Position numbers and translations under genes: made by a program
NCBI GenBank assembly: GCA_951812505.1
Contig: CATOSI010000001.1
Location: forward strand, 956,745 to 1,020,744
Reading direction: 5' to 3'
Length of the DNA stretch: 64,000 nt
Origin: an uncultured Dehalococcoidia bacterium
GTDB taxonomy: Bacteria > Chloroflexota > Dehalococcoidia > Lucifugimonadales > UBA1123
In this document: positions 1 to 64,000 of the stretch, piece by piece
How positions within the stretch are numbered: the first letter of the stretch is position 1
Layout of the letters: each line of letters begins with the position of its first letter
Notes under the pieces: model-generated
What the model was told of the DNA's origin: nothing
Databases searched by the model: none
What the model saw: the letters and a program-made list of their open reading frames with translations, nothing else

Positions 1-2
1 CT

Positions 3-140
3 ACCCCAAGCCCGGAGGACATCCTGGTAACCCGGCGTCTGAATCAGAGCGCGGACATGATGGACATCGAAGTGCTCGACCACATCGTCATAGGACAGAA
101 GAGTTTCGTCAGCATGAAGCAGAGAAATCTAGGCTTCTAG
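3..140 (+). CDS. radC: RadC/JAB-domain protein, C-terminal end (5' part outside window)
   Basis: Manual translation TPSPEDILVTRRL...IEVLDHIVIG...FVSMKQRNLGF*; PS-x-ED and LDHxxIG are typical of the RadC JAB motif. Confidence 0.85.
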   Translation, partial: TPSPEDILVTRRLNQSADMMDIEVLDHIVIGQKSFVSMKQRNLGF

Positions 141-158
141 CGCACAAAGGAGAACGAC

Positions 159-464
159 ATGGAACGTGAAATGGGAGACGTGGGAACTCAGTTTCTGTGG
201 GAAGATGAACATGTGAAGACGTGGGACCTTGTCTTGGAGCCGGGACAGTCGAGCGACTGGCACAGGCACACGATGCCCTATGTGTTCACAGTAACCAGGG
301 CGGGCAGACTGAAGACCGAATACGAAGACGGCTCAGTCTCAGTAAGCGACCTCGCGCTGGGCCAGGTGGTGCAGGGACATCACGGCTCGGTTCACAGGGT
401 CACGAACGTCGGCGACGCGCAGTACAGCAACTCAATCGTGGAAGTGAAGCAGATTCAGGAGTGA
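159..464 (+). CDS. Cupin domain protein
   Basis: LEPGQSSDWHRH...HRVTN cupin motifs; AGGAG RBS. Confidence 0.8.
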   Translation: MEREMGDVGTQFLWEDEHVKTWDLVLEPGQSSDWHRHTMPYVFTVTRAGRLKTEYEDGSVSVSDLALGQVVQGHHGSVHRVTNVGDAQYSNSIVEVKQIQE

Positions 465-470
465 GAGATC

Positions 471-776
471 ATGCCAAGAGGGAACGAGCCACTGGGCGAG
501 ATAGCGACCGACGTCCTTTTTGAAAACGATAGCGTCAAGATATGGAACCTGGTAGTCAACCCGGGTGAGGCGAGCGACTGGCATATGCATGGGCGCGACT
601 ACGTTACGATAGTCGTCGAGGGCGCGGGGCTGACCGTCGAATATGATGACGGCACGTCGGAAGACAGCCCGTCCGGTCCCGGCACATGGCGATACCATGG
701 CGACCACAAGATTCACAGGGTCGTGAACAACTCCGATACCAGGTACGTTAACGTGCTGGTCGAATTGAAGAAGTAG
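471..776 (+). CDS. Cupin domain protein (paralog of upstream gene)
   Basis: VNPGEASDWHMH...HRVVN; same length and collinear with 159-464. Confidence 0.8.
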   Translation: MPRGNEPLGEIATDVLFENDSVKIWNLVVNPGEASDWHMHGRDYVTIVVEGAGLTVEYDDGTSEDSPSGPGTWRYHGDHKIHRVVNNSDTRYVNVLVELKK

Positions 777-791
777 GCGGTCTGACTGCAA

Positions 792-1718
792 ATGAAGATT
801 CTCATCATGGCCACCGGCGCGGTCGGCGGATATTACGGCAGCCTCCTGGCGCGCGGGGAGAACGACGTGATCTTCGTCGCGCGCGGCGACAACCTTGACG
901 CCATCAGGCAGCATGGTCTCAGGGTGAACAGCGTGAATTCGGGGAATTTTACGGTTCGCGTGAATGCCGTTGATTCGCTCGATGGAAGCTGGACGCCCGA
1001 CTTGGTGATGTTCTGCGTCAAAGGATACCAGAATGCGCAGGCCATCGAGGTAATCAAGCCCTCGATTGGCGATGGCACGACCATCCTGACGCTGCAGAAC
1101 GGCATAGGCTCCGGATCCGACCTCTCTGAGGCGTTCGGCCCGGACAAAGTGCTTCTGGGAGCGGCCTACGTGGACGCCTCTCATCCCGGACCGGGTGTCT
1201 TCGACGAACGCGGCGGCACGTGCCGCATAGTGTTTGCCGAGCAGGAGGGGCCGCCTACCGAACGCTGCTCTGAGATTCTACGAACGCTGCAATCCGCCGG
1301 AATCGAGTCCGAGATAGCCGCCGACATCAACGAGGCGCTATGGAACAAGCTGGTTTACATCTGCGGCCTGAGCGGTATGACCTGCATAACGCGCTCGTCA
1401 TTCAAAGAGGTCATTGAAACTCCCCAGACAGCAGGACTGACTCTTAGAGTGATGGAAGAAGCGGCCGCCGTGGGCAGGGCCGCCGGAGTGAATCTGGCAA
1501 ACGACGTGGCAGAGACCACTATGACCCATCTCTATGAAGAGAGAGACGGTCTCGTCTCTTCGATGCACGCCGACCTCAACGGCGGCAGACCGCTCGAACT
1601 CGCAAATCTCAACGGCAAGGTGTCGGAGTTGGGACACGAACTCGGCGTCCCCACCCCTCTCAACGACTTCATCACAGCCTGCCTTACTCCCGCCCACAAC
1701 CGCGCGGTCGCCGGCTGA
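792..1718 (+). CDS. panE: 2-dehydropantoate 2-reductase (ketopantoate reductase family)
   Basis: TGAVGGYYG, LTLQNGIG, LWNKL, SSMHADL..GRPLE..NLNG motifs. Confidence 0.85.
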   Translation: MKILIMATGAVGGYYGSLLARGENDVIFVARGDNLDAIRQHGLRVNSVNSGNFTVRVNAVDSLDGSWTPDLVMFCVKGYQNAQAIEVIKPSIGDGTTILTLQNGIGSGSDLSEAFGPDKVLLGAAYVDASHPGPGVFDERGGTCRIVFAEQEGPPTERCSEILRTLQSAGIESEIAADINEALWNKLVYICGLSGMTCITRSSFKEVIETPQTAGLTLRVMEEAAAVGRAAGVNLANDVAETTMTHLYEERDGLVSSMHADLNGGRPLELANLNGKVSELGHELGVPTPLNDFITACLTPAHNRAVAG

Positions 1719-1759
1719 ATTTCCTTTTTCCAATCCTACCCGAACACGGAGGACCAAAC

Positions 1760-2089
1760 TTGACGTACACTTACAATCCCGACGACATCAAGCGCCGAGA
1801 ACTCGCGCCCGGCGTATTCCTGAGAACGATGTGGGGTGAGAAGATAATGATGAGTATCGTGGAAATCTCGCCCAACTCCGAAGTCCCGATGCACGAGCAT
1901 CCCCACGAGCAGGCCGGAATGGTTCTTGAGGGGGAATTCGACTTCACGATAGGCGGCGTTACTTCACGAGTACGTAAGGGCGATACATACGTCATCCCCG
2001 GCGGGGTGGAACACTACGTGAAGGCGACCGACCAGCCCGCGGTCGCGCTGGACATCTTCAGCCCGCCCCGCGAGGACTACAAACATTGA
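1760..2089 (+). CDS. Cupin_2 domain protein
   Basis: PMHEHPHEQ.G.V.EG...IPGGVEH...LDIFSPPREDY. Confidence 0.85.
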   Translation: MTYTYNPDDIKRRELAPGVFLRTMWGEKIMMSIVEISPNSEVPMHEHPHEQAGMVLEGEFDFTIGGVTSRVRKGDTYVIPGGVEHYVKATDQPAVALDIFSPPREDYKH

Positions 2090-2111
2090 TCCGGTGTAGG
2101 TTGAACTTCCG

Positions 2112-2435
2112 TCAACCCGAGCCCGGCGGCCTGTAGCTTGCGCTCTTCTTTGCAGCGGCATCTATCGTATCCGGGTCGATCAATACTGTAGTTTTGACGG
2201 TGATCGCTCCACTGGCGGACACTGAAAGAGACAGTGCCAACGCCGTTTCCTCATCCGGAACTTCCACGATGGCAATAACGTCATCCTCTCCGAATGCGTA
2301 ATAGCAAGATTCGAGAGACCCGCCAAGGTTGTTTATCAAGTTTGTAATCGTCGCCACACGTCTGGAACCGCCTTCTTTCAGAAGTCCGCCGACCCCTTCC
2401 GCTGTGTAGGACGCCCGGTACAGATACTTAGGCAT
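2112..2435 (-). CDS. GYD domain protein
   Basis: MPKYL..ASYT.EG..GL..EGG..R, YYAFGEDD. Confidence 0.85.
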   Translation of the reverse strand: MPKYLYRASYTAEGVGGLLKEGGSRRVATITNLINNLGGSLESCYYAFGEDDVIAIVEVPDEETALALSLSVSASGAITVKTTVLIDPDTIDAAAKKSASYRPPGSG

Positions 2436-2522
2436 TCAGCCAACTCCACTTACAAGGAAACGCCCCGTCACCTGTTCCGGGAACGGGGCTGATTCGGATT
2501 ATCGTTAAAGGTCCAACGAGTC

Positions 2523-2981
2523 TTACACGCCGTAGCGTACCGATGCGTTGGGATCGCTGTATTCCACGCCCTTGGTGGACCAGAACACGGTGGCGATGTC
2601 GTCAACCGCGGCGACCAGTGCCTCGGCATTATCCATGCTGACGGTCTGCTTGCACTGGCTGGCCAGCTTAAGCGCCGCATTGAACCTGGCGGCGATGTCG
2701 TCGGCGTCCGTGCCGGGCCACGTATAGTCGGCCCACAGAACCCTGAGTTCGTGCTTGCACAGCTCCGCGTGCTCTTCCTTCACAGTGATGTAGCGAGACA
2801 GCGTGTTGGCGGAAGCGGCGTCTCCGGCGTCATCCAGAGACTCGATCCGAAGAACCATCTTCTGCACGGTCTGGGCCGCTATCTTTGCCGAAACAGGGTC
2901 GTAGATTCCGCACGGAATATCGCAGTGGGCGCTGGCCTCACGCACGGGGATTAGTCTTGCCAGGGCAGACGTGATTGTCAT
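2523..2981 (-). CDS. sodN: Nickel superoxide dismutase precursor
   Basis: Ni-hook HCDIPCGIYDP after a short leader ending ASA; KEEHAE.CKHEL.VLWADY; start chosen by AGGAG RBS. Confidence 0.95.
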   Translation of the reverse strand: MTITSALARLIPVREASAHCDIPCGIYDPVSAKIAAQTVQKMVLRIESLDDAGDAASANTLSRYITVKEEHAELCKHELRVLWADYTWPGTDADDIAARFNAALKLASQCKQTVSMDNAEALVAAVDDIATVFWSTKGVEYSDPNASVRYGV

Positions 2982-3071
2982 AGCCTGCATTCTCCTTTCA
3001 GAAAGCTGGGGGTGTATATTGCACATATGAAGATACAAAAATCGGCGTGGTGGCGCAACCCTGACGCTCTT

Positions 3072-3818
3072 TCACGACAGTTCGTCCAGAAACATGGCGA
3101 GGTCCGAGTTGAATCTCTCTGGAATCGAGCGGTGGAGCGAGTGTCCCAATCCCTCATATACTCTGAGCCGGGAGTTTGGGATCCTTTCAAGCGCCGTCAG
3201 GCCGTGCTCGGGTGGAAAATAGAGGTCATGAGACCCCCAGAGCAGGAGAGTCTCACAGGTTATCGCGCGAAATATTGCTTCGTCTCTCTCGTCCAACGGA
3301 AAGGCGAGCATAGGGTACGGCGACTTGAAGCCGAGCACACCGTAAATCAACCAGCGGGCAATGCTGAGTATCCTGCCCTGGCACCGCAGTTTGCCGAATC
3401 CCATGGGCGCTTCAAGCGCCAGCCCTCTCACCCTCTCGGGGTACTCCCGCGCCACCTCAAGACAGACCCTGCCGCCAAGCGAGTGTCCCACGAGTATCGC
3501 GTCCTCTATTCCGACCGCGTCCATGAACCTCACCAGAAAGTCGGCGATATACTCGGGAGTATGCGGAATCTCCTCCCTGGGAGCATCGCCAAAGCCGATC
3601 AAATCCGGCGCATAGACTTTATTGAATCGCGCCAGTACGGGTACGACATCCCTCCAGTCCCTGCGGTCGGCGCCGGCGCCGTGCACAAGTAGGACAGTGC
3701 GGTCCGCATCCCCGGCGACCAGGTATGGGATAATGTCATCGGTGACAAGCGTCCACTTCTCCTCAACTGTCGGTTCACCGGCCGCACCAGTGTCATGTGT
3801 GAAATCTGCTGAGGTCAA
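3072..3818 (-). CDS. Alpha/beta fold hydrolase
   Basis: LLVHGAG, PDLIGFG, GHSLGG nucleophile elbow, C-terminal GH; start uncertain. Confidence 0.85.
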   Translation of the reverse strand: MTSADFTHDTGAAGEPTVEEKWTLVTDDIIPYLVAGDADRTVLLVHGAGADRRDWRDVVPVLARFNKVYAPDLIGFGDAPREEIPHTPEYIADFLVRFMDAVGIEDAILVGHSLGGRVCLEVAREYPERVRGLALEAPMGFGKLRCQGRILSIARWLIYGVLGFKSPYPMLAFPLDERDEAIFRAITCETLLLWGSHDLYFPPEHGLTALERIPNSRLRVYEGLGHSLHRSIPERFNSDLAMFLDELS

Positions 3819-3822
3819 TGTA

Positions 3823-4266
3823 TTGTTATCAAATATAACTTCTGCGGGGCTGTTCAGGTTACGTGGGGCAAGTATGGAGCCTTCTCTTTGCGACGGCGAC
3901 CTGCTGCTCGTTATAAAGCGTCACGGTGTGCCCCGCAGAGGCCGGATAGTCACCATACGGATGCCGGACGGGGCCGGCCCATCGTGGCAGGTCAAACGTG
4001 TAGTGGGGCTGCCCGGAGATAACCTGCGGTTTGAAGACGGACTTCTGTTCATCAACGGGACCCCGCACAGAGAACACTATTTACAAGGACTGCCAGCTTA
4101 CCTGGGTCTCGACAGGACTTCCTTCGACATCGGAGACGACAGCTATTTCGTCCTGGGAGACAACCGTGCCCACAGCGTGGACAGCCGTTCCTTCGGTACG
4201 ATTGACGGAGCCCAGATAGCCGGGGTCGTAGCAGCGCGTCTGTGGCCGCCTTTCAGGTTAAGTTGA
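3823..4266 (+). CDS. S26 signal-peptidase-like protease, probable Ni-SOD maturation protease (SodX-like)
   Basis: GASMEPSL (Ser), VKRVVGLPGD (Lys), GDNRAHSVDSRSFG; no TM anchor; near sodN; TTG start inferred. Confidence 0.75.
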   Translation: MLSNITSAGLFRLRGASMEPSLCDGDLLLVIKRHGVPRRGRIVTIRMPDGAGPSWQVKRVVGLPGDNLRFEDGLLFINGTPHREHYLQGLPAYLGLDRTSFDIGDDSYFVLGDNRAHSVDSRSFGTIDGAQIAGVVAARLWPPFRLS

Positions 4267-4273
4267 TCCCGGG

Positions 4274-4627
4274 CTAATGCCCGTCACGGGCCAGTTCTCC
4301 CTCGATTTCCATCTCTTCGGATGTGACTTCGTCATCGTCGAGCTGCGGACCGCCCTCGCCGAGCCGTCCGATAGGAATGGCTGGCAGAGTTGTTATATGC
4401 ACCCCGGCGGAGACGCCAAGGTGCAGAGAGAACTGCGCCACTTCCTCATTGCCGGGCGCGGACACGATTCCTACGAAATCGTACTCCCCGAGCACCGCGT
4501 ACAATCCAAGAACTCCGGTGTCGGAAACGTCTATGCTATGGGCGGAGGCGAGCATACTCTCGGTGTCGGTCAGCATCTTGCGCCGGCCCTTCTGGGTCAT
4601 TTTCATTAGCAGGATGTACGTCGCCAT
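4274..4627 (-). CDS. GYD domain protein
   Basis: MATYILLMKMTQKG, YAVLGEYD. Confidence 0.8.
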   Translation of the reverse strand: MATYILLMKMTQKGRRKMLTDTESMLASAHSIDVSDTGVLGLYAVLGEYDFVGIVSAPGNEEVAQFSLHLGVSAGVHITTLPAIPIGRLGEGGPQLDDDEVTSEEMEIEGELARDGH

Positions 4628-4645
4628 AAGGGTTCTCCCAGATGT

Positions 4646-5632
4646 TTATCGCCGCTCGGACTGAAGCCACTCAGCAACTTCCTTGGCGTGATAGCTGAGG
4701 ATTACATCCGCCCCTGCCCGCTTGATGCTCGTCAGGATTTCCATAGTTATCCGTCTGCCGTCAATCCACTCATTTTCCGCGGCGGCCTTGACCATAGAGT
4801 ACTCTCCGCTCACGTTGTAGGCGGCAACCGGCGTGGCGAATGTCTCTCTGGCGCTCTTCAGCACGTCCAGATATGCCAGGGCGGGCTTGACCATCACCAA
4901 GTCCGCGCCCTCCTCGATGTCCAGAGCGATCTCCCGCATCGCCTCTCTGACATTGGGGGTGTCCATCTGATACCCCGCCCTGTCGCCGAACTGGGGAGTC
5001 GAGTCCGCCGCGACTCGGAATGGTCCGTAGAAACCCGAAGCGTACTTCGCCGAGTAAGCCATGATCGGCACGTTCTCGAAGTCGGCTTCGTCCAGAGCGT
5101 CTCGGATAGCCCCAACCTGTCCGTCCATCATCGCCGAGGGAGCTACCATATCAACACCCGCCTCGGCCTGCCGGACAGACATCCGCGCCAGCAGATCCAG
5201 CGTGGCGTCGTTATCAACTGTATCGCCGTTCAGCACTCCGCAGTGTCCATGACTGGTGAATTCACAGAGGCATACATCTCCTATTACAGTCATCTCGGGT
5301 ACGGTCTGCTTGATGACCTCGATTGCCCCCTGGATTATCCCTGTGGGACTGTAGGCGTCGCTGCCCCGCTCATCCTTGTACGCGGGTATCCCGAACAGCA
5401 TAACCGAGCGGATTCCCAATTCGTACAATTCACCAACCTCATGTACGAGGTGGTCCAGAGACATCTGGTAGATACCCGGCATGGGGGGCACTTCTACCCT
5501 CGTGTCCCTGCCGTGTACGACGAACATCGGATAGATGAAGTCCGAGGCGGAAATGCTGGTTTCTCGCACCATTCCGCGCAGCCCCGGATTATCTCTCAGG
5601 CGGCGCATTCTGGTTGTTGGGAATCCCGGCAT
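4646..5632 (-). CDS. hemB: Porphobilinogen synthase
   Basis: DVCLCEFTSHGHCG, APSAMMDGQV, MVKPALAYLD, AYNVSGEYSM. Confidence 0.97.
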   Translation of the reverse strand: MPGFPTTRMRRLRDNPGLRGMVRETSISASDFIYPMFVVHGRDTRVEVPPMPGIYQMSLDHLVHEVGELYELGIRSVMLFGIPAYKDERGSDAYSPTGIIQGAIEVIKQTVPEMTVIGDVCLCEFTSHGHCGVLNGDTVDNDATLDLLARMSVRQAEAGVDMVAPSAMMDGQVGAIRDALDEADFENVPIMAYSAKYASGFYGPFRVAADSTPQFGDRAGYQMDTPNVREAMREIALDIEEGADLVMVKPALAYLDVLKSARETFATPVAAYNVSGEYSMVKAAAENEWIDGRRITMEILTSIKRAGADVILSYHAKEVAEWLQSERR

Positions 5633-5643
5633 GGCTGCCTCCT

Positions 5644-7158
5644 TCACTGCCCGGTAAAGTGCTCTGCAATCGCGTCTGCCAGACTGTAGGTGGCAGCTAC
5701 TCTAGAAACTATATCAACTTTCAATCCGTAACTGCTAGCCGTCGCTGCCGTTACCGGTCCGATGCACGCTACCGTGACGCCGGACAGCAGCGACACGTCA
5801 TGGTCCAGCAGCCTTAGCAGGTTCGTAACGGTGGACGAACTGGTAAATGTAATCGCGTCCACGCCCTGGCATATCGCCTCTCTCAGCGCAGTGATCGCTC
5901 CATCGGGCGTCACCGTTCGGTAGGCTTCCACCTCGCTCACGATGGCTCCGTTGGAGCGCAAACTGTCCGGGAATTGGGTCGTTGCGATGTCAGACCTCGG
6001 AAGTAGTATCCGTTTGCCGCCGACTCCATATTCGACAAGCGCCGACGCGAGTCCATTCGACGTTGCCCTGTCCGGCATCAGATCGGCCCTCACGCCTCTA
6101 TTCAGCAACTCGGACGATGTCGCCCGCCCCACCGCAGCCACCTTAACGGGGTGGAAGGCTCTCATGTCCATACCGGTCTCCATGAGTCTGCCGCACACGG
6201 CGCTCACTGCATTCGCGCTGGTGAACGCAACCCAGTCGAATTCGGACAATTTCCGCAGATAAGAGTCGAGTTCAGTGAAATCTTCCAGGGTACGGATTTC
6301 TATAGTGGGTATCTCCACAGGGTAGGCGCCCAGTTCCGCGAGACGTGCCGACAGGACGCTTGCCTGCGTTCTTGACCTCGTTACCATAATGCGGCGACCG
6401 AAGAGCGGCAGTTCCTCGTACCAATTCAGGCGCTCATGCAGTCGGGCCACTTCTCCCACGACAATGACTGCGGGCGCTCCAAGTCCGGCCCGCTCTGCCG
6501 AAATCACAATACCGTCCAGGCGACCGGAGACGGATTTCTGGTCTGCCGTCGCTCCACGGCTCACAATCGCGGCCGGCGTATCCCGTGGTTTGCCGGCGGC
6601 GATGAGCGCGGATACTATCTCCTCGGCCCTACTCCAGCCCATCAGGATGACCAGCGTCCCGGGCATACGCGCGACCGCTGACCAGTCGGTATCCATTTCC
6701 GGTCTGCCCAGCGCGACGTTACCCGTAATGACAGTAAACCCGGAAGCGTGGTCTCTGTGTGTAAGCGGTATTCCAGCGTAGGCCGGAACCGCGACCGCGG
6801 AAGTGACGCCCGGCGAAATCTCATAGGGAATTCTCGCATTCCGCAGCGCCTCCGCTTCTTCACCGCCCCTGCCGAATATAAAAGGGTCTCCACCCTTCAG
6901 CCGGACTACTCGCTTGCCTTCGCCGGCCCTTTCAATAAGCAATTCACTGATGTTCGCCTGGGTCTGCCCGCGTCCGCCCGGAAATTTTCCCGCGTCCACC
7001 AACTCAACATCAGGCCTGCAATGGTCGAGGAGTCGCATGTCAATCAGCCGATCATGCACCACCACGTCGGCATTCCTGAGAAGACGCAGTCCTCTGAGAG
7101 TAAGGAGTTCCGGGTCGCCCGGACCCGCTCCAACAAGATACACCCTTCCCTCGTTCAC
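5644..7158 (-). CDS. cobA: Uroporphyrinogen-III C-methyltransferase / uroporphyrinogen-III synthase fusion (CobA-HemD)
   Basis: VYLVGAGPGDPELLT, RLKGGDPFIFGRGGEE; C-terminal FTSANAV, FTSSSTV, CIGPVTA. Confidence 0.95.
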   Translation of the reverse strand: MNEGRVYLVGAGPGDPELLTLRGLRLLRNADVVVHDRLIDMRLLDHCRPDVELVDAGKFPGGRGQTQANISELLIERAGEGKRVVRLKGGDPFIFGRGGEEAEALRNARIPYEISPGVTSAVAVPAYAGIPLTHRDHASGFTVITGNVALGRPEMDTDWSAVARMPGTLVILMGWSRAEEIVSALIAAGKPRDTPAAIVSRGATADQKSVSGRLDGIVISAERAGLGAPAVIVVGEVARLHERLNWYEELPLFGRRIMVTRSRTQASVLSARLAELGAYPVEIPTIEIRTLEDFTELDSYLRKLSEFDWVAFTSANAVSAVCGRLMETGMDMRAFHPVKVAAVGRATSSELLNRGVRADLMPDRATSNGLASALVEYGVGGKRILLPRSDIATTQFPDSLRSNGAIVSEVEAYRTVTPDGAITALREAICQGVDAITFTSSSTVTNLLRLLDHDVSLLSGVTVACIGPVTAATASSYGLKVDIVSRVAATYSLADAIAEHFTGQ

Positions 7159-8081
7159 AGCCCGCGCTCCCCATAGACAATCGCGTCCGCTCCAGTTTCC
7201 AGCAGCGAACGCGCAGCCTCGCGGCCCGCCGACACGGGATCCACATCCGACGCCTCAACTCGCTTTCTGTATATCTGAGAGCCGTCCGGCAAGCAGGCCA
7301 TCATAGTGATCCGTAGTTTCCCGCCACTTGGTACGGCGTAAGCCGCCACCGGTACGCGACATCCGCCTCCAATGAAGTCAACGAATGCGCGCTCCGCGGT
7401 AACGGCTGCCCACGTAGAGGCGTGATTAACGGCCCCGACCATCTCGCGCATCCGCTCGTCCCCCACACGCGTCTCGACCGCTAGCGCGCCCTGTCCCGCG
7501 TCCGGCACGCACAGCTCCGGGTCCAGAATATCGGTCGCCTCCCCGATCCGGCCGAGTCGCTCAAGGCCGGCAGCGGCAAGCGCCACTCCGTCCAGGTCAT
7601 CGCCGCTCACTCTCGACAGTCGCGTATCTACATTGCCACGGATGGGCACAATCTCGATGTCCGAACGCGCGGCAAGAAGTTGACCTGATCTCCTGGGACT
7701 GCTGGTGCCCAATCTCGCGCCAGATGGTAATTCGTAAAACCCCGCGTTCAGCCTGTTGACAATCAAATCGCGCGCGTCTTTTCGTTTCGGGTATGCGGGG
7801 ATTACAAGACCTTCAGGTAGTGTCGTCGGCATGTCCTTCGCCGAGTGGACTGCCATGTCGATTCGCCCGTCCAGCAGCCACTCCTCCACTCCCTTGGCGA
7901 ACGCACCTCGCCCCAGACTCAGAAGTGGCGCGCTCTTTCTGCGGTCGCCGACCGGGGTTATACGCACAACCTCGAAGACAGCCTCGGGCCAAGCCTTGCT
8001 CAGCGCGGACAACACTTCCTCAGTCTGCGCTATTGCCAGCGCGCTTCCCCGTGTGCCGACCCTAACCGTTCGCCTCTTCAT
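7155..8081 (-). CDS. hemC: Hydroxymethylbilane synthase
   Basis: VGTRGSALAIAQT, AVHSAKDMP, GTSSPRR, IRGNVDTRL, GGCRVP; start trimmed to MKRRTVRVG. Confidence 0.95.
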   Translation of the reverse strand: MKRRTVRVGTRGSALAIAQTEEVLSALSKAWPEAVFEVVRITPVGDRRKSAPLLSLGRGAFAKGVEEWLLDGRIDMAVHSAKDMPTTLPEGLVIPAYPKRKDARDLIVNRLNAGFYELPSGARLGTSSPRRSGQLLAARSDIEIVPIRGNVDTRLSRVSGDDLDGVALAAAGLERLGRIGEATDILDPELCVPDAGQGALAVETRVGDERMREMVGAVNHASTWAAVTAERAFVDFIGGGCRVPVAAYAVPSGGKLRITMMACLPDGSQIYRKRVEASDVDPVSAGREAARSLLETGADAIVYGERGL

Positions 8082-8086
8082 GGCAG

Positions 8087-8728
8087 TTAAAGCGGCTCCG
8101 AGCGGGCCAACAGACCTTCCAATAGTGTGTCGTAGGCTCTCTCGGACTGACCGGACTGCACCGTGTCGAGAAGGTCTTCCGTAATGCACATCTGCCAGTG
8201 GTCGGGAGGCACGCGCAGACCCCTGCGCCTCAGTTCTGCCCTGGCATCCGAAAGCACGGGCGCGAGGTCGGCATACTCGAGTATCCGGCTGGACTCCAGT
8301 TTCTCTCTGAACGTGCGCGCAAGCGCGGGGCTCGCACCGCCGGTCGAGGTCGCCACCGTTACCTCTCCCCTTCGTGCCACCGACGGAGCTATGAATGTAC
8401 ATAGATGGGTCACGTCAACCACATTCAGGATGACGTTGCGCTCCTCGGCCTCCCTGGATATTCGCTCGTCCATAGCGGAGTCGCCTGTATTGGCTATCGC
8501 GATGAATGCGCGCGCCAGATCGCCGTCCCTGTACTCTCGCCTTATCCATTCCACCTCGCCGGCGTCCGCGAGATGCTGTACATTCGTGGTAACGTGGGAG
8601 CTAATCACGACCACCTTCGCGTCGCACTCGAGCAGCTTCACGACCTTTTCCTCGCCGAGTTCGCCGCCGCCTATAACGACGCAGTCTCGGCCCCGGACGT
8701 CTATGAAGGCGGGATAATATCTCGGCAC
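8087..8728 (-). CDS. Precorrin-2 dehydrogenase/sirohydrochlorin ferrochelatase (CysG N-terminal / SirC-Met8 type)
   Basis: YYPAFIDVRGRDCVVIGGG, NVVD...CTFIAP, STGGASPALAR. Confidence 0.9.
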   Translation of the reverse strand: MPRYYPAFIDVRGRDCVVIGGGELGEEKVVKLLECDAKVVVISSHVTTNVQHLADAGEVEWIRREYRDGDLARAFIAIANTGDSAMDERISREAEERNVILNVVDVTHLCTFIAPSVARRGEVTVATSTGGASPALARTFREKLESSRILEYADLAPVLSDARAELRRRGLRVPPDHWQMCITEDLLDTVQSGQSERAYDTLLEGLLARSEPL

Positions 8729-8870
8729 GGCCTACCACTCCTGAATCTCGCGAGTTGACGCCTACATTATAGCCCAGACATACGCGCAACCCAAAAGAAC
8801 AGCCGTCTTATCCCAGGGCCTTTTCGTTTTCTTCCCGTCATTCCACCAAGGGAGACCTTTGCATAACTAC

Positions 8871-8898
8871 CGTCATTCCCGCGAAAAGGCGGGAACCC
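8871..8898. repeat. REP-like palindrome
   Basis: CGTCA-TTCCCGC-gaaaag-GCGGGAA; partial second CGTCATTCC at 8836. Confidence 0.55.
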
Positions 8899-9263
8899 CG
8901 AAGGGCTCGCCGCCAGGCAATCCAGGGGTGGGGGTAGGCTTCTACATGGCAAAACTAGCTGGACGCCGTACTACGATTATGTCAGACAGGATAATGAAGA
9001 GACCCTGTGTCATATCCTAGACAGCACAAGTTCCCGATTTACTATACAGCCATCCCCCCAATACGCTACAATACATCCATGAAGAACAAATCTTCTGGCA
9101 CTGGATATATAAATAAGAATTTATACTGACGAGAAATCGGACCATAGAGATTTCTCTCCATAGCGAACGCAGGGCGACGCAGGGCAAACTCAGGGCAAAA
9201 TCGCCCCCTGTACATGCCTGTGACTCGCCTGTTTCTGCCCTGTACAATCATAAATCAGACTAT

Positions 9264-9941
9264 ATGAATCCCAGCCAAATGACAGAAACCGAACACGCCA
9301 GGCAAAACCTGCTAAGTAAGCTCGCGGACGATGTCTCCGACAGCCGCGTGCTGGACGCCATTCGCCGCGTCCCCAGAGAGCGGTTCGTCACACCTGCGAC
9401 CGCCGATCTCGCCTACCAGGACATCGCGCTTCCGATTCCCGCCGGCCAGACCATCTCGCAGCCGACGATGGTCGCTATCATGGTCGCCGAACTCGAACTT
9501 CGGATGTCGGACAAGGTGCTGGAGATTGGCGCCGGAAGCGGTTACCAGGCCGCGATTCTCTCAGAGCTTGCAAGAGAGGTTATTACGCTGGAGCGCATTC
9601 CAGAACTCGCAGAATCCGCTCGGTCTGTTCTCTCCAAGCTCGGATACCGGAATGTACGTGTCGAACTGGCCGGACCACGGCTCGGAAGAGAAGAGGACGC
9701 TCCGTACAACGCCATTATCGTAGCCGCCGCCGCTCCCAGACTGCCTTTGTCGCTATTGGACCAAATGGAACCCGGCGGAAGACTGGTCGTTCCGGTCGGC
9801 GACAGGCTTGAACAGACGCTAATTAAGGTCGTCAAGGGCGCGGAAGGCTTCACAACGCGAACGGTCACCGCGTGCCGATTCGTTCCGCTCATAGCGGAAG
9901 ACGCATGGCCCGACGACAGCGCCGTCTCTACGGTGTTGTAA
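9264..9941 (+). CDS. pcm: Protein-L-isoaspartate O-methyltransferase
   Basis: VPRERF, GQTISQP, VLEIGAGSGYQAA, GGRLVVPVG, CRFVPLI. Confidence 0.95.
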   Translation: MNPSQMTETEHARQNLLSKLADDVSDSRVLDAIRRVPRERFVTPATADLAYQDIALPIPAGQTISQPTMVAIMVAELELRMSDKVLEIGAGSGYQAAILSELAREVITLERIPELAESARSVLSKLGYRNVRVELAGPRLGREEDAPYNAIIVAAAAPRLPLSLLDQMEPGGRLVVPVGDRLEQTLIKVVKGAEGFTTRTVTACRFVPLIAEDAWPDDSAVSTVL

Positions 9942-10012
9942 ACCTCATATTACGTTAAATATACTGGTTAACGATTACACCACCATATCAATCAGGCAAG
10001 GTCCCACTATCA

Positions 10013-11482
10013 ATGAAATACGAAGTTGTAATCGGGCTTGAGGTACACGCCCAGCTTTTGACCCAAAGCAAGATGTTCTGCTCATGCAGCGCCGCGTACC
10101 AGGACGCCGACCCGAACACGGTCGTATGTCCCGTGTGCATGGGAATGCCCGGAGTTCTTCCAGTCATAAACAGGAAGGCAGTGGAGCACGTCATAAGAAC
10201 GGGCCTGGCCCTGAACTGCGACATCGCCGGTTACACGAAATTCGATAGAAAGAACTACCCCTACCCCGACCTTATGAAGGGATACCAGATTTCGCAGTAC
10301 GACCTGCCAATCGCCTCCAACGGCAGCCTCCCAATCGAAGTTGACGGCGTGGAACGAGCGGCTGGAGTGACCCGTGTACATCTGGAAGAGGACGTAGCTC
10401 GCCTGCTGCACCGCACCGAGGACTACGGCGAGGGATACTCACTCCTGGACGTCAACCGGGCCGGCGTTCCACTAATGGAGATTGTGGGAGAGCCTGATCT
10501 CCGAAGCGCGGAAGAAGCGCGCGCCTACCTGATGCAGCTACATTCCATCCTCCAGTACATCGGCGTCAGCACCGCCAATATGGAGGAGGGCAACTTCCGG
10601 TGCGACGCCAATATCAGCGTTCGCCCGGAGGGCGAGAGCCGGCTTGGCACCAAGGTCGAGATCAAGAACATGAACAGCTTCCGCTCCGTATTCCGTGCCC
10701 TGGAGTACGAAGCAGAGAGACAGGTCTCGGTCCTGGAGGACGGCGGCCGGATCGCACAGGAGACACGCGGCTGGGTAGAGGCGGATGCCAAGACCGTATC
10801 CCAGAGAACAAAAGAGGGAGCGTCCGACTACCGCTACTTCCCCGAACCCGACCTGCCGCCGCTCCGCATTTCACGCCAGTGGGTACAGGAAATCGGCGCG
10901 TCGCTGCCCGAACTTCCACACCATCGCAGACTGCGTTTCGTCGAAGAACTGGAGTTGCCCGCCTATGACGCCGCGCTGCTTACAGTGAGTCAGCCCACCG
11001 CGGACTACTTCGAGAGAGTCCTTGACTCGGGCCCGTCCCCGGCTAACACATCTTTCGCCAAGGCCGTGAGCAACTGGATGCTCGGCGAGATGGCTCGACT
11101 GATCAATCAGAGCGGCGGGCATATATCGAATGTCAAAATCGAGCCTGGGCAACTAGCCGAACTTCAGACAATGGTTGACGACGGAACGCTCAGTTCCACA
11201 ATGGCAAAGACGGTATTCGAGAAGATGTTCGAGAGCGGTGACAGTCCCAGGGAAATAGCGCAGGCGGAGGGTCTATCGCAGATTTCCGATGCCGACGCTG
11301 TGCTCGTCGCCGTTCAGCAGGCGATATCGGACAATCCGGGTCCAGTACAGGAATACCTTGACGGCAAGCAGCAGGTTATGGGATTCATCATTGGACAGGT
11401 TATGAAGGCCACGCGCGGGAAGGCAAACCCGCGAGTCGCCAGCCAGCTTGTCAGAGAGAACCTGGAGGCCATGCGCGAATGA
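10013..11482 (+). CDS. gatB: Asp-tRNA(Asn)/Glu-tRNA(Gln) amidotransferase subunit B
   Basis: [41 protein letters not shown]. Confidence 0.98.
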
Positions 11483-12789
11483 ACCCGCGCAATTTCGGAA
11501 CCGGACCCGAATCGAACGGCTCTATCGCCTCGCGAGCGAGAATCTTCCTCCGCCTGTTGTATCCGGGCGTAGGGCTCAAACGATGGGCCGCTTTCGGAGC
11601 GATTGGAGTCATCATCTGCTCAATCGGAATGGCGTTCCTGCTCAGGAAGCTGTTCGCTCTGCCATTTCCCGACTTTCTGCCCTGGTACTTCGAGGGATTC
11701 CTGATGCTCGGTGTGGGCGGTGGATTCATACTTGTTTCGATGTACGGCTTTTACAGGGCGCTCACCCCCTTCATGGCGCGGTCCCAGCCGATTGACTCAC
11801 TAGCCGACTCGATTTACAACCGATGGCACCGGGGCAGAGGCCCCAGGATCGTAACAATAGGCGGCGGCACCGGTCTTTCCGTTCTGCTTAGGGGCCTGCG
11901 TGAATACACAGACAACCTGACGGCAGTCATTACCGTCGCTGATGACGGTGGAAGTTCGGGTCGGCTCAGGCGCGAACTTGGTGTGGTGCCTCCGGGTGAC
12001 TTCCGTAATTGCCTGGTCGCGATGTCCGAGGACGAGTCGCTGTTGGCGGAACTCTTTCAGTACAGGTTCGAGGAAGGCGACGGACTGAAGGGACACAGCT
12101 TCGGCAACCTGTTCATAGTCGCAATGGCGAACGTAACCGACGGCTTCGACCAGGCGCTTGTCGAGTCCAGCCGCGTATTGGCTGTGCGTGGCAGAGTCGT
12201 GCCCGCAACGACATCCAACCTCCACCTGTCCGCCCGATTCAAAGACGGAAGCGTCGTCAATGGCGAATCCCGTATCACTCAGCACAGCGGCGAGATCGAG
12301 CGTCTGATGATCGAACCGCAGGAGGCCGCGGCCCATCCCCTCGCCGTTCGAGCGATATCCGAAGCCGAACTTGTGGTCATCGGACCCGGCAGCCTGTATT
12401 CGAGCATTCTGCCCAATCTTCTTGTTAACGGCATCTCCGAGGCGATCAGAAGCACAACGGCGACCGTAGTGTATGTATGCAACGTGGCGACTCAGGTCGG
12501 CGAAACGGGTGGGTACACTCTCGCCGAACACGTCGAGGCTCTGCGCAATCACACCTTCGAGGAAATAGCCGACTACGTTGTCGGAAACAGTAACCCTCCG
12601 GACCTCGGAGACCGATTCGAGGGCGAAGGCGTCTTCCACGACGGCAGACCGCTCAAGAACGCGACGATTCTCCTCTCAGATTTGGTTGACGACTCACATC
12701 CGGTGCGCCACGACTCGGTCAAGCTGGCAGAGGCAATCATGCAAATTCATGGCGCTAGCGACGGGCGACTTTCGGCTGCTGCGGTGTAA
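11479..12789 (+). CDS. yvcK: YvcK family (gluconeogenesis factor) protein with N-terminal TM region
   Basis: [52 protein letters not shown]. Confidence 0.92.
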
Positions 12790-12848
12790 CGTCCCACATA
12801 AGAATTAGAACGTATTATTAGCTAGGAAACGGGAGCTCTGAACAGGAA

Positions 12849-13076
12849 ATGGAACTGGCCCTAAACATTGCTCACATAATTGTATCGGTCCTCTTGGTAA
12901 CCATAATCCTTCTCCAAGTGAAGGGACAGGGCACCGGCCTGTTCGGTGCCGCCGACAACTCATTCAGAACGCGGCGCGGGTTCGAGTTGGCGTTGTTCAG
13001 GTTTACCATTGGCCTGATAGTGGTATTCATCGCGCTCTCGATAGTGAGCGCGAGTAACCTCATCAACCTGACGTGA
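12849..13076 (+). CDS. secG: Preprotein translocase subunit SecG
   Basis: Two TM helices, ILLQVKGQGTGLFG, RTRRGFE. Confidence 0.9.
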   Translation: MELALNIAHIIVSVLLVTIILLQVKGQGTGLFGAADNSFRTRRGFELALFRFTIGLIVVFIALSIVSASNLINLT

Positions 13077-13930
13077 GTCGCCCAACCATCACGCTCACGA
13101 CTGATTTTGGAATAAGCGACGCATACGTCGCCGCGATGAAGGGCGTGATACTCAGTATCTGCGCGAACGCGACGATTGTGGACGTATCGCACGAGATCGA
13201 GCGCCACAATGTCACGGAAGCCGCCTACGTTCTTGCCTCTGCTTCCGAATATTACCCCAGCGGCACTGTCCACGTAGCTGTCGTTGATCCCGGTGTCGGC
13301 TCTTCCAGAAGAGCACTAATTCTCCAGACCCCGCGCGGCACATACGTATCTCCTGACAACGGCACGCTGACCCACATCCTGAACGAATGCGGGGCGTGTA
13401 TCACAAATACGGAATCGCGTATGTCCTCCGAAATGGTTGAGGTGCCGGAAGGCTGCCGCGCATTTCATTTGGACAAGCCGGAGTATTGGCTTCCTAATGT
13501 AACTCGCACCTTCCATGGACGAGATATATTCGCCCCGACCGCAGCCCGTCTCGCGGACGGAGTACCGGCATCCGACCTTGGATCACCAGTTCATTCGATG
13601 GTATGTCTGCCGACGCCCTCGTTCCATTCGGCTGAGAATACAACAACCGGGGTTGTCGTACACATTGATACATACGGAAATCTCATCACCAACATCCCAC
13701 CGGAGGCCACGCAAGACAACCCGGAGATACGTATTTCGGGGCACGTCATAAGGGGATTGAGCGAGTCCTATGCGGATGCTACAGGCGATCTGCTCGCGAT
13801 TATCGGAAGCCGCAGCACGCTCGAAATTGCCGTCGGAGAGGGCGACGCGCGGACATTCCTAAACGCGTCAATCGGAGACAGGGTTGTCGTCGAACGACGC
13901 GGGACTAACCCCAGGCCTTGCCGGGATTGA
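13073..13930 (+). CDS. DUF62 family SAM hydroxide adenosyltransferase (SAM hydrolase)
   Basis: TLTTDFG, VVDPGVGSSRR, TFHGRDIFAP, HIDTYGNLITN. Confidence 0.9.
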   Translation: MSRPTITLTTDFGISDAYVAAMKGVILSICANATIVDVSHEIERHNVTEAAYVLASASEYYPSGTVHVAVVDPGVGSSRRALILQTPRGTYVSPDNGTLTHILNECGACITNTESRMSSEMVEVPEGCRAFHLDKPEYWLPNVTRTFHGRDIFAPTAARLADGVPASDLGSPVHSMVCLPTPSFHSAENTTTGVVVHIDTYGNLITNIPPEATQDNPEIRISGHVIRGLSESYADATGDLLAIIGSRSTLEIAVGEGDARTFLNASIGDRVVVERRGTNPRPCRD

Positions 13931-15311
13931 GTATTCCTGCCGGGTCCAATGCCCTTTTGATTCTGTGGGCAGCGGACATGCCGGTTCCCAGTTCTGCTTC
14001 CATCAGATGAGCCAGCTTCAATCCGACCCCGTGGCAGTATTCCATCGAGCCGCCCATTGACTGCGCCAGGGTCAGCACTCTATCAACTGTCCGCCCAAGA
14101 TTTGCGCCGTCATCACCGTTCTCGCTCCCTGAAATCAGGAATGAAAAGAATTCCGGCCTGCCCCAAACCGACCACTCCCTTACTTCTACACCCTCGTTGG
14201 ACAGAAGCCTCTCACACTTCCTGCGGTACTCCAACACCTTACTTACAGGTAGAGCGACGTGTAAATAATCCATCCTGTACGCCGACCTGCTCTTTCGCGC
14301 ATCGTCAGGACCTTCACTCTCCAGAACGTTTCGCTTATAGCGCAGCGCCGACGCATGGCGGTTGGTCCAATAGCGCCGTACGTGCGCTTCGCTCCCGCGC
14401 CTGCCATCGTGCCGTGAGCAGATAGCAGTCGTATCCGACACATACGCATCCACGCGCTTCTCGCTCCCCTCGAATGCCAGGTAGAGTGTCGCGGTTTCGC
14501 GTCCGCCGGAGCCGTCTGATGCCAGTTCATCGCCATAGTCCATAACGGTCGGCCTGAGACCCTGTCCATACACCTCGTTAATGGCTTCGAATCCCGAATC
14601 GAATTCAGGAAAGTCAAAGCAAAGCATCTCCCAAGTGACCGGCACTCGGAAGGCTTGGACTGTGGCTTCAGCGATTACTCCAAGACTTCCTTCCGTCCCG
14701 ATGAAGACGTGGTTCAGGGAGGATCCGAAGAGCGCTTCCGGGACTGCTCGCGTCTCTACAATCTCGCCATCGCCGAGTACGACTCGCAGACCAAGAACCT
14801 GGTCTCCCATCGCGCCGTGGCCGGAAGCCGTGTATCCGACGCCATTCGTGGAAATAGCGCCTCCTATGGTCGCAATGGGTCGGCTCCACGGATCGTGCCC
14901 CAGCCTGAGTCTGTTCGCCGCAAGCGCGCGATGCGCATTCTCCAGGACAGTGCCGGATTGAAAGGCACCTGTCCTGCTATCCGCATCCACCTTCAGAATA
15001 CGGTTCATGCGCTGCGTGTTCAGAACTATCCCTGAGTCAATCGCTGTCGCGGCGCCCATGACGCCGGTTCCCCTGCCATATGGCACAACCGGCAGGGAGT
15101 TTCGAGTAGCGTACTCGAGAGTCTTCGAGATTCCGTCGGCGCTCTCGGGCGATACGACCGCACTAGCGCGCTCGTTCAGACGAGGAGCCGAATGAAAAGC
15201 CCTGTACACTCCGAGCGCGTCTCCACCGTATCGCAGAAGGTCGGCCTCATCGGACGCTACCGCTCCCCGTCCAAGCAATGCGGTCAGATCCTTCACAAGC
15301 GCCTTTTGCAT
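13905..15311 (-). CDS. FAD-binding oxidoreductase (GlcD/alkyl-DHAP synthase-like)
   Basis: VPYGRGTG, ATIGGAISTN, GTEGSLGVI, HGVG, KRALDPAGILNPGK. Confidence 0.88.
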   Translation of the reverse strand: MQKALVKDLTALLGRGAVASDEADLLRYGGDALGVYRAFHSAPRLNERASAVVSPESADGISKTLEYATRNSLPVVPYGRGTGVMGAATAIDSGIVLNTQRMNRILKVDADSRTGAFQSGTVLENAHRALAANRLRLGHDPWSRPIATIGGAISTNGVGYTASGHGAMGDQVLGLRVVLGDGEIVETRAVPEALFGSSLNHVFIGTEGSLGVIAEATVQAFRVPVTWEMLCFDFPEFDSGFEAINEVYGQGLRPTVMDYGDELASDGSGGRETATLYLAFEGSEKRVDAYVSDTTAICSRHDGRRGSEAHVRRYWTNRHASALRYKRNVLESEGPDDARKSRSAYRMDYLHVALPVSKVLEYRRKCERLLSNEGVEVREWSVWGRPEFFSFLISGSENGDDGANLGRTVDRVLTLAQSMGGSMEYCHGVGLKLAHLMEAELGTGMSAAHRIKRALDPAGILNPGKAWG

Positions 15312-15889
15312 TATTCGCTCGTCCGGACCAATAGTTCGTTCCTGAATTCGATTGACATTGGGTGAACCAGGTTGCCGTTGTCCAAGAAATACTCGATAGT
15401 CCTGTCCAGGTACTCCAGGATGGCCGAGTCGAGACTGTGCTTCGACATATCGGCGACTCTCGCCAGATAGGGGAACCGGGCCACCTTACGCGGGTCGAGT
15501 TTGTCGGCCAGAAAGACCACCTTGGCCACGTCGCTCATACCTGTCCTGCCGGTAGTGTGCCGGGCAACGGCTTCCAACACTTCCACACCCAGATCATTGT
15601 CGTCGCTCACGAGCCATCGCGCGGCAACCGGCCCATGCAGGAGTATAGGTTCATGTCGTTCCACGAGACCTATGTCGAGACCCAGTTTCTCGGCCTGGGA
15701 GAGCAAACTGGAGCGGTCCAGTGCCCTCGCGAGGTCGTGGGCCGCCGTGCCGATGTCGGCAGAACGAGCGTCCACTCCGTGTAGAATGGCGAGTTCCTGG
15801 GAAATCACACGTGAACGCTCGATATGGTCCCGCAGACCCGACGGAAGTCTCTTCAGTCTGGCTTCAATCGTTTCTGGAAGACCGCTCAC
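15311..15889 (-). CDS. yqeK: HD-domain protein, YqeK (Ap4A hydrolase) family
   Basis: HDLAR, LLHGPVAA, HTTG, VFLADK. Confidence 0.8.
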   Translation of the reverse strand: MSGLPETIEARLKRLPSGLRDHIERSRVISQELAILHGVDARSADIGTAAHDLARALDRSSLLSQAEKLGLDIGLVERHEPILLHGPVAARWLVSDDNDLGVEVLEAVARHTTGRTGMSDVAKVVFLADKLDPRKVARFPYLARVADMSKHSLDSAILEYLDRTIEYFLDNGNLVHPMSIEFRNELLVRTSE

Positions 15890-16238
15890 TTGGAATCCCC
15901 AGCCCGCCGAGGCGCCGACCGCCCAGTAGGTGCATATGCAGATGCGGAACTTCCTGTCCGCCGTCTCTTCCCTGGTTGATCATCAACCGATAGCCGCTAT
16001 CTGAGACACCTTCGGCTTTCGCCGAATCCTTCGCGGCCGCGAACATCGCTCCAAAGGTCTGGTCGAAACGCGACTCCAGTTCCGATATTCGCTCGAAATG
16101 TTCTACCGGGATTACGAGCAGGTGTGTCGGAGCGAGGGGAGCTATGTCCCTTATCACGAAGCACAGTTCATCCCGATACAGTATGTCGGACGGAATCTCG
16201 CCGTCTCTGATCTTACAGAAGACACAATCGTCGGTCAT
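15864..16238 (-). CDS. Histidine triad nucleotide-binding protein
   Basis: DCVFCKI, DIAPLAPTH.LVIP, GQEVPHLHMHLLGGR. Confidence 0.93.
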   Translation of the reverse strand: MTDDCVFCKIRDGEIPSDILYRDELCFVIRDIAPLAPTHLLVIPVEHFERISELESRFDQTFGAMFAAAKDSAKAEGVSDSGYRLMINQGRDGGQEVPHLHMHLLGGRRLGGLGIPSERSSRND

Positions 16239-16256
16239 CCGGGTAAATCTCCAAGC

Positions 16257-16637
16257 TCAAATGACGGCTGTGGCCTCTATCTCTACCAGGTAACTCGGAC
16301 TCACCAGCCCACTGATGAAGACTGTGCTGGAAGCCGGACCGGGATTCCCGAAGAAGTCCAGCCTCGCCTGTGCATAGGCGGGATAGTCATCGGAGTTTAC
16401 GAGGAAAGCCGTAATCTTGGTGACATCGGCGCGTGTCGCACCGGCCGCGTTCAGCGCCTTCTCGACATTATCGAGGCACTGAACGGACTGTGCCAGTGCA
16501 TCGCCCTCCCCAACCAGGCCGCCTTCGGCGTCAACCGACACCTGGCCGGATACAAACACCTGATTCCCCGCTCGCGTGGCGGGCGAGAAACCGGACGGCT
16601 TGTTATCAGGATTCGGAAAGTAAGCTCGTCTTGGCAT
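16257..16637 (-). CDS. RidA/YjgF family protein
   Basis: VFVSGQV, PASSTV, LVEIEATAV. Confidence 0.9.
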   Translation of the reverse strand: MPRRAYFPNPDNKPSGFSPATRAGNQVFVSGQVSVDAEGGLVGEGDALAQSVQCLDNVEKALNAAGATRADVTKITAFLVNSDDYPAYAQARLDFFGNPGPASSTVFISGLVSPSYLVEIEATAVI

Positions 16638-16671
16638 CTTTCACTCCCTTCGCTTCGTGGATGATCGACGT

Positions 16672-17064
16672 CTATCCCGGAAGTTGGAGCAACTCTATGC
16701 GCGTGTCGTCGGGCCCGGCAATGAACGCGATGCGAGGTCCGTTGGGAACATCTGTCGGGCCCTCCTTTAGCACCGCGCCCATATCCGTTAGACGGTCCAA
16801 TTCGGCATCCAGGTCGTCAATCGTAATGCCTATATGTTCCAACCCCCAGTGAACGTCCGCATTGCCCTCGTCCAGTTCTTCCCCTGTGCGAGCGCTCGAA
16901 ATATTCACCGTTACGCCGTCGGGTGTCCTGGTAACTACAAACTGGTCGCCGTAGGGTCGTACGATGTCGCTTACGATTGTGAAATCGAAGGCCGTGGCAT
17001 ACCACTCAGCCGTCTTGCGCGGATCGGGAGCCTTAAGGTGAACATGATTGAACTCGTATCCCAT
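16672..17064 (-). CDS. VOC/glyoxalase family protein
   Basis: FNHVHL, GLEHIG, AFIAGPDDTRIEL. Confidence 0.88.
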   Translation of the reverse strand: MGYEFNHVHLKAPDPRKTAEWYATAFDFTIVSDIVRPYGDQFVVTRTPDGVTVNISSARTGEELDEGNADVHWGLEHIGITIDDLDAELDRLTDMGAVLKEGPTDVPNGPRIAFIAGPDDTRIELLQLPG

Positions 17065-17154
17065 AGAAATCTCTCCTGATTCGGAATCCCAGAGTAATTG
17101 AAATGGCTATCTCGCAGTTTATAGCAAACAGTGAGCCTACGACCACCGCATTCG

Positions 17155-18321
17155 TCAATCCAACTCACGCAGCACGTTATACATGTGAAGATACAGCTTG
17201 AAGATCTCCCTTGCATAAATGGGGGGACTCACGGGGCGAGTAGGGTCCACGTGCTGAAACAGCGAAAACTCAGTGTGATAGATGCCTCCTCGCTCGGATA
17301 AGGCGTCCGAAAGGCGACGGGATTCCTCGGAGGGCACGAGTTTGTCCTCCCTGTCGTGCATTATCAGCACGCGAGCGTTTAAGTCCTGTATTCGTGTGGC
17401 GGGAGAGATCGCGTCCAACTTCGTTCTCATGGAGTCCGGCAGTTGCGAGATCAATTCCTGAGCCTCCGGCAAGCTAACGCCCGACAGCAGACGGTGAGCC
17501 GCCTGAGCCTCCGCGGTCATGGTCAACAACACGCTTTCATCCACAATCGCGTCGCGCTCGACGAATACTCTCTCCAGCAACGCGCGTTCTCCGGAATCGG
17601 GAAGTCCGTCTATGAGATGCGAGGCAACGACCTCGACACTCAGTCTTGCCGGCGACCACGGTTCGATTACATCGCCATAGAAGCGGCTCGATGAAATGAC
17701 CGACGCTGTGAGGTCGCTCGCATCATAGTATCCACCGAAGAAGTTGACGAACTGAACCCGGTCTCGAATTCTGTGGTCTTGCGCCGCTACCGTCGCAAAA
17801 GACGCGCCGACGCAGAATCCACCCATGCCCGACCTCTCCGGGTCAACTCGTTCACGCGCCAGCAGGTACGTATAAGCATGTACCAGGGAGTCAATCTCGT
17901 TCGCCGACACTTTCTTCTCGGTCATCGTCTCTGACCAGGGAATCATAACTATGACACCCGACTGCGCAAGTCCCTCAGCAAGTCCGACCACCCTCGGATC
18001 ATCGCGTCCCGCTGGATTTACACCAAGGAACAGCAGCACCGCACCGTGTGCTCCATCCCCCGCCGGCATGTACAGGTCTGCGATGCCGGAGCCCTCCAAG
18101 GTCGGAAAGTGTACCTCCTCTACGACCGGGTCGCCCGTGAACCACTCTTGAGGTTTGACCGGAATAGTTGGTAGCACCTGTGGGAGAAACAGCGCGGTCT
18201 TGAGGGCGGTACGTCCTTGCGGGAAGGCCGCGGTCAACAACGAGACGGCAAGCAGCACGGCAAGCGCGCCGGTTGCGACACGCCTGAGCCACCCTGACGC
18301 CACTATTCTACTAACTTTCAA
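17155..18321 (-). CDS. Exported/membrane-anchored alpha/beta-hydrolase-like protein
   Basis: N-terminal hydrophobic helix; GFCVG elbow; IMHDREDKLVP; FQH. Confidence 0.6.
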   Translation of the reverse strand: MKVSRIVASGWLRRVATGALAVLLAVSLLTAAFPQGRTALKTALFLPQVLPTIPVKPQEWFTGDPVVEEVHFPTLEGSGIADLYMPAGDGAHGAVLLFLGVNPAGRDDPRVVGLAEGLAQSGVIVMIPWSETMTEKKVSANEIDSLVHAYTYLLARERVDPERSGMGGFCVGASFATVAAQDHRIRDRVQFVNFFGGYYDASDLTASVISSSRFYGDVIEPWSPARLSVEVVASHLIDGLPDSGERALLERVFVERDAIVDESVLLTMTAEAQAAHRLLSGVSLPEAQELISQLPDSMRTKLDAISPATRIQDLNARVLIMHDREDKLVPSEESRRLSDALSERGGIYHTEFSLFQHVDPTRPVSPPIYAREIFKLYLHMYNVLRELD

Positions 18322-18667
18322 TGGCGGAAGTACACCAATTCAACAGAACTCGTACATTCGGAGGAGTCTCTTCATCTATTTTCGACAGCCCGATGAAATA
18401 CGAAGCCAAAGATCTTTCGTATATTATTTGACAACTGTATAGAACGATGCAATTCATAGCCAATTACTGTATAATAACTCAAGTATGCTAGATTGCATGT
18501 TTCGATTGCTGTGTAACCTATCATACAGTTGCCTTACAGGCGAATCTCGAGGATAAGGGCTGCGCCCCTCCCTATCCTCATTGAGACCTTGGTCTGAATA
18601 ATCCGGGGGCCCGCATCATTCAACGCGAGTGGGCGGGCTGCCTCGACAAAATGGAAGAAGACTGACA

Positions 18668-19732
18668 ATGGTCGCGGATCTTGTTTCCCGTGTCGTTGGG
18701 GGCGCTTTCCTGGCCACTGCCGGATGGGGCCTCGGCGGATACATAACCGATACCTGGGCGCCAGAGCGTTACGTGCTCTGGGTATTTGGGCTTGCCATCT
18801 CCGGTGGATTCATTGGTCTGATCTCGACCCCATTCATTCTGGGACGCCTTTCCAGGAGTATCGCGGAACGGACTCGCGCCATTCCCACGTCAAGAATGCT
18901 GTCCGGCGTCGTCGGCGTTACAATTGGTCTCCTAGTCGCCTTGCTCTTCTCAATTCTTCTCTGGCGTATTCCCGGCTGGCCCGGCACCACATTCCCGATT
19001 GCATTGAGCCTGTTGCTGGCATACTTGGGCGGGATGATAATGTTCTCCCCTTCCCGCGATTTGTTCCAGAAATTTGTTCCTGAACACTCATCTCACTCTC
19101 GTAACGGCGGAGGACCCAAAATCCCCAACAACCAGGCCGGAATCATGCTGATTGACACGAGCGCAATCATAGATGGCCGTATAGCCTCCGTTTCTCAGAC
19201 CGGATTTCTGCAGGGGACGCTTGTCATTCCTCGCTTCGTCCTTAATGAGCTCCGACACGTGGCCGACTCCGGCGACTCTGTAAGAAGAGCGCGCGGCAGA
19301 CGCGGGCTCGAGATTCTGAACCAGATACGAATGGACGGCAAGGTACAAACCGAAGTTCTGGAGATTGACTACCCACGCGCCCGGGACGTGGACGCCAAGC
19401 TTGTAGGTCTGGCAAAGGACATGGGGGCGTCTATCGTCACTACCGACTTCAATTTGAACAGGGTTGCACAGATTGACGGCATTACCGTATTGAACGTCAA
19501 CGAACTGGCCGGATCGCTTCGCCCTGTCGTCATTCCTGGTGAGAAACTGCGCCTGAGAATAATCCAGGAAGGCAAGGAGGCCGGCCAGGGGGTGGGCTTC
19601 CTCGAAGACGGCACAATGGTTGTGGTCGAGTCCGGCATTCGATACATTGATTCTGAGATCAATGTCACCGCAACTCGCATACTCCAGACGGCAGCGGGAC
19701 GCATTATCTTCGCCCAGCCCGCGCGGGACTAG
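18668..19732 (+). CDS. PIN/TRAM domain membrane protein (YacL family)
   Basis: 4 TM; DTSAIIDGRI, RGRRGLEIL, TTDFNLN, GQGVGFLEDGTMVVVE, LQTAAGRIIFA. Confidence 0.93.
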   Translation: MVADLVSRVVGGAFLATAGWGLGGYITDTWAPERYVLWVFGLAISGGFIGLISTPFILGRLSRSIAERTRAIPTSRMLSGVVGVTIGLLVALLFSILLWRIPGWPGTTFPIALSLLLAYLGGMIMFSPSRDLFQKFVPEHSSHSRNGGGPKIPNNQAGIMLIDTSAIIDGRIASVSQTGFLQGTLVIPRFVLNELRHVADSGDSVRRARGRRGLEILNQIRMDGKVQTEVLEIDYPRARDVDAKLVGLAKDMGASIVTTDFNLNRVAQIDGITVLNVNELAGSLRPVVIPGEKLRLRIIQEGKEAGQGVGFLEDGTMVVVESGIRYIDSEINVTATRILQTAAGRIIFAQPARD

Positions 19733-19738
19733 CCTGGG

Positions 19739-20464
19739 TTGTCGACTCCATTGCGTCTTGGTTCTTCGCCACATGCTCCCAAAGTCGGAGTCGCTATCGT
19801 CGCGGCGGGCGTAAGCCGTCGCATGGGCGACATTGATAAGATGTTTGCCCCGCTTGGAGACGTTCCCATACTGGTTCACTGTTTGAGTTCTTTCAATGAA
19901 TCTCCATCGGTTCACGCTATTTCCATCGCTACGTCTCGCCATAGCGTCGATAGAGTTAGATTACTTATCAGTGAGCACGACTTTGACAAAGTTGAATGCG
20001 TCGTCGCAGGAGGAGCACGCAGACAGGACTCGGTCAAGAACGCTCTGCTTAACCTGGATGGGAGCGACATTGTATTGATCCATGACGGCGCTCGACCGTT
20101 CGTTGACGAGGAAATGATTGAACGAGCAGTGGCGGTGGCAAGGGAATCCGCCGCGGGTACTGCGGCGGTTCCAGTCAAGGACACAATAAAGGTCGTCAAC
20201 CCGGACATGAGCGTAAGGGAAACGCCGCCAAGAGAATCCCTCTGGGCGGCTCAGACTCCCCAATCGTTCAGATACGACCTGATTATCCGAGCTCACACCC
20301 AGATAGAGCACGATGTCACTGACGATGCTACTATGATCGAGGCAGTCGGACACCCCGTGCAGCTATTCATGGGATCATACGACAACATCAAGGTCACGAC
20401 ACCGGAGGACTTACACATTGCCGAAGCCATCCTACGCAGCCGACGGGAAGCCAAGGCGAATTGA
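19739..20464 (+). CDS. ispD: 2-C-methyl-D-erythritol 4-phosphate cytidylyltransferase
   Basis: AAGVSRRMG, GGARRQDSV, IHDGARP, AQTPQ, TDDA, NIKVTTPEDL. Confidence 0.95.
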   Translation: MSTPLRLGSSPHAPKVGVAIVAAGVSRRMGDIDKMFAPLGDVPILVHCLSSFNESPSVHAISIATSRHSVDRVRLLISEHDFDKVECVVAGGARRQDSVKNALLNLDGSDIVLIHDGARPFVDEEMIERAVAVARESAAGTAAVPVKDTIKVVNPDMSVRETPPRESLWAAQTPQSFRYDLIIRAHTQIEHDVTDDATMIEAVGHPVQLFMGSYDNIKVTTPEDLHIAEAILRSRREAKAN

Positions 20465-20940
20465 ACTTCCGGACCGGCATAGGAGTGGATATCCACCGGC
20501 TTGTCGAGGGACGCGAACTCGCGCTCGGCGGCATCATTATTCCACACAGCCACGGTCTCGAAGGGCATAGTGACGGGGATGCTCTCACTCACGCGATCAT
20601 TGACGCCTGCCTCGGCGCGGCAAATCTAGGGGATATCGGGACGCACTTTTCATCAGAGGATCCGCGCTACTCAGGTATTCATAGCGCTAAACTGCTGTCG
20701 GAGACCGCACTGATTCTGGCCCATCGAGATTGGCGGGTGGAATACATTGATGCTACAATACTCGCCGAACGCCCCATTCTCAGGCCACATATTGGCGATA
20801 TGCGCGCTGCGCTGGCCGATGCACTGGGAATAGGCGTCGAATCGGTAAGTCTCAAGGCAACCACCGCCGATCACCTCGGATTTGTAGGTCGCCGCGAGGG
20901 AATTTATTGCATGGCGGTTGCCACCATTACTCAGACATGA
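20461..20940 (+). CDS. ispF: 2-C-methyl-D-erythritol 2,4-cyclodiphosphate synthase
   Basis: GIGVDIH, GHSDGDALTHA, GDIGTHF, KATT. Confidence 0.95.
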   Translation: MNFRTGIGVDIHRLVEGRELALGGIIIPHSHGLEGHSDGDALTHAIIDACLGAANLGDIGTHFSSEDPRYSGIHSAKLLSETALILAHRDWRVEYIDATILAERPILRPHIGDMRAALADALGIGVESVSLKATTADHLGFVGRREGIYCMAVATITQT

Positions 20941-22292
20941 AACTCTACGACACCCTGAGAGCTCAAGTTAGCGATTTCGACTCACCCAATGGACTGGTCC
21001 GTATGTACGTGTGCGGGATCACTCCTTACTCTTCCTCTCACATCGGACATGCCATGTCAGCCGTGACGTTCGATGCCTTGCGTAGATACCTCGAATTCAG
21101 GGGTTTCAAGGTCAGGCACATTCAGAACTTCACCGACATTGACGACAAGATGATAGCTGCGGCAAATGAGCGGAATATCACCGTTTCCGAGCTCGCTGAA
21201 GCAAATATCAACGAATACGTCAACGCGATGGGCGAGCTGAATGTAGCGCCGGCCCACGAGTACCCAAGAGCGACTCAAGAGATAGACAAGATAATCGAGA
21301 TAATAGATAGTCTCATAGAAAAGGGGTACGCCTACGATGTCGAAGGCGATGTCTATTTCAGGGTACGACGGGATGAGGACTACGGGAAGCTGAGCCACAG
21401 AAGCGTTGACGATCTGCTTTCCGGCGCTCGCATCGAGGTTGACGAGAGAAAAGAAGACGTTCTGGATTTTGCCCTCTGGAAGTCCCAGAAACCCGGCGAA
21501 CCTGCCTGGAACAGTCCGTGGGGCAATGGCAGACCTGGCTGGCACATCGAGTGCAGCGCAATGTCAATCAAGTACCTCGGAGAAACGATTGACATACACG
21601 GAGGCGGCGAGGACCTCGTATTCCCCCACCACGAGAATGAGATTGCGCAATCCGAATCTTACACTGACCAGATTCCGTTCTCCAGATTCTGGCTGCACAA
21701 CGGAATGCTTCGCCTCGGCGCGGAAAAGATGAGCAAGTCCTTGGGAAACATTATTTCACTGCCTGAGGCATTGGAATTCTACGATCCACAGTCGCTGAGG
21801 CTTTTCTTCCTGAGCTCCCACTACCGCTCTCCCCTCTTCTACAGTGAGGAAAGCGTTCGCTCTCAGGAGAGGGCAATGCAGCGACTTCGGCAGGCCGCCA
21901 ATGCCCTCTCGGAAGAGGGTCCTCAGCTAGATGCCGTACCGTTCAGGGAACGATTTATCGAGGCCATGGACGACGACCTCAATACGCCTCGGGCTCTCGC
22001 CTCTCTCTTCGATCTTGTACGCGAAATTAACCGCGGACGCGAGAGCGGCTGGAATATCACGACAGCTCAGGATACCCTGCGCGAACTCGCGGGAGTCCTG
22101 GGACTCGAACTCGACGAGCCGCAGGTCGAAAGCGCGGAAGCTGAGCCCTTTATTCAGACTCTCGTGGACGTGCGTGCGGAACTGCGCGGGGCTCGACAGT
22201 TCCAACTCGCCGACAGCATCCGCGACCGACTCACTGAACTCGGGGTAACTCTGGAAGATAATCCGGAGGGCACCACTTGGCGTCTCGGCTGA
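20937..22292 (+). CDS. cysS: Cysteine--tRNA ligase
   Basis: [32 protein letters not shown]. Confidence 0.98.
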
Positions 22293-22409
22293 CGCGCCTG
22301 ACCGAACACGGCAGAGTCAGGCGCCGGAAGGCAACAAGAGTCCGATTCAGATGCTCCTCTGACTGCAAGACAGTTCTTCCCAACACTACCCACTAACCGA
22401 CCAGCCGAC

Positions 22410-23327
22410 CTAGCGGTAGTGTCGCTCTAACTCCGAGGCGTACACGCGGCCGAGTCCATCGGCGTTGTCCGCAAGCCACTCTATCAGCCCGGTCGGAAGA
22501 GTGGCTTCAGCCGTCGCCCTGGAGGCCAGAAGGCCGGCCGACAGTCCCTCTAATTCGTCCTGGGTCAGAGTGACGTCATTTACGAGAGCGCCAACGACCT
22601 TAGAGCCGAGCAGCGCGAGACCTGGAGGCATTCTCAGGATCACGCACGTCGCCCCGATGCTGCTCCTGACGAGTTTCACATAGTCGTAGTAGCTGAACAC
22701 CTCCGGCCCGACGGCGTCCATCTCCGTGTTCTCATCGCTCTCGCTCAGCGCGACGGCCAGGTCCGCGACATCCTCCACAAAGCCTGGCTGAACCGGATAG
22801 TCACCCCGTCCAGGGACCGGGAAAACCGGAAATCGCCTGAGGGCCCAGGAAATGTTGTTCAGAAGTATGTCCCCATGCCCGAAGAGCAGAGTCGGCCTGA
22901 CAATTGCGTAGGACGGACCGAACTCACGGAGGTACTGTTCAGCTAGAGCCTTGCCACGATAGTACGGCAAGTGAGAGTTGATGCTTGCGTTGGCGATGCT
23001 TATGTGTACGACGCGTCGGACGCCGGCCCACTGAGCGGCGGCAAAGAGAATCCTGAGATTCTCGGCTGCTCTCTCGTGTGTCATGTCTCCGTGCGCCATA
23101 CGGATCCAGTAGGTGTTGAAGAGCGTGTCGGTCCCCACTAAACTCCGGGCGAGCAGGTCGGGATTTTCGAAGTTGTAGAGCATCATTCTGACCTGGCCAT
23201 CGAATGGGTTGGGCCGTGCGAGGTGGCCTGTAAGAGACCGGACTCTGTGCCCCATCTTAAGCAGCCGCTGGGCGATGAATCGCCCGGTGTATCCTGTAAC
23301 TCCTGTAACGACATGGGTCGTAGGCAT
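22410..23327 (-). CDS. NAD(P)-binding epimerase/dehydratase (NDUFA9-like atypical SDR)
   Basis: VTGVTGYTG Rossmann motif, YYRGK, IVRPTLLFG. Confidence 0.85.
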   Translation of the reverse strand: MPTTHVVTGVTGYTGRFIAQRLLKMGHRVRSLTGHLARPNPFDGQVRMMLYNFENPDLLARSLVGTDTLFNTYWIRMAHGDMTHERAAENLRILFAAAQWAGVRRVVHISIANASINSHLPYYRGKALAEQYLREFGPSYAIVRPTLLFGHGDILLNNISWALRRFPVFPVPGRGDYPVQPGFVEDVADLAVALSESDENTEMDAVGPEVFSYYDYVKLVRSSIGATCVILRMPPGLALLGSKVVGALVNDVTLTQDELEGLSAGLLASRATAEATLPTGLIEWLADNADGLGRVYASELERHYR

Positions 23328-23552
23328 TTGATTCACACTCCCGTAACTGTCTGAATTGTCCGAAGGCATTACAATGCGAGGGGCGTCCTATCGAGATCTT
23401 ACGCAGGCGTTCATCATCATCATACCGCCTACGGTAAGAATCGTCTCAGCACTCATCCTTGACAGCGTGACTCATGCCGTGTATTCAGGCGGGAAGAATT
23501 ATAAGTGCCCGTTAAGCTCAATGTGATATCGGGACTTTAGGAGGATTACATA

Positions 23553-23915
23553 ATGGCAGAAGAAACTGGGGCAGTGGGAGTACTTACTCACATTGGAATA
23601 GACGTTTCCGATCTTGAGCGGGCGGAGGCGTTCTATTCGGCATTGCTGGGAGTCGAACGGGACCGGGCGTGGGAACAGTATCTCGCATTCAAACCCTTGC
23701 CCAACGGCCTGACAGTCTATCTCCAACGCGTGCCCGAGGAGAAAACGAGCAAGAGCCGAGTGCATATGGACCTGACAGTACCGAATGTGCCGGCTGCCCT
23801 GGCGAGAGTGGAAGCTCTGGGGGGAAGGGCGCTCAGGGACTTTGTCGAGCCAGGAGAGAACCTGGCCGTAGTCGCCGACCCGGACGATAATGAGTTTTGC
23901 CTAATCACAGGGTAA
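23553..23915 (+). CDS. VOC family protein
   Basis: HIGIDVSD, QRVPEEK..KSRVHMD, ADPDDNEFC. Confidence 0.88.
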   Translation: MAEETGAVGVLTHIGIDVSDLERAEAFYSALLGVERDRAWEQYLAFKPLPNGLTVYLQRVPEEKTSKSRVHMDLTVPNVPAALARVEALGGRALRDFVEPGENLAVVADPDDNEFCLITG

Positions 23916-24103
23916 GGGAAGACGTACTCCAAGAATTCACTCTGGTCACCGGCGGCTATTCGGCGCTAACTTTTCGTGGAATACAGCGTTATCAATAGAC
24001 AGAATCAATGACGCATGATCAGGATCCTTGGGAAGACAGATTTGTCATACCGTGTTCCGGGTCAATCGGGGATTGGAAGCTAATTGATCCCGGAGGAAGA
24101 GGA

Positions 24104-26452
24104 ATGACCCCACTCACGAGAGTCTTGGTAAGCTTAAAGTCCTGGAAACTCTGGGCCGCCCTGGTAGTTGTAGCCATGGTGGGAGTGGGCGGATATTACG
24201 GATACCTGGCACTGTCCGACTCCGGCGGCTCTGAGGAAGAGGCAGCCCAGACGCAGCTGGTTCCGGTCACTCTCGGCAACCTAGTCAACGATGTGAGCGT
24301 GCCCGGGACGATCACCTACACGACCCGTGAGACTCTTACATTCGGACAGCAGGGCTTTGTCTCCGACATTTCAGTTTCGGAAGGCGATGCGGTGTCCGTT
24401 GGAGATGCGCTCGCAGTACTTGACTCTGAGACTGTTGCGAATCTGGAACGGGCCATTGCCCAGGCTCGGAACGATGTGCGCGATGCGGAGGACGCGCTCG
24501 AAGATGCCAGAGACCCCTACTCCGCGGTTCAATTTGCCCAAGCCGAGTCAGACGTGGCAATTGCGCGCCAGAATCTGCAAAAGGTCGAAGAAGAAGTCAA
24601 TGAACTCGGCGTAGTTTCCCTCACCGACCTGGCGCAGGCGCGCATAGATATCCTGAATGCCCAGTCCGACCTTGAGGCTGCTATGGAGACTAAAACTGAG
24701 TTGAACGCTCCCTCGTTCCAGGAACTAGCGCAGGCCAGGGCGGACATTACCGCGGCGCGAGTCGCGCTGCAGGATGCAAAGGATGACCTGGCCACCTTTG
24801 TGGACCCGGTTGACGAGGATGTCATGGACGAAATCGCCAGCCTGGAGTCGGACATAGATTCAGCGGAAGAAAAACTGACTAGCGCTCGCTTCGATCTACA
24901 CACAGCAGAGCGTAAGGCTGATGAGAATATCAGCGTCGCTATGGAAGACTTGGATACGGCTCAGAGTGAATACAACGAGCTTTTTGTGAAGTGGCTCGGC
25001 ATCGGCGCGTTACAAGAACCCAAACAATCACCCGACGCCATATTCGCCTCCCACGGTGTTGATCTGGATAGCATTTTCAGGCGACCCGAAATTGAACCGC
25101 TACGCTCGAATTTCGGTCGGGTCATCCCTATCGACGACCCGTCAACTCCCTGGGACGAAGTCATCGTGTTCTCGTGGGTTATTCTCTATCCCGGCCAGTA
25201 TCTCGTTGATTGTGACGACTCGGATTCGGGAGACGGCTTGATGTGCATACGCGACGAGTTTCAGGAAGCCTTCAATGCACTTCAGGAACAGGCCGATAAC
25301 CTGGAAGTCATCCAAGGTGATGAAGCCGAGATTATCAGAAAGGCGGAGGTCGCTGTCTCTGATGCCGAAAGCGCCCTGGAGCTCAAGCGCGAATCTCTGA
25401 AAGACTACCTCGCCGATGTCAACGCTGAGCCAGACCAGTTGCTGCTCGAGTCCAAAGAACGAGCGATTGAGACCGCGGAAGCGGACCTGCTCGACGCCGA
25501 GAGTGCACTGGCCGATCTGATGCAAGCCGCCGCCGAGACCGATATTCAACTCGCCGACCGTGAGATCGAGTTGGCCCAGGGCAGACTATCCGATGCCGAA
25601 GACGCTCTCGCCGACCTGCTTGCCGACCCTGATCCCGTTGACATAACAGTCAAGCAGACCGCTGTCCATCTCGCACAGGAGTCCCTGGCAGAAGCCGAGG
25701 CGACGCTCGAGGACTACAACGCCGTTGACCAACTGGAGATCGAACTGCGGGAGGCCGAGTTGGTCGCTGCGAGGGCCACGCTCGAAACGGCAATTGCTGA
25801 CCTGGAACGCGCCACGTTGCGAGCGCCTTTCGACGGCATTGTGGTCGCGGTAAATATCGAATCGGACCAGCAGGTCAACGCGAACACACAAGCAATCGAA
25901 GTCGCCGACCCGTCCATCGTCGAAGTAAGTGGCTCCGTAGATGAGATAGATGTGCTGTTCTTGCAGGTGGGCTCTCAGGCGTATGTCACTCTAGAAGCCC
26001 TGGGCAACCAGGCTCTGCCGGGGATAGTATCCTCGATAGCCAGCATCGGCACTTCCCAGCAGGGAGTGGTTACCTACCCCGTCACCATCCGCGTGGATTC
26101 CTCGGGTATCGGCCAGGTACCAGAAGGACTCAGCGCCACCGCCCAAGTCATCATCCGCGAGCGGAACAATGCGACGCTGATCCCGCTTCAAGCACTCTAC
26201 GGGACCGTACAGGCTCCGATAGTGAGAGTCGTGAGCGGCAATGACATAATCGAACGTGAGGTCAGACTTGGTATCAGCGATGACTTCTGGGTCGTAGTCG
26301 AAGAAGGCCTCGGCGAAGGAGAGACCATCAGCATGGAAGTCGTCGGTAGCAGTACGAGCCAGTTCGGGGGAATCGGCGCTACTTTCCGCGCCGTTGGAGG
26401 GTTCGGCGGCACCAGAGGAAGACCTACGGGACAGGGCGGAGGCCGCCAATGA
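24104..26452 (+). CDS. HlyD/MacA-type adaptor with very long coiled-coil insert
   Basis: N-terminal TM; VSEGDAVSVGD and LRAPFDGIV lipoyl halves; VDEIDV; GVVTYPV; GLSATA; start by RBS. Confidence 0.85.
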   Translation: MTPLTRVLVSLKSWKLWAALVVVAMVGVGGYYGYLALSDSGGSEEEAAQTQLVPVTLGNLVNDVSVPGTITYTTRETLTFGQQGFVSDISVSEGDAVSVGDALAVLDSETVANLERAIAQARNDVRDAEDALEDARDPYSAVQFAQAESDVAIARQNLQKVEEEVNELGVVSLTDLAQARIDILNAQSDLEAAMETKTELNAPSFQELAQARADITAARVALQDAKDDLATFVDPVDEDVMDEIASLESDIDSAEEKLTSARFDLHTAERKADENISVAMEDLDTAQSEYNELFVKWLGIGALQEPKQSPDAIFASHGVDLDSIFRRPEIEPLRSNFGRVIPIDDPSTPWDEVIVFSWVILYPGQYLVDCDDSDSGDGLMCIRDEFQEAFNALQEQADNLEVIQGDEAEIIRKAEVAVSDAESALELKRESLKDYLADVNAEPDQLLLESKERAIETAEADLLDAESALADLMQAAAETDIQLADREIELAQGRLSDAEDALADLLADPDPVDITVKQTAVHLAQESLAEAEATLEDYNAVDQLEIELREAELVAARATLETAIADLERATLRAPFDGIVVAVNIESDQQVNANTQAIEVADPSIVEVSGSVDEIDVLFLQVGSQAYVTLEALGNQALPGIVSSIASIGTSQQGVVTYPVTIRVDSSGIGQVPEGLSATAQVIIRERNNATLIPLQALYGTVQAPIVRVVSGNDIIEREVRLGISDDFWVVVEEGLGEGETISMEVVGSSTSQFGGIGATFRAVGGFGGTRGRPTGQGGGRQ

Positions 26453-26544
26453 ATTTCTCCACGATTCGCCGCGGTATCCCGGTCCGGCACCAGGATGCGC
26501 CTACAGCCGGGTAAGCCCAAGACAGGGAGTCACCACGCCACCAC

Positions 26545-27756
26545 ATGACACCACTCGAAACCATAAAGACCGCAGTCTCCTCTCTTGGAGCTAATAAACT
26601 CCGCTCAGGACTCGCCCTGCTCGGTATCGTAATAGGTGTTACCGCCGTAATCACGCTCATGTCAATCGGACGCGGCACTACCCAGCAGATCACCGGGATC
26701 ATCCAGGGGCTTGGAACGAACCTGCTCTTCGTTCAGCCAGACGGGGAAGGCGCTCAGATTACGCTTGGAGACGCCAGCGCGCTTGTCGATCCGGTTTACG
26801 CGCCGACCGTGCTGGCGGCCGCTCCGGAAATACGCACATTTGCGACGCTGTCCGCGGGTCACGAGAACACGTCCGCACAGGTGGTAGGCGTAACTCCCGA
26901 GTACTTGAGCGCCAGGAACCTCAGTCTCGCTAGCGGTATGTTCATCAAACTCCCGCACGTGGACAACAGGGATGAGGTGATCGTGCTCGGCTCCAACGTC
27001 GCGGAGCAACTCTTCCAGAACCGGGATCCCGTTGGCGAGCATGTTCGATTGAACGCCAGACGCTTTCGGGTGATCGGCCTTCTGGAAAGCCAGGGCGGTG
27101 GTGGATTCGGCACCTTCGATACACAGGTATTGATTCCGATTACCACGGCTTATTACCGTCTCAGCGGTGAGCGCACCACAACCGGAGACATCGCGGTCAA
27201 CCTGATCAATGTCCAGGTACGCGACGTCGAGGAAATTGACAGGAGCATCGAGGAAACGAGCGGAGTGCTTCGTCTTCGCCACCGCATAACAGAAGAAGAC
27301 GACTTCACAGTCATCAGCCAGCAGAGCACCATCGAAACTCTGGAAGAGACGACCAATACCCTGGTCGTCTTCCTGGGGGTCATCGCAGGTATATCCCTGC
27401 TTGTCGGCGGAATCGGCATTATGAACATAATGCTCGTATCTGTGACAGAACGCACCCGTGAGATCGGTATCCGCAGGGCTATGGGTGCAAAACGGCATGA
27501 TATCCTCTTTCAGTTTGTGGCGGAGGCTGCCGCCCTTAGTATCGGTGGCGGACTGCTGGGGGCGGGAATTGGATTCTGGATGTCCAACGCTTTAGACGGT
27601 CGCACCCTGGGAACGCAGACCTTCACAACTAGCTTCGGAACCGAGTTCGCAGTGTTTGCCGTACTCGTGTCAGCAGGCATAGGTCTGTTCTTCGGCATAT
27701 ATCCCGCCGTCCGGGCATCGAGTCTTCATCCCATAGATGCTTTGCGCCATGAGTAA
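26545..27756 (+). CDS. MacB/FtsX-family ABC permease
   Basis: NKLRSGL..LGIVIGV, GGIGIMNIMLVSVTERTREIGIR.A.GA, GIYPA. Confidence 0.95.
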   Translation: MTPLETIKTAVSSLGANKLRSGLALLGIVIGVTAVITLMSIGRGTTQQITGIIQGLGTNLLFVQPDGEGAQITLGDASALVDPVYAPTVLAAAPEIRTFATLSAGHENTSAQVVGVTPEYLSARNLSLASGMFIKLPHVDNRDEVIVLGSNVAEQLFQNRDPVGEHVRLNARRFRVIGLLESQGGGGFGTFDTQVLIPITTAYYRLSGERTTTGDIAVNLINVQVRDVEEIDRSIEETSGVLRLRHRITEEDDFTVISQQSTIETLEETTNTLVVFLGVIAGISLLVGGIGIMNIMLVSVTERTREIGIRRAMGAKRHDILFQFVAEAAALSIGGGLLGAGIGFWMSNALDGRTLGTQTFTTSFGTEFAVFAVLVSAGIGLFFGIYPAVRASSLHPIDALRHE

Positions 27757-27836
27757 CTTCACTACTGAATCGGTTTGACTTGGGAATGGGTTACTCAACC
27801 GTCCTGAAAAAGATTGGAAAGGAGATGGTCAGGTAG

Positions 27837-28808
27837 ATGAAAGTAGTCCTGCTGCTGTCAATGGCGGCGGCGCTGATTCTCACGATCGGTGTCGCATGCA
27901 GCTCGTCGGAGGAGGAAAGCCCACCTGCCGCCGCGCAGACCGTTGACCTGTCCCAGTTCCCGACTCCCACACAGTCTCAGGCCGAACCGAGGCCAACCTC
28001 GCCGCCTTCGGTGACCCAGTCCCAGTTGAATCAGAGTGAAGGTGATACCGCGGAGCCTGCGTCCATGACCCAGGAAGAGATTCAGCAACTCCGGCAGCAG
28101 CTGCAGAGCGGACAATTGAGCGATGAAGAGGCACAGCGGGTGATACTGCGGCTTCGGGCCCAGTTTGGCGGGAGCCAGGGCGGGCCGCCATTCGAAGCGG
28201 AGGCCGGCAGCGTGACGGACGGCTCTATCGAAAGCATCGGTGAAGACGCTATAACGGTCAAGGCTGAACTCGCTTCGGTGACGGCCAGAGTGGGAGAAAG
28301 CACAAACATAAGAATCACTTCTGTTCTCGAACCGACGGACCTGACTCACGGCGCGCAAGTTATGGTTGTGAGCGAACGTGTCGAGGGCAACACTCTCGCA
28401 AGAGTTGTAACCGTAGTTCCTGAAGGGCAGCGTGCCTTCGGGGGCGGACCTGGGGGGCAACCCAGATTCAGGGGCGGACAAGGTGGGTTCGGTGGTGGAC
28501 AAGGCGATGTTGGCTCTCGTGCGCTCTTTGGGACGTTAGAGAATGTTTCGGACACTGGTTTCATTCTTGAAACTCAGCAAGGCCCACTGCCGGTTACGAT
28601 GGATAATGAGTCCGTGGTCGTCCGAACTCGACAAGGAACGCTCGACGACCTAGAGCCAGGAATGCCGGTCAGAATTGTGGGACCCGCCGATGAGGACGGC
28701 AGCATAGATGCCCGTCTGATAACCGTCACGCCTGAAGGATTGGAAAATATGCGCGGCATTAGCGGCAGCAACAACACGGGGGCAAGGGGACTTGGAGGCG
28801 GTAACTGA
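27837..28808 (+). CDS. Lipoprotein with two OB-fold-like (DUF5666-like) repeats
   Basis: Lipobox GVAC; twice G-x-I/L-E...I/F-x-V/L...DL-x-x-G-x-x-V..AR; Gly-rich linkers. Confidence 0.65.
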   Translation: MKVVLLLSMAAALILTIGVACSSSEEESPPAAAQTVDLSQFPTPTQSQAEPRPTSPPSVTQSQLNQSEGDTAEPASMTQEEIQQLRQQLQSGQLSDEEAQRVILRLRAQFGGSQGGPPFEAEAGSVTDGSIESIGEDAITVKAELASVTARVGESTNIRITSVLEPTDLTHGAQVMVVSERVEGNTLARVVTVVPEGQRAFGGGPGGQPRFRGGQGGFGGGQGDVGSRALFGTLENVSDTGFILETQQGPLPVTMDNESVVVRTRQGTLDDLEPGMPVRIVGPADEDGSIDARLITVTPEGLENMRGISGSNNTGARGLGGGN

Positions 28809-29119
28809 ACTGCGGACGCTGGAAGTATTACTCTCGACTCCCGAGTTCACGCGCCTGTCTTTGTTCGCGAATTGTCTTCGCGCCGATTGTTCAGGGGAAT
28901 TAGACACCGATGCGCCTGCCGTACTCGATACGACGCCGGGTAGAATAATGTGGTACAATTCGATTCGCGGCGGCACTCTGAGCTCCCCGGTCGCACATTG
29001 GCTCCTTAGTTCACACTTTGGTTCTCAGCCAGCTTCCCTCCGGATCTCCCAATGCCCATAGTGGTCTTTGGCCAGGTAACCGTCCTTTTGTTTACTATAT
29101 ACTGAAATGGAGAAAGTCA

Positions 29120-29437
29120 TTGAATTACGAGGACAGAACTCTCTCGTGTGTAGAGTGCGGTCAGCCATTCACCTTCAGCGCCGACGATCAGGCGTACCAT
29201 GCCGAAAGAGGCTTCACAAACGAGCCAAAGCGCTGCCCGGGCTGCCGTCAGACTCGGCGCGCCCAGCGCAACAGCGGTGGAAGCTTTGATCGAGGCACTC
29301 GGGAAATGCACACCGTTGTCTGCGCCGAATGCGGCAAGGATGCCACCGTGCCCTTCAAGCCAAGGGGAGACCGCCCCGTCTATTGCAGCGACTGCTTCAG
29401 GCAACAGAGATCGTCGGTTTCCTCGGGCAGATACTAG
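29120..29437 (+). CDS. Zinc-ribbon / CxxC-x17-CxxC domain protein
   Basis: YEDRTLSCVECGQPFTFS..Q.Y..RGF.NEPKRC..CR; CAECG...VPFKP...RPVYCSDCF; TTG start after GGAG. Confidence 0.9.
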   Translation: MNYEDRTLSCVECGQPFTFSADDQAYHAERGFTNEPKRCPGCRQTRRAQRNSGGSFDRGTREMHTVVCAECGKDATVPFKPRGDRPVYCSDCFRQQRSSVSSGRY

Positions 29438-29450
29438 GTCCCTTTGTGAG

Positions 29451-29468
29451 GCCGCCGTTTCGGGCGGC
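29451..29468 (+). terminator. Probable intrinsic terminator hairpin
   Basis: GCCGCC-gtttcg-GGCGGC between convergent genes; no clear U-tract. Confidence 0.4.
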
Positions 29469-29609
29469 AAATATGTTGCGAGTCGGGCCGGTCTTCACCT
29501 CCGGCACCGGCTACTATCTGGTGTCAGAAGAGTACGCCAGATTCGACCATGCCGAAGACTGCACACGGGAAATAGAAGGGCCCGACGGCACAGCGTCTCT
29601 GTCGCCTAC

Positions 29610-30920
29610 TCACTTCATCTCTTCAAAAATAGGCTGCAGCGTAGCCCTTGCGTTTGACTGCTCATCAGTCTCCAGCGCCTCGTAGATCGGTAGCTCTTCG
29701 TCCAGGTCAATCCTCAGATCGTAGAGTTCTCCGGTCTCGTAAAGTTTCCAGTGGTTGTCCCGAACGAACCTGATCCGGCGGGCGGCGTTGCGCGCGCTCA
29801 TAGGCTCGAAGTGGAAGAACATCCACTCTCTGGGGCTGCCGGCATCACCTGTCAACTGCGGATAGAACGACCTTCCATCCACCACGTATCCGTCCGGGAA
29901 CTCCACCCCGGCAGCCTCCATGATTGTCGGCAGGAAGTCCGTGGATTCTACCATGTCCTTGTTCACGCCCCCAGCGGGAATCGTTCCGGGCATACGGCAG
30001 ATGAGCGGGACGTGCGTGCCCCGGTCGTTCGTCTTTCCCTTGCCTCCGCATATCTCGTTGTGCTCGTGCACCATCGAGCAGACATCGTCGGGGCTACCGT
30101 TGTCGCCTACGTACAGCACCAGCGTATCTTCGCCGAGGCCCTGCTCGTCCAGATAGTCCATGAGCCTCCCGATGACCTTGTCGTGGTACTCGACCATGTC
30201 CTTGTAGAAGCGCGGGTCGTCGCCCCAGGAGCCTTCCTCTAGCTCCGCCCATGTCCTCCCGCCGAGAGTCTGGTTAGAAGGAGGGTCGAACGACTCCCAT
30301 TCGGGACTGTCCGGCGTGGGCTCGTGAGGCTTGTGTGTCGCTGCCATCGGCCAGTACACGAAGAACGGGCTGTCGTCGTCCTTCTTGCGCTCGATATAGT
30401 CAATGATGTAGTCGCAGAAGATGTCCTCGCCGTACTTGCCCTCTGTGTCATCCCTGTATGCACCGTTTTCGTAGATGATGGGGTTCTTGTACCGCGACCC
30501 CTTATCCTCTGTGTGGTGCGCGTGCCAGACGCAGAACTCGTCGAATCCGGCATCCTCGATCCGCTGGCCCTTGGAGCGCATCTCCGGCACCTCGTCGGGC
30601 GGGTTGTAGGAGTAGAGCTGCCACTTGCCCGAGATGCAGGTGTTGTATCCGGCATCTGAAAAGAGGTGTCCGAAAGTGACTTCGTCGGGACTTATCAGTC
30701 CGAAACCAATATAGTTTCGGAAATTGTACTTACCTGTCATCAGAGAGAGCCGCGTGGGAGTGCACAACGGCATCACGTGGGCCTCCTCGAACCGTATTCC
30801 CTCCCGCGCCATTCGGTCGAGTCGCGGCGTGGCGTAGGAAGTGCCTCCGTTCGCGCCGATGACCTCGTAACCAAGGTCATCGGACATTATCAGGACTATG
30901 TTGGGCTGCTTGTTGGACAT
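29610..30920 (-). CDS. Cys-type (formylglycine) sulfatase
   Basis: PNIVLIMSDDLG, CTPTRLSLMTG, GKWQL, GDNG. Confidence 0.92.
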   Translation of the reverse strand: MSNKQPNIVLIMSDDLGYEVIGANGGTSYATPRLDRMAREGIRFEEAHVMPLCTPTRLSLMTGKYNFRNYIGFGLISPDEVTFGHLFSDAGYNTCISGKWQLYSYNPPDEVPEMRSKGQRIEDAGFDEFCVWHAHHTEDKGSRYKNPIIYENGAYRDDTEGKYGEDIFCDYIIDYIERKKDDDSPFFVYWPMAATHKPHEPTPDSPEWESFDPPSNQTLGGRTWAELEEGSWGDDPRFYKDMVEYHDKVIGRLMDYLDEQGLGEDTLVLYVGDNGSPDDVCSMVHEHNEICGGKGKTNDRGTHVPLICRMPGTIPAGGVNKDMVESTDFLPTIMEAAGVEFPDGYVVDGRSFYPQLTGDAGSPREWMFFHFEPMSARNAARRIRFVRDNHWKLYETGELYDLRIDLDEELPIYEALETDEQSNARATLQPIFEEMK

Positions 30921-31332
30921 CTACAATCTCTCCTGAATTTCTCTCTCCCTTGATAGACTCATAAGGGAAGGCAAAAGTCCCTTCTCCCAGGGTTTTTGCA
31001 AAGTCTGCGCTGAACATATTTTGTTGGACGGATTGGCTTAGTCATATACTTTGGTTTATAAAGCGACAGGTGGCAACAGGTGGCTCAACTGGTGGGCAAC
31101 AGGTGATTAGAACGCCTGAGATCCACCTGAGAACGCCTGAGTTTAGCTACAGGAAAAAAATTTTGCCCCTCCGATAATGGGTCAGCATAACGGCACATTT
31201 ATGTATATCGAAGTTCAGGATCATCGCCATTCACGCTCCGCAATTAGTTTGTATGTTCGTATTATAGTATATCAGGATGTGAAAGTGTAGTACTGTGAGA
31301 AATTGAGGAAGACCTTGAAAAGGCGCCGTCCT

Positions 31333-32454
31333 TCACCCTCGACCCCTGATCACCCTCTCGCCGAAATCCGAAATCAACTCACGCGCCGCCTGCCGGTCCA
31401 CCGCCGCCAGCGCCACGTTGTTGACGCCGATTGCCTCCAGGTCGTCCAGTTTGCGGCTGATCTCCTCCGCCGTACCGGTCAGCGTGCGACCGACCATGTC
31501 CGGGGAGACGAACCGATCTTCTCCATCTTTCAGGTACACATAATGCCCTTCGTGAACGTCCAGGTATCGCCTGTCGTCGGGCGTGGGATTCGGACGCCTG
31601 TCCCCATATTCGCGGACGTACCTGTCGAACTCTTCCGCGAGGCCAGGATTGCTCATTCCGAGGTTCGAGCCCGGTCCATAGTCGCGCTCCCACATCGCGT
31701 GAATGCCCGGGACCAGGGTTGGTCCCACGTTCCTGATCACCCGCTCGCTCGATACCGACTCGCCTTCTCTGAGAACACACGCCGACGTGAGCACCGTCAC
31801 ATATGGCATGGCACCGTGTCCGCCGAACTTGTCGAAGCTGTTGCCGGTCGCTTCCGCGGCGGCCATAACCCTGGGCAGCCCTTCCGGCACGGACGCGCTC
31901 CTCGCGGTCGTTATCCAGCCGTCGGATACCTCTCCGGCTATCTTCTGACCCCGTGGGCCGTTAGCGGCAAGCATCACGGGGATAGGGTCTTCGATGTTGA
32001 AGAACTCGTCCCGTCCCGAGTTGGACTTGGAGTGGATCAGCCGTATCCATCGCTCCCGGCTTCCCTCTCGCAGCAGCACATCTTCCCCGGCGAGCAATCC
32101 TTTGACCTGTAGCGCGTACTCCTCGAACTGGTCCATTGTGAGCGCCGGAAGGCCCATGGTATTCCGACCCGTGTAGCCGGTGCCGAGGCCGACGATTACC
32201 CTACCGGGCGCGATCCTGTTGATAGAAGCTGCGGCCGCCGCTGTCACCGGCGCAAGCCTGTTGCTCGGTATTGCAACGAGGGTGCCCAGTTTGATAGACG
32301 TAGTGTTCTGTGCCGCCAGCGCCATCGTGGCCCACACGTCGGAGTAGATGAGTTGCGAATCGAAGAACCAAGCGTGTGTGAAACCTGCCTCCTCAGCCGC
32401 TTTCACCTCGCGCCATGCCTCTATGTACGACGGGATTCCTATTCCGTAGTCCAT
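31333..32454 (-). CDS. LLM-class flavin/F420-dependent oxidoreductase
   Basis: AEEAGFTHAWFFDS, IKLGT, APGRVIVGLGTG, AANGPR. Confidence 0.9.
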   Translation of the reverse strand: MDYGIGIPSYIEAWREVKAAEEAGFTHAWFFDSQLIYSDVWATMALAAQNTTSIKLGTLVAIPSNRLAPVTAAAAASINRIAPGRVIVGLGTGYTGRNTMGLPALTMDQFEEYALQVKGLLAGEDVLLREGSRERWIRLIHSKSNSGRDEFFNIEDPIPVMLAANGPRGQKIAGEVSDGWITTARSASVPEGLPRVMAAAEATGNSFDKFGGHGAMPYVTVLTSACVLREGESVSSERVIRNVGPTLVPGIHAMWERDYGPGSNLGMSNPGLAEEFDRYVREYGDRRPNPTPDDRRYLDVHEGHYVYLKDGEDRFVSPDMVGRTLTGTAEEISRKLDDLEAIGVNNVALAAVDRQAARELISDFGERVIRGRG

Positions 32455-32708
32455 CTGGTCTGCTCTCCTCCCCAAGGGCTATCTACTTAGCCTTAAGTCC
32501 TCCTCCACAGTATCTCCCTTGAATAGATCGAGGCGCAACAGTTATTTGGCAATTTGAGAAAGTGGCGAACTCTAGGCCTGATTGACCGAAATCCGGTTAA
32601 TGTGCGTGACTCGGGTACAGCGCAGTCAGCCTGTCAACTCAACAGCTTCAACATGCTACGGTCTAAGGGAAAGGGTGTCAACGCCGGATCAAACGGCCTC
32701 ATGGTGGA

Positions 32709-33482
32709 CTAACTCTCAGGGGCCTGGTAAAACCCGGAGTTGAGGAAGCCGCCGTCAATGGGTATGCCAACGCCATTGATATAACGCGCTTCGTCGCTAC
32801 ACAGATACAGGACCAGTTCCGCAACCTCTTCCGGCAGGACCTCGCGCTTAATGGGGAAACGCTTCAGTCTTTGCTCTCTGAGTTCCGGCTCTCTCTTATA
32901 TACCATCTCTGTCATTGGCGTTATCGCTACGCCGGGACAGACCGCATTGACGTTTATCCCGTACTGCGCCCACTCCAGACCAAGCTGTCCGGCGAAGTTG
33001 ACTAGCGCTGCCTTCGCCGGGCCGTATGCGCCGCGTTCGGGTACGGGGGCAGCAGCCGCGACCGACGACATCAGCACGACGCTGCCGCCATCTCCCTGCT
33101 CGACCATCTGCCTACCTGCCTCCCGGCAGAACAGAAACGCCCCTGTCAGGTGTGCATCAAGGGAGAATTTCCACTGGTCGAGCGACATATCGAGCACCGG
33201 GGCCTTAATGTTCGTGCCTGCACAGTGTACGAGGTAGTCCACGCGTCCGAGTCGGCTCACGACCGTCCGCACGGCGTTGGCGACGGAGTCCTCGTCGGTG
33301 GCTTCGACATGTACCGCAATCGTCCGCCCACCGTCCGACTCTATTGACCGGGCCACTTGGGACGCCGCCTCACTATTGAGATCCGCCACGGCGACCGCCA
33401 CGCCGCGCGTCGAGAATCTGCGGCAGATCTCAGATCCCAGACCACCCGCTCCACCACTGACGATGACTACCTTTTGTTCCAT
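32709..33482 (-). CDS. SDR family oxidoreductase
   Basis: SGGAGGLG, YGPAK, NVNAVCPG, IDGG; start trimmed to MEQKVV. Confidence 0.92.
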   Translation of the reverse strand: MEQKVVIVSGGAGGLGSEICRRFSTRGVAVAVADLNSEAASQVARSIESDGGRTIAVHVEATDEDSVANAVRTVVSRLGRVDYLVHCAGTNIKAPVLDMSLDQWKFSLDAHLTGAFLFCREAGRQMVEQGDGGSVVLMSSVAAAAPVPERGAYGPAKAALVNFAGQLGLEWAQYGINVNAVCPGVAITPMTEMVYKREPELREQRLKRFPIKREVLPEEVAELVLYLCSDEARYINGVGIPIDGGFLNSGFYQAPES

Positions 33483-33590
33483 AGTCCACCTCTTAATGGC
33501 AATAACAGGATTGGATAATTGCGGTCCTATAACAGTACCGGCAGCCGCAGCGCAGGGTAGCGCGCCAGAGCCATTAAAGGCGGGGAAACC

Positions 33591-33634
33591 GGAGCCAACG
33601 GGCGGATTCGAACCGCCGACCTGCGGTTTACGAA
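33591..33634 (-). repeat. att direct repeat: copy of tRNA-Thr 3' half
   Basis: 44 bp identical to 43145-43188 (ggagccaacg...tttacgaa). Confidence 0.93.
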
Positions 33635-33699
33635 CCCCTGGCAGCTCCCTCAATCCTGGTCAATACGGGTCATGGGGCTGATTGGCAAGAAATGTCGTT

Positions 33700-34599
33700 C
33701 TAGCAGGGATCAGACGGTTCCAGGTCTTCTTCGGCTATGGGAAACCATAAGACTTCAATCCCACCATCTGCCTCGAGGTATCTGTCGATGTTTTCAGTGA
33801 CAAGACCTTCGATATTCGGAGCCAGCCTGACGGCCCCGACGACCGCGTATGTGTCCAGTTCCGTCGCGCATTGTAAAATCCTGGCGCGCTCGGATGCTCG
33901 TGTCACGTCACTGCCCGTTGCCGTGAATGACGCTTCCACTACAATGTAGAAACCCGGCTTGGAGCTTCTTCTTTCTGTGACCTCGATGACGAGGTCCGCC
34001 GTGGGAAAGGAGTTCAGCGCGTCGTCGCTGAGACCAAGCTCGTCGAGGGAATCGTACTTCTCCTCGATCATCGTATCCAGCGCATCGGTGTCGAGCACGT
34101 TGTAGCGTATCCGCCTCATCATTCGGGACCTGGCGAACAGATTGACTATCTCGTACCTGTTCTCGCGAGCGGCATGGCTTGCATAGTTTCCCCTGAACCT
34201 ATGGAAGTCCTGATGCTCGCGTCTGTACATACCGTGCAGCGCCCGTGTATCCGTCTTGATCTCGCTCGTATCTCTGAGCAGCGTTGCCACAGTTTCCAGG
34301 AGGGCGTTCTGAGCTTCCTGTAGTGCGTCGGACTTGGCGCGCATTTCCCTCTGCTCTTCGAGCATGGCATTCTGGGTCTTACGCATTTCCCTCTGCTCTT
34401 CGAGCATCGCATTCTGGGTCTTACGCATTTCCCTCTGCTCTTCGAGCATCGCATTCTGGGTCCTTTGCATATCGACCAACTGGCGGGGCACTCCCAGAAG
34501 TTCCTCGGTCAACAATTCGCGGCGGGCGGCGGACTTGAACTCTTCGCTGTCGCGGAGAGCGCGAAGAAAGTCGTCGGTGGTGCTGATATGTATAGTCAT
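33700..34599 (-). CDS. Coiled-coil repeat protein with probable C-terminal PD-(D/E)XK-like domain
   Basis: DDFLRALR..EEFK.AARRELLTEELL.VP N-terminus; 3x TQNAMLEEQREMRK; ADLVI...VVEASFT...DV.RA. Confidence 0.7.
   Translation of the reverse strand: MTIHISTTDDFLRALRDSEEFKSAARRELLTEELLGVPRQLVDMQRTQNAMLEEQREMRKTQNAMLEEQREMRKTQNAMLEEQREMRAKSDALQEAQNALLETVATLLRDTSEIKTDTRALHGMYRREHQDFHRFRGNYASHAARENRYEIVNLFARSRMMRRIRYNVLDTDALDTMIEEKYDSLDELGLSDDALNSFPTADLVIEVTERRSSKPGFYIVVEASFTATGSDVTRASERARILQCATELDTYAVVGAVRLAPNIEGLVTENIDRYLEADGGIEVLWFPIAEEDLEPSDPC
34340..34462. repeat. In-frame 42-bp tandem repeat, ~3 copies
   Basis: cgcatttccctctgctcttcgagcat(g/c)gcattctgggtc at 34340, 34382, 34424. Confidence 0.95.
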
Positions 34600-35002
34600 A
34601 GAATAATCTCCCGCTTCAATTATAGACCACCTATGTGCTGAGTAGAAATTGCTGGAACTTAACTCCACCACCCTGCAGGTAAGGATACACGGGATAGAGG
34701 CTGACTTGCCTCACTCACTGTGCGGAATGTGTTGGTTGTTGTGTGAAACACAAATTTTGTACCAGGCGGTCTCAGGGTAGTGATGTCGGTTTCCGTCCGT
34801 GGTGAAAGCAGTATCGCCTGTCTCCGTAGCGATAACGTCTGCTTGCCCCTTGAGTGTCCGTCCCTGGGCATCCAGTGGACCCCGTAGTTCGGACAACGGG
34901 TGTATGCGCGTGGACGAGCCAGAGTAATCGGCCTACTATCAAACTTTAACCGATATATTCCAAATTATCGCGGTGTTACATGAATACGCGAAAACAGAAC
35001 TC

Positions 35003-35032
35003 TTGCACTAACGAACATGTGTTTGATATACT
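35003..35032 (+). promoter_or_regulatory. Sigma70-type promoter with LexA (GAAC-N4-GTTY) box
   Basis: TTGCAC (35003)-18 bp-TATACT (35027) enclosing CGAACATGTGTTTG (35012-35025), upstream of imuB. Confidence 0.75.
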
Positions 35033-35126
35033 CCCCGCCACTAACTTCAGGGAGGGTATCAGATGGTTAAATCGCTTCTCGATTCCTGCGTCTGCGGGAT
35101 AACCCCACTCGAGCGGGTCCGCTGAA

Positions 35127-36581
35127 ATGATAGTCGCCTGTGTACTCATAACCCACTTCCGCGCGAAGGCGGAGCTGATCAGGCGCCCGAAACTGGAGGG
35201 TCGCGCGTTCGCAATATCGGACAGGGCCCGCCCCGGCTCGCTCGTCATCGACCGCTCTCCGGCGGCGCGAGACGTCCTCACCGGCATGACGCTCCAGCGT
35301 GCCGTGTCCACTGTGTCCGACCTGACGATTCTGGACGCGGATGAGCCATACTATGAAGCCTTATTCGAGCGTCTGCTCGACTCGCTCGGACGCGTGAGCG
35401 ACATGGTGGAGGCCGGGGGCCTGGGACAGGCTTACGTGAGGCTGGACGGTCTGGAGGGGATGTACGGGGGCGAGGCTGGGGCGGTGTCTGCGCTGCTCGA
35501 CGCCGTTCCCGATCATCTCAATCCGCGAGTGGGAGTGGGCGGCTCCAAGTTCCCGGCTTACGTTACCGCCCGGACTGCCGGGCCCATGAGAGCGGCGAGA
35601 GCGCCGGACGACGTGCCCGCTTTCCTCGCGCCGATGTCCATCGAGATCCTTCCGGTGTCGGACCACCTGAAGGCTGCGCTCGCTCGCTTCGGAATGCGTA
35701 TCATCGGAGACGTGTCATTGGTCGGACAGGCCGCGATGTTCGACCGCTTCGGGAGAGAGGGCGCGACTGCCTGGGAACTCTCCATTGGAGTGGACCCCAG
35801 GCCGTTCGTTCCTATGAGTGTCGAAGAGTCCGTCGTCGAGTACACGACGCTGCCGTTTTCCACGACCTCGACAGAGATGTTGCGCGTGGGTCTGGACATG
35901 CTGCTCAGGCGCGCGTTCGCAAGACCCGCGCTGAGGAACAGGAGCGTGGGAGCGGCTACCCTCATGTCCTCGACCTCCGACGATGAGCCCTGGAAGCTCC
36001 ACGTCCGTTTCAGGACTCCTATAGAGCGCTGGGAGCGAGCCTCCGAGCTTATGAGAGAACGCCTCGTGACAGAGCCGCCGGCACATCCCATCGACGACCT
36101 GTCGCTGACCCTCTCGGACCTCGGGGGCGAGACCGGCGTCCAGACGGGACTGATCAGAGACGCGAGGGAGAGCGGGCGCGAGACGCTCATCGGTGTGGAC
36201 AGGCGTCTTTCGGCGCGCTTCGGCGGATCCCGCGCGCTTCACAGGGCGGTAGAGGTCGCACCCTGGCATCCGGCGCCGGAGATGCGTTCGCTACTGGTGC
36301 CTATAGATCCACTGGCTTCTGACTCCGTCCGCGCCCTGCATATGCCGGCTCCGGCGGAGGTGAGGGAAGCCGGCAGAGGAGGTGAGCGTGGGCCCACCTC
36401 ACTCTTCCGGGACGGCGAGTGGCGGCCCATAGCGCGGATAGAGGAGCGCTGGACGTTCGACCTGTGGTGGCTTCCGCAGCCGATGTCTCGTTCGTACTAC
36501 CGCGTGGAGTCTGAGGACGGAACTCTGCATACCCTGTTCCGCGACGAGGCGACCGGCCAATGGTACAGCCAGGCCGCGTGA
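35127..36581 (+). CDS. imuB: ImuB-like inactive Y-family polymerase
   Basis: Y-family layout (GMTLQRA, VGVGGSKFPA, LARFGMR.IGD) lacking catalytic acidic motifs; C-terminal ERW.FDLWW...RSYYRV. Confidence 0.8.
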   Translation: MIVACVLITHFRAKAELIRRPKLEGRAFAISDRARPGSLVIDRSPAARDVLTGMTLQRAVSTVSDLTILDADEPYYEALFERLLDSLGRVSDMVEAGGLGQAYVRLDGLEGMYGGEAGAVSALLDAVPDHLNPRVGVGGSKFPAYVTARTAGPMRAARAPDDVPAFLAPMSIEILPVSDHLKAALARFGMRIIGDVSLVGQAAMFDRFGREGATAWELSIGVDPRPFVPMSVEESVVEYTTLPFSTTSTEMLRVGLDMLLRRAFARPALRNRSVGAATLMSSTSDDEPWKLHVRFRTPIERWERASELMRERLVTEPPAHPIDDLSLTLSDLGGETGVQTGLIRDARESGRETLIGVDRRLSARFGGSRALHRAVEVAPWHPAPEMRSLLVPIDPLASDSVRALHMPAPAEVREAGRGGERGPTSLFRDGEWRPIARIEERWTFDLWWLPQPMSRSYYRVESEDGTLHTLFRDEATGQWYSQAA

Positions 36582-36589
36582 GTCGTGTC

Positions 36590-39500
36590 ATGTCGGACCG
36601 CTACGTCGAGCTTCACGCGAAGAGTTTCTTCAGTTTCGGAAAGGGCGCTTCCCATATCCACGAGCTTGCGACCCGGGCCGTGGACCATGGGCAGACTGCG
36701 CTCGCGCTGACCGACACCAACCTGTGCGGCGCGCTCGAGTTCGCGAACCTGGCGGGCACGCTGGGTCTGAAGCCCATCACCGGCGGCGAGATCACGCTCT
36801 CGGACGGCTCGCGCATAACGCTGCTGGCGAAGTCCAGGGCCGGGTACTCCAACCTCTCTCAGCTTCTCACGTTCGCCAACCGAAGCGACCGGCGCGAGCC
36901 GAGGCTCAATGTGAAGTATCTTCCCAGACACGCCGATGGTCTTATCATGCTGACCGGCGGCAGGGACGGCAGACTGTCCAGACTGCTCGTCGAAGGACGA
37001 TATGGCGAGGCCGGGGAATGTCTGAAGCAGGCTATGGACTGGTACGGCTCCGACTCTGTGTATGTCGAGATCCAGAGGAACCTCCTGGAAGGTGAGGCGC
37101 GCCGCAACAGGCGGCTGGCCGCGCTCGCCGGTGAGATGGGCGCTCCGTTGGTCGCGACGAACGGGGCGCTCTACCACACGCCTGAGAGATACAAACTCCA
37201 GCACGCGCTGGTGGCCATAAGACACAACTCGACCATCGACCGGAGCCTGGAGCACATCCTGCCCAACGACCAGTTCTATCTGAGGTCAGAGGCGGAGATG
37301 AGAGCGCTGTTCTCCGATATGCCGCAGGCCGTATCCAACACGGTCAGGATCGCCCAGCGATGCGGCTTCGACCTGTCTTCGGACCTGGGCTATACCCTTC
37401 CGGAGCCCGACGTGCCTGAGGGATACACGCCGATGAGCTATCTCGTGAGACTGTGTTACGAGGCCGCAGTGAGAAGGTACGGCTCGATAACCGAGCGAGT
37501 GGAGAGCCGGCTCCAGCAGGAGTTCCGGCTGATAGAGCGGAACGGGATGGCGGGCTTCCTGCTGCTGTACCGCGAGATCGCACTTCTAGCGCGGGAGATC
37601 ATGGAGGAGCGAGGGCTGGTCGGGCCTGAGGTAGCACTCGAGGAGCGTCCGCCGGGCAGGGGGCGCGGCTCATCGGTCGCGCTTCTGGCGGGCTATCTGA
37701 TAGGCATAAGCCACGTGGACCCGCTGAAGTGGAACCTGACGCTGGAGAGGTTCATATCGGAGGAGGCGGGCTCGCTCCCAGACATAGACCTGGACTTTCC
37801 CAGGGCCATCAGGGACGAGCTCATCGAGAGGGTGCACAGGAGGTTCGGCCCCGCCTTCGCGGTCCTGACCGGGGCGGTCTCGACCTACAGGGGTCGAGGT
37901 GTCATACGTGATCTTGGAAGCGCTCTTGGACTACCTGAAGAGCGGCTGAAGTTACTGGCGGGACGGGTGCATACCGATGACATGGGCGTTCTGTCTGAGA
38001 GAATGAGCGAGATGCCCGAGTTCTCAGGCAGTCTGAAGGCTACGGGCTGGAGGAACTTCGTCGAACTCGCTCCGCAGCTCCTGGGCGCTCCGAAGTCGCT
38101 GGGCCAGCACGTGGGCGGGATGATCCTGAGCAGTTCTCCGATACCCGAGATGGTGCCGGTGAGGGCGGGAGCGATGCAGGGTCGCTACATAATGGACTGG
38201 GACAGGGACTCAGTGGCCGACGCCGGATTCGCCAAGATAGATATCCTGTCTCTGCCGGTCCTGGACCAGATAGAGGAGGCTCTGGACCTGATAGAGAGGA
38301 GCGGGAGGGAGCGGCCCGACATGAGCCGCATAGACCCCGGGGACACCGACGTGTACGACGTGATAAACGAGGGGAGGTGCAAGGGGGTGTTCCTATTACA
38401 GTCGCCAGCTCAGCTCAAGCTGGCGCGCAGACTGCTCTCCCGCAACCTTCTGGACCTCGCATACCAGGTGGCTCTGATAAGACCCGGGGTGGGAGCGGCT
38501 GAGAGCGCGGTGAGTAGGTTCGTCGACAGGTACAGATACGGTGCGGAGTGGGAATACGACCATCCACTGGAAGAGCGAGCCCTAGAACGAGGTTACGGCA
38601 TCATCGTGTGGCAGGAACAGGTGGTACAGCTTCTGATGGACGTCGGAGGACTGAGCGCGTCGGAGGCGGACGGGGTAAGGCGCGCCTTCGCCAAGTCCAG
38701 CAACAGCCACCTGATGGCGATGTACAGGCGGCGCTTCCTGGAAGGCGCACTGAACAACGGAGTGGACAGGGAGACCGCGCTGAAGGTGTTCGAGAAGGTC
38801 AACGGGCAGTACATGTTCCCGGAATCGCACTCCCACGCCTTCGCTATAACCGCGTACCAGGCGGCATGGCTCAAGCGCCACCATCCTCTGGAGTTCTTCG
38901 TCGCGCTGATGAACAACCAGCCTATGGGCTTCTACCCCATGGAGACGCTCAAGCAGGACGCCAGGCGGTTCGGCGTCCCGTTCCTGAACCCCTGCGTCAA
39001 CCGCAGTCAATCGAAGTGTGTTCCAGAGAACGGCTCAGCGTTGCTGGGGCTGGGGCTCGTGAAGGACGTTGGCCCGGAGTCGGCAAAGTTGATCGTGGAG
39101 GAGAGGGAGGCACGCGGTCCATATATCGGCGCGGGGGACCTGGTGAGGCGTACCCGACTGAGGCCGCAGGCGGTGGAGTCACTGGTCATGGCCGGAGCGT
39201 TCGACCGCATAACGCCCAACCGCAGGCAGTCGCTGTGGGACGCGGGTCTGTATGCCAGTCCGAAGAGAAACGGTCAGGCCACGCTGCCGCTCTCGATGGA
39301 GGACTCTATCCCAAACCTCGCCGACTTTTCGGAGGCCGAGCGGATGGCGGGCGAGTACCGTACGATGGGCATCTATCCCAGGGGGCACCTCATGCAGTTC
39401 GTCAGGCCAGGTCTGCCTTCCGCGGTGATGACCTGCGGGGAGGTGGAGCGTCTGGGCGACGGGGACTTCGCGGTGGTCGCGGGATGGCCTATAGCCAGGC

Positions 39501-39736
39501 AGCATCCGAAGGGGCGAGACGGGACTATATTCGTTACCATCGAGGACGAGACCGGGGACACGCAGGTGATACTATGGCCCGGGGTCTATGCACGGTACCG
39601 CAGGGAACTCAGCAGCCAGGTGGTACTCGTACGGGGGACTATATCCGCTTGGGACGGCACGGTGAACCTGATAGCCTCGGAGGTGCGAGCGATCCGGTCG
39701 GGTGTGCGGATGCCGCGGTCCCACGACTGGCGCTGA
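36590..39736 (+). CDS. dnaE2: Error-prone DNA polymerase DnaE2
   Basis: PHP YVELHAKS.FSF..GAS, GRGSS, PDIDLD, GQHVGG, FPESH, NNQPMGFY, terminal SHDWR; alternative GTG start 36578. Confidence 0.93.
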   Translation: MSDRYVELHAKSFFSFGKGASHIHELATRAVDHGQTALALTDTNLCGALEFANLAGTLGLKPITGGEITLSDGSRITLLAKSRAGYSNLSQLLTFANRSDRREPRLNVKYLPRHADGLIMLTGGRDGRLSRLLVEGRYGEAGECLKQAMDWYGSDSVYVEIQRNLLEGEARRNRRLAALAGEMGAPLVATNGALYHTPERYKLQHALVAIRHNSTIDRSLEHILPNDQFYLRSEAEMRALFSDMPQAVSNTVRIAQRCGFDLSSDLGYTLPEPDVPEGYTPMSYLVRLCYEAAVRRYGSITERVESRLQQEFRLIERNGMAGFLLLYREIALLAREIMEERGLVGPEVALEERPPGRGRGSSVALLAGYLIGISHVDPLKWNLTLERFISEEAGSLPDIDLDFPRAIRDELIERVHRRFGPAFAVLTGAVSTYRGRGVIRDLGSALGLPEERLKLLAGRVHTDDMGVLSERMSEMPEFSGSLKATGWRNFVELAPQLLGAPKSLGQHVGGMILSSSPIPEMVPVRAGAMQGRYIMDWDRDSVADAGFAKIDILSLPVLDQIEEALDLIERSGRERPDMSRIDPGDTDVYDVINEGRCKGVFLLQSPAQLKLARRLLSRNLLDLAYQVALIRPGVGAAESAVSRFVDRYRYGAEWEYDHPLEERALERGYGIIVWQEQVVQLLMDVGGLSASEADGVRRAFAKSSNSHLMAMYRRRFLEGALNNGVDRETALKVFEKVNGQYMFPESHSHAFAITAYQAAWLKRHHPLEFFVALMNNQPMGFYPMETLKQDARRFGVPFLNPCVNRSQSKCVPENGSALLGLGLVKDVGPESAKLIVEEREARGPYIGAGDLVRRTRLRPQAVESLVMAGAFDRITPNRRQSLWDAGLYASPKRNGQATLPLSMEDSIPNLADFSEAERMAGEYRTMGIYPRGHLMQFVRPGLPSAVMTCGEVERLGDGDFAVVAGWPIARQHPKGRDGTIFVTIEDETGDTQVILWPGVYARYRRELSSQVVLVRGTISAWDGTVNLIASEVRAIRSGVRMPRSHDWR

Positions 39737-39759
39737 TGGACGGGCGCTCGCAGGTCGGA

Positions 39760-40397
39760 CTACCGACGCCTCCACATTACGTATCCCATGCTCCCTCCGA
39801 CAATTAGGACGATCGCGGCAGTAAATAGCACAACTAAACGCACTCTGTCCAAAGTCGTTTCTCGCGGTTGCTCAGGCAATGGCCCTCCCTGCCCGGCTTG
39901 AGGAGTATGGACATCTCCCAGTGCACCGAGATCTTCCTGGGCCTGCACGAGGAGGGCTGTCCGACTACATATGCCAACGGTGTAGCCTCCATCGGCATAT
40001 GGGCTGTCGTTGGCATAGACGATGTAATCTTCTCCTTTGATGAAACCGAAGCCACAGCTCCCGCCGGTCGGGGGTGTTGTGATGTACATATCCTCATGGA
40101 CGATGCCCTTCCATACGGCGCTGACCTCTATTCCAACCGTGGTGCGGTCCTCGGGCGAGACGGAGACCCCATCGGGATCGTAGGAATGCTGAATCAAGAC
40201 GACTCTGCCCGCAAAGACGGCGGAGAACTTCTCCAACTCTTCGCGGAAGGTGAACCGGCCTGAGCGCACTTGCAGGCGTGAACCGGTCCCGGGTTACCCA
40301 GGATCCAGAGAACACCCACCATGAGGGCCAAGCTTACGAGGACAGGTGGTACCGCCGCGAGCCACCTCTTTTCACATCTTGCTATTGCTGTCCGCAT
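39760..40397 (-). pseudogene. Frameshifted TIMP/NTR-like exported protein
   Basis: Signal peptide + ACKC in one frame continues near 40245 into AVFAGRV..WKG..SCGFGF..GEDYIVYA..CSRT + C-terminal TM. Confidence 0.6.
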
Positions 40398-40548
40398 GAG
40401 TTGTTCTCTCATCCTTTCTGCCGAGTATACCTGTGTTTCGCTCTATGAGAAAACATTTCTCACTTCACATAACCATCGCAGGACCAATGAGTGAAAGTTG
40501 CGCATTTTAGAGGAACCGGGTCCACAGCGGTCTCTATGGGCTACCAAG

Positions 40549-41898
40549 CTAGACGCTCGCGTATCGGGACTGCTGCGAAACATGCTTCACTTCGCACTCG
40601 ACAGGCATTTTCGGCGCAGGTGTGGTCAGAGTGAGGAAGGCGGCGAAAACCATGAGTGCGACACCTATCCCCCAGGCGGGATCGTAAGCGCCAGTGAAGT
40701 CGCGGATGTAGCCTGCCGTGGGCGCGCCCAGTCCGCCGACAGCGAAGTTGATTGGGTTCAGGAGACCGCGTATGCTGCCCACGCTCTCGCGCCCGAAGTA
40801 GTCGGCCCAGATGAAGTGCTGCAGAAACGTCATTCCGCCCATTCCCAGTCCGAATACAGCCATGGATGTAAACATGACCGTGTCGTTGTAGGCGTAGATC
40901 GTCATGGCGCTTGCAATCGCCAGCATCGCGAAGCCCGTCGCTCCGAGGACGCGAGCGGGAATGTACCTGACCAGAATGCCGAAAGTGAATGTCGCCGCAC
41001 CCGCGCACACTGCGTCGAAAGCAACGGCGAACGTCACGTGCGCAGGGTCGAGTCCCCTGTCCATGAAGGCTGGTATTCTGTGGAGGTCGATCGTGCCGGC
41101 AGCCAGTGAAGCGGTGCTGAAAACAATAACAAGTCTCCAGAGCGTCTTAGTGCGGACAGCTTCGGATACGGACCACGAGGACTCGTCAGAATCCGCTCTC
41201 TCCGCTGAGTCTGGGTCCATGTTGCCGTCGGGGCGCAGACCCATATCTTCCGGATGGCGTCGGACGAATATGGCCGCCAGCGGTACGAGTATGCCCATGC
41301 CGACTATAGCCAGAACCATCCAAGACGTCGCCCATCCGACCGTCTCAATGAGGTACTCGGTCAGGGGAATAAACAGCATCGCTCCGATGGGAACGCCCAG
41401 AGACATATAGGCCAGCGCGCGTCCCCTTTTCCTGACGAACCACTTGAGCACCGTCACGGAGGTCGCCAAGGCGCCCGGACCACTCATTCCAATGAGTCCC
41501 ATGATTGTGAACAGCAGAATCAATTGCCATGAGTGGCTGATGTACGCAAGTCCTATCATGGCGAGGCCTGTTGTCAGTGCAGCGACCGGCAGTATGACAC
41601 GAGCTCCGAAGCGGTCCAGAAGGGCTCCTGCCACGGGGCTGGAGAGCGCCTCAGCGCCCCAGCGCGCGGTCTGTGCCCATCCGAAGGAGGCGCGCCCAAT
41701 GCCGAGGTCGTCGCCCATTGGCTTGACGAACAGTCCGAAGTTGAGCGTGCCCTTCGCCATGCTGACCGCGCTGGAAACGGCCATCACACCGACGATCACC
41801 CATCCGTAGAAGATTCGCCTCGGACGTTCCCATTCCAGAAGTCCAGTAGCGCATGGGACATGCAAGCATCCCAGACGACGGTCGAACTTTAAGGGCAC
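40549..41898 (-). CDS. MFS transporter
   Basis: IFYGWVIV, GALLDRFGAR, WFVRKRGRA, ADYFGR, GYIRDFTGAY; ~12 TM. Confidence 0.92.
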   Translation of the reverse strand: MPLKFDRRLGCLHVPCATGLLEWERPRRIFYGWVIVGVMAVSSAVSMAKGTLNFGLFVKPMGDDLGIGRASFGWAQTARWGAEALSSPVAGALLDRFGARVILPVAALTTGLAMIGLAYISHSWQLILLFTIMGLIGMSGPGALATSVTVLKWFVRKRGRALAYMSLGVPIGAMLFIPLTEYLIETVGWATSWMVLAIVGMGILVPLAAIFVRRHPEDMGLRPDGNMDPDSAERADSDESSWSVSEAVRTKTLWRLVIVFSTASLAAGTIDLHRIPAFMDRGLDPAHVTFAVAFDAVCAGAATFTFGILVRYIPARVLGATGFAMLAIASAMTIYAYNDTVMFTSMAVFGLGMGGMTFLQHFIWADYFGRESVGSIRGLLNPINFAVGGLGAPTAGYIRDFTGAYDPAWGIGVALMVFAAFLTLTTPAPKMPVECEVKHVSQQSRYASV

Positions 41899-42072
41899 TT
41901 ATCGCCAGATTCGGACATTCAGGTATGGGTTCGGCTGAATTGAGTGGTGAACGAGGTGTTCCGGAAATGTGACATTTCGGCCCTTTCGCATACTTCCCTT
42001 CACTCTTGCATGACCCGGGTTCAGCTGCAAGTCAGGGGAGTTTATTGGTGGATACAATCCACATGATCCACG

Positions 42073-42340
42073 TCAACCAACTTTAACGGTGCGTCGATTG
42101 CTTTTGCCGGGTGGATCCTCCTCCATTAAGCGATTGCGCGCCGCATCGGCCTTGTACCTCGGGGCAACGAGTTCCAGTACGACCGAGTGGTGGTCAATTC
42201 TGACTATGGCCGTCGCGGTCATACTGGGGTTATCGGGTACACCTTCTCTCTCGCTGAACACCGAGTTCGAGGTGTTCCCAAGTGAACGCCGCTCGCAACG
42301 GTCGACTGTCAGGGCGAACAGTACCTCCGAACTTTCTCCG
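42073..42340 (-). pseudogene. IS21 IstB C-terminal remnant
   Basis: ESSEVLFALTVDRCERRSLGNTSNSVFSE..HHSVVLE aligns with the IstB at 49299-50087. Confidence 0.85.
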
Positions 42341-43143
42341 GTCTGCTTTCTGCCCCGGGCATTCACGCACGCCACATTCAGGCAAGTGTGTTTCACACAG
42401 CATTCAGACGAAACTAGCAATTTTCTTCCGGCAAGTTTCTTAAGATGCGTTTACTGTTACGAGGGACGGCCTGGATCACACGTCAAAAACTGTGATAGAA
42501 ACGTGATACGAGCCTGAATTCGTGGGTTTAAGAGACGCCGAAGATCGTTCATTTCCCACGATTTAGCTACAGAATTATGGGACTCAACGGATGGGACCAA
42601 GCCGCCGACCTGCAGTGTCTGCGACCGCTGGGCTGGTTGCAAACCCGGTCTTCCAGAGTCACTGGGAGACATATTTCGTCATTTGCCAAAGCTAAATTCG
42701 TGTCTATTCGGTCAGCAACAATCAGAATCGAAAGGTCCATAGTGGTACCAAAGGCGTTTCGAGGTTGTATCCCACCAGCTCCCCAGCAAATCAGGACGCA
42801 CTTCATGGTCTGCATCCACATTGGCATCACAACAGATCAGAAGGCTCCGAAGAGGATGTATCGGTGAGCGGAAGCGTGCGGAAATGCTATAAGCTATAGT
42901 ACAGTCAGAATTTGAAGGGACGCTTGGCCCCAAGCTTCAGAATCTGAACTACAGCCACGACCCAGACAACAGACAGAACAATCCCGTCGTTGCCAGTTAA
43001 GGTCATTTATCGTCTAGTGCGGGAACAGAGTTGAGAGACCGCTGGCACCGGTATCTCAAATAAATGCGACAAATCCGTTACAAAAATGTTACACGGGAGG
43101 ATCCCACATTTGGATGGTTTGTTCTGTTTTAGCTATGAAATCA

Positions 43144-43218
43144 TGGAGCCAACGGGCGGATTCGAACCGCCGACCTGCGGTTTACGAAACCGCTGCTCTA
43201 CCACTGAGCTACGTTGGC
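43144..43218 (-). tRNA. tRNA-Thr(CGT)
   Basis: GCCAACGTAGCTCAGTGGTAGAGCAGCGGTTTCGTAAACCGCAGGTCGGCGGTTCGAATCCGCCCGTTGGCTCCA; full cloverleaf, encoded CCA. Confidence 0.97.
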
Positions 43219-43276
43219 TTTCAAAGCTAATATGGCGTTGTCTCAGGTCCGATTTCCGTTTTTGCTAACGCTTTTG

Positions 43277-44434
43277 CTAACCAAAATCTTCGAGTTGATT
43301 CTCGAATACCTCCGCCGAAGCGACGTCCATCTCCCTCAGAACGTGAGAGTAGATGTCCAGCGTGGTCGCAATTGTACTATGTCCAAGCCTCTCCTGTACA
43401 ACCTTCGGATGAACCTTGGCATTCATCAGAATGGTAGCGTGCGCGTGGCGGGAGTCGTGCAGTCGCACGTTCGGAAAACCCGCTTTCGTCGCGAAGCGCT
43501 TGAACGCATGGGTGACTGAAGAAGGATTGTAAGGCATTCCCTTGTCGTTGCAGAACAGGAAGCAGTCCTCTGTCCACGGAATGCCGAGGGCCTCGAACAT
43601 CCGCTGCTGATCCTTCATATGATAGTACAGGATATAGTTTATATTTGTGCTCAGAGAGACTAGCCTGCGGCTAGTTTCGGATTTAGGATCTCCCTCGACG
43701 CTGCCTCCCCTGACCGCCACCCTGGCCCTGTCCACAGTCAGGCAGTACTTCTCAAGGTCGATGTCGCGCCATCTCAGACCACACAGCTCTGAACGTCTAA
43801 TGCCGGAGTAGAAAGCCAGGCAGAAGGCCGCAAGCCACGGCGTACCTACTGTCTCGTCAAGGATTAGGTCTACAATCTCGGCGGTTACGATCTGAGGTCT
43901 GAATCGAGGAACTCTCGGTTTCTTCACCCTCTTGGCGGGATTGGACGCCATCTCGCCCATGTCGACCGCGTGCTCAAGCGCCTTCGAAAGGACGCGGATG
44001 TGGCCTCGCACGGTCGAGGGGGACAGTCCGCCATCTCCGCTCACCCTACCGGACTTTAGCATCCTGGAAGCGTACTTCTGTATGTGCTGGGGACGAAGGT
44101 CCTGCATGCGGCGACGTCCCATGTGGGGAATCAAATTTCGGTCGATGATTCGGATGTACTCTCTCGCAGTGGAGGGGCGGACGTTATGGGCCACGTAGTC
44201 CTCCTTCCACTCTTCCAAGTACTTGGCAAGTGTCTTCCTGCTGGATTGTACGTAGGTTCTATCCTCGATGGCGCTGATTACTTTTCGCATCGCGCTCTCC
44301 GCCTCATTCTTGGTTCCGAAGCCGCGCTTCATTTCCTGTATTCTCTTTCCGGTCACCTCATCGCGCCCCATGTCCACAATGTAATGCCAGGACGTTCCCC
44401 GCTTTCCCTCACGTTTTCCCACATGACCTCTCAT
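43277..44434 (-). CDS. Tyrosine integrase (ICEBs1/Tn916-like) with N-terminal arm-binding domain
   Basis: GIRRSELCGLRW, LHDSRH, ERLGHS...TLDIYSH; N-terminal W.Y..D.GRD..TGKR.Q..RGF.TK.EA. Confidence 0.95.
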   Translation of the reverse strand: MRGHVGKREGKRGTSWHYIVDMGRDEVTGKRIQEMKRGFGTKNEAESAMRKVISAIEDRTYVQSSRKTLAKYLEEWKEDYVAHNVRPSTAREYIRIIDRNLIPHMGRRRMQDLRPQHIQKYASRMLKSGRVSGDGGLSPSTVRGHIRVLSKALEHAVDMGEMASNPAKRVKKPRVPRFRPQIVTAEIVDLILDETVGTPWLAAFCLAFYSGIRRSELCGLRWRDIDLEKYCLTVDRARVAVRGGSVEGDPKSETSRRLVSLSTNINYILYYHMKDQQRMFEALGIPWTEDCFLFCNDKGMPYNPSSVTHAFKRFATKAGFPNVRLHDSRHAHATILMNAKVHPKVVQERLGHSTIATTLDIYSHVLREMDVASAEVFENQLEDFG

Positions 44435-44591
44435 TTTGTACCTCCTGATTTTGACTTCAACCGTGTTTCAGGTATGCATGGTCTTCATTCGAAGGCGCAC
44501 TGCATAACTATGGTACCTGCAAATCGAAGAACCGCCGTTCACGTCGGGCCTCTGGTCCCACTTACTCGGATTTCTGCGACTTCGGCCTGCA

Positions 44592-44849
44592 TCACTGATC
44601 CTGTTTTGCGTCGGCTCCGTGAAGAGCACTCCGGATGATTTCCTCGATGGACGCCGCATCTTCTATCCCGTTGACGAACGCCCAGAGCCTTACACGTCCT
44701 ATGCGGTACTGCCTGCCGACCTTGATGAACGGCAGTTCACCCGCATGGATTAGGGCGTAGACTTTATCGTCGGTCAATTGCAGGATCTTGGCGGTTTCGC
44801 GGACCGTGTATGTGCCATTCAGATCGATCTTCTGGACTGGCAAGGTCAT
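44592..44849 (-). CDS. Excisionase-type HTH protein
   Basis: YTVRETAKILQL...VYALIHAGELPFIKVGRQYRI; upstream of int; GGAGG RBS. Confidence 0.88.
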   Translation of the reverse strand: MTLPVQKIDLNGTYTVRETAKILQLTDDKVYALIHAGELPFIKVGRQYRIGRVRLWAFVNGIEDAASIEEIIRSALHGADAKQDQ

Positions 44850-45234
44850 AGCGCTGCCCTCCTAAATGAGTTGAAGGAATCTTGTCAAGTCCCCCCACGA
44901 TCTTCTTAAATCTCGGGGACCTATTATTGAGGTCTGCGATGGCCACTCACAGGTATTTGGAAGCTGAGGATGATGAGTCGCTCTTGCAGGAATTCACTTT
45001 CAAATTCCAGTGGTGGGTGGTCAGATGAATCGCGCATCGTGTCGGGTGGCCGACAGAGTTTCGTAAGTCTTCGGAGCGGGCGCATGTTGCCCCTGTGTGG
45101 ACTGCCCAAATCGGTCCGGAACGCCATCCTGATGCTTGGGGACAGTTCTGAGTGCAATGTGATGATAGAACACCGCGCCGGCACATTCCTTGAAGGTAGG
45201 AAGTTCGAGCGAGACCCGGGTCTCTCTGTAGAGA

Positions 45235-45505
45235 GCTTAGGTCAAAGATTGCGGAAAGTCCCTTCCAGAATACAGCCTGATCAGGCGGCGCTGGCAGTCT
45301 CCTCAGGTGGCAGAAGTTCGACCAGGATCCCGTCCTCGAATCTCGGTCCATCCACCAGCAAGGTCATCAGGTTCCTCCCTCCATACAGCACAGCGGTCCC
45401 CGTCGCTTCGAGAGGCTCTGCACCGCCTTGTACACCAGGCAAGGCGCACTGTCCCGCCGCTTCATCCTGCGCGCCGTGTCCGTCCTCAGTCTCACCGCGC
45501 TGAAC
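45235..45505 (-). pseudogene. IS256-family transposase C-terminal remnant
   Basis: VFSAVRLRTDTARRMKRRDSA..LVYK then frameshift to GGRNLMTLLVDG.RFEDG. Confidence 0.6.
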
Positions 45506-45649
45506 ACCGCCCATTACAAAGCATTGTCCGGGCACTCTACGACGGCATCATTGGTGACATCCCGCTTGGGGAGCTCTCCCGTTTGAAAGATTGCCCGTAG
45601 CGCCAGGCGTCCCGCGGCGACACGCCCACTTCGTAGCAGCAGAGGGTAA

Positions 45650-45880
45650 GAAGGTGGTCAGTGAGATAGGAATGGACATGAGCCGGTGGCCGACGGCGAA
45701 TCACGCTGTGTCGTGGCTTGGTCTGAGTCCCAACAACAGGGTGGGCGGCGGCAGGATGCTGAGCTCGCGCACGACCCCGAATGCGAACCGGTGGCGGAGC
45801 TTCGGATTGCGGCCAATGTGCTGCACCGCTACGACGGCGCGCTCGGAGCGTTCCTGCGCAGGAAGAGGGCCGCTCAGATG
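45650..45880 (+). pseudogene. IS110-family transposase fragment
   Basis: SEIGMDMSRWPTANHAVSWLGLSPNNRVGGG...NR / LRIAANVLHR..ALGAFLRR. Confidence 0.8.
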
Positions 45881-46060
45881 GGCTACAGGCTGGTGCAGGT
45901 GGCTGGTGATAAGCAAGAGCCGCAGCCGGCGCAACTCCCCAGCTGGCGGTAGTACGCGTATGATAAGCAGAGCTAGTCGATAGCCGACCACCTTCTTACG
46001 CCCTGATGGACAACAGACACGGTCTGGTGAGGGACTTCCGTCTGACCGGAGGCTGATAGC

Positions 46061-46165
46061 ATGGCTGACAGGGATGCGGCGTTGGACACGCTGATACAGA
46101 TACCGGGAAGCCGTCGTCTGACGGTTGGAGCGGGAGGGGCTGCGACAGCAGGGACTTCGTGGCCG
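46061..46165 (+). pseudogene. IS5-like transposase fragment
   Basis: DRDAALDTL..IPGSRRLTVGA + shifted GCDSRDFVA (degenerate TVGADxGYD). Confidence 0.5.
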
Positions 46166-46678
46166 AGACTTGCGTTTTGAACTGATGGACGGCGGAATCT
46201 ACTAAGCACCCAGTCAGGCCAGATGCTTAGTAGATTCTCTGTGCGACCTCACCGGGGTAAACAGTGCATCCAATCGCCTGCTGGAGGGCCGGAGACATAA
46301 GTGCCGGTAGCGCATTTGATTGGATTCTTAACTTAAGGATTCGCTACTTTGTTGGACTGGGCGCTAAACAACTCTCCAGAGAGTAAAATACATCAAAGCT
46401 AAAATGGTCCCACAACCGGAGAAACATTGGGCTGTGCACTTAATTACATCTGCACCCGAAATTGGGGCGCAAGTGGCTTGATTTCGCGGGCTTTTTCATA
46501 GCTGAACTAGCTATGAATATACGATCCTGACTTTTGATATCATCTGGTGCCTGTTACGGGTGTGGCGGTAGGGGGTAAAGAGCTACGATCACGATTCAGT
46601 TACCGCAGCCCGTCTCAGGTCGGACTTGGTCAAGTCCCCATACATGGTGTGGGAGTTCTTCAATCCATTTGATGCTCC

Positions 46679-47704
46679 GTAACCGTCCCATAGACGGTGG
46701 TTAAAGAAGATGGCAGGGAATCCTGCTAAGGTGTTGAAGAATCACAACCAACACTGGAGGCCCCCTGCCATGTCCAGAGTACGATTCACACTGCCCCAGG
46801 TCAAGGACTATCCTGATTCCAGGCCGTCGGCCTGTCCGCACTGCGGCAGCGTCATTCTGAACCGACATGGGAAGGTTACAAAGCGCGTCACAGACCTGTA
46901 CATAAGCGAGGTTACTGTGATCAGGTATCGTTGCACAGACTGTCTGAAGACATTCAGACACTACCCGAAAGGAGTGGACAGCCATGATCGGAGTCTGAGA
47001 CTCAGAGGGGTGAGTGCACTGAGTTGGGCGCTGGGTCTGTCGCTGCGTTCTGTGAGCCATCTGTTGTCTGCGCTGGGCTGCGGTCTATCCCGGATGAGCA
47101 TATGGCGGGACGTTCAGGAGTGGGGCTCTGGCGCGCTGAGCGGATGGATGAACAGGACGCGCGGGCGTGTGAGGGTGATGGGAGCGGATGAGACAGTGAT
47201 CAGGCTGAGGGGCAAAAAGACAGTGTTGGGTTTTGTAACGGACGCAAAGAGCGGTCAACTTGTGGGTATGGATGTGTTGGTGGACAGGGACAGCGAGGGC
47301 TTTATGAGGTGGCTTCAGCGATACGTGAGCCGCTTCGGAGTGGAGGCGATGGTGACCGATGACCTGTCCACCTACAAGCCGGTGGTCGAGCGTTTGGGTA
47401 TTGAACACCAGGTGTGCATAGCGCACGTGAGAAAGAACGTGCGCAGGCGTATTGATGAGATAGATGGGTGGGACTGGCACAGAGAGAACGATAGGAAGGC
47501 GCAAGATCAGGTACAAGACAGTTAGAGGGTACAAGAGTATGGAGGGTATGATCAACGGGTTGGGTCTGACGCAGTGGGTGTGGAGCGGACGAGAAGGTCT
47601 GGACCTGGGCGAGTTGGTAGCGGCGTAAGCAGAATCCTTCCTCCAGAGAAAACTGACTCTCTCTACTACTCCACAAATCCGCACACCGCCTGTGGGACGA
47701 TTAC
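46679..47704 (+). mobile_element. IS element with 21-bp imperfect TIRs (GTAA...TTAC) and internally deleted DDE transposase
   Basis: gtaaccgtcccatagacggtg vs reverse complement of caccgcctgtgggacgattac (18/21). Confidence 0.85.
46770..47628 (+). pseudogene. Transposase (Zn-ribbon + HTH + DDE), frameshift/deletion near 47480
   Basis: CPHCGS, RYRCTDC, GADET, VTDDLSTY, HQVCIAH; TERTIGRRKIRYKTVRGYKS in another frame. Confidence 0.8.
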
Positions 47705-47814
47705 AGGTGGTTCAGCGGTTGCAATTGGTGAACAGCGACAATCATTCTTGCCGGTGACGACAACGATTTTTGCCGGTCAGTAGATACGATGGTCTGGTAC
47801 CAGGAGGTGCCAGA

Positions 47815-49302
47815 TTGATCACGGATCAACAGGTAGTTCTACTGAGGCAGAAGATTATGGAAGGCAAGACACAGAAGGCAGCGGCGGCGTCAGCCGCCAT
47901 GAGTGAGAGATCGGCAAGGGACTGGCAGTTGGGAGAGTTACCGTCGGATAGGAAGAAGGCAAGACGGAGGTGGAGAAGCAGACCGGACCCGTTTGCAGAT
48001 GTGTGGGAGAGCGATGTCGTACCGCTGCTGCGGACAGACCCCGACGGTGACCTGAGTGCAACAACCATTCTGGAGTGGCTCGACGAGCGACACCCGGACA
48101 GGTTCGGCGGATCGCAACTGAGGACGCTGCAGAGGCGCATGAGAGACTACAGAGCCCTTCATGGGCCGGACAAGGAGGTGTACTTCCAGCAGGACCATCC
48201 GCCCGGTCGCGAGGCCCAGTTGGACTTCACCCACTGTTCGGAACTGGGAGTGACCATAGGTGGACAGCCGTTCAGGCATATGCTTTTCCACCTAGTACTG
48301 AGCCACTCGGGTTGGAGCTACGCGGAGGTGTGCTTTGGCGAGACGTTCGCGGCGCTGGTGAAGGGACTCCAGGGAGCGCTGTGGGATCTGGGCGGAGCGC
48401 CGAGGGTGGTGCGCACCGACAACCTGTCGGCGGCCACGCACGACCTGAAGAACAGCAGGGGTCGCGCGATCAACGCCAGGTACGAGGCGGTGCTCGCGCA
48501 TTACGGGGTGGAGCACACAAGGACCAACCCTCGCTCGTCTAATGAGAACGGTGTGGTCGAACAGGGACACCGTCGTCTCAAGAACAGGGTCCTCCAGGCG
48601 CTGATCCTGCGGGGCAGTCGCGACTTCGAGTCGGAGCGAGAGTACGTTGAGTTCATCAGACGGATCGTGGACCGGCGTAACAGACTGGCCCGCTCGAAGC
48701 TGAAGAGAGAGCGGCGTCATCTGCTTCCGCTTCCCCCGGCGCCTGTGCCAGAGTACGTCAACTACAGCTGCAGGGTACGCAGGTGGAGCACGATCAGGGT
48801 GGCGAACCGGACATACTCGGTGCCGTCCCGACTGATAGGGATGGAGGTGAACGTAAGGCTGTACGCCGATCGCATCGAGGTGTACTACAAGGACCACCTG
48901 GTTGAGAGCATGGAGCGGATACACGGCGGGGGTGAGGCACAGATCGACTACCGCCATATCATAGCTTCACTGGTGCGCAAGCCTGGAGCATTCGCCAGGT
49001 ACAGATTCAGGGAGCAAATGTTCCCAACCCATACGTTCAGACGAACCTATGATGCGCTGTGTGAGTGGAAGGGAGAGCGCGCCGACGTGGAGTACGTGCG
49101 CATCCTGCACCTGGCCGCGACAACCATGGAGTCGGAGGTGGACAGAGTACTCAGAAGACTTCTGGAGTCGGGGTTGAGCTTCGACTACGCGATGGTTCGT
49201 CAACTATCGGCTCCCGACCCGCCGCCGGTCCCAGACCTGAAGAGGGTCGGTGTCGTGGATCTGAGCGTATACGACAGGCTGCTGGTGGGAGGTGTGCGAT
49301 GA
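47815..49302 (+). CDS. istA: IS21 transposase IstA
   Basis: HPPGREAQLDFT, RTDNLSAA, ENGVVE, YSVPSRLIG. Confidence 0.95.
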   Translation: MITDQQVVLLRQKIMEGKTQKAAAASAAMSERSARDWQLGELPSDRKKARRRWRSRPDPFADVWESDVVPLLRTDPDGDLSATTILEWLDERHPDRFGGSQLRTLQRRMRDYRALHGPDKEVYFQQDHPPGREAQLDFTHCSELGVTIGGQPFRHMLFHLVLSHSGWSYAEVCFGETFAALVKGLQGALWDLGGAPRVVRTDNLSAATHDLKNSRGRAINARYEAVLAHYGVEHTRTNPRSSNENGVVEQGHRRLKNRVLQALILRGSRDFESEREYVEFIRRIVDRRNRLARSKLKRERRHLLPLPPAPVPEYVNYSCRVRRWSTIRVANRTYSVPSRLIGMEVNVRLYADRIEVYYKDHLVESMERIHGGGEAQIDYRHIIASLVRKPGAFARYRFREQMFPTHTFRRTYDALCEWKGERADVEYVRILHLAATTMESEVDRVLRRLLESGLSFDYAMVRQLSAPDPPPVPDLKRVGVVDLSVYDRLLVGGVR

Positions 49303-50087
49303 TCGCGGACATGCATCCATCGATCGCGGTGGGAGACAGGATCAGACAGCTGTGCAGGGAGTTCAAGCTGCCGACGCTGGCTGCAGAGACCGTAACGAGG
49401 TTCGACGAGGCCGGACACGCCGATGCGCTTCCCACACTCGTTGAGGTCATGGAGCAGGAAGCGGAGGACCGTCGGATAAGGAGAGTGGACAGGCTGAGGA
49501 GGGCGTCCAAGCTGCCGGCGGGCAAGACCTGGGACACCTTCGAGCACGAGCGGACTCCGATCAAGCTCAGGCAGCAGCTCAACAGACTTGTCGAAGGGGA
49601 CTTTGTGGATAGAGGAGTCAACGTGCTGGCGTTCGGTATGCCGGGCACCGGCAAGACCCACGCCGTATGCGCCATCGGACACCGGCTGGTGGAGTCGAGT
49701 CGTTCCGTGCTGTTCATCCCTGCATACCGTCTGGTGCAGGACATGCTCGCTGCCAAGCGAGACCTGGAACTGCCGCGGATGCTGCGCAAGCTGGACAACT
49801 TCGACTTGCTCATCATAGACGACCTGGGCTACCTGCCACAGGGGGCCGAGGAGTCGGAGGTGCTGTTCACACTCATAGCCGAGCGCTACGAGCGACGTTC
49901 CTTGGGCATCACCTCAAACCTGGTCTTCAGTGAATGGGAGAAGGTGTTCGACAACCCCATGGCGACCGCGGCGGCCATAGACAGGATCGTTCACCACTCG
50001 GTCATACTGGAGTTTGACGTGCCGAGTTACAGGACCGGCGCGGCGCAGAGTAGTCGCACAGAGCAGGAGTCAGACCGGCAAGAATGA
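49299..50087 (+). CDS. istB: IS21 helper ATPase IstB
   Basis: GMPGTGKTH, LLIIDDLGY, ERYERRS, ITSN, AIDRIVHH. Confidence 0.95.
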   Translation: MIADMHPSIAVGDRIRQLCREFKLPTLAAETVTRFDEAGHADALPTLVEVMEQEAEDRRIRRVDRLRRASKLPAGKTWDTFEHERTPIKLRQQLNRLVEGDFVDRGVNVLAFGMPGTGKTHAVCAIGHRLVESSRSVLFIPAYRLVQDMLAAKRDLELPRMLRKLDNFDLLIIDDLGYLPQGAEESEVLFTLIAERYERRSLGITSNLVFSEWEKVFDNPMATAAAIDRIVHHSVILEFDVPSYRTGAAQSSRTEQESDRQE

Positions 50088-50124
50088 TTGTCGCATAACC
50101 GGCAAGAATGGTTGACGTGTAACA

Positions 50125-50578
50125 ATTGGTGTATGAATGGAAGTACCTGTTCCTGGTGGTGGACTTTGCGCGTGGGAAGTTGGAGTGGGCGTGGATAGAC
50201 TCGATGAGCTCTGAGACGGTGGCGCGCGCGGTGTTGAGTGTTAGGCGATACACGGAAGTGAGAGCGCTGGTGTGGGACGGAGCGGGCAGCCATCGCAGCG
50301 AGTTGGTCAGGAGTATAGCGGGGGTGAAGACGATAACGCTGCCTGCCTAGAGTCCTGAGCTTAATCCTGCCGAGCGGGTGTTCGAGGAGGTTCGCAGGTG
50401 GGTAGAGGGCAGGGTGTATGGGAGTATAGATGAGAAGGTTGAGGCGGTGAACGCCTGCCTTAGCAGGCTGGAATCGGATCCCGAACGAGTGAAGTCGCTG
50501 GTAGGTTGGGAGTGGATCAAGCGGAACGTTCAGGGGATACCCGAATACTATGCGGCCTCATCAAGCTGAAATGGTATA
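50125..50578 (+). pseudogene. IS630-family transposase remnant (continues from 47705-47728)
   Basis: VVQRLQL|VYEWKYLF...VWDGAGSH...LPA*SPELNPAE; ends at TA. Confidence 0.85.
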
Positions 50579-51460
50579 GAGGGTGTCTGAGAAGTGTTAA
50601 GATCGTCTCATTATGAAGCGTAAACCGTATCCTACGGACCTGACAGACACCGAATGGGCCATCCTCAAGCCGTTGGTTCCGAAAGCCAGAGCGGGTGGAC
50701 GACCGCGCTCAGTAGATATGCGCGAGATCATCAACGCCATCTTCTACGTTCTCAGAGGTGGGATACCATGGCGGATGCTCCCACATGACCTTCCGCCATG
50801 GAAGACCGTCTATCACTATTTCAGAGCATGGCGAATGGTAGGTGTGTGGGAGGACATGAACGAGGCATTGCGCGAGCGAGTCAGGGTAACACAGGGACGT
50901 TGGCCCACACCGAGCGCGGGTGCGATAGACTCGCAGTCGGCGAAGACGAGTGAAAGGGGGGCTTACGCAGCTACGATGGCGGCAAGAAGGTGAACGGCAG
51001 GAAGCGTCATATACTTGTGGATACTGAAGGGTTGGTACTGAAGGTGAAGGTGCATGAGGCTGGAATAAGCGATAGCGCGGGATCCAAGATGGTGCTGGAC
51101 GGTCTGAGCAGTCGGTTTCCGAGGATGAGGAAAGTGTGGGCGGACTACGCATATCGCGGACTTAAGGAGTGGATGAGAACCACGCTGGGCTGGGACTTGG
51201 AGGTTGTGAGACATACTTGGTCTGGCAGGGTATGGGTGGTAGGTGACCAGGAGCCTCCAACTCGTCCGAAGGGATTTGTAGTGTTGCCGCGGCGCTGGGT
51301 TGTGGAGCGCACATTCGCATGGCTGGTACGTAACCGCAGACTGTCTAAGGACTATGAATACTTGCCTGAGACTGAAGAGTCGTTCGTGTACGCTGCTATG
51401 ATCAGACTGATGCTTCGCAGACTGGCGCATCCTACCTGAAATGACTTCTCAGACACCCTC
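50579..51460 (+). mobile_element. IS5-family element (two ORFs, -1 frameshift type)
   Basis: 17-bp perfect TIR gagggtgtctgagaagt; TA on both flanks. Confidence 0.93.
50613..51439 (+). CDS. IS5 transposase, probably expressed by frameshift at GAAAGGGGGG
   Basis: [25 protein letters not shown] / [38 protein letters not shown]. Confidence 0.9.
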
Positions 51461-51730
51461 TAACTCTCCCCTAAGTGCTTCATACAGACGGGATGCACCT
51501 TCAGGCCCGATTGTTACGCCAAATTCTGGCAAGATACATTCTTCGTTTACGTCCATTGCGTTTTTCAAACGTCCGAGAATCACAGCGGCTTGCCCATCGG
51601 AAATGATATACACCTTGCCGTTAATCCCTACGCTGACATTATTCGGGTTGGTTCTTTGAACTGAGATCATCTTGCAATTCCTTACTTCTCCTATGAAGCT
51701 GTTGACCTTCATTGAGCCGCATACATCCAC
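51449..51730 (-). CDS. Hypothetical protein, 3' end overlapped by IS5
   Basis: Third gene of a minus-strand run; last codons come from the IS5 TIR. Confidence 0.4.
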   Translation of the reverse strand: MDVCGSMKVNSFIGEVRNCKMISVQRTNPNNVSVGINGKVYIISDGQAAVILGRLKNAMDVNEECILPEFGVTIGPEGASRLYEALRGELEGV

Positions 51731-51987
51731 CTGTACCCTTGCCTGTCAGAAGTGGGCGGGATCATATCTATCTGGTCTCTATCGGCAAGCATGGCTAACA
51801 CCCCTTCGCAGATACCACGTTCTGGATTCAGAGACATACCGCCTTTCCATGCAGGCAACCCCATCGCCTCTACGACTTCGCTAGTTGTCAGACAGCTATC
51901 CGGCTGAGTACGTAGCACGTCCAGGATAGCCTCTGCTACCGTATCCTCTCCCAACTCGAAAAGGCGGCGGCGTTGCGGTATATTCAT
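51709..51987 (-). CDS. Hypothetical wHTH-like protein
   Basis: AILDVLR...LTTSEV.EAMGL...GVLAML...I...W; GAGGAG RBS. Confidence 0.6.
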   Translation of the reverse strand: MNIPQRRRLFELGEDTVAEAILDVLRTQPDSCLTTSEVVEAMGLPAWKGGMSLNPERGICEGVLAMLADRDQIDMIPPTSDRQGYRWMYAAQ

Positions 51988-52000
51988 GTCTCAATCTCCT

Positions 52001-52558
52001 CTACGCAACGAAAGCGCGGTTACTCCGATAGCACGACCTACACATAGGCTTTACCATGCTAGTATCATGTTCCTCTCCGCACACATGGCAATGCTGTTCC
52101 TCATACTCGGTATTCTTGAATCTCTCCCAAGTTCTGAAATCGGTAGTGCAGTAAGGTCGTTGGGGGTTGAACGGGATTTCCTTCCCACAGCGCAGACAGT
52201 ACCCGGTTTCGGGAACAGCGACCGTTACCTCAACCTTTTGGACACGCGGACGCTGTGATCCTTTGGACGGCTTGGACTCCCCGCCTTTGTATATCTTGCC
52301 CGTAGGCTGACCGTCCGTAGTTCGGTTATATCGGGGATTTCGACCGTGACGCTTGCGATACCCTTCCAGCCAATCTCTTTCCCACTTATCAGCCTGCGCC
52401 TTAGTCATTCCACCGCGCTCGGTTTTCAACGTGTAGAATTCCTTTTCCTCTAATCTATGTTCTGCCCTTCTAGCACGGGGATTGTTAGTCTGCCCAATGT
52501 ACACGACCTGATTGTATCGGTCCCTGAGCGTGTAGCCGTAGATGTTCTTATCCACCAT
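52001..52558 (-). CDS. GIY-YIG nuclease domain + C-terminal Cys-rich Zn module
   Basis: IYGYTL...VYIGQTNNP..R..EH...E...YN; YCLRCG..PYC, CHVCG..PMCRSCY. Confidence 0.8.
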   Translation of the reverse strand: MVDKNIYGYTLRDRYNQVVYIGQTNNPRARRAEHRLEEKEFYTLKTERGGMTKAQADKWERDWLEGYRKRHGRNPRYNRTTDGQPTGKIYKGGESKPSKGSQRPRVQKVEVTVAVPETGYCLRCGKEIPFNPQRPYCTTDFRTWERFKNTEYEEQHCHVCGEEHDTSMVKPMCRSCYRSNRAFVA

Positions 52559-52921
52559 AGATATGACTCCCTAGTTGATGCGGTCAGAATGTAACACACA
52601 ACCCCCGGTCATTCCAGAAAATCGTCCTTGGCAAGGCCATGCTAACGACGTAACAATGTAGGCATGTCTCGCACACATCGAATCTCCCGCCGAACACACT
52701 CCCGCGTGACGGATTCGCGTACTCCGCGCTCGCCCGGTTATCGCTCATTCCAGACATACGGGGATGGGAGTACGTTGTTGGATTCGCCAATGGAACGCGG
52801 GGCGCGGGCAAAGCGCGATTATTCTAAGGCTCGGAGACGTGGGGCTAGGATGGTGGTCGAGCGGGAACTGTAGTGAGAGTTAGATTCGGAGTGTATAACC
52901 AGAGATCAGGAGGAAACAACT

Positions 52922-53581
52922 ATGGGTTTTTGGGACGACTATCTGAGGAAGCCGCCGTCTGAGGTCTATTTCCCGGCGGGTCGGGAAGATGACCCGGAGG
53001 CGTACCATTGTGTTCGTTGGATAGGATATGAGGGAGGATTGGAAATAGACGAGCTATGGGATTTCGGTAAGGGGGTGCGCGGAATAGGTATATGGCCTCC
53101 AAAGATGGACTTCACCAAATATGGAGGTGAGACACTTTGCGGACTAAGAATTGAGTCCGGCAGTAAAATGTACGGACCGCGTTGGCGATCCATTGAAGGG
53201 GATGGCCGTTCGACGGAACCTCCCAGTACACATAACCTATACGAGGTGTTAGCTGACCTCAATGGAATCACATGCAAAGTGTGTAGGAAAAGGTTGATGT
53301 ACGGTATTTCTCGAATTATTGAGGATTTGACCTTCCTCCGAAGTACAGTGGTCTGGGATTCTGCGGGCGAAGAGTACATATCACGAGAACCGTTGGTACA
53401 TGGTAAGTACGTTATCTCTTCGGAGCATAGGGAAGACGGTATATACTCTGAAGTGTATCGCCACCGATGCCAAAATGCGAGAGAGGCAATCAATCCACAA
53501 CTGGTAGATGATGTGAAGGAGCCCGAGCGTATCACTTGCCCGGACTGCTTGGCGAATCTCGATTCAGAGGCAATACCGTAG
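52922..53581 (+). CDS. Hypothetical protein with two H..C..ITCxxC motifs
   Basis: AGGAGG RBS; ITCKVC and ITCPDC. Confidence 0.65.
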   Translation: MGFWDDYLRKPPSEVYFPAGREDDPEAYHCVRWIGYEGGLEIDELWDFGKGVRGIGIWPPKMDFTKYGGETLCGLRIESGSKMYGPRWRSIEGDGRSTEPPSTHNLYEVLADLNGITCKVCRKRLMYGISRIIEDLTFLRSTVVWDSAGEEYISREPLVHGKYVISSEHREDGIYSEVYRHRCQNAREAINPQLVDDVKEPERITCPDCLANLDSEAIP

Positions 53582-53944
53582 TGCTTTGGTGGTCCTTCGG
53601 GGAGATGCTCGGAAGCTACGTTTTGGTGAACTTTTGACACAAGTATGAGACTTTATTCAGCCATGTGGACATTTAACACGTAGCCTAATCCGAGGTAGAA
53701 GAAAGAGGATCATGTGGGTGGCACGATTTTCTGGTTTCGGCAGTTCAAAGGCGGCTAGCCAGAACAGTCCGATGCTGATGACTGTCTTCCATGCTGTGGG
53801 GTGCAACTTCGCTCCACCCCATATCTTCTAATTTGCATAAGAGACATGGGGCGTCCTTTCGGCGGACTTCACATAACGAACATAGGATGACCCTGACTGA
53901 GACCTGCGCTCTGACTTGACATAAGGACTATTGGGCGAACGAAT

Positions 53945-54433
53945 CTATCCTGGCGCTAACTCCGCCGCGACCGCTGCCGGCAGCGTCCACACGACCTGTC
54001 GACCATCTATCGAGACCGGCTCCACGCGCCGCAGGTCATGGAACACCCACAGCCACCTGCCCATCGAGAAGTCCCCGTAGGGGTCAGTCGTAATTGTCGC
54101 GTCATACTCCGGTCCGTCGCCGAGTTCGCCGAAGCCGCGACAATTAACGATTCCACTGGAGTCCGGCTCGCACATCACCTGCAGGCACTCGATCAGCCGG
54201 GCGGTCGCCACGACAGTGCCCATCGGCATGGAGTGAGAACCGCCGTCGCGCCGGAGAACGACGCGCTGGACCTCGATGTTCCACTCCGTTGGCCGGGGTT
54301 CTCGCTTTCCCGCATGGATGGGAATCCGCTCGCCTGTGAGATTCATGGGAGCGGGCCAGGACAGTGTCTCGACTTTCTTGAGTCCCCAGACCATTAGCCG
54401 GTCTCACAGTTGATGCAGGGTCAGGACTCTCAT
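53945..54433 (-). pseudogene. ASCH-domain protein with in-frame TGA at codon 10
   Basis: MRVLTLHQL*DRLMVWGLKKVETLSW...IHAGK...GDFS.GRW.W...GRQVVW. Confidence 0.7.
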
Positions 54434-54773
54434 CACTTCGCACTCCGGCGCTGTTATGCCCACAGAGGTTACACAGAAAGAATATCACTCAGGGGAAAAG
54501 CCCTCTCACGATTCGCGGCATGACGAAGTGGAAGGATTTCAGCACGACACCTGAATAACGCGCGTCGCCCGGCGGTCCGTACAGCCAGGGCTGATTCGAC
54601 TATTCCATACTGATCGCACCCCGAACAGGCGTGAACCCACTTGAGTGTTACAGATGTGACTCACGATTTTCTCCGAATGAGACACTATTGATGTTCGGTC
54701 TGTAAGAGCCCTGATGCCAGACTGTCGACAGATGTCCACAACGGGACAGTACCACAGCGATAGGAGTGCAGAA

Positions 54774-56024
54774 ATGAACAGGAACTTTCTGATGGCAGCT
54801 ATTTCAGCAACCGCATTCATGGGGCTTTCAGTCCTGGTCGGCTGTTCGAGCAGCGCCGGCGACTGGGAGATTGAAACGGCGTCACTCAAAGCGCCTGCAC
54901 CGGCGTCTGCGCCGGCGCCCGAAGCGCCCGCACTGGCGGCCCCGGCAGGGGCAGCGCCGGCGGACGCAGTGATATCCGAATCCGTTTCGGCAGAATCATA
55001 TGAAGAGTGGCAGGCGACGTCTCTGTCCGCCGGCGAGATCGACGACAATCAGAGATGGGACGAGTACCTTGAGTACCGCAGCGAGTACGAGGGTCCGAAG
55101 GTCCACGACCTCGACGTGTCGGAGAGATACGTCGTCACGGTGCGTGGGGCAGACGGGCGCCCCATCCCGAACTCAGAGGTATCGGTCCTGACAGGAGACA
55201 GTGAACTGTTCAGCGGACAGACATATGCCAACGGACAGACGGTGTTCTTCCCAAGGATGTACGAGGACGGAGCCAACGCTCAGAACTTCGAGGTCCGTGT
55301 GGAGAAGGGCAACCTCAGCGAGTCTCTGGAGTTCGCCAGGGGCGAAACTGACGAGTGGGTGGTGGACCTGGACCTGGATGAGCGGTTCGTCGAGTCAGTT
55401 CCGCTGGACCTGCTGTTCCTGCTGGACGCCACCGGGAGCATGTCCGACGAGATAGATCAGATCAAGTCCACCATGCTGTCCATCTCGGAGCGCATCAACG
55501 CGCTTCCGTCGGAGCCGGACCTTCGATTCGGGATGGTCACCTACAGGGACAGGGGAGACGACTTCGTAACGCGGACATACCCCTTCGATACGGACGTCCA
55601 GAAGTTCGTGCATTCAATCAGGGGAGTCGAGGCGGACGGCGGGAACGACAACCCGGAGTCCCTCAACGAGGCGCTCCACGTTGCGATGAACGACCTCGAT
55701 TGGAGAGAAGGGGACGCCATACGCCTGGTGTTCCTCATAGCGGACGCTCCTCCCCACCTGGACTACGAGGATGACTACGACTACGCCGTGGAGATGCGGG
55801 ACGCCGCGGGCAGAGGCATCAAGATATTTCCAATCGCCTCGAGTGGACTGGACGTTCAGGGAGAGTACATATTCCGGCAACTCGCACTGCACACGATGGG
55901 AAGGTTCATATTCATCCTGTACGGCGGAAGCACACCGCACGATGTCGGGCAGTACTCGGTGGAGAATCTGGACGACCTCATAGTGGAACTTGTGGAGGAG
56001 GAACTGGCGCATCTGGCCGGGTGA
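54774..56024 (+). CDS. VWA-domain lipoprotein
   Basis: Lipobox LVGC; DLLFLLDATGSM MIDAS; YRDRGD; ADGGNDNPE; IADAPPH. Confidence 0.9.
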   Translation: MNRNFLMAAISATAFMGLSVLVGCSSSAGDWEIETASLKAPAPASAPAPEAPALAAPAGAAPADAVISESVSAESYEEWQATSLSAGEIDDNQRWDEYLEYRSEYEGPKVHDLDVSERYVVTVRGADGRPIPNSEVSVLTGDSELFSGQTYANGQTVFFPRMYEDGANAQNFEVRVEKGNLSESLEFARGETDEWVVDLDLDERFVESVPLDLLFLLDATGSMSDEIDQIKSTMLSISERINALPSEPDLRFGMVTYRDRGDDFVTRTYPFDTDVQKFVHSIRGVEADGGNDNPESLNEALHVAMNDLDWREGDAIRLVFLIADAPPHLDYEDDYDYAVEMRDAAGRGIKIFPIASSGLDVQGEYIFRQLALHTMGRFIFILYGGSTPHDVGQYSVENLDDLIVELVEEELAHLAG

Positions 56025-56039
56025 CCGGCCCGAAGAGGT

Positions 56040-56226
56040 TCCCCCGCCCTTGACAGCCATGGAACTCGCCGATATATCCACTGCTGAAGTATGGCCTCTT
56101 GAAAGAGAGGATATTGAGCTGGCCCGGCAGCTGTACGTGCAATATCCTGAGCTGCGTGCGCGGGACAAGCCCCATCAAGACCTTCGACCAGGCTTTCCTC
56201 TCTGTTGCCGGCGAGTCCAGGACCTA
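56040..56226 (+). pseudogene. VapC/PIN toxin fragment
   Basis: VWPLEREDIELARQL...YPELRARD then shifted IKTFDQ; N-terminus missing. Confidence 0.5.
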
Positions 56227-56437
56227 GAATTTGGAAGACAGGCGGTCGACTGGACAGTTGCTGGCAGGACCGTCTGAGGACGACGTGCATCAAAACACCG
56301 AGCGGGACATTTGTGGGCATTATGTCCCATCGGGTTCTGCGAATCTCTCGCGGATGATTGTAGTGCAGCTCCTGGCAGTACGTTATCTCACTGCGTAACG
56401 AGTACAGCGAGATAAGAAGCAGAACTTCAGCAGCCTG

Positions 56438-57502
56438 TTAGTCTTCCGACCAGAGTGAGTCATACGCCTCGCGGTACGCGTCAGCGAGAGCCTCGAGGAA
56501 ATTGTCTGATATTTCACCCCAGTATGTCTTCCCAGGGTTTATTTCGTCGCCAGTAACCTCTTCCAGCCGCTGTTTGGCTGCTGGAGCATACAGGTCGAAC
56601 TGTCTTCCATTGAACTGAGGATAACCGTAACCGCCGTTGTTTACGATATTAACAAGTCCTATGTCCATCTCGGGAAACCTGATCCTCAGAAAGGCTCTGT
56701 TTTTGCCGAGACTGGTTGAAAGAGAAGCGATTCCCTCTTTCTCCAGCGACAGGGCGAACTGATACAGACGCTGCAATTTCTCTACATACTCCTCACGCGC
56801 GCCGCTGACCGACTCGACAAAGTCGTCTCCGCCACCCGAAATCTGCACCTGGCCCCGGGACTCGGCCTCCCTCTGCCTGTCTCTCAGTTGCACCATGTAG
56901 TCTGCGGCCTCCGGCATGGGAAGCACCTGGGTTCTTTCCACGAACACGGATCCATTCACTTTGTAGGGCTGAAGCTTGACACAGGTGATGTTTATGCCGA
57001 CATCGCTCAGCCAGAGGACGCTGGTGGTCAGTTCCGTGGAGAAATTGGCCAACGCCAGGATGATACGCGGGTTGCGAGTCGATATGCTGATCTGGTCTTC
57101 GTATGCTCCGAGATGGTCCCGGATGCGGGATTCGGCTTCTCCCTCGATACCACGTATATCCATATAGCCCTGGTGGGCGTCAATAGACTGCTCCAGGGTC
57201 ATGTTCGCTACCATGGCCGCGTAGCGGACAGCCTGCAGGTCCATCAGGCTGTCCTGGTCCTCCCGCTTCAGTTCGACCACCACCAGCCGTCCATCAGCAT
57301 CAAGGCCTAGCAAGTCGATACGCCGGCTGGACTCCACCCAGTCGCCATACTCTTCCGCGAGGATGAATAAACCCTCTTCCAGAAGATGGGGCTGGTCTCG
57401 GAGCATTCGTTGCAGATCGTAGCGCTCGTAGATGCCCTCTGCCCCGAAGGAGGTCTCCTCAAGTTCCTCAAACTCTTCGTCCGTCATCTTGTATATCGCC
57501 AT
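56438..57502 (-). CDS. NucS/EndoMS-like PD-(D/E)XK nuclease domain protein
   Basis: ERYDLQ, RRIDLLGLD..GRLVVVELKR, QAVRYAA. Confidence 0.8.
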   Translation of the reverse strand: MAIYKMTDEEFEELEETSFGAEGIYERYDLQRMLRDQPHLLEEGLFILAEEYGDWVESSRRIDLLGLDADGRLVVVELKREDQDSLMDLQAVRYAAMVANMTLEQSIDAHQGYMDIRGIEGEAESRIRDHLGAYEDQISISTRNPRIILALANFSTELTTSVLWLSDVGINITCVKLQPYKVNGSVFVERTQVLPMPEAADYMVQLRDRQREAESRGQVQISGGGDDFVESVSGAREEYVEKLQRLYQFALSLEKEGIASLSTSLGKNRAFLRIRFPEMDIGLVNIVNNGGYGYPQFNGRQFDLYAPAAKQRLEEVTGDEINPGKTYWGEISDNFLEALADAYREAYDSLWSED

Positions 57503-57801
57503 GTCGTTGCCTCGGTGTGTATGGATCAGTGTGTGCGATGCAGAAGTTTACCACCTCAATGGTTGTTAAGTGAGTGATCCTGTCACGCTCTCAAGCGGTA
57601 TTACCGCGGAACGGAGTGCATGGCGCTAGCTATAGACCAGCCGCCCACAGAGAGACTAATAGCATCCTAGGATATTTCCTATCGGATCTGTATTGCTCAA
57701 AAAGTGTGTCGCAAGGTCCCTTCTGTTGACAATGAGTTTCGGGTGGAGCAAAGTGAAACAATTCCTAACTCTGGACAATCCGTCATCCAACAGGAGATAA
57801 C

Positions 57802-58767
57802 ATGACTAACGTCTGGGTGGTTCGAGCAGAATTTGGCAAGTACACAGAACATTTTGTAAATGGTGGCTATGTTGGCATTGGCTGGATTCCGGATCAGGAA
57901 CTGGGGCAGATGAAAAGCCGCGAGGATCTTGACCAAGCCTACCGAGAAACTTATCCAGACGATACGAGCGAATACAAAATTGGAACCCAGGTCGGGCAGA
58001 TTTCACGTTTTCTCTTCGACATCAGAGCCGGCGACTATGTGATTACGCCGCCCAACAACACTGCATGGCTTCATTTCGGTAAGATCGAAAGCGACCCGTC
58101 GTACTTTTACCCTGGCGAAAGCGACGGGTGTCCGTATCGACACCGGCGAAGGGTAGCATGGGAGAAGACACGCCTGAGACGTGCCGACTTTTCGGTTCCA
58201 TTCCAGCAGACGATCAAAGCGTCGTTAACAGTGTTTAGAGTTTCACAACGTGAAGAGTTCCTGGCGAAGATAGGAGTGATAACTCCCCCTCGTCCACCGA
58301 TGTACGATCCATACCAGACCGTCCTTGAACGAATCCTTGAACTCGATCCTTCCGAGTTTGAGATACTCATCGAGCACTTGCTAACCGCTCTTGGTTTCGA
58401 GGGTACTGAGGTGACTGGAAAGCCGGGGGATGGTGGAGTGGATGTGATTGGTGAACTGAATGTGTCTAACCTCGCCAGTGTGAGTATTTATGTTCAGGCT
58501 AAGAGACATAAATTGGGGTCAAAAGTCAGCCGGAACGATGTCATGAAGCTTCGCCAGATGATCCCATTTGGAGGTCAAGGAGCAGTCATCACAACAGCTG
58601 ACTACCATCACGCGGCGCCCGATATAGCATTCGAGCAAGGTTTCCCTCGCATCGGTCTTATCAACGGCCAACAATTGGTTGACCTGCTGACTGAGCACTG
58701 GACTTCTATTCCCTTGGATTTCCAAGAAAGGTTGGGCCTGAAGCCAGGGTTAGTGTGGCAGAGGTGA
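57802..58767 (+). CDS. Mrr-family restriction endonuclease
   Basis: VWVVRA N-domain; P.EFE.L...LL.ALGF, DGGVD, VQAKR, ITTADY, LINGQQLVDL. Confidence 0.88.
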   Translation: MTNVWVVRAEFGKYTEHFVNGGYVGIGWIPDQELGQMKSREDLDQAYRETYPDDTSEYKIGTQVGQISRFLFDIRAGDYVITPPNNTAWLHFGKIESDPSYFYPGESDGCPYRHRRRVAWEKTRLRRADFSVPFQQTIKASLTVFRVSQREEFLAKIGVITPPRPPMYDPYQTVLERILELDPSEFEILIEHLLTALGFEGTEVTGKPGDGGVDVIGELNVSNLASVSIYVQAKRHKLGSKVSRNDVMKLRQMIPFGGQGAVITTADYHHAAPDIAFEQGFPRIGLINGQQLVDLLTEHWTSIPLDFQERLGLKPGLVWQR

Positions 58768-58949
58768 TTTCCCGTCATCTGAATTCGGGCTCATTAACTC
58801 AATCTTAGCTCGGTCCAGGAGTGCGGCCAGTACGAGTTCCGGGAACTATAGGTACCCTGTCAGCCCCTAAATTGGCGACTGGGGGCATTCTGTCCTATCG
58901 ACTGTTATCAAACCATGGCGCATATATCCCAGGAAGAGTCTCAAACGAT

Positions 58950-59246
58950 TCACTGACGGCCCAAGAGCCCCTGGAATGCATCGCGGGCTTCGTCAAGAAG
59001 TCGATCCGGGTCTTGTTGATATTCAGTCCAGATACTCTTTGTCAGCTTGGCCGCTTTGCTCAGTCCCACTCCTGGCATTGATGTGTCAAGAGAATCGAAG
59101 TTACACTTCCGCATCCAAATGGATGCCTCTGAGCGGTTCATCACCCGGGCAAGCTCCGTAATCGCAGCGTCCCTTATCCGAACACCCCCAGATCGGAGGT
59201 GGAATACGGCAAGGTCCTGTTCGCGAGTCCAACTGTTTCGTGCCAT
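58950..59246 (-). CDS. Small protein resembling the N-terminal domain of HNH restriction nucleases
   Basis: WTREQ..A...ELA..MNRS.ASI.MR..NF.SLD...GL...KL...IW.EY; no HNH follows. Confidence 0.65.
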   Translation of the reverse strand: MARNSWTREQDLAVFHLRSGGVRIRDAAITELARVMNRSEASIWMRKCNFDSLDTSMPGVGLSKAAKLTKSIWTEYQQDPDRLLDEARDAFQGLLGRQ

Positions 59247-59364
59247 TTGACTATCCTGATGACTCACTGTGGCTCTTTTTCAATTGCAGTGTGCGCTCAA
59301 CCTTTCCCGTATGGGTCAGTTCATTCTGAGCATCTAATGCTTTCATCTACACTGTCATATCGCC

Positions 59365-59574
59365 CTATTGCTCCGTTGCCTCTGAAATGCGCCATCCGTC
59401 GATCACCTCGGATAGTGTGACCTGGATGTTGTCATCGCCGCGGAGTTCACTCAGGCGGGCCAGTGCCTCGACTACTGTCTGGGCGCTGGCAGTAGCTTGC
59501 GTCCTGGTGGCGTGGAATTCCAGGTGTGCTTCAGTCCAGTCCGGCATTTCGATGACAATCATGTAGTCCGGCAT
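59365..59574 (-). CDS. Hypothetical protein
   Basis: 69 aa with GGAG RBS, in a minus-strand run. Confidence 0.55.
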   Translation of the reverse strand: MPDYMIVIEMPDWTEAHLEFHATRTQATASAQTVVEALARLSELRGDDNIQVTLSEVIDGWRISEATEQ

Positions 59575-59598
59575 TATTCTGAGCTCCCGCTGCTGTCG

Positions 59599-60012
59599 CT
59601 AATCCCAGAAACGATACTGGCCGTCCGAGGTCTTGTTGTGCTTGGGAAGCCGCCCCGCCCTGCGCTGGTATCCCTGTATCTTCCTGGACTCCAGTTTCTC
59701 GGCGGACCTTCGGGACATTCGCCCAGACTCCACGACCATCTCGCCACCCCTGGTCAGCTTCCCAGATCTGGTGTGCTGTGAGGCCCTTCGCCCGGGATTG
59801 TTCGTCGTTCCCACGTAGGTCCGCTTCCCCCTGGAGTTGTAGATGGAATAGACCACCGCCTTTTTCTGGGATGATTTACTGGTCCTGGACTTCGAGGATC
59901 TGCCTGAACCGGACGACGAGCCACGGCGGGAGCTCCTGCCCGAGCTGTGTGCCTTGCCGCCATACGACCGTCCCCCGCGGAAGCCGCCGCCACGAAACCC
60001 TCTTCCTGCCAT
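59599..60012 (-). CDS. GIY-YIG nuclease with N-terminal RGG/Ser-Arg-rich tail
   Basis: GRGFRGGGFRGGRSYGG...; VVYSIY...YVGTTNNP.RR..QH...E...HN; GAGGAG RBS. Confidence 0.8.
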   Translation of the reverse strand: MAGRGFRGGGFRGGRSYGGKAHSSGRSSRRGSSSGSGRSSKSRTSKSSQKKAVVYSIYNSRGKRTYVGTTNNPGRRASQHTRSGKLTRGGEMVVESGRMSRRSAEKLESRKIQGYQRRAGRLPKHNKTSDGQYRFWD

Positions 60013-60271
60013 TTTCTTCTCCTCAGATAAGGAATATTGTTGACTGGAGAATCACGGGATGGACAGCCCAGTCTGTTTTCCTGTGTGTAATATAATCCCG
60101 GACTAATGAAGTGACAACCGGCGTCCCTATAATGGCGCTCCAAGAGAGATGAAATGCAGGCGGAATCACAATATACCTGACAAAACTACGCGGACTCGGT
60201 ACTAAGCGAGAGGACGTTGTACTTTCGAGAAACGGATCGCCCTATCACTCGGCGGGCAGGAACCGTATTGA

Positions 60272-60565
60272 GACGATTCTCTACTGCGAACATTAACTTA
60301 GGCCGCCTGCTTAGGGCGGAGTCTTGGGCCCCAAATCTCAAAAACCCTTTGGCCCTGCGACTCGGGAGAATCGTCGGTGCCGGATACGCCGTGTAGCTTC
60401 AGACCGCAGTGGAGGTAGGGACTGTGTCTCTGTTCGCCAGTCGCGAACTGTCGGCGTGCACGGTCCGAGAGTTCCGTGCACGCCCCGGCACCCGTCATAT
60501 GGGGGAGATGCGGGTGTTACCCGGCTTCCTTCGCCGCCATATCGGTTGATGACGGGGTGTGCCAT
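60272..60565. other. Highly base-paired non-coding region (candidate ncRNA or ssDNA structure)
   Basis: Perfect stems 60272-81/60366-75, 60376-83/60485-92, 60453-63/60474-84 plus further hairpins. Confidence 0.5.
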
Positions 60566-60605
60566 TCTCCCGGGCCTCGAAGAGCGGCTGTCCGCCCCTA
60601 GACCT

Positions 60606-60810
60606 TCACGCTTTATTGTCCATTGACGCCGCGGTTTCCCCACAGGAAGGACAGAATCCTGGGTGGTGATATACGGTCGCCCCGCAGAACTCACACCTCG
60701 ATGTCGAACTCGCCAGTGTAGCAGACGACTTTCGCAAGTTCTTCGGACATCTCTTCGGTCGTCTTGACTGCGTCTGTCGATTCGGTGATCTCTCGCGTCT
60801 CAACACCCAC
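60606..60810 (-). pseudogene. Small Zn-ribbon ORF, apparently frameshifted
   Basis: ..EEMSEELAKVVCYTGEFDIE shifts into CEFCGATVYHHPGFCPSCGE. Confidence 0.35.
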
Positions 60811-60903
60811 TTCGGATAGTCTTGCACATCACAGAACCGTTGTACTATATAAATCATACAAGAGCAAATATCCGGCTGGAAACCTGGCCGGTCGGACCCT
60901 CTC

Positions 60904-62410
60904 CTTATGGCGGGACAGTCTGTCCGACTGCGAATTTCCAGGAAATGAACATTTCCCCCCGGGACAGGGTGTCTGGACAGGACTGCGTAGCTGAATGGGT
61001 GTGTTTTTCCTGCTGCGCCCCAACCTGCGCGTGAATAGCATGGAGAGGGACTTAGCAGGAATAGTGGGGGAGGACAGGATGTCTGGAATGGGCGTTGGAA
61101 ATTTGGAGGGGAACGTAGGGGACAGGTTGTCTAGGGCAGAGAGTGAACATGAGGCCGCCTCCGAGTCGCATGTCGTCATGGACGCCGTGTGAATCGCACT
61201 TGTCTTAGGAAGGTGGGCGATACGGTCGCCTAGATGGTCGCCGTACCCGCGGGCGCTGTGAGCGTTCTGGCGACCATGCGCGGACTGGACGTCGGACCAT
61301 CCGTTGCGACCATCAAGCGCACCGCACTGAATTTCGACAAGGCGCCAGTGCCCCCGTGTCGTCGAATGCGGTTCCCCCGTCCGTTGCGTGCCTTATGCTG
61401 CGTTTCCACTCTTATGGCGGGACAGTCTGTCCGACTGCGAATTTCCAGGAAATGAACATTTCCCCCCGGGACAGGGTGTCTGGACAGGACTGCGTAGCTG
61501 AATGGGTGTGATTTTCCTTCTGCGCCCCAACCTGCGCGTGAACAGCATGGAGAGGGACTTAGCAGGAATGGTGGGGGAGGACAGGATGTCTGGAATGGGC
61601 GTTGGAAATTTGGAGGGGAACGTAGGGGACAGGTTGTCTAGGGCAGAGAGTGAACATAAGGCCGCCTCCGAGTCGCATGTCATCATGGACGCCGGGTGAA
61701 TCGCACTTGTCTTAGGAAGGTGGGCGATACGGTCGCCTAGATGGTCACCGTACCCGCGGGCGCTGTGAGCGTACTGGCGACCATGCGCGGACTGGACGTC
61801 GGACCATCCGTTGCGACCACCAAGCGCACCGCACTGAATTTCGACACGGCACCAGTGCTCCCGTGTCGTCGGATGCGGTCCCCCCGTCCGTTGCGTGCCT
61901 TATGCCGCGTTTCCACTCTTATGGCGGGACAGTCTGTCCGACTGCGAATTTCCAGGAAATGAACATTTCCCCCCGGGACAGCGTGTCTGGACAGGATTGC
62001 GTAGCTGAATGGGTGTGTTTTTCCTTCTGCGCCCCAACCTGCGCGTGGCCAGCGTTAAGAGGAACTTAGCAGGAAAGGTGGGGGAGGACAGACTCGCTGC
62101 AACGGGTGATGGGCGGTCCTGTGGGAACGCAAGGGCTGGACTGTTCAGGACAGAGGGCAACGCGAGCTCGCTCTCATATCGTATGTTGTCATAGAGGCCG
62201 CGTGAATCGTAACTGTCTTGGGAATGAGGCGGTACGGTCGCCTAGATGGTCGCCGTACCCACGGGTGCTGTGAGCGTTCTGGCGGCAGTGCGCAGAAGGG
62301 ACGCGGGCCCATCCATTGCGGCTATCGAATGCGCCACGCCGAACGTCGATTCCGCGGCGTCGGATGCGGTCTCGTCCGGCTCACACGCCTTATGTCGAGA
62401 TTCCGCCTTC
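60904..62410. repeat. Three tandem 507-bp repeats
   Basis: cttatggcgggacagtctgtccgac starts at 60904, 61411, 61918; copy 3 diverges after ~62046 but stays alignable. Confidence 0.95.
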
Positions 62411-63114
62411 CGGCGTGGTCGAGCCCCCGGCTCGCTTGGATAGGACCCGGTGGCGTTGAGGGACCGCATTGGTCCACTGGGGCAATTCCATTCTGGCCTG
62501 GCCGCAAGTGGTTCATGCGGTTGTTTCTGCGGACAGCAGCAACGCTTCGAACCATATGAGACCCGGGCCACCGATGGATGCTATCGCGAACTCTCGTAAA
62601 CCGGGCCGGCATTGACGCTGAGCACTTCCGAAGACGGAGTGCGTGTCGAATTCAACAGCTTGTGCAGGTTCTGGGATGACATTGGGGTCTCCAGGATGTT
62701 CTCGGTCTGGCGTCCGCTGCAGTACTGGTACTGCCGAACGTATCCCGGGAGATCGGCATGACTGGCGGTCCGCTCAAGGCCTGTTCGACTTAGTGGAACA
62801 CGAATGTCAACAAATATTGAGCGACCGGTCGTCGGCCAGATTTGAGGGAGCTGTTCACTCCACAGGGCGTTCGGACGGTGCGGACGCATGGATCAGTCGG
62901 CTCGAATCCGAAGCTGCGAAAGGTACATTGTCGCTCGTGGAGCAGCCTCATGTGCGCCGTCTTGGGACGGCAGAGGACCAGTAGTGTAGGGCGTTTCAGT
63001 TGGGACATCTGCCGGGTGTGGGACCACCGAAAAGCCCCCTCGAAAATCAGCGACGGTCAGCTATCTGTGTCATATTCGAAACCATAGATGAACCGCTGTT
63101 CAGGAGGTGGCGAA

Positions 63115-64000
63115 ATGATCTCTGATAAGCAGGCTGAGATAATCGATAGACAGACGCACGCCCCGTTCATGACGGTCGATGACATGGTTACTATTCATAA
63201 GTTTGGCCGCTCTCCTCTGCGCAGGCAACTTGACAAGATGGAGCGGGGGGGATTGGTCTGCCGCGTGCCGCACGCTCTCGAGGGGCGGAATGCGTCGCAG
63301 CGCTATGCGCCGACGGGCAAGGGCGTCATAGCGCTGGCGGACAAGAGGGGTGTCCCCATTGAGGACATGATGCGCCGGCCAGGCGGGACGGGGCGGGGTC
63401 TTGCCGTCTTCCAGCGGAGGCTGGATATCCTGGCGACTGTCTACAAGGTCGCCGGGGCCGTCGCCCGCTGCTACGACGAGCCGGCAGTGCGCCTGCGCCT
63501 GACGGGTGGCCGCCCCCTCGATGCCGTGATCATGTTGCCGGACCGTCCGTACAGCGTGGGCCTGATGGTGAACCGTCCCTGCATATCGTACAGATCCTGG
63601 GAGTGGCGGCTGAGGGTCTACGCGGACGAGGAGACTGAACGTCCGTCGGTTCTGCTCGTTGTGTCCCCCGACCCCCTGTCGGATCACGACGTGGCACGCC
63701 GAGTTGCTCGTAACTGCGGCGAACTGGCCCTGACGGCGTCGCTCGAGGAGGTTGCCGATCCCTTTGAAGAGGTGTGGAGACAGCCAAAATGGTACGACGA
63801 GCGTGCGTGGAGCCTCCCGTTCGCATTGGACAGGGTACCACAGAAAGTCGTAACCGCTTACGAACCTGAGGTCCAGGACTACAAACGGGCGGCACTGCCG
63901 CCGACCGTGCGTGATACCACGACTGTTCTCACCCAGGCGGAACGTCGGACGCTGTATGTGATAGCCGACTGGCTGCTGGCGAAGGAAAGCTTCGTCGTGG
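63115..64000 (+). CDS. Long ORF truncated by window end; wHTH-containing, Replic_Relax-like
   Basis: AGGAGGT RBS; open to the end: MISDKQAEII..PFMT..LRRQLDKMERGGLV..QRYAPTGKG..RRLD..VYK..PLDAVIML; a second LT.AE.R.L..IADW unit begins. Confidence 0.6.
   Translation, partial: MISDKQAEIIDRQTHAPFMTVDDMVTIHKFGRSPLRRQLDKMERGGLVCRVPHALEGRNASQRYAPTGKGVIALADKRGVPIEDMMRRPGGTGRGLAVFQRRLDILATVYKVAGAVARCYDEPAVRLRLTGGRPLDAVIMLPDRPYSVGLMVNRPCISYRSWEWRLRVYADEETERPSVLLVVSPDPLSDHDVARRVARNCGELALTASLEEVADPFEEVWRQPKWYDERAWSLPFALDRVPQKVVTAYEPEVQDYKRAALPPTVRDTTTVLTQAERRTLYVIADWLLAKESFVV

Follow-up and report, generated by a model that had tools for sequence, protein, structure and literature searches.

Positions 60904-62406 of the 64-kb stretch of DNA analyzed here (the window) hold an array of three units that follow one another head to tail every 507 bp, the unit starts being placed at 60904, 61411 and 61918 by a repeat search, MAFFT and nhmmer. 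The array lies upstream of a gene with a PF13814 match, in line with the original prediction of a Rep/relaxase gene at this place. The locus is organized as follows:

60606..60857, minus strand: left-flank ORF of 83 aa, zinc-ribbon, reading away from the array (ORF list, domain scan).
60882-60853: promoter-like site in the left flank (promoter scan).
60904..61410, plus strand: unit 1 (repeat search, MAFFT; unit-1-specific read contig).
61411..61917, plus strand: unit 2, differing from unit 1 at 16 positions (unit-2-specific read contigs).
61918..62406, plus strand: unit 3, collinear with unit 1, with deletions of 1, 1 and 14 nt.
62407..63114, plus strand: unique non-coding spacer between array and gene, with the palindrome GCAGTACTGGTACTGC at 62719-62734 and AGGAGG at 63102-63107.
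63115..64000, plus strand, continuing to 64806 past the window: Replic_Relax (MOBC-type relaxase family) gene, 563 aa.
About 64799-65638: 279-aa HTH/coiled-coil ORF, after the Replic_Relax gene.

The exact 507-bp period that had been proposed was borne out by the start spacing of two repeat families with three copies each, D1 (300 nt, 507/507) and D2 (122 nt, 507/505). The proposed extent (60904 to 62410) held at its start, whereas nhmmer placed the end of unit 3 at 62406. TRF did not detect the array, because its longest period (500) was below 507. The flanks of the array contained no partial extra unit.

An assembly artefact involving copies 1 and 2 was ruled out by short-read contigs that carry copy-specific variants and cover both unit junctions. 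In a public short-read run, which may be the sample from which the genome was assembled, we found zero-mismatch contigs specific for unit 1 (60974-61093, depth 4.7) and for unit 2 (61481-61600, depth 7, and 61571-61819, depth 8.7). The junctions between units 1 and 2 (61283-61429) and between units 2 and 3 (61790-61936) were also spanned without mismatch. The flank depth in this run was about 5, compared with 7-8.7 for the unit-2-specific contigs.

The MAFFT alignment revealed 16 differences over 507 positions between units 1 and 2, with 7 derived changes in unit 1 and 6 in unit 2; the opening 100 bp contained none of the 16 (P about 0.03). In unit 3, the first 130 positions (the head) carried 3 differences relative to unit 1, whereas the other 377 (the body) carried 105 (~28%, P about 8e-15). 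These counts confirmed the earlier description of copies 1 and 2 as near-identical and of copy 3 as near-identical for ~130 bp and then diverged but collinear. The same pattern (16/507 versus a ~28% diverged body) supported the suggestion of one old and one recent duplication.

Palindrome and motif scans agreed with the array being palindrome-rich. A 13-bp palindrome, GGACAGNNTGTCY, had four sites in unit 1, four in unit 2 and two in unit 3 (10 in total), sites 3 and 4 of unit 3 being decayed in the alignment. These sites, and two further motif groups of unit 1, are:

60913..60925, no strand: site 1 of unit 1, GGACAGTCTGTCC, a 13-mer found identical at two loci of another genome of the order (G133).
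60934..60956, no strand: ATTTCC-A-GGAAAT overlapping GGAAATG-AA-CATTTCC, two palindromes lying between sites 1 and 2 (palindrome search).
60962..60974, plus strand: site 2 of unit 1, GGACAGGGTGTCT (motif scan).
61072..61084, plus strand: site 3 of unit 1, GGACAGGATGTCT (motif scan).
61120..61132, plus strand: site 4 of unit 1, GGACAGGTTGTCT (motif scan).
61222..61313, no strand: second motif block of unit 1, with ACGGTCGCC and ATGGTCGCC direct, GGCGACCAT and GCGACCAT inverted.
61420..61432, no strand: site 1 of unit 2, GGACAGTCTGTCC (motif scan).
61469..61481, plus strand: site 2 of unit 2, GGACAGGGTGTCT (motif scan).
61579..61591, plus strand: site 3 of unit 2, GGACAGGATGTCT (motif scan).
61627..61639, plus strand: site 4 of unit 2, GGACAGGTTGTCT (motif scan).
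61927..61939, no strand: site 1 of unit 3, GGACAGTCTGTCC (motif scan).
61976..61988, plus strand: site 2 of unit 3, GGACAGCGTGTCT (motif scan, alignment).

Within the window, exact matches to GGACAGNNTGTCY, counted by strand, numbered 13, and none lay outside the array. With up to one mismatch the window contained 17 matches against 2.41 expected, a number reached by none of 100 shuffles. The whole 3.8-Mb genome yielded 26 strand matches, 13 of them in the array, and 17 to the reversed control pattern. The site spacing (49, 110 and 48 bp) was irregular, without helical phasing.

The overlapping palindrome pair was repeated at 61441-61463 (unit 2) and 61948-61970 (unit 3), and the GGACAG-T-CTGTCC and GGAAATG-AA-CATTTCC palindromes announced for every unit start were present in all three. 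GGACAG, which had been said to recur, has five gene-strand copies in each of units 1 and 2. The second motif block had its equivalent at 61729-61820 in unit 2, with unit 3 keeping the direct pair only (62234-62256). Both stems that had been predicted, ATGGTCGCC/GGCGACCAT (61234/61269) and ACCGCA..TTCGAC/GTCGAA..TGCGGT, were found in unit 1 and were imperfect in the other units.

The array could consist of three copies of a small or decayed protein gene, given that the period equals 3 × 169, that a frame on the minus strand is interrupted by only one stop in each unit and that small ORFs recur across the three units. We consider this extremely improbable, however, since the substitutions between units 1 and 3 showed no codon-phase bias (39/38/31) and the longest open frame in the array, of 168 codons, was equalled or exceeded in 666 of 2000 shuffles. 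That frame had no relatives among 1.84 billion protein representatives, and each of the six frames across the array contained at least three stops. Pfam gave no match for six ORFs, five lying wholly or partly in the array and one in the spacer (62643-62984). The tblastx searches were essentially empty: nothing at E <= 1e-3 in the own genome save one spurious 31-residue row, and only a few marginal array rows (E 0.003-0.004) against all fetched loci. Among 37 tandem or near-tandem duplicated loci of the genome, the open-frame fraction of the array (0.35) was the second lowest, with only C5:230197 (0.30) below it and 22 loci at 0.99-1.0, inside one frame. The frame and homologue tests thus rejected a coding or decayed-gene reading and, together with the codon phases, Pfam and the shuffles, bore out the claim that the array is non-coding.

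A tandem array of three ncRNA genes, each possibly driven by a promoter of its own within the conserved head, would suit the unit length, which fits large ncRNAs, and the conserved head and variable body could correspond to promoter and transcript. Yet this seems very unlikely to us, as Rfam 15 gave no match to the array at E up to 1 and the MFE fold z-scores were neutral (0.29 on the plus and -0.31 on the minus strand). In the alifold analysis, which followed the covariation check suggested with the original prediction, 5 of 166 predicted pairs were kept by two-sided changes, many were broken and the covariation term (+2.28) was unfavourable to a conserved structure. The units contained no sigma-70-like promoter and a single, weak terminator-like site, and the two predicted stems are not preserved in unit 3. 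The ssDNA hairpin z-scores (only -0.1 to -1.6) also spoke against a single-stranded hairpin module.

The 563-aa protein encoded downstream matched PF13814 (2.4e-8, 34.8 bits, cut-off 25.3) and contains a MarR-like wHTH. PF13814 appears as MOBC in a relaxase superfamily list within PMC5357655 (excerpt), and a passage of PMC3424549 describes it as a PD-(D/E)XK family, usually HTH-fused. Residues D439, E456 and E458 were invariant across 14 homologues, and the structure model displayed two wHTH plus alpha/beta modules. The fold search with this model against the PDB gave no match at E <= 0.001, and the weak matches were to MarR-type wHTH and wHTH/CARF-nuclease proteins. Judged from sequence and model, the gene fits a PD-(D/E)XK relaxase built of two wHTH plus nuclease-like modules. 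The closest known relatives of the protein were P0002 (96% identity, encoded on a contig of 12.6 kb) and P0003 (58%).

The array is surrounded by IS fragments and accessory genes, as expected from its predicted accessory-DNA setting, and the flank DNA has a patchy distribution: out of 29 further genomes in the genus, 10 contain it. The left-flank DNA has a homologue in G015, with no adjoining array. That the units belong to the integrative element is still a conjecture; the element delimited by the tRNA-Thr direct repeat is another one, lying to the left at 33.6-43.2 kb.

A BLASTN-type copy search found no DNA homologue of the unit in the rest of the genome, in 60 relatives or in 400 genomes of the order. 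The unit head pattern had no match in genome, viral and metagenome contig collections, the array had none to plasmids and phages by blastn and tblastn, and protein-seeded scans of metagenome and genome contigs gave no confirmed locus. The anticipated link between the unit and the family of the 63115 gene was not found, with a non-coding array at 0 of 27 other Replic_Relax loci (8 seen with 12 kb of sequence and 19 with 1.5-kb flanks). At the closest homologue loci (44-39% identity) similarity was limited to the gene itself and a portion of the following ORF, and the upstream regions of the closest homologue genes had no palindromes or repeated words in common. Repeats seen near two homologue genes (L033 and L044) were rejected as counterparts; they sit inside long ORFs of surface-type proteins.

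The paired-site pattern was then looked for in 401 genomes of the order. Beyond the genome that carries the array (G000), it occurred in G133 (two loci) and G365 (one locus), the reversed control pattern being found in none of the 401. In G133, a further GGACAGNNTGTCY in the same orientation lies at 43-56 nt from the identical 13-mer GGACAGTCTGTCC, and the sites lie ~25 nt upstream of an HTH/coiled-coil gene, in a divergent intergenic region. This control region adjoins TrbL-like, VirB4-like and T4CP genes, with a Replic_Relax gene after the T4CP gene. The HTH/coiled-coil gene family flanking it was present in 141 of 401 genomes. Over 30 upstream regions of these genes, GGACA occurrences numbered 62 in the orientation of the gene and 5 in the opposite one; at least two copies were present in 18 of the 30 regions, and the copies lie within 56-60-bp sub-repeats ending in clade-specific palindromes. 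Divergent Replic_Relax and HTH genes, about 9.4-10.8 kb apart, were found at seven places in six genomes. The gene content of the family comprises T4SS, T4CP, Replic_Relax, HTH/coiled-coil, primase and SSB genes, and such an element family is not known to have been described.

The G133-type control regions resemble the array in having GGACAGTCTGTCC and a second GGACAGNNTGTCY, and in the orientation of GGACA with the downstream gene. They differ from it in being single-copy, about 300 bp long and composed of 56-60-bp sub-repeats before an HTH/coiled-coil gene, and the alignable similarity is confined to motifs. A profile of the family control regions had no match in the array or in G000. In local alignments of the array with 28 family loci, scores rose above shuffles for G133 (z 5.5) and one other locus (z 3), the G133 value being driven by the 13-mer through which the locus had been identified. 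The composite motif GGACAR-N5-10-CTRYGRRA, with a CAGCTACGAAAGT-like box, had no match in the array. A loosely similar order, noticed post hoc, runs AGCTGAWT, ~78-83 nt, GGACAG, ~48-56 nt, GGACAG in both. The pattern AGCTGAWT-N60-100-GGACAR occurs once per unit but also at 6 other places of the genome and in only 4 of 30 family regions, and we therefore treat it as a post-hoc resemblance. The 83-aa ORFs to the left of the array and of the G133-type control region are unrelated to each other. Of the original reading as an origin, oriT or promoter module or an ncRNA array, the cis-module part thus gained indirect support from the palindrome pair in the G133 control region, whereas the ncRNA and ssDNA hairpin parts did not stand.

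The 279-aa ORF after the Replic_Relax gene was tried as a member of the HTH/coiled-coil family and rejected (BLASTP E 0.011 on 21 residues; hhalign probabilities of 11.6% and 1.3%). In G000, which is 96% complete, no member of this family and no T4SS gene were found, and a T4CP query from a related locus had no match, an absence that is not proof since the genome is 96% complete. PF10412 had a single borderline match in G000 (C3:293316).

The excerpts of PMC12857230 portray MOBC as a barely studied relaxase class with one prototype, a covalent intermediate that has not been seen and a binding site distant from nic. In the same excerpts the prototype, TraX, is described as binding five direct repeats 70-120 bp from nic, with an N-terminal wHTH. 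Like the present locus, the MOBC oriTs (pAD1 TraX, CloDF13 MobC) combine the gene of a PD-(D/E)XK wHTH protein with adjacent non-coding DNA in which one motif recurs several times in the same orientation and inverted repeats are present. The adjacent PF13814 gene with its conserved nuclease motif is present here, and the five bound repeats of the TraX oriT have a parallel in the five gene-strand GGACAG per unit in units 1 and 2. In contrast to a MOBC oriT, the array has a 507-bp unit repeated three times, and no coupling protein or T4SS gene was found in the 96%-complete genome. The predicted protein is also twice the usual module, with two wHTH plus nuclease-like halves, and a cis site travelling with the relaxase gene was seen at 0 of the 27 loci.

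Many copies of a short protein-binding palindrome packed into 0.5-1.5 kb of non-coding mobile-element DNA are known from F sopC, R1 parC and iteron origins, and F sopC resembles the array in size and site number. The repeat units of plasmid centromeres and iterons measure 11-43 bp, versus 507 bp in the array. A vegetative replication origin or partition centromere, with the palindromes as Rep/ParB-like sites of a once-autonomous element, would explain why one palindrome occurs many times in 1.5 kb, and papers cited in an excerpt of PMC3424549 tie Replic_Relax to plasmid replication. Nevertheless, we regard such an origin or centromere as decidedly unlikely: a Pfam scan of 39 neighbouring ORFs revealed no ParA/ParB and no classical or iteron-type Rep, the GC content is 0.595-0.60 across the array with no AT-rich segment for unwinding, and the palindromes are irregularly spaced instead of forming phased direct iterons of 17-22 bp.

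Weighing these data, we propose with moderate confidence that the array is a tandemly amplified candidate protein-binding control region of operator/oriT type, belonging to a degenerate or mobilizable derivative. This would make it a local curiosity and no new kind of system. Protein binding, the identity of the binder, any nick site and any effect of amplification are what we infer. Each 507-bp unit would be a piece of control DNA that stems from a lineage of conjugative or mobilizable elements, with two GGACAGNNTGTCY palindromes around a 16-bp palindrome as its head, and two further GGACAGNNTGTCY-type sites and the GGTCGCC/GGCGACC motif block as its body. Dimeric helix-turn-helix proteins of the element would dock on the palindromes, leading to transcription control and/or assembly of a DNA-processing complex, and it is from this proposed docking role that the unit would be of operator/oriT type. 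Candidate binders are the wHTH domains of the downstream Replic_Relax protein or an HTH regulator. At least two tandem duplications by unequal recombination, one ancient and one later, may have built the array, the head being kept near-identical by selection or gene conversion.

Against the control-region proposal stand the failure of the searches to find any DNA relative of the unit, the 0 of 27 homologue loci, the failure to detect a T4CP or HTH partner in G000, the unphased site spacing and the decay of sites 3 and 4 in unit 3; the module may also be defunct, because IS fragments fill the island. Several of these observations, with the accessory genes all around, the patchy flank DNA and the failure to find a cognate T4SS gene, would fit a functionless relic, that is, intergenic DNA of a decaying island duplicated twice, with fossil palindromes and heads kept alike by gene conversion alone. 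We judge a relic possible but doubtful. Direct repeats of 500 bp would normally be expected to collapse by recombination, and of the 16 differences 7 arose in unit 1 and 6 in unit 2, which argues that the array outlasted the usual collapse time. The head is moreover unchanging in young and old comparisons alike, and the relaxase-like gene has stayed intact, its catalytic-type residues being invariant. Were the relic reading true, the array would merely be a tandem duplication of unusual longevity.

A more far-reaching version of the control-region proposal, which we hold to be unlikely, would have a minimal mobilizable element use the array as its multi-copy oriT/operator platform, with palindromes copied from the widespread conjugative family. 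When a member of that family entered the cell, the extra copies would catch or titrate its regulator or relaxosome, and the amplification itself would be adaptive. If the control-region proposal is true, nature would have supplied, in the array, a conveniently amplified substrate for studying DNA binding by a Replic_Relax/MOBC-type protein from a lineage in which, to our knowledge, no conjugation system has been characterized. The by-product of the search may outweigh the array itself, the T4SS/T4CP/Replic_Relax family being common in the order by its marker gene, and the clade-specific palindromes of its control regions could serve as a system for studying the evolution of element-specific recognition.

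A repeat search of the window returned three copies with start-to-start spacings of 507 and 507 bp, which confirmed the copy number, period and location of the array as originally predicted. TRF did not detect the array, solely because the longest period it handles is 500. Two divergent genes, 2.2 kb apart, flank the three units, which occupy most of the intervening DNA.

Array units and adjacent features (window coordinates)
60606-60857, minus strand: 83-aa zinc-ribbon ORF, left of the array
60904-61410: unit 1 (repeat search, alignment)
61411-61917: unit 2 (repeat search, alignment)
61918-62406: unit 3 (repeat search, alignment)
start at 63115, behind AGGAGG: 563-aa relaxase-like gene, right of the array (4115-5806 of fetched locus L004)
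overlapping the end of the 563-aa gene: 279-aa ORF combining an HTH-like segment with a long coiled coil
beyond the 279-aa ORF: membrane-protein ORF, IS607- and IS4-type fragments, SbcCD-like genes

Between units 1 and 2 there were 16 differences in 507 positions. Relative to unit 1, unit 3 differed at 3 of the 130 positions of the head (the first ~130 bp) and at 105 of the remaining 377 (the body; head vs body, P about 8e-15), and carried deletions of 1, 1 and 14 nt. At the 16 positions separating units 1 and 2, unit 3 sided with unit 1 at 6 and with unit 2 at 7; therefore, both young copies have diverged independently. In contigs from a public run, which may be the genome's own sample, stretches specific to unit 1 or to unit 2, as well as the two unit junctions, were matched with no other letters. 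Thus, the array is no assembly duplication, and the artefact envisaged for copies 1 and 2 was excluded with this same, possibly source, sample. The array-matching contigs of this possible source sample had a depth of 4.7-8.7, with flanks at ~5. The unit-2-specific contigs (61481-61819) reached 7-8.7 vs 4.7-5.2 for the unit-1-specific ones, which may be low-coverage noise or reflect cells with an additional unit-2-type copy.

The most prominent feature of the array was a 13-bp palindrome, GGACAGNNTGTCY, with the core GACA-N3-TGTC. The other palindromes and stems of the original prediction were also found as described.

Motif content of the units
GGACAGNNTGTCY sites, units 1 and 2: unit positions 10, 59, 169 and 217 (sites 1-4)
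GGACAGNNTGTCY sites, unit 3: unit positions 10 and 59
overlapping palindromes ATTTCC-A-GGAAAT and GGAAATG-AA-CATTTCC: between sites 1 and 2
GGTCGCC-type words, two direct and two inverted copies: unit body

All 13 exact strand matches of GGACAGNNTGTCY in the 64-kb window fell inside the array; a tolerance of one mismatch raised the count to 17 vs 2.41 expected, a count that no shuffle reached. Genome-wide, the array held 13 of the 26 strand matches, and the 13 elsewhere did not exceed the 17 of a reversed control pattern. The head, with its two GGACAGNNTGTCY sites (1 and 2) and its 16-bp palindrome, was near-invariant across the three units, and the 16 differences between units 1 and 2 all lay beyond the first 100 bp (P about 0.03). 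Sites 3 and 4 of unit 3 are decayed. The uniformity of the head may be maintained by selection or by repeated gene conversion, between which the data do not discriminate. A promoter-like site on the left-flank side adjoins unit 1. With four copies of one palindrome plus other palindromes, set in non-coding DNA between divergent genes of a mobile element, a single unit looks like a cluster of putative binding sites for dimeric HTH proteins. The unique spacer between the array and the relaxase-like gene contains a perfect palindrome, GCAGTACTGGTACTGC (62719-62734, ~380 bp upstream of that gene), which may be a separate operator.

That the units are coding was given a small probability. On the minus strand, one frame is interrupted by just one stop per unit; an open frame of that length arose in 666 of 2,000 dinucleotide shuffles, and the 168-residue translation of the minus-strand frame found no relatives among 1.84 billion representative proteins. 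All six frames across the array contained at least three stops each, substitutions between units 1 and 3 were spread over the three phases (39/38/31), and no Pfam match was obtained for six ORFs within and beside the array. The tblastx comparison with the array's own genome gave nothing at E <= 1e-3 except one spurious 31-residue row, and that with all fetched loci gave a few marginal rows inside the array (E 0.003-0.004; loci L034 and L015). Of the genome's 37 tandem or near-tandem duplicated loci, 22 lay almost entirely within one open frame (fraction 0.99-1.0); the array ranked second lowest (0.35), behind a pair of adjacent duplicated genes (C5:230197, 0.30). Coding units were thus rejected, and the earlier view that no convincing protein is encoded was borne out. 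Two other tandem repeats with only partial open frames, C3:954588-955286 (period 361 bp, 95% identity) and C2:375950-376408 (period 149 bp, 98% identity), have periods that are no multiple of three and may be additional non-coding arrays of this genome.

A tandem ncRNA array, one of the original proposals, was disfavoured. RNAalifold kept 5 of 166 predicted pairs via two-sided changes, with many pairs broken and an unfavourable covariation term, a weak test on two effectively distinct sequences. Rfam gave no match up to an E of 1, and on both strands shuffled sequences folded as stably as the unit (z 0.29 and -0.31), so that a recognisable structured RNA was rejected and an ncRNA array is left with a low probability. 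Array segments folded as single-stranded DNA had z between -0.1 and -1.6.

We also searched for relatives of the unit. There was no second locus in the 3.8-Mb genome, no related DNA in 60 relatives or 400 genomes of the order, no match among plasmids and phages, and no match to the head pattern in three contig collections. Homologues of the relaxase-like protein were present in 23 of 61 genomes, often in multiple copies, with 10-12 Replic_Relax matches per genome as the maximum, reached in some relatives. The expected linkage of the unit to this gene family failed at all 27 other homologue loci, none of which had a non-coding array (0/8 over 12 kb each, 0/19 with 1.5-kb flanks); the two repeats found at such loci were coding. 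The genomic homologues most similar to it (44, 40 and 39% identity) had nothing in common with the array locus beyond the gene and a portion of the ORF after it. Nearer relatives were found at the protein level (P0002, 96%; P0003, 58% identity).

The 563-aa protein matched Pfam Replic_Relax (PF13814, 2.4e-8) and contains a MarR-like wHTH. Its AlphaFold model (pLDDT 81) predicts two successive wHTH plus alpha/beta (nuclease-like) modules. Residues D439, E456 and E458, invariant in 14 homologues of 24-96% identity, sit in the second module alone. A fold search against the PDB gave nothing at E <= 0.001; the weak matches were MarR-type regulators and wHTH- or CARF-nuclease proteins. A passage of PMC3424549 places PF13814, mostly HTH-fused, in the PD-(D/E)XK superfamily, and a table in PMC5357655 lists the MOBC relaxase superfamily as PF13814. 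In a section of the review PMC12857230, the MOBC prototype TraX of pAD1 has a winged HTH at its N-terminus and targets five direct repeats located 70-120 bp from nic. A repeated-site cis region beside a relaxase-family gene is a known kind of system; unusual here are the 507-bp tandem amplification and the orphan status.

Two GGACAGNNTGTCY sites 25-55 nt apart were searched for in 401 genomes of the order. The pattern matched five times in the array's genome, at two loci in G133 and at one in G365, and its reversed control matched in 0 of 401 genomes. The G365 match (L046, G365:C322, 1330-1860) lies in a non-coding stretch of a 2.4-kb contig that is a tandem duplication (period 258, 94% identity), opens with GGGACA clusters and the palindrome GGGACACCCTGTCCC, and adjoins a zinc-ribbon membrane ORF. 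The G133 loci are copies of one 1.5-kb module (86% identical), each with four GGACAG words ~25 nt before the start of a 280-aa HTH/coiled-coil gene; two of the four extend to GGACAGNNTGTCY, one being the identical 13-mer GGACAGTCTGTCC. At one of the two loci, these sites lie between the divergent genes of a conjugative element.

Conjugative element of G133 (L051, G133:C9:68400-88399)
leftward: TrbL/VirB6-like, VirB4-like and T4CP genes, then a Replic_Relax gene
rightward: HTH gene, DnaG-type primase, SSB, methyltransferase

The HTH/coiled-coil gene family occurred in 141 of the 401 genomes, often in several copies. Its elements (L051, L052, L053-L082) have TrbL-like, VirB4-like, T4CP and then Replic_Relax genes on one strand and a 270-290-aa HTH/coiled-coil gene, primase and SSB on the other. 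Divergent Replic_Relax and HTH genes 9.4-10.8 kb apart were found at seven places in six genomes; at another two loci the Replic_Relax gene comes immediately after a T4CP-like gene, and one of these loci also has a large serine recombinase. Upstream of the HTH gene (30 regions), GGACA occurred 62 times on the gene strand vs 5 on the other, with at least two copies in 18 regions. The words lie within two or three 56-60-bp sub-repeats, in the order GGACA(G/A), 6-7 nt, a CAGCTACGAAAGT-like box and a palindrome that varies by protein clade (e.g. TTCCGTTTTCGGAA, TTGCAGAAGTGCAA, GTTCCCTCGGAGGGAAC). This match of palindrome and clade gives no evidence of co-evolution, because kin share both features. 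The widespread element family, with its clade-specific control-region palindromes, is a by-product more useful than the array itself.

A T4SS/T4CP/Replic_Relax element has the same palindrome pair in its control region, and thus the unit is likely control DNA of that lineage. We hold with about even confidence that it is such DNA, of operator and/or oriT type, attached to an operon devoid of transfer genes. The relaxase-like operon would have lost, or never had, those genes, the module would be a degenerate or mobilizable derivative, and two rounds of unequal recombination would have tripled the region. Protein binding, nicking and transcription of the array are presumed activities. An origin or centromere is an improbable reading of the clustered sites.

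Outside the motifs, the unit could not be aligned to the family control regions, a profile of which found nothing in the array's genome. Local alignments exceeded shuffles solely for G133, via the search 13-mer, and for one other locus, of 28. A composite motif with the conserved box did not match the array; a looser post hoc order (AGCTGAWT, ~80 nt, GGACAG, ~50 nt, GGACAG) is collinear and also matches six other places in the genome. Neither a member of the HTH/coiled-coil family nor a match to the T4CP query from a related locus was found in this genome, and PF10412 gave a single borderline match elsewhere in it. The 279-aa ORF resembled the HTH/coiled-coil family only over a 21-residue HTH segment (E 0.011), profile comparison left kinship unsupported (probabilities 11.6% and 1.3%), and its own relatives are confined to two genomes, G010 and G015. 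A functionless relic seems to us a less likely reading than control DNA, and a likelier one than an origin or centromere, an ncRNA array or coding units.

The array lies in a region rich in mobile-element remnants.

Features upstream of the array (window coordinates)
43144-43218: tRNA-Thr
43277-44434: tyrosine integrase
upstream of the array: Mrr-, NucS- and GIY-YIG-type nuclease genes, VWA protein
upstream of the array: IS110, IS66, IS21 and IS5 fragments

Of 29 other genomes in the genus, 10 matched the 3.1-kb left flank of the array, and these only in patches; judged by such comparisons, the array region is accessory. The SbcD-like gene was in none of the 29, and therefore the accessory region reaches well past the window. 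After the island, SbcD/SbcC-like and two large UvrD/AddAB-like genes lie at L004 8637-19989 (~67637-78989, outside the window). A 51-nt direct repeat of the tRNA-Thr 3' part (33591-33640 and 43145-43195, 96% identity) delimits another element, left of the array. Its ~9.6-kb insert encodes an ImuB-like protein (IMS family), a DnaE2-like polymerase (35127-39736) and an MFS transporter, with no integrase inside the repeats, and resembles a mutagenesis cassette carried by an integrated element. A ~100-bp stretch at 60216-60318, with 78-95% identity to three places in G003, to contig C3 of the array's own genome and to G011, is a short repeat dispersed in the genus.
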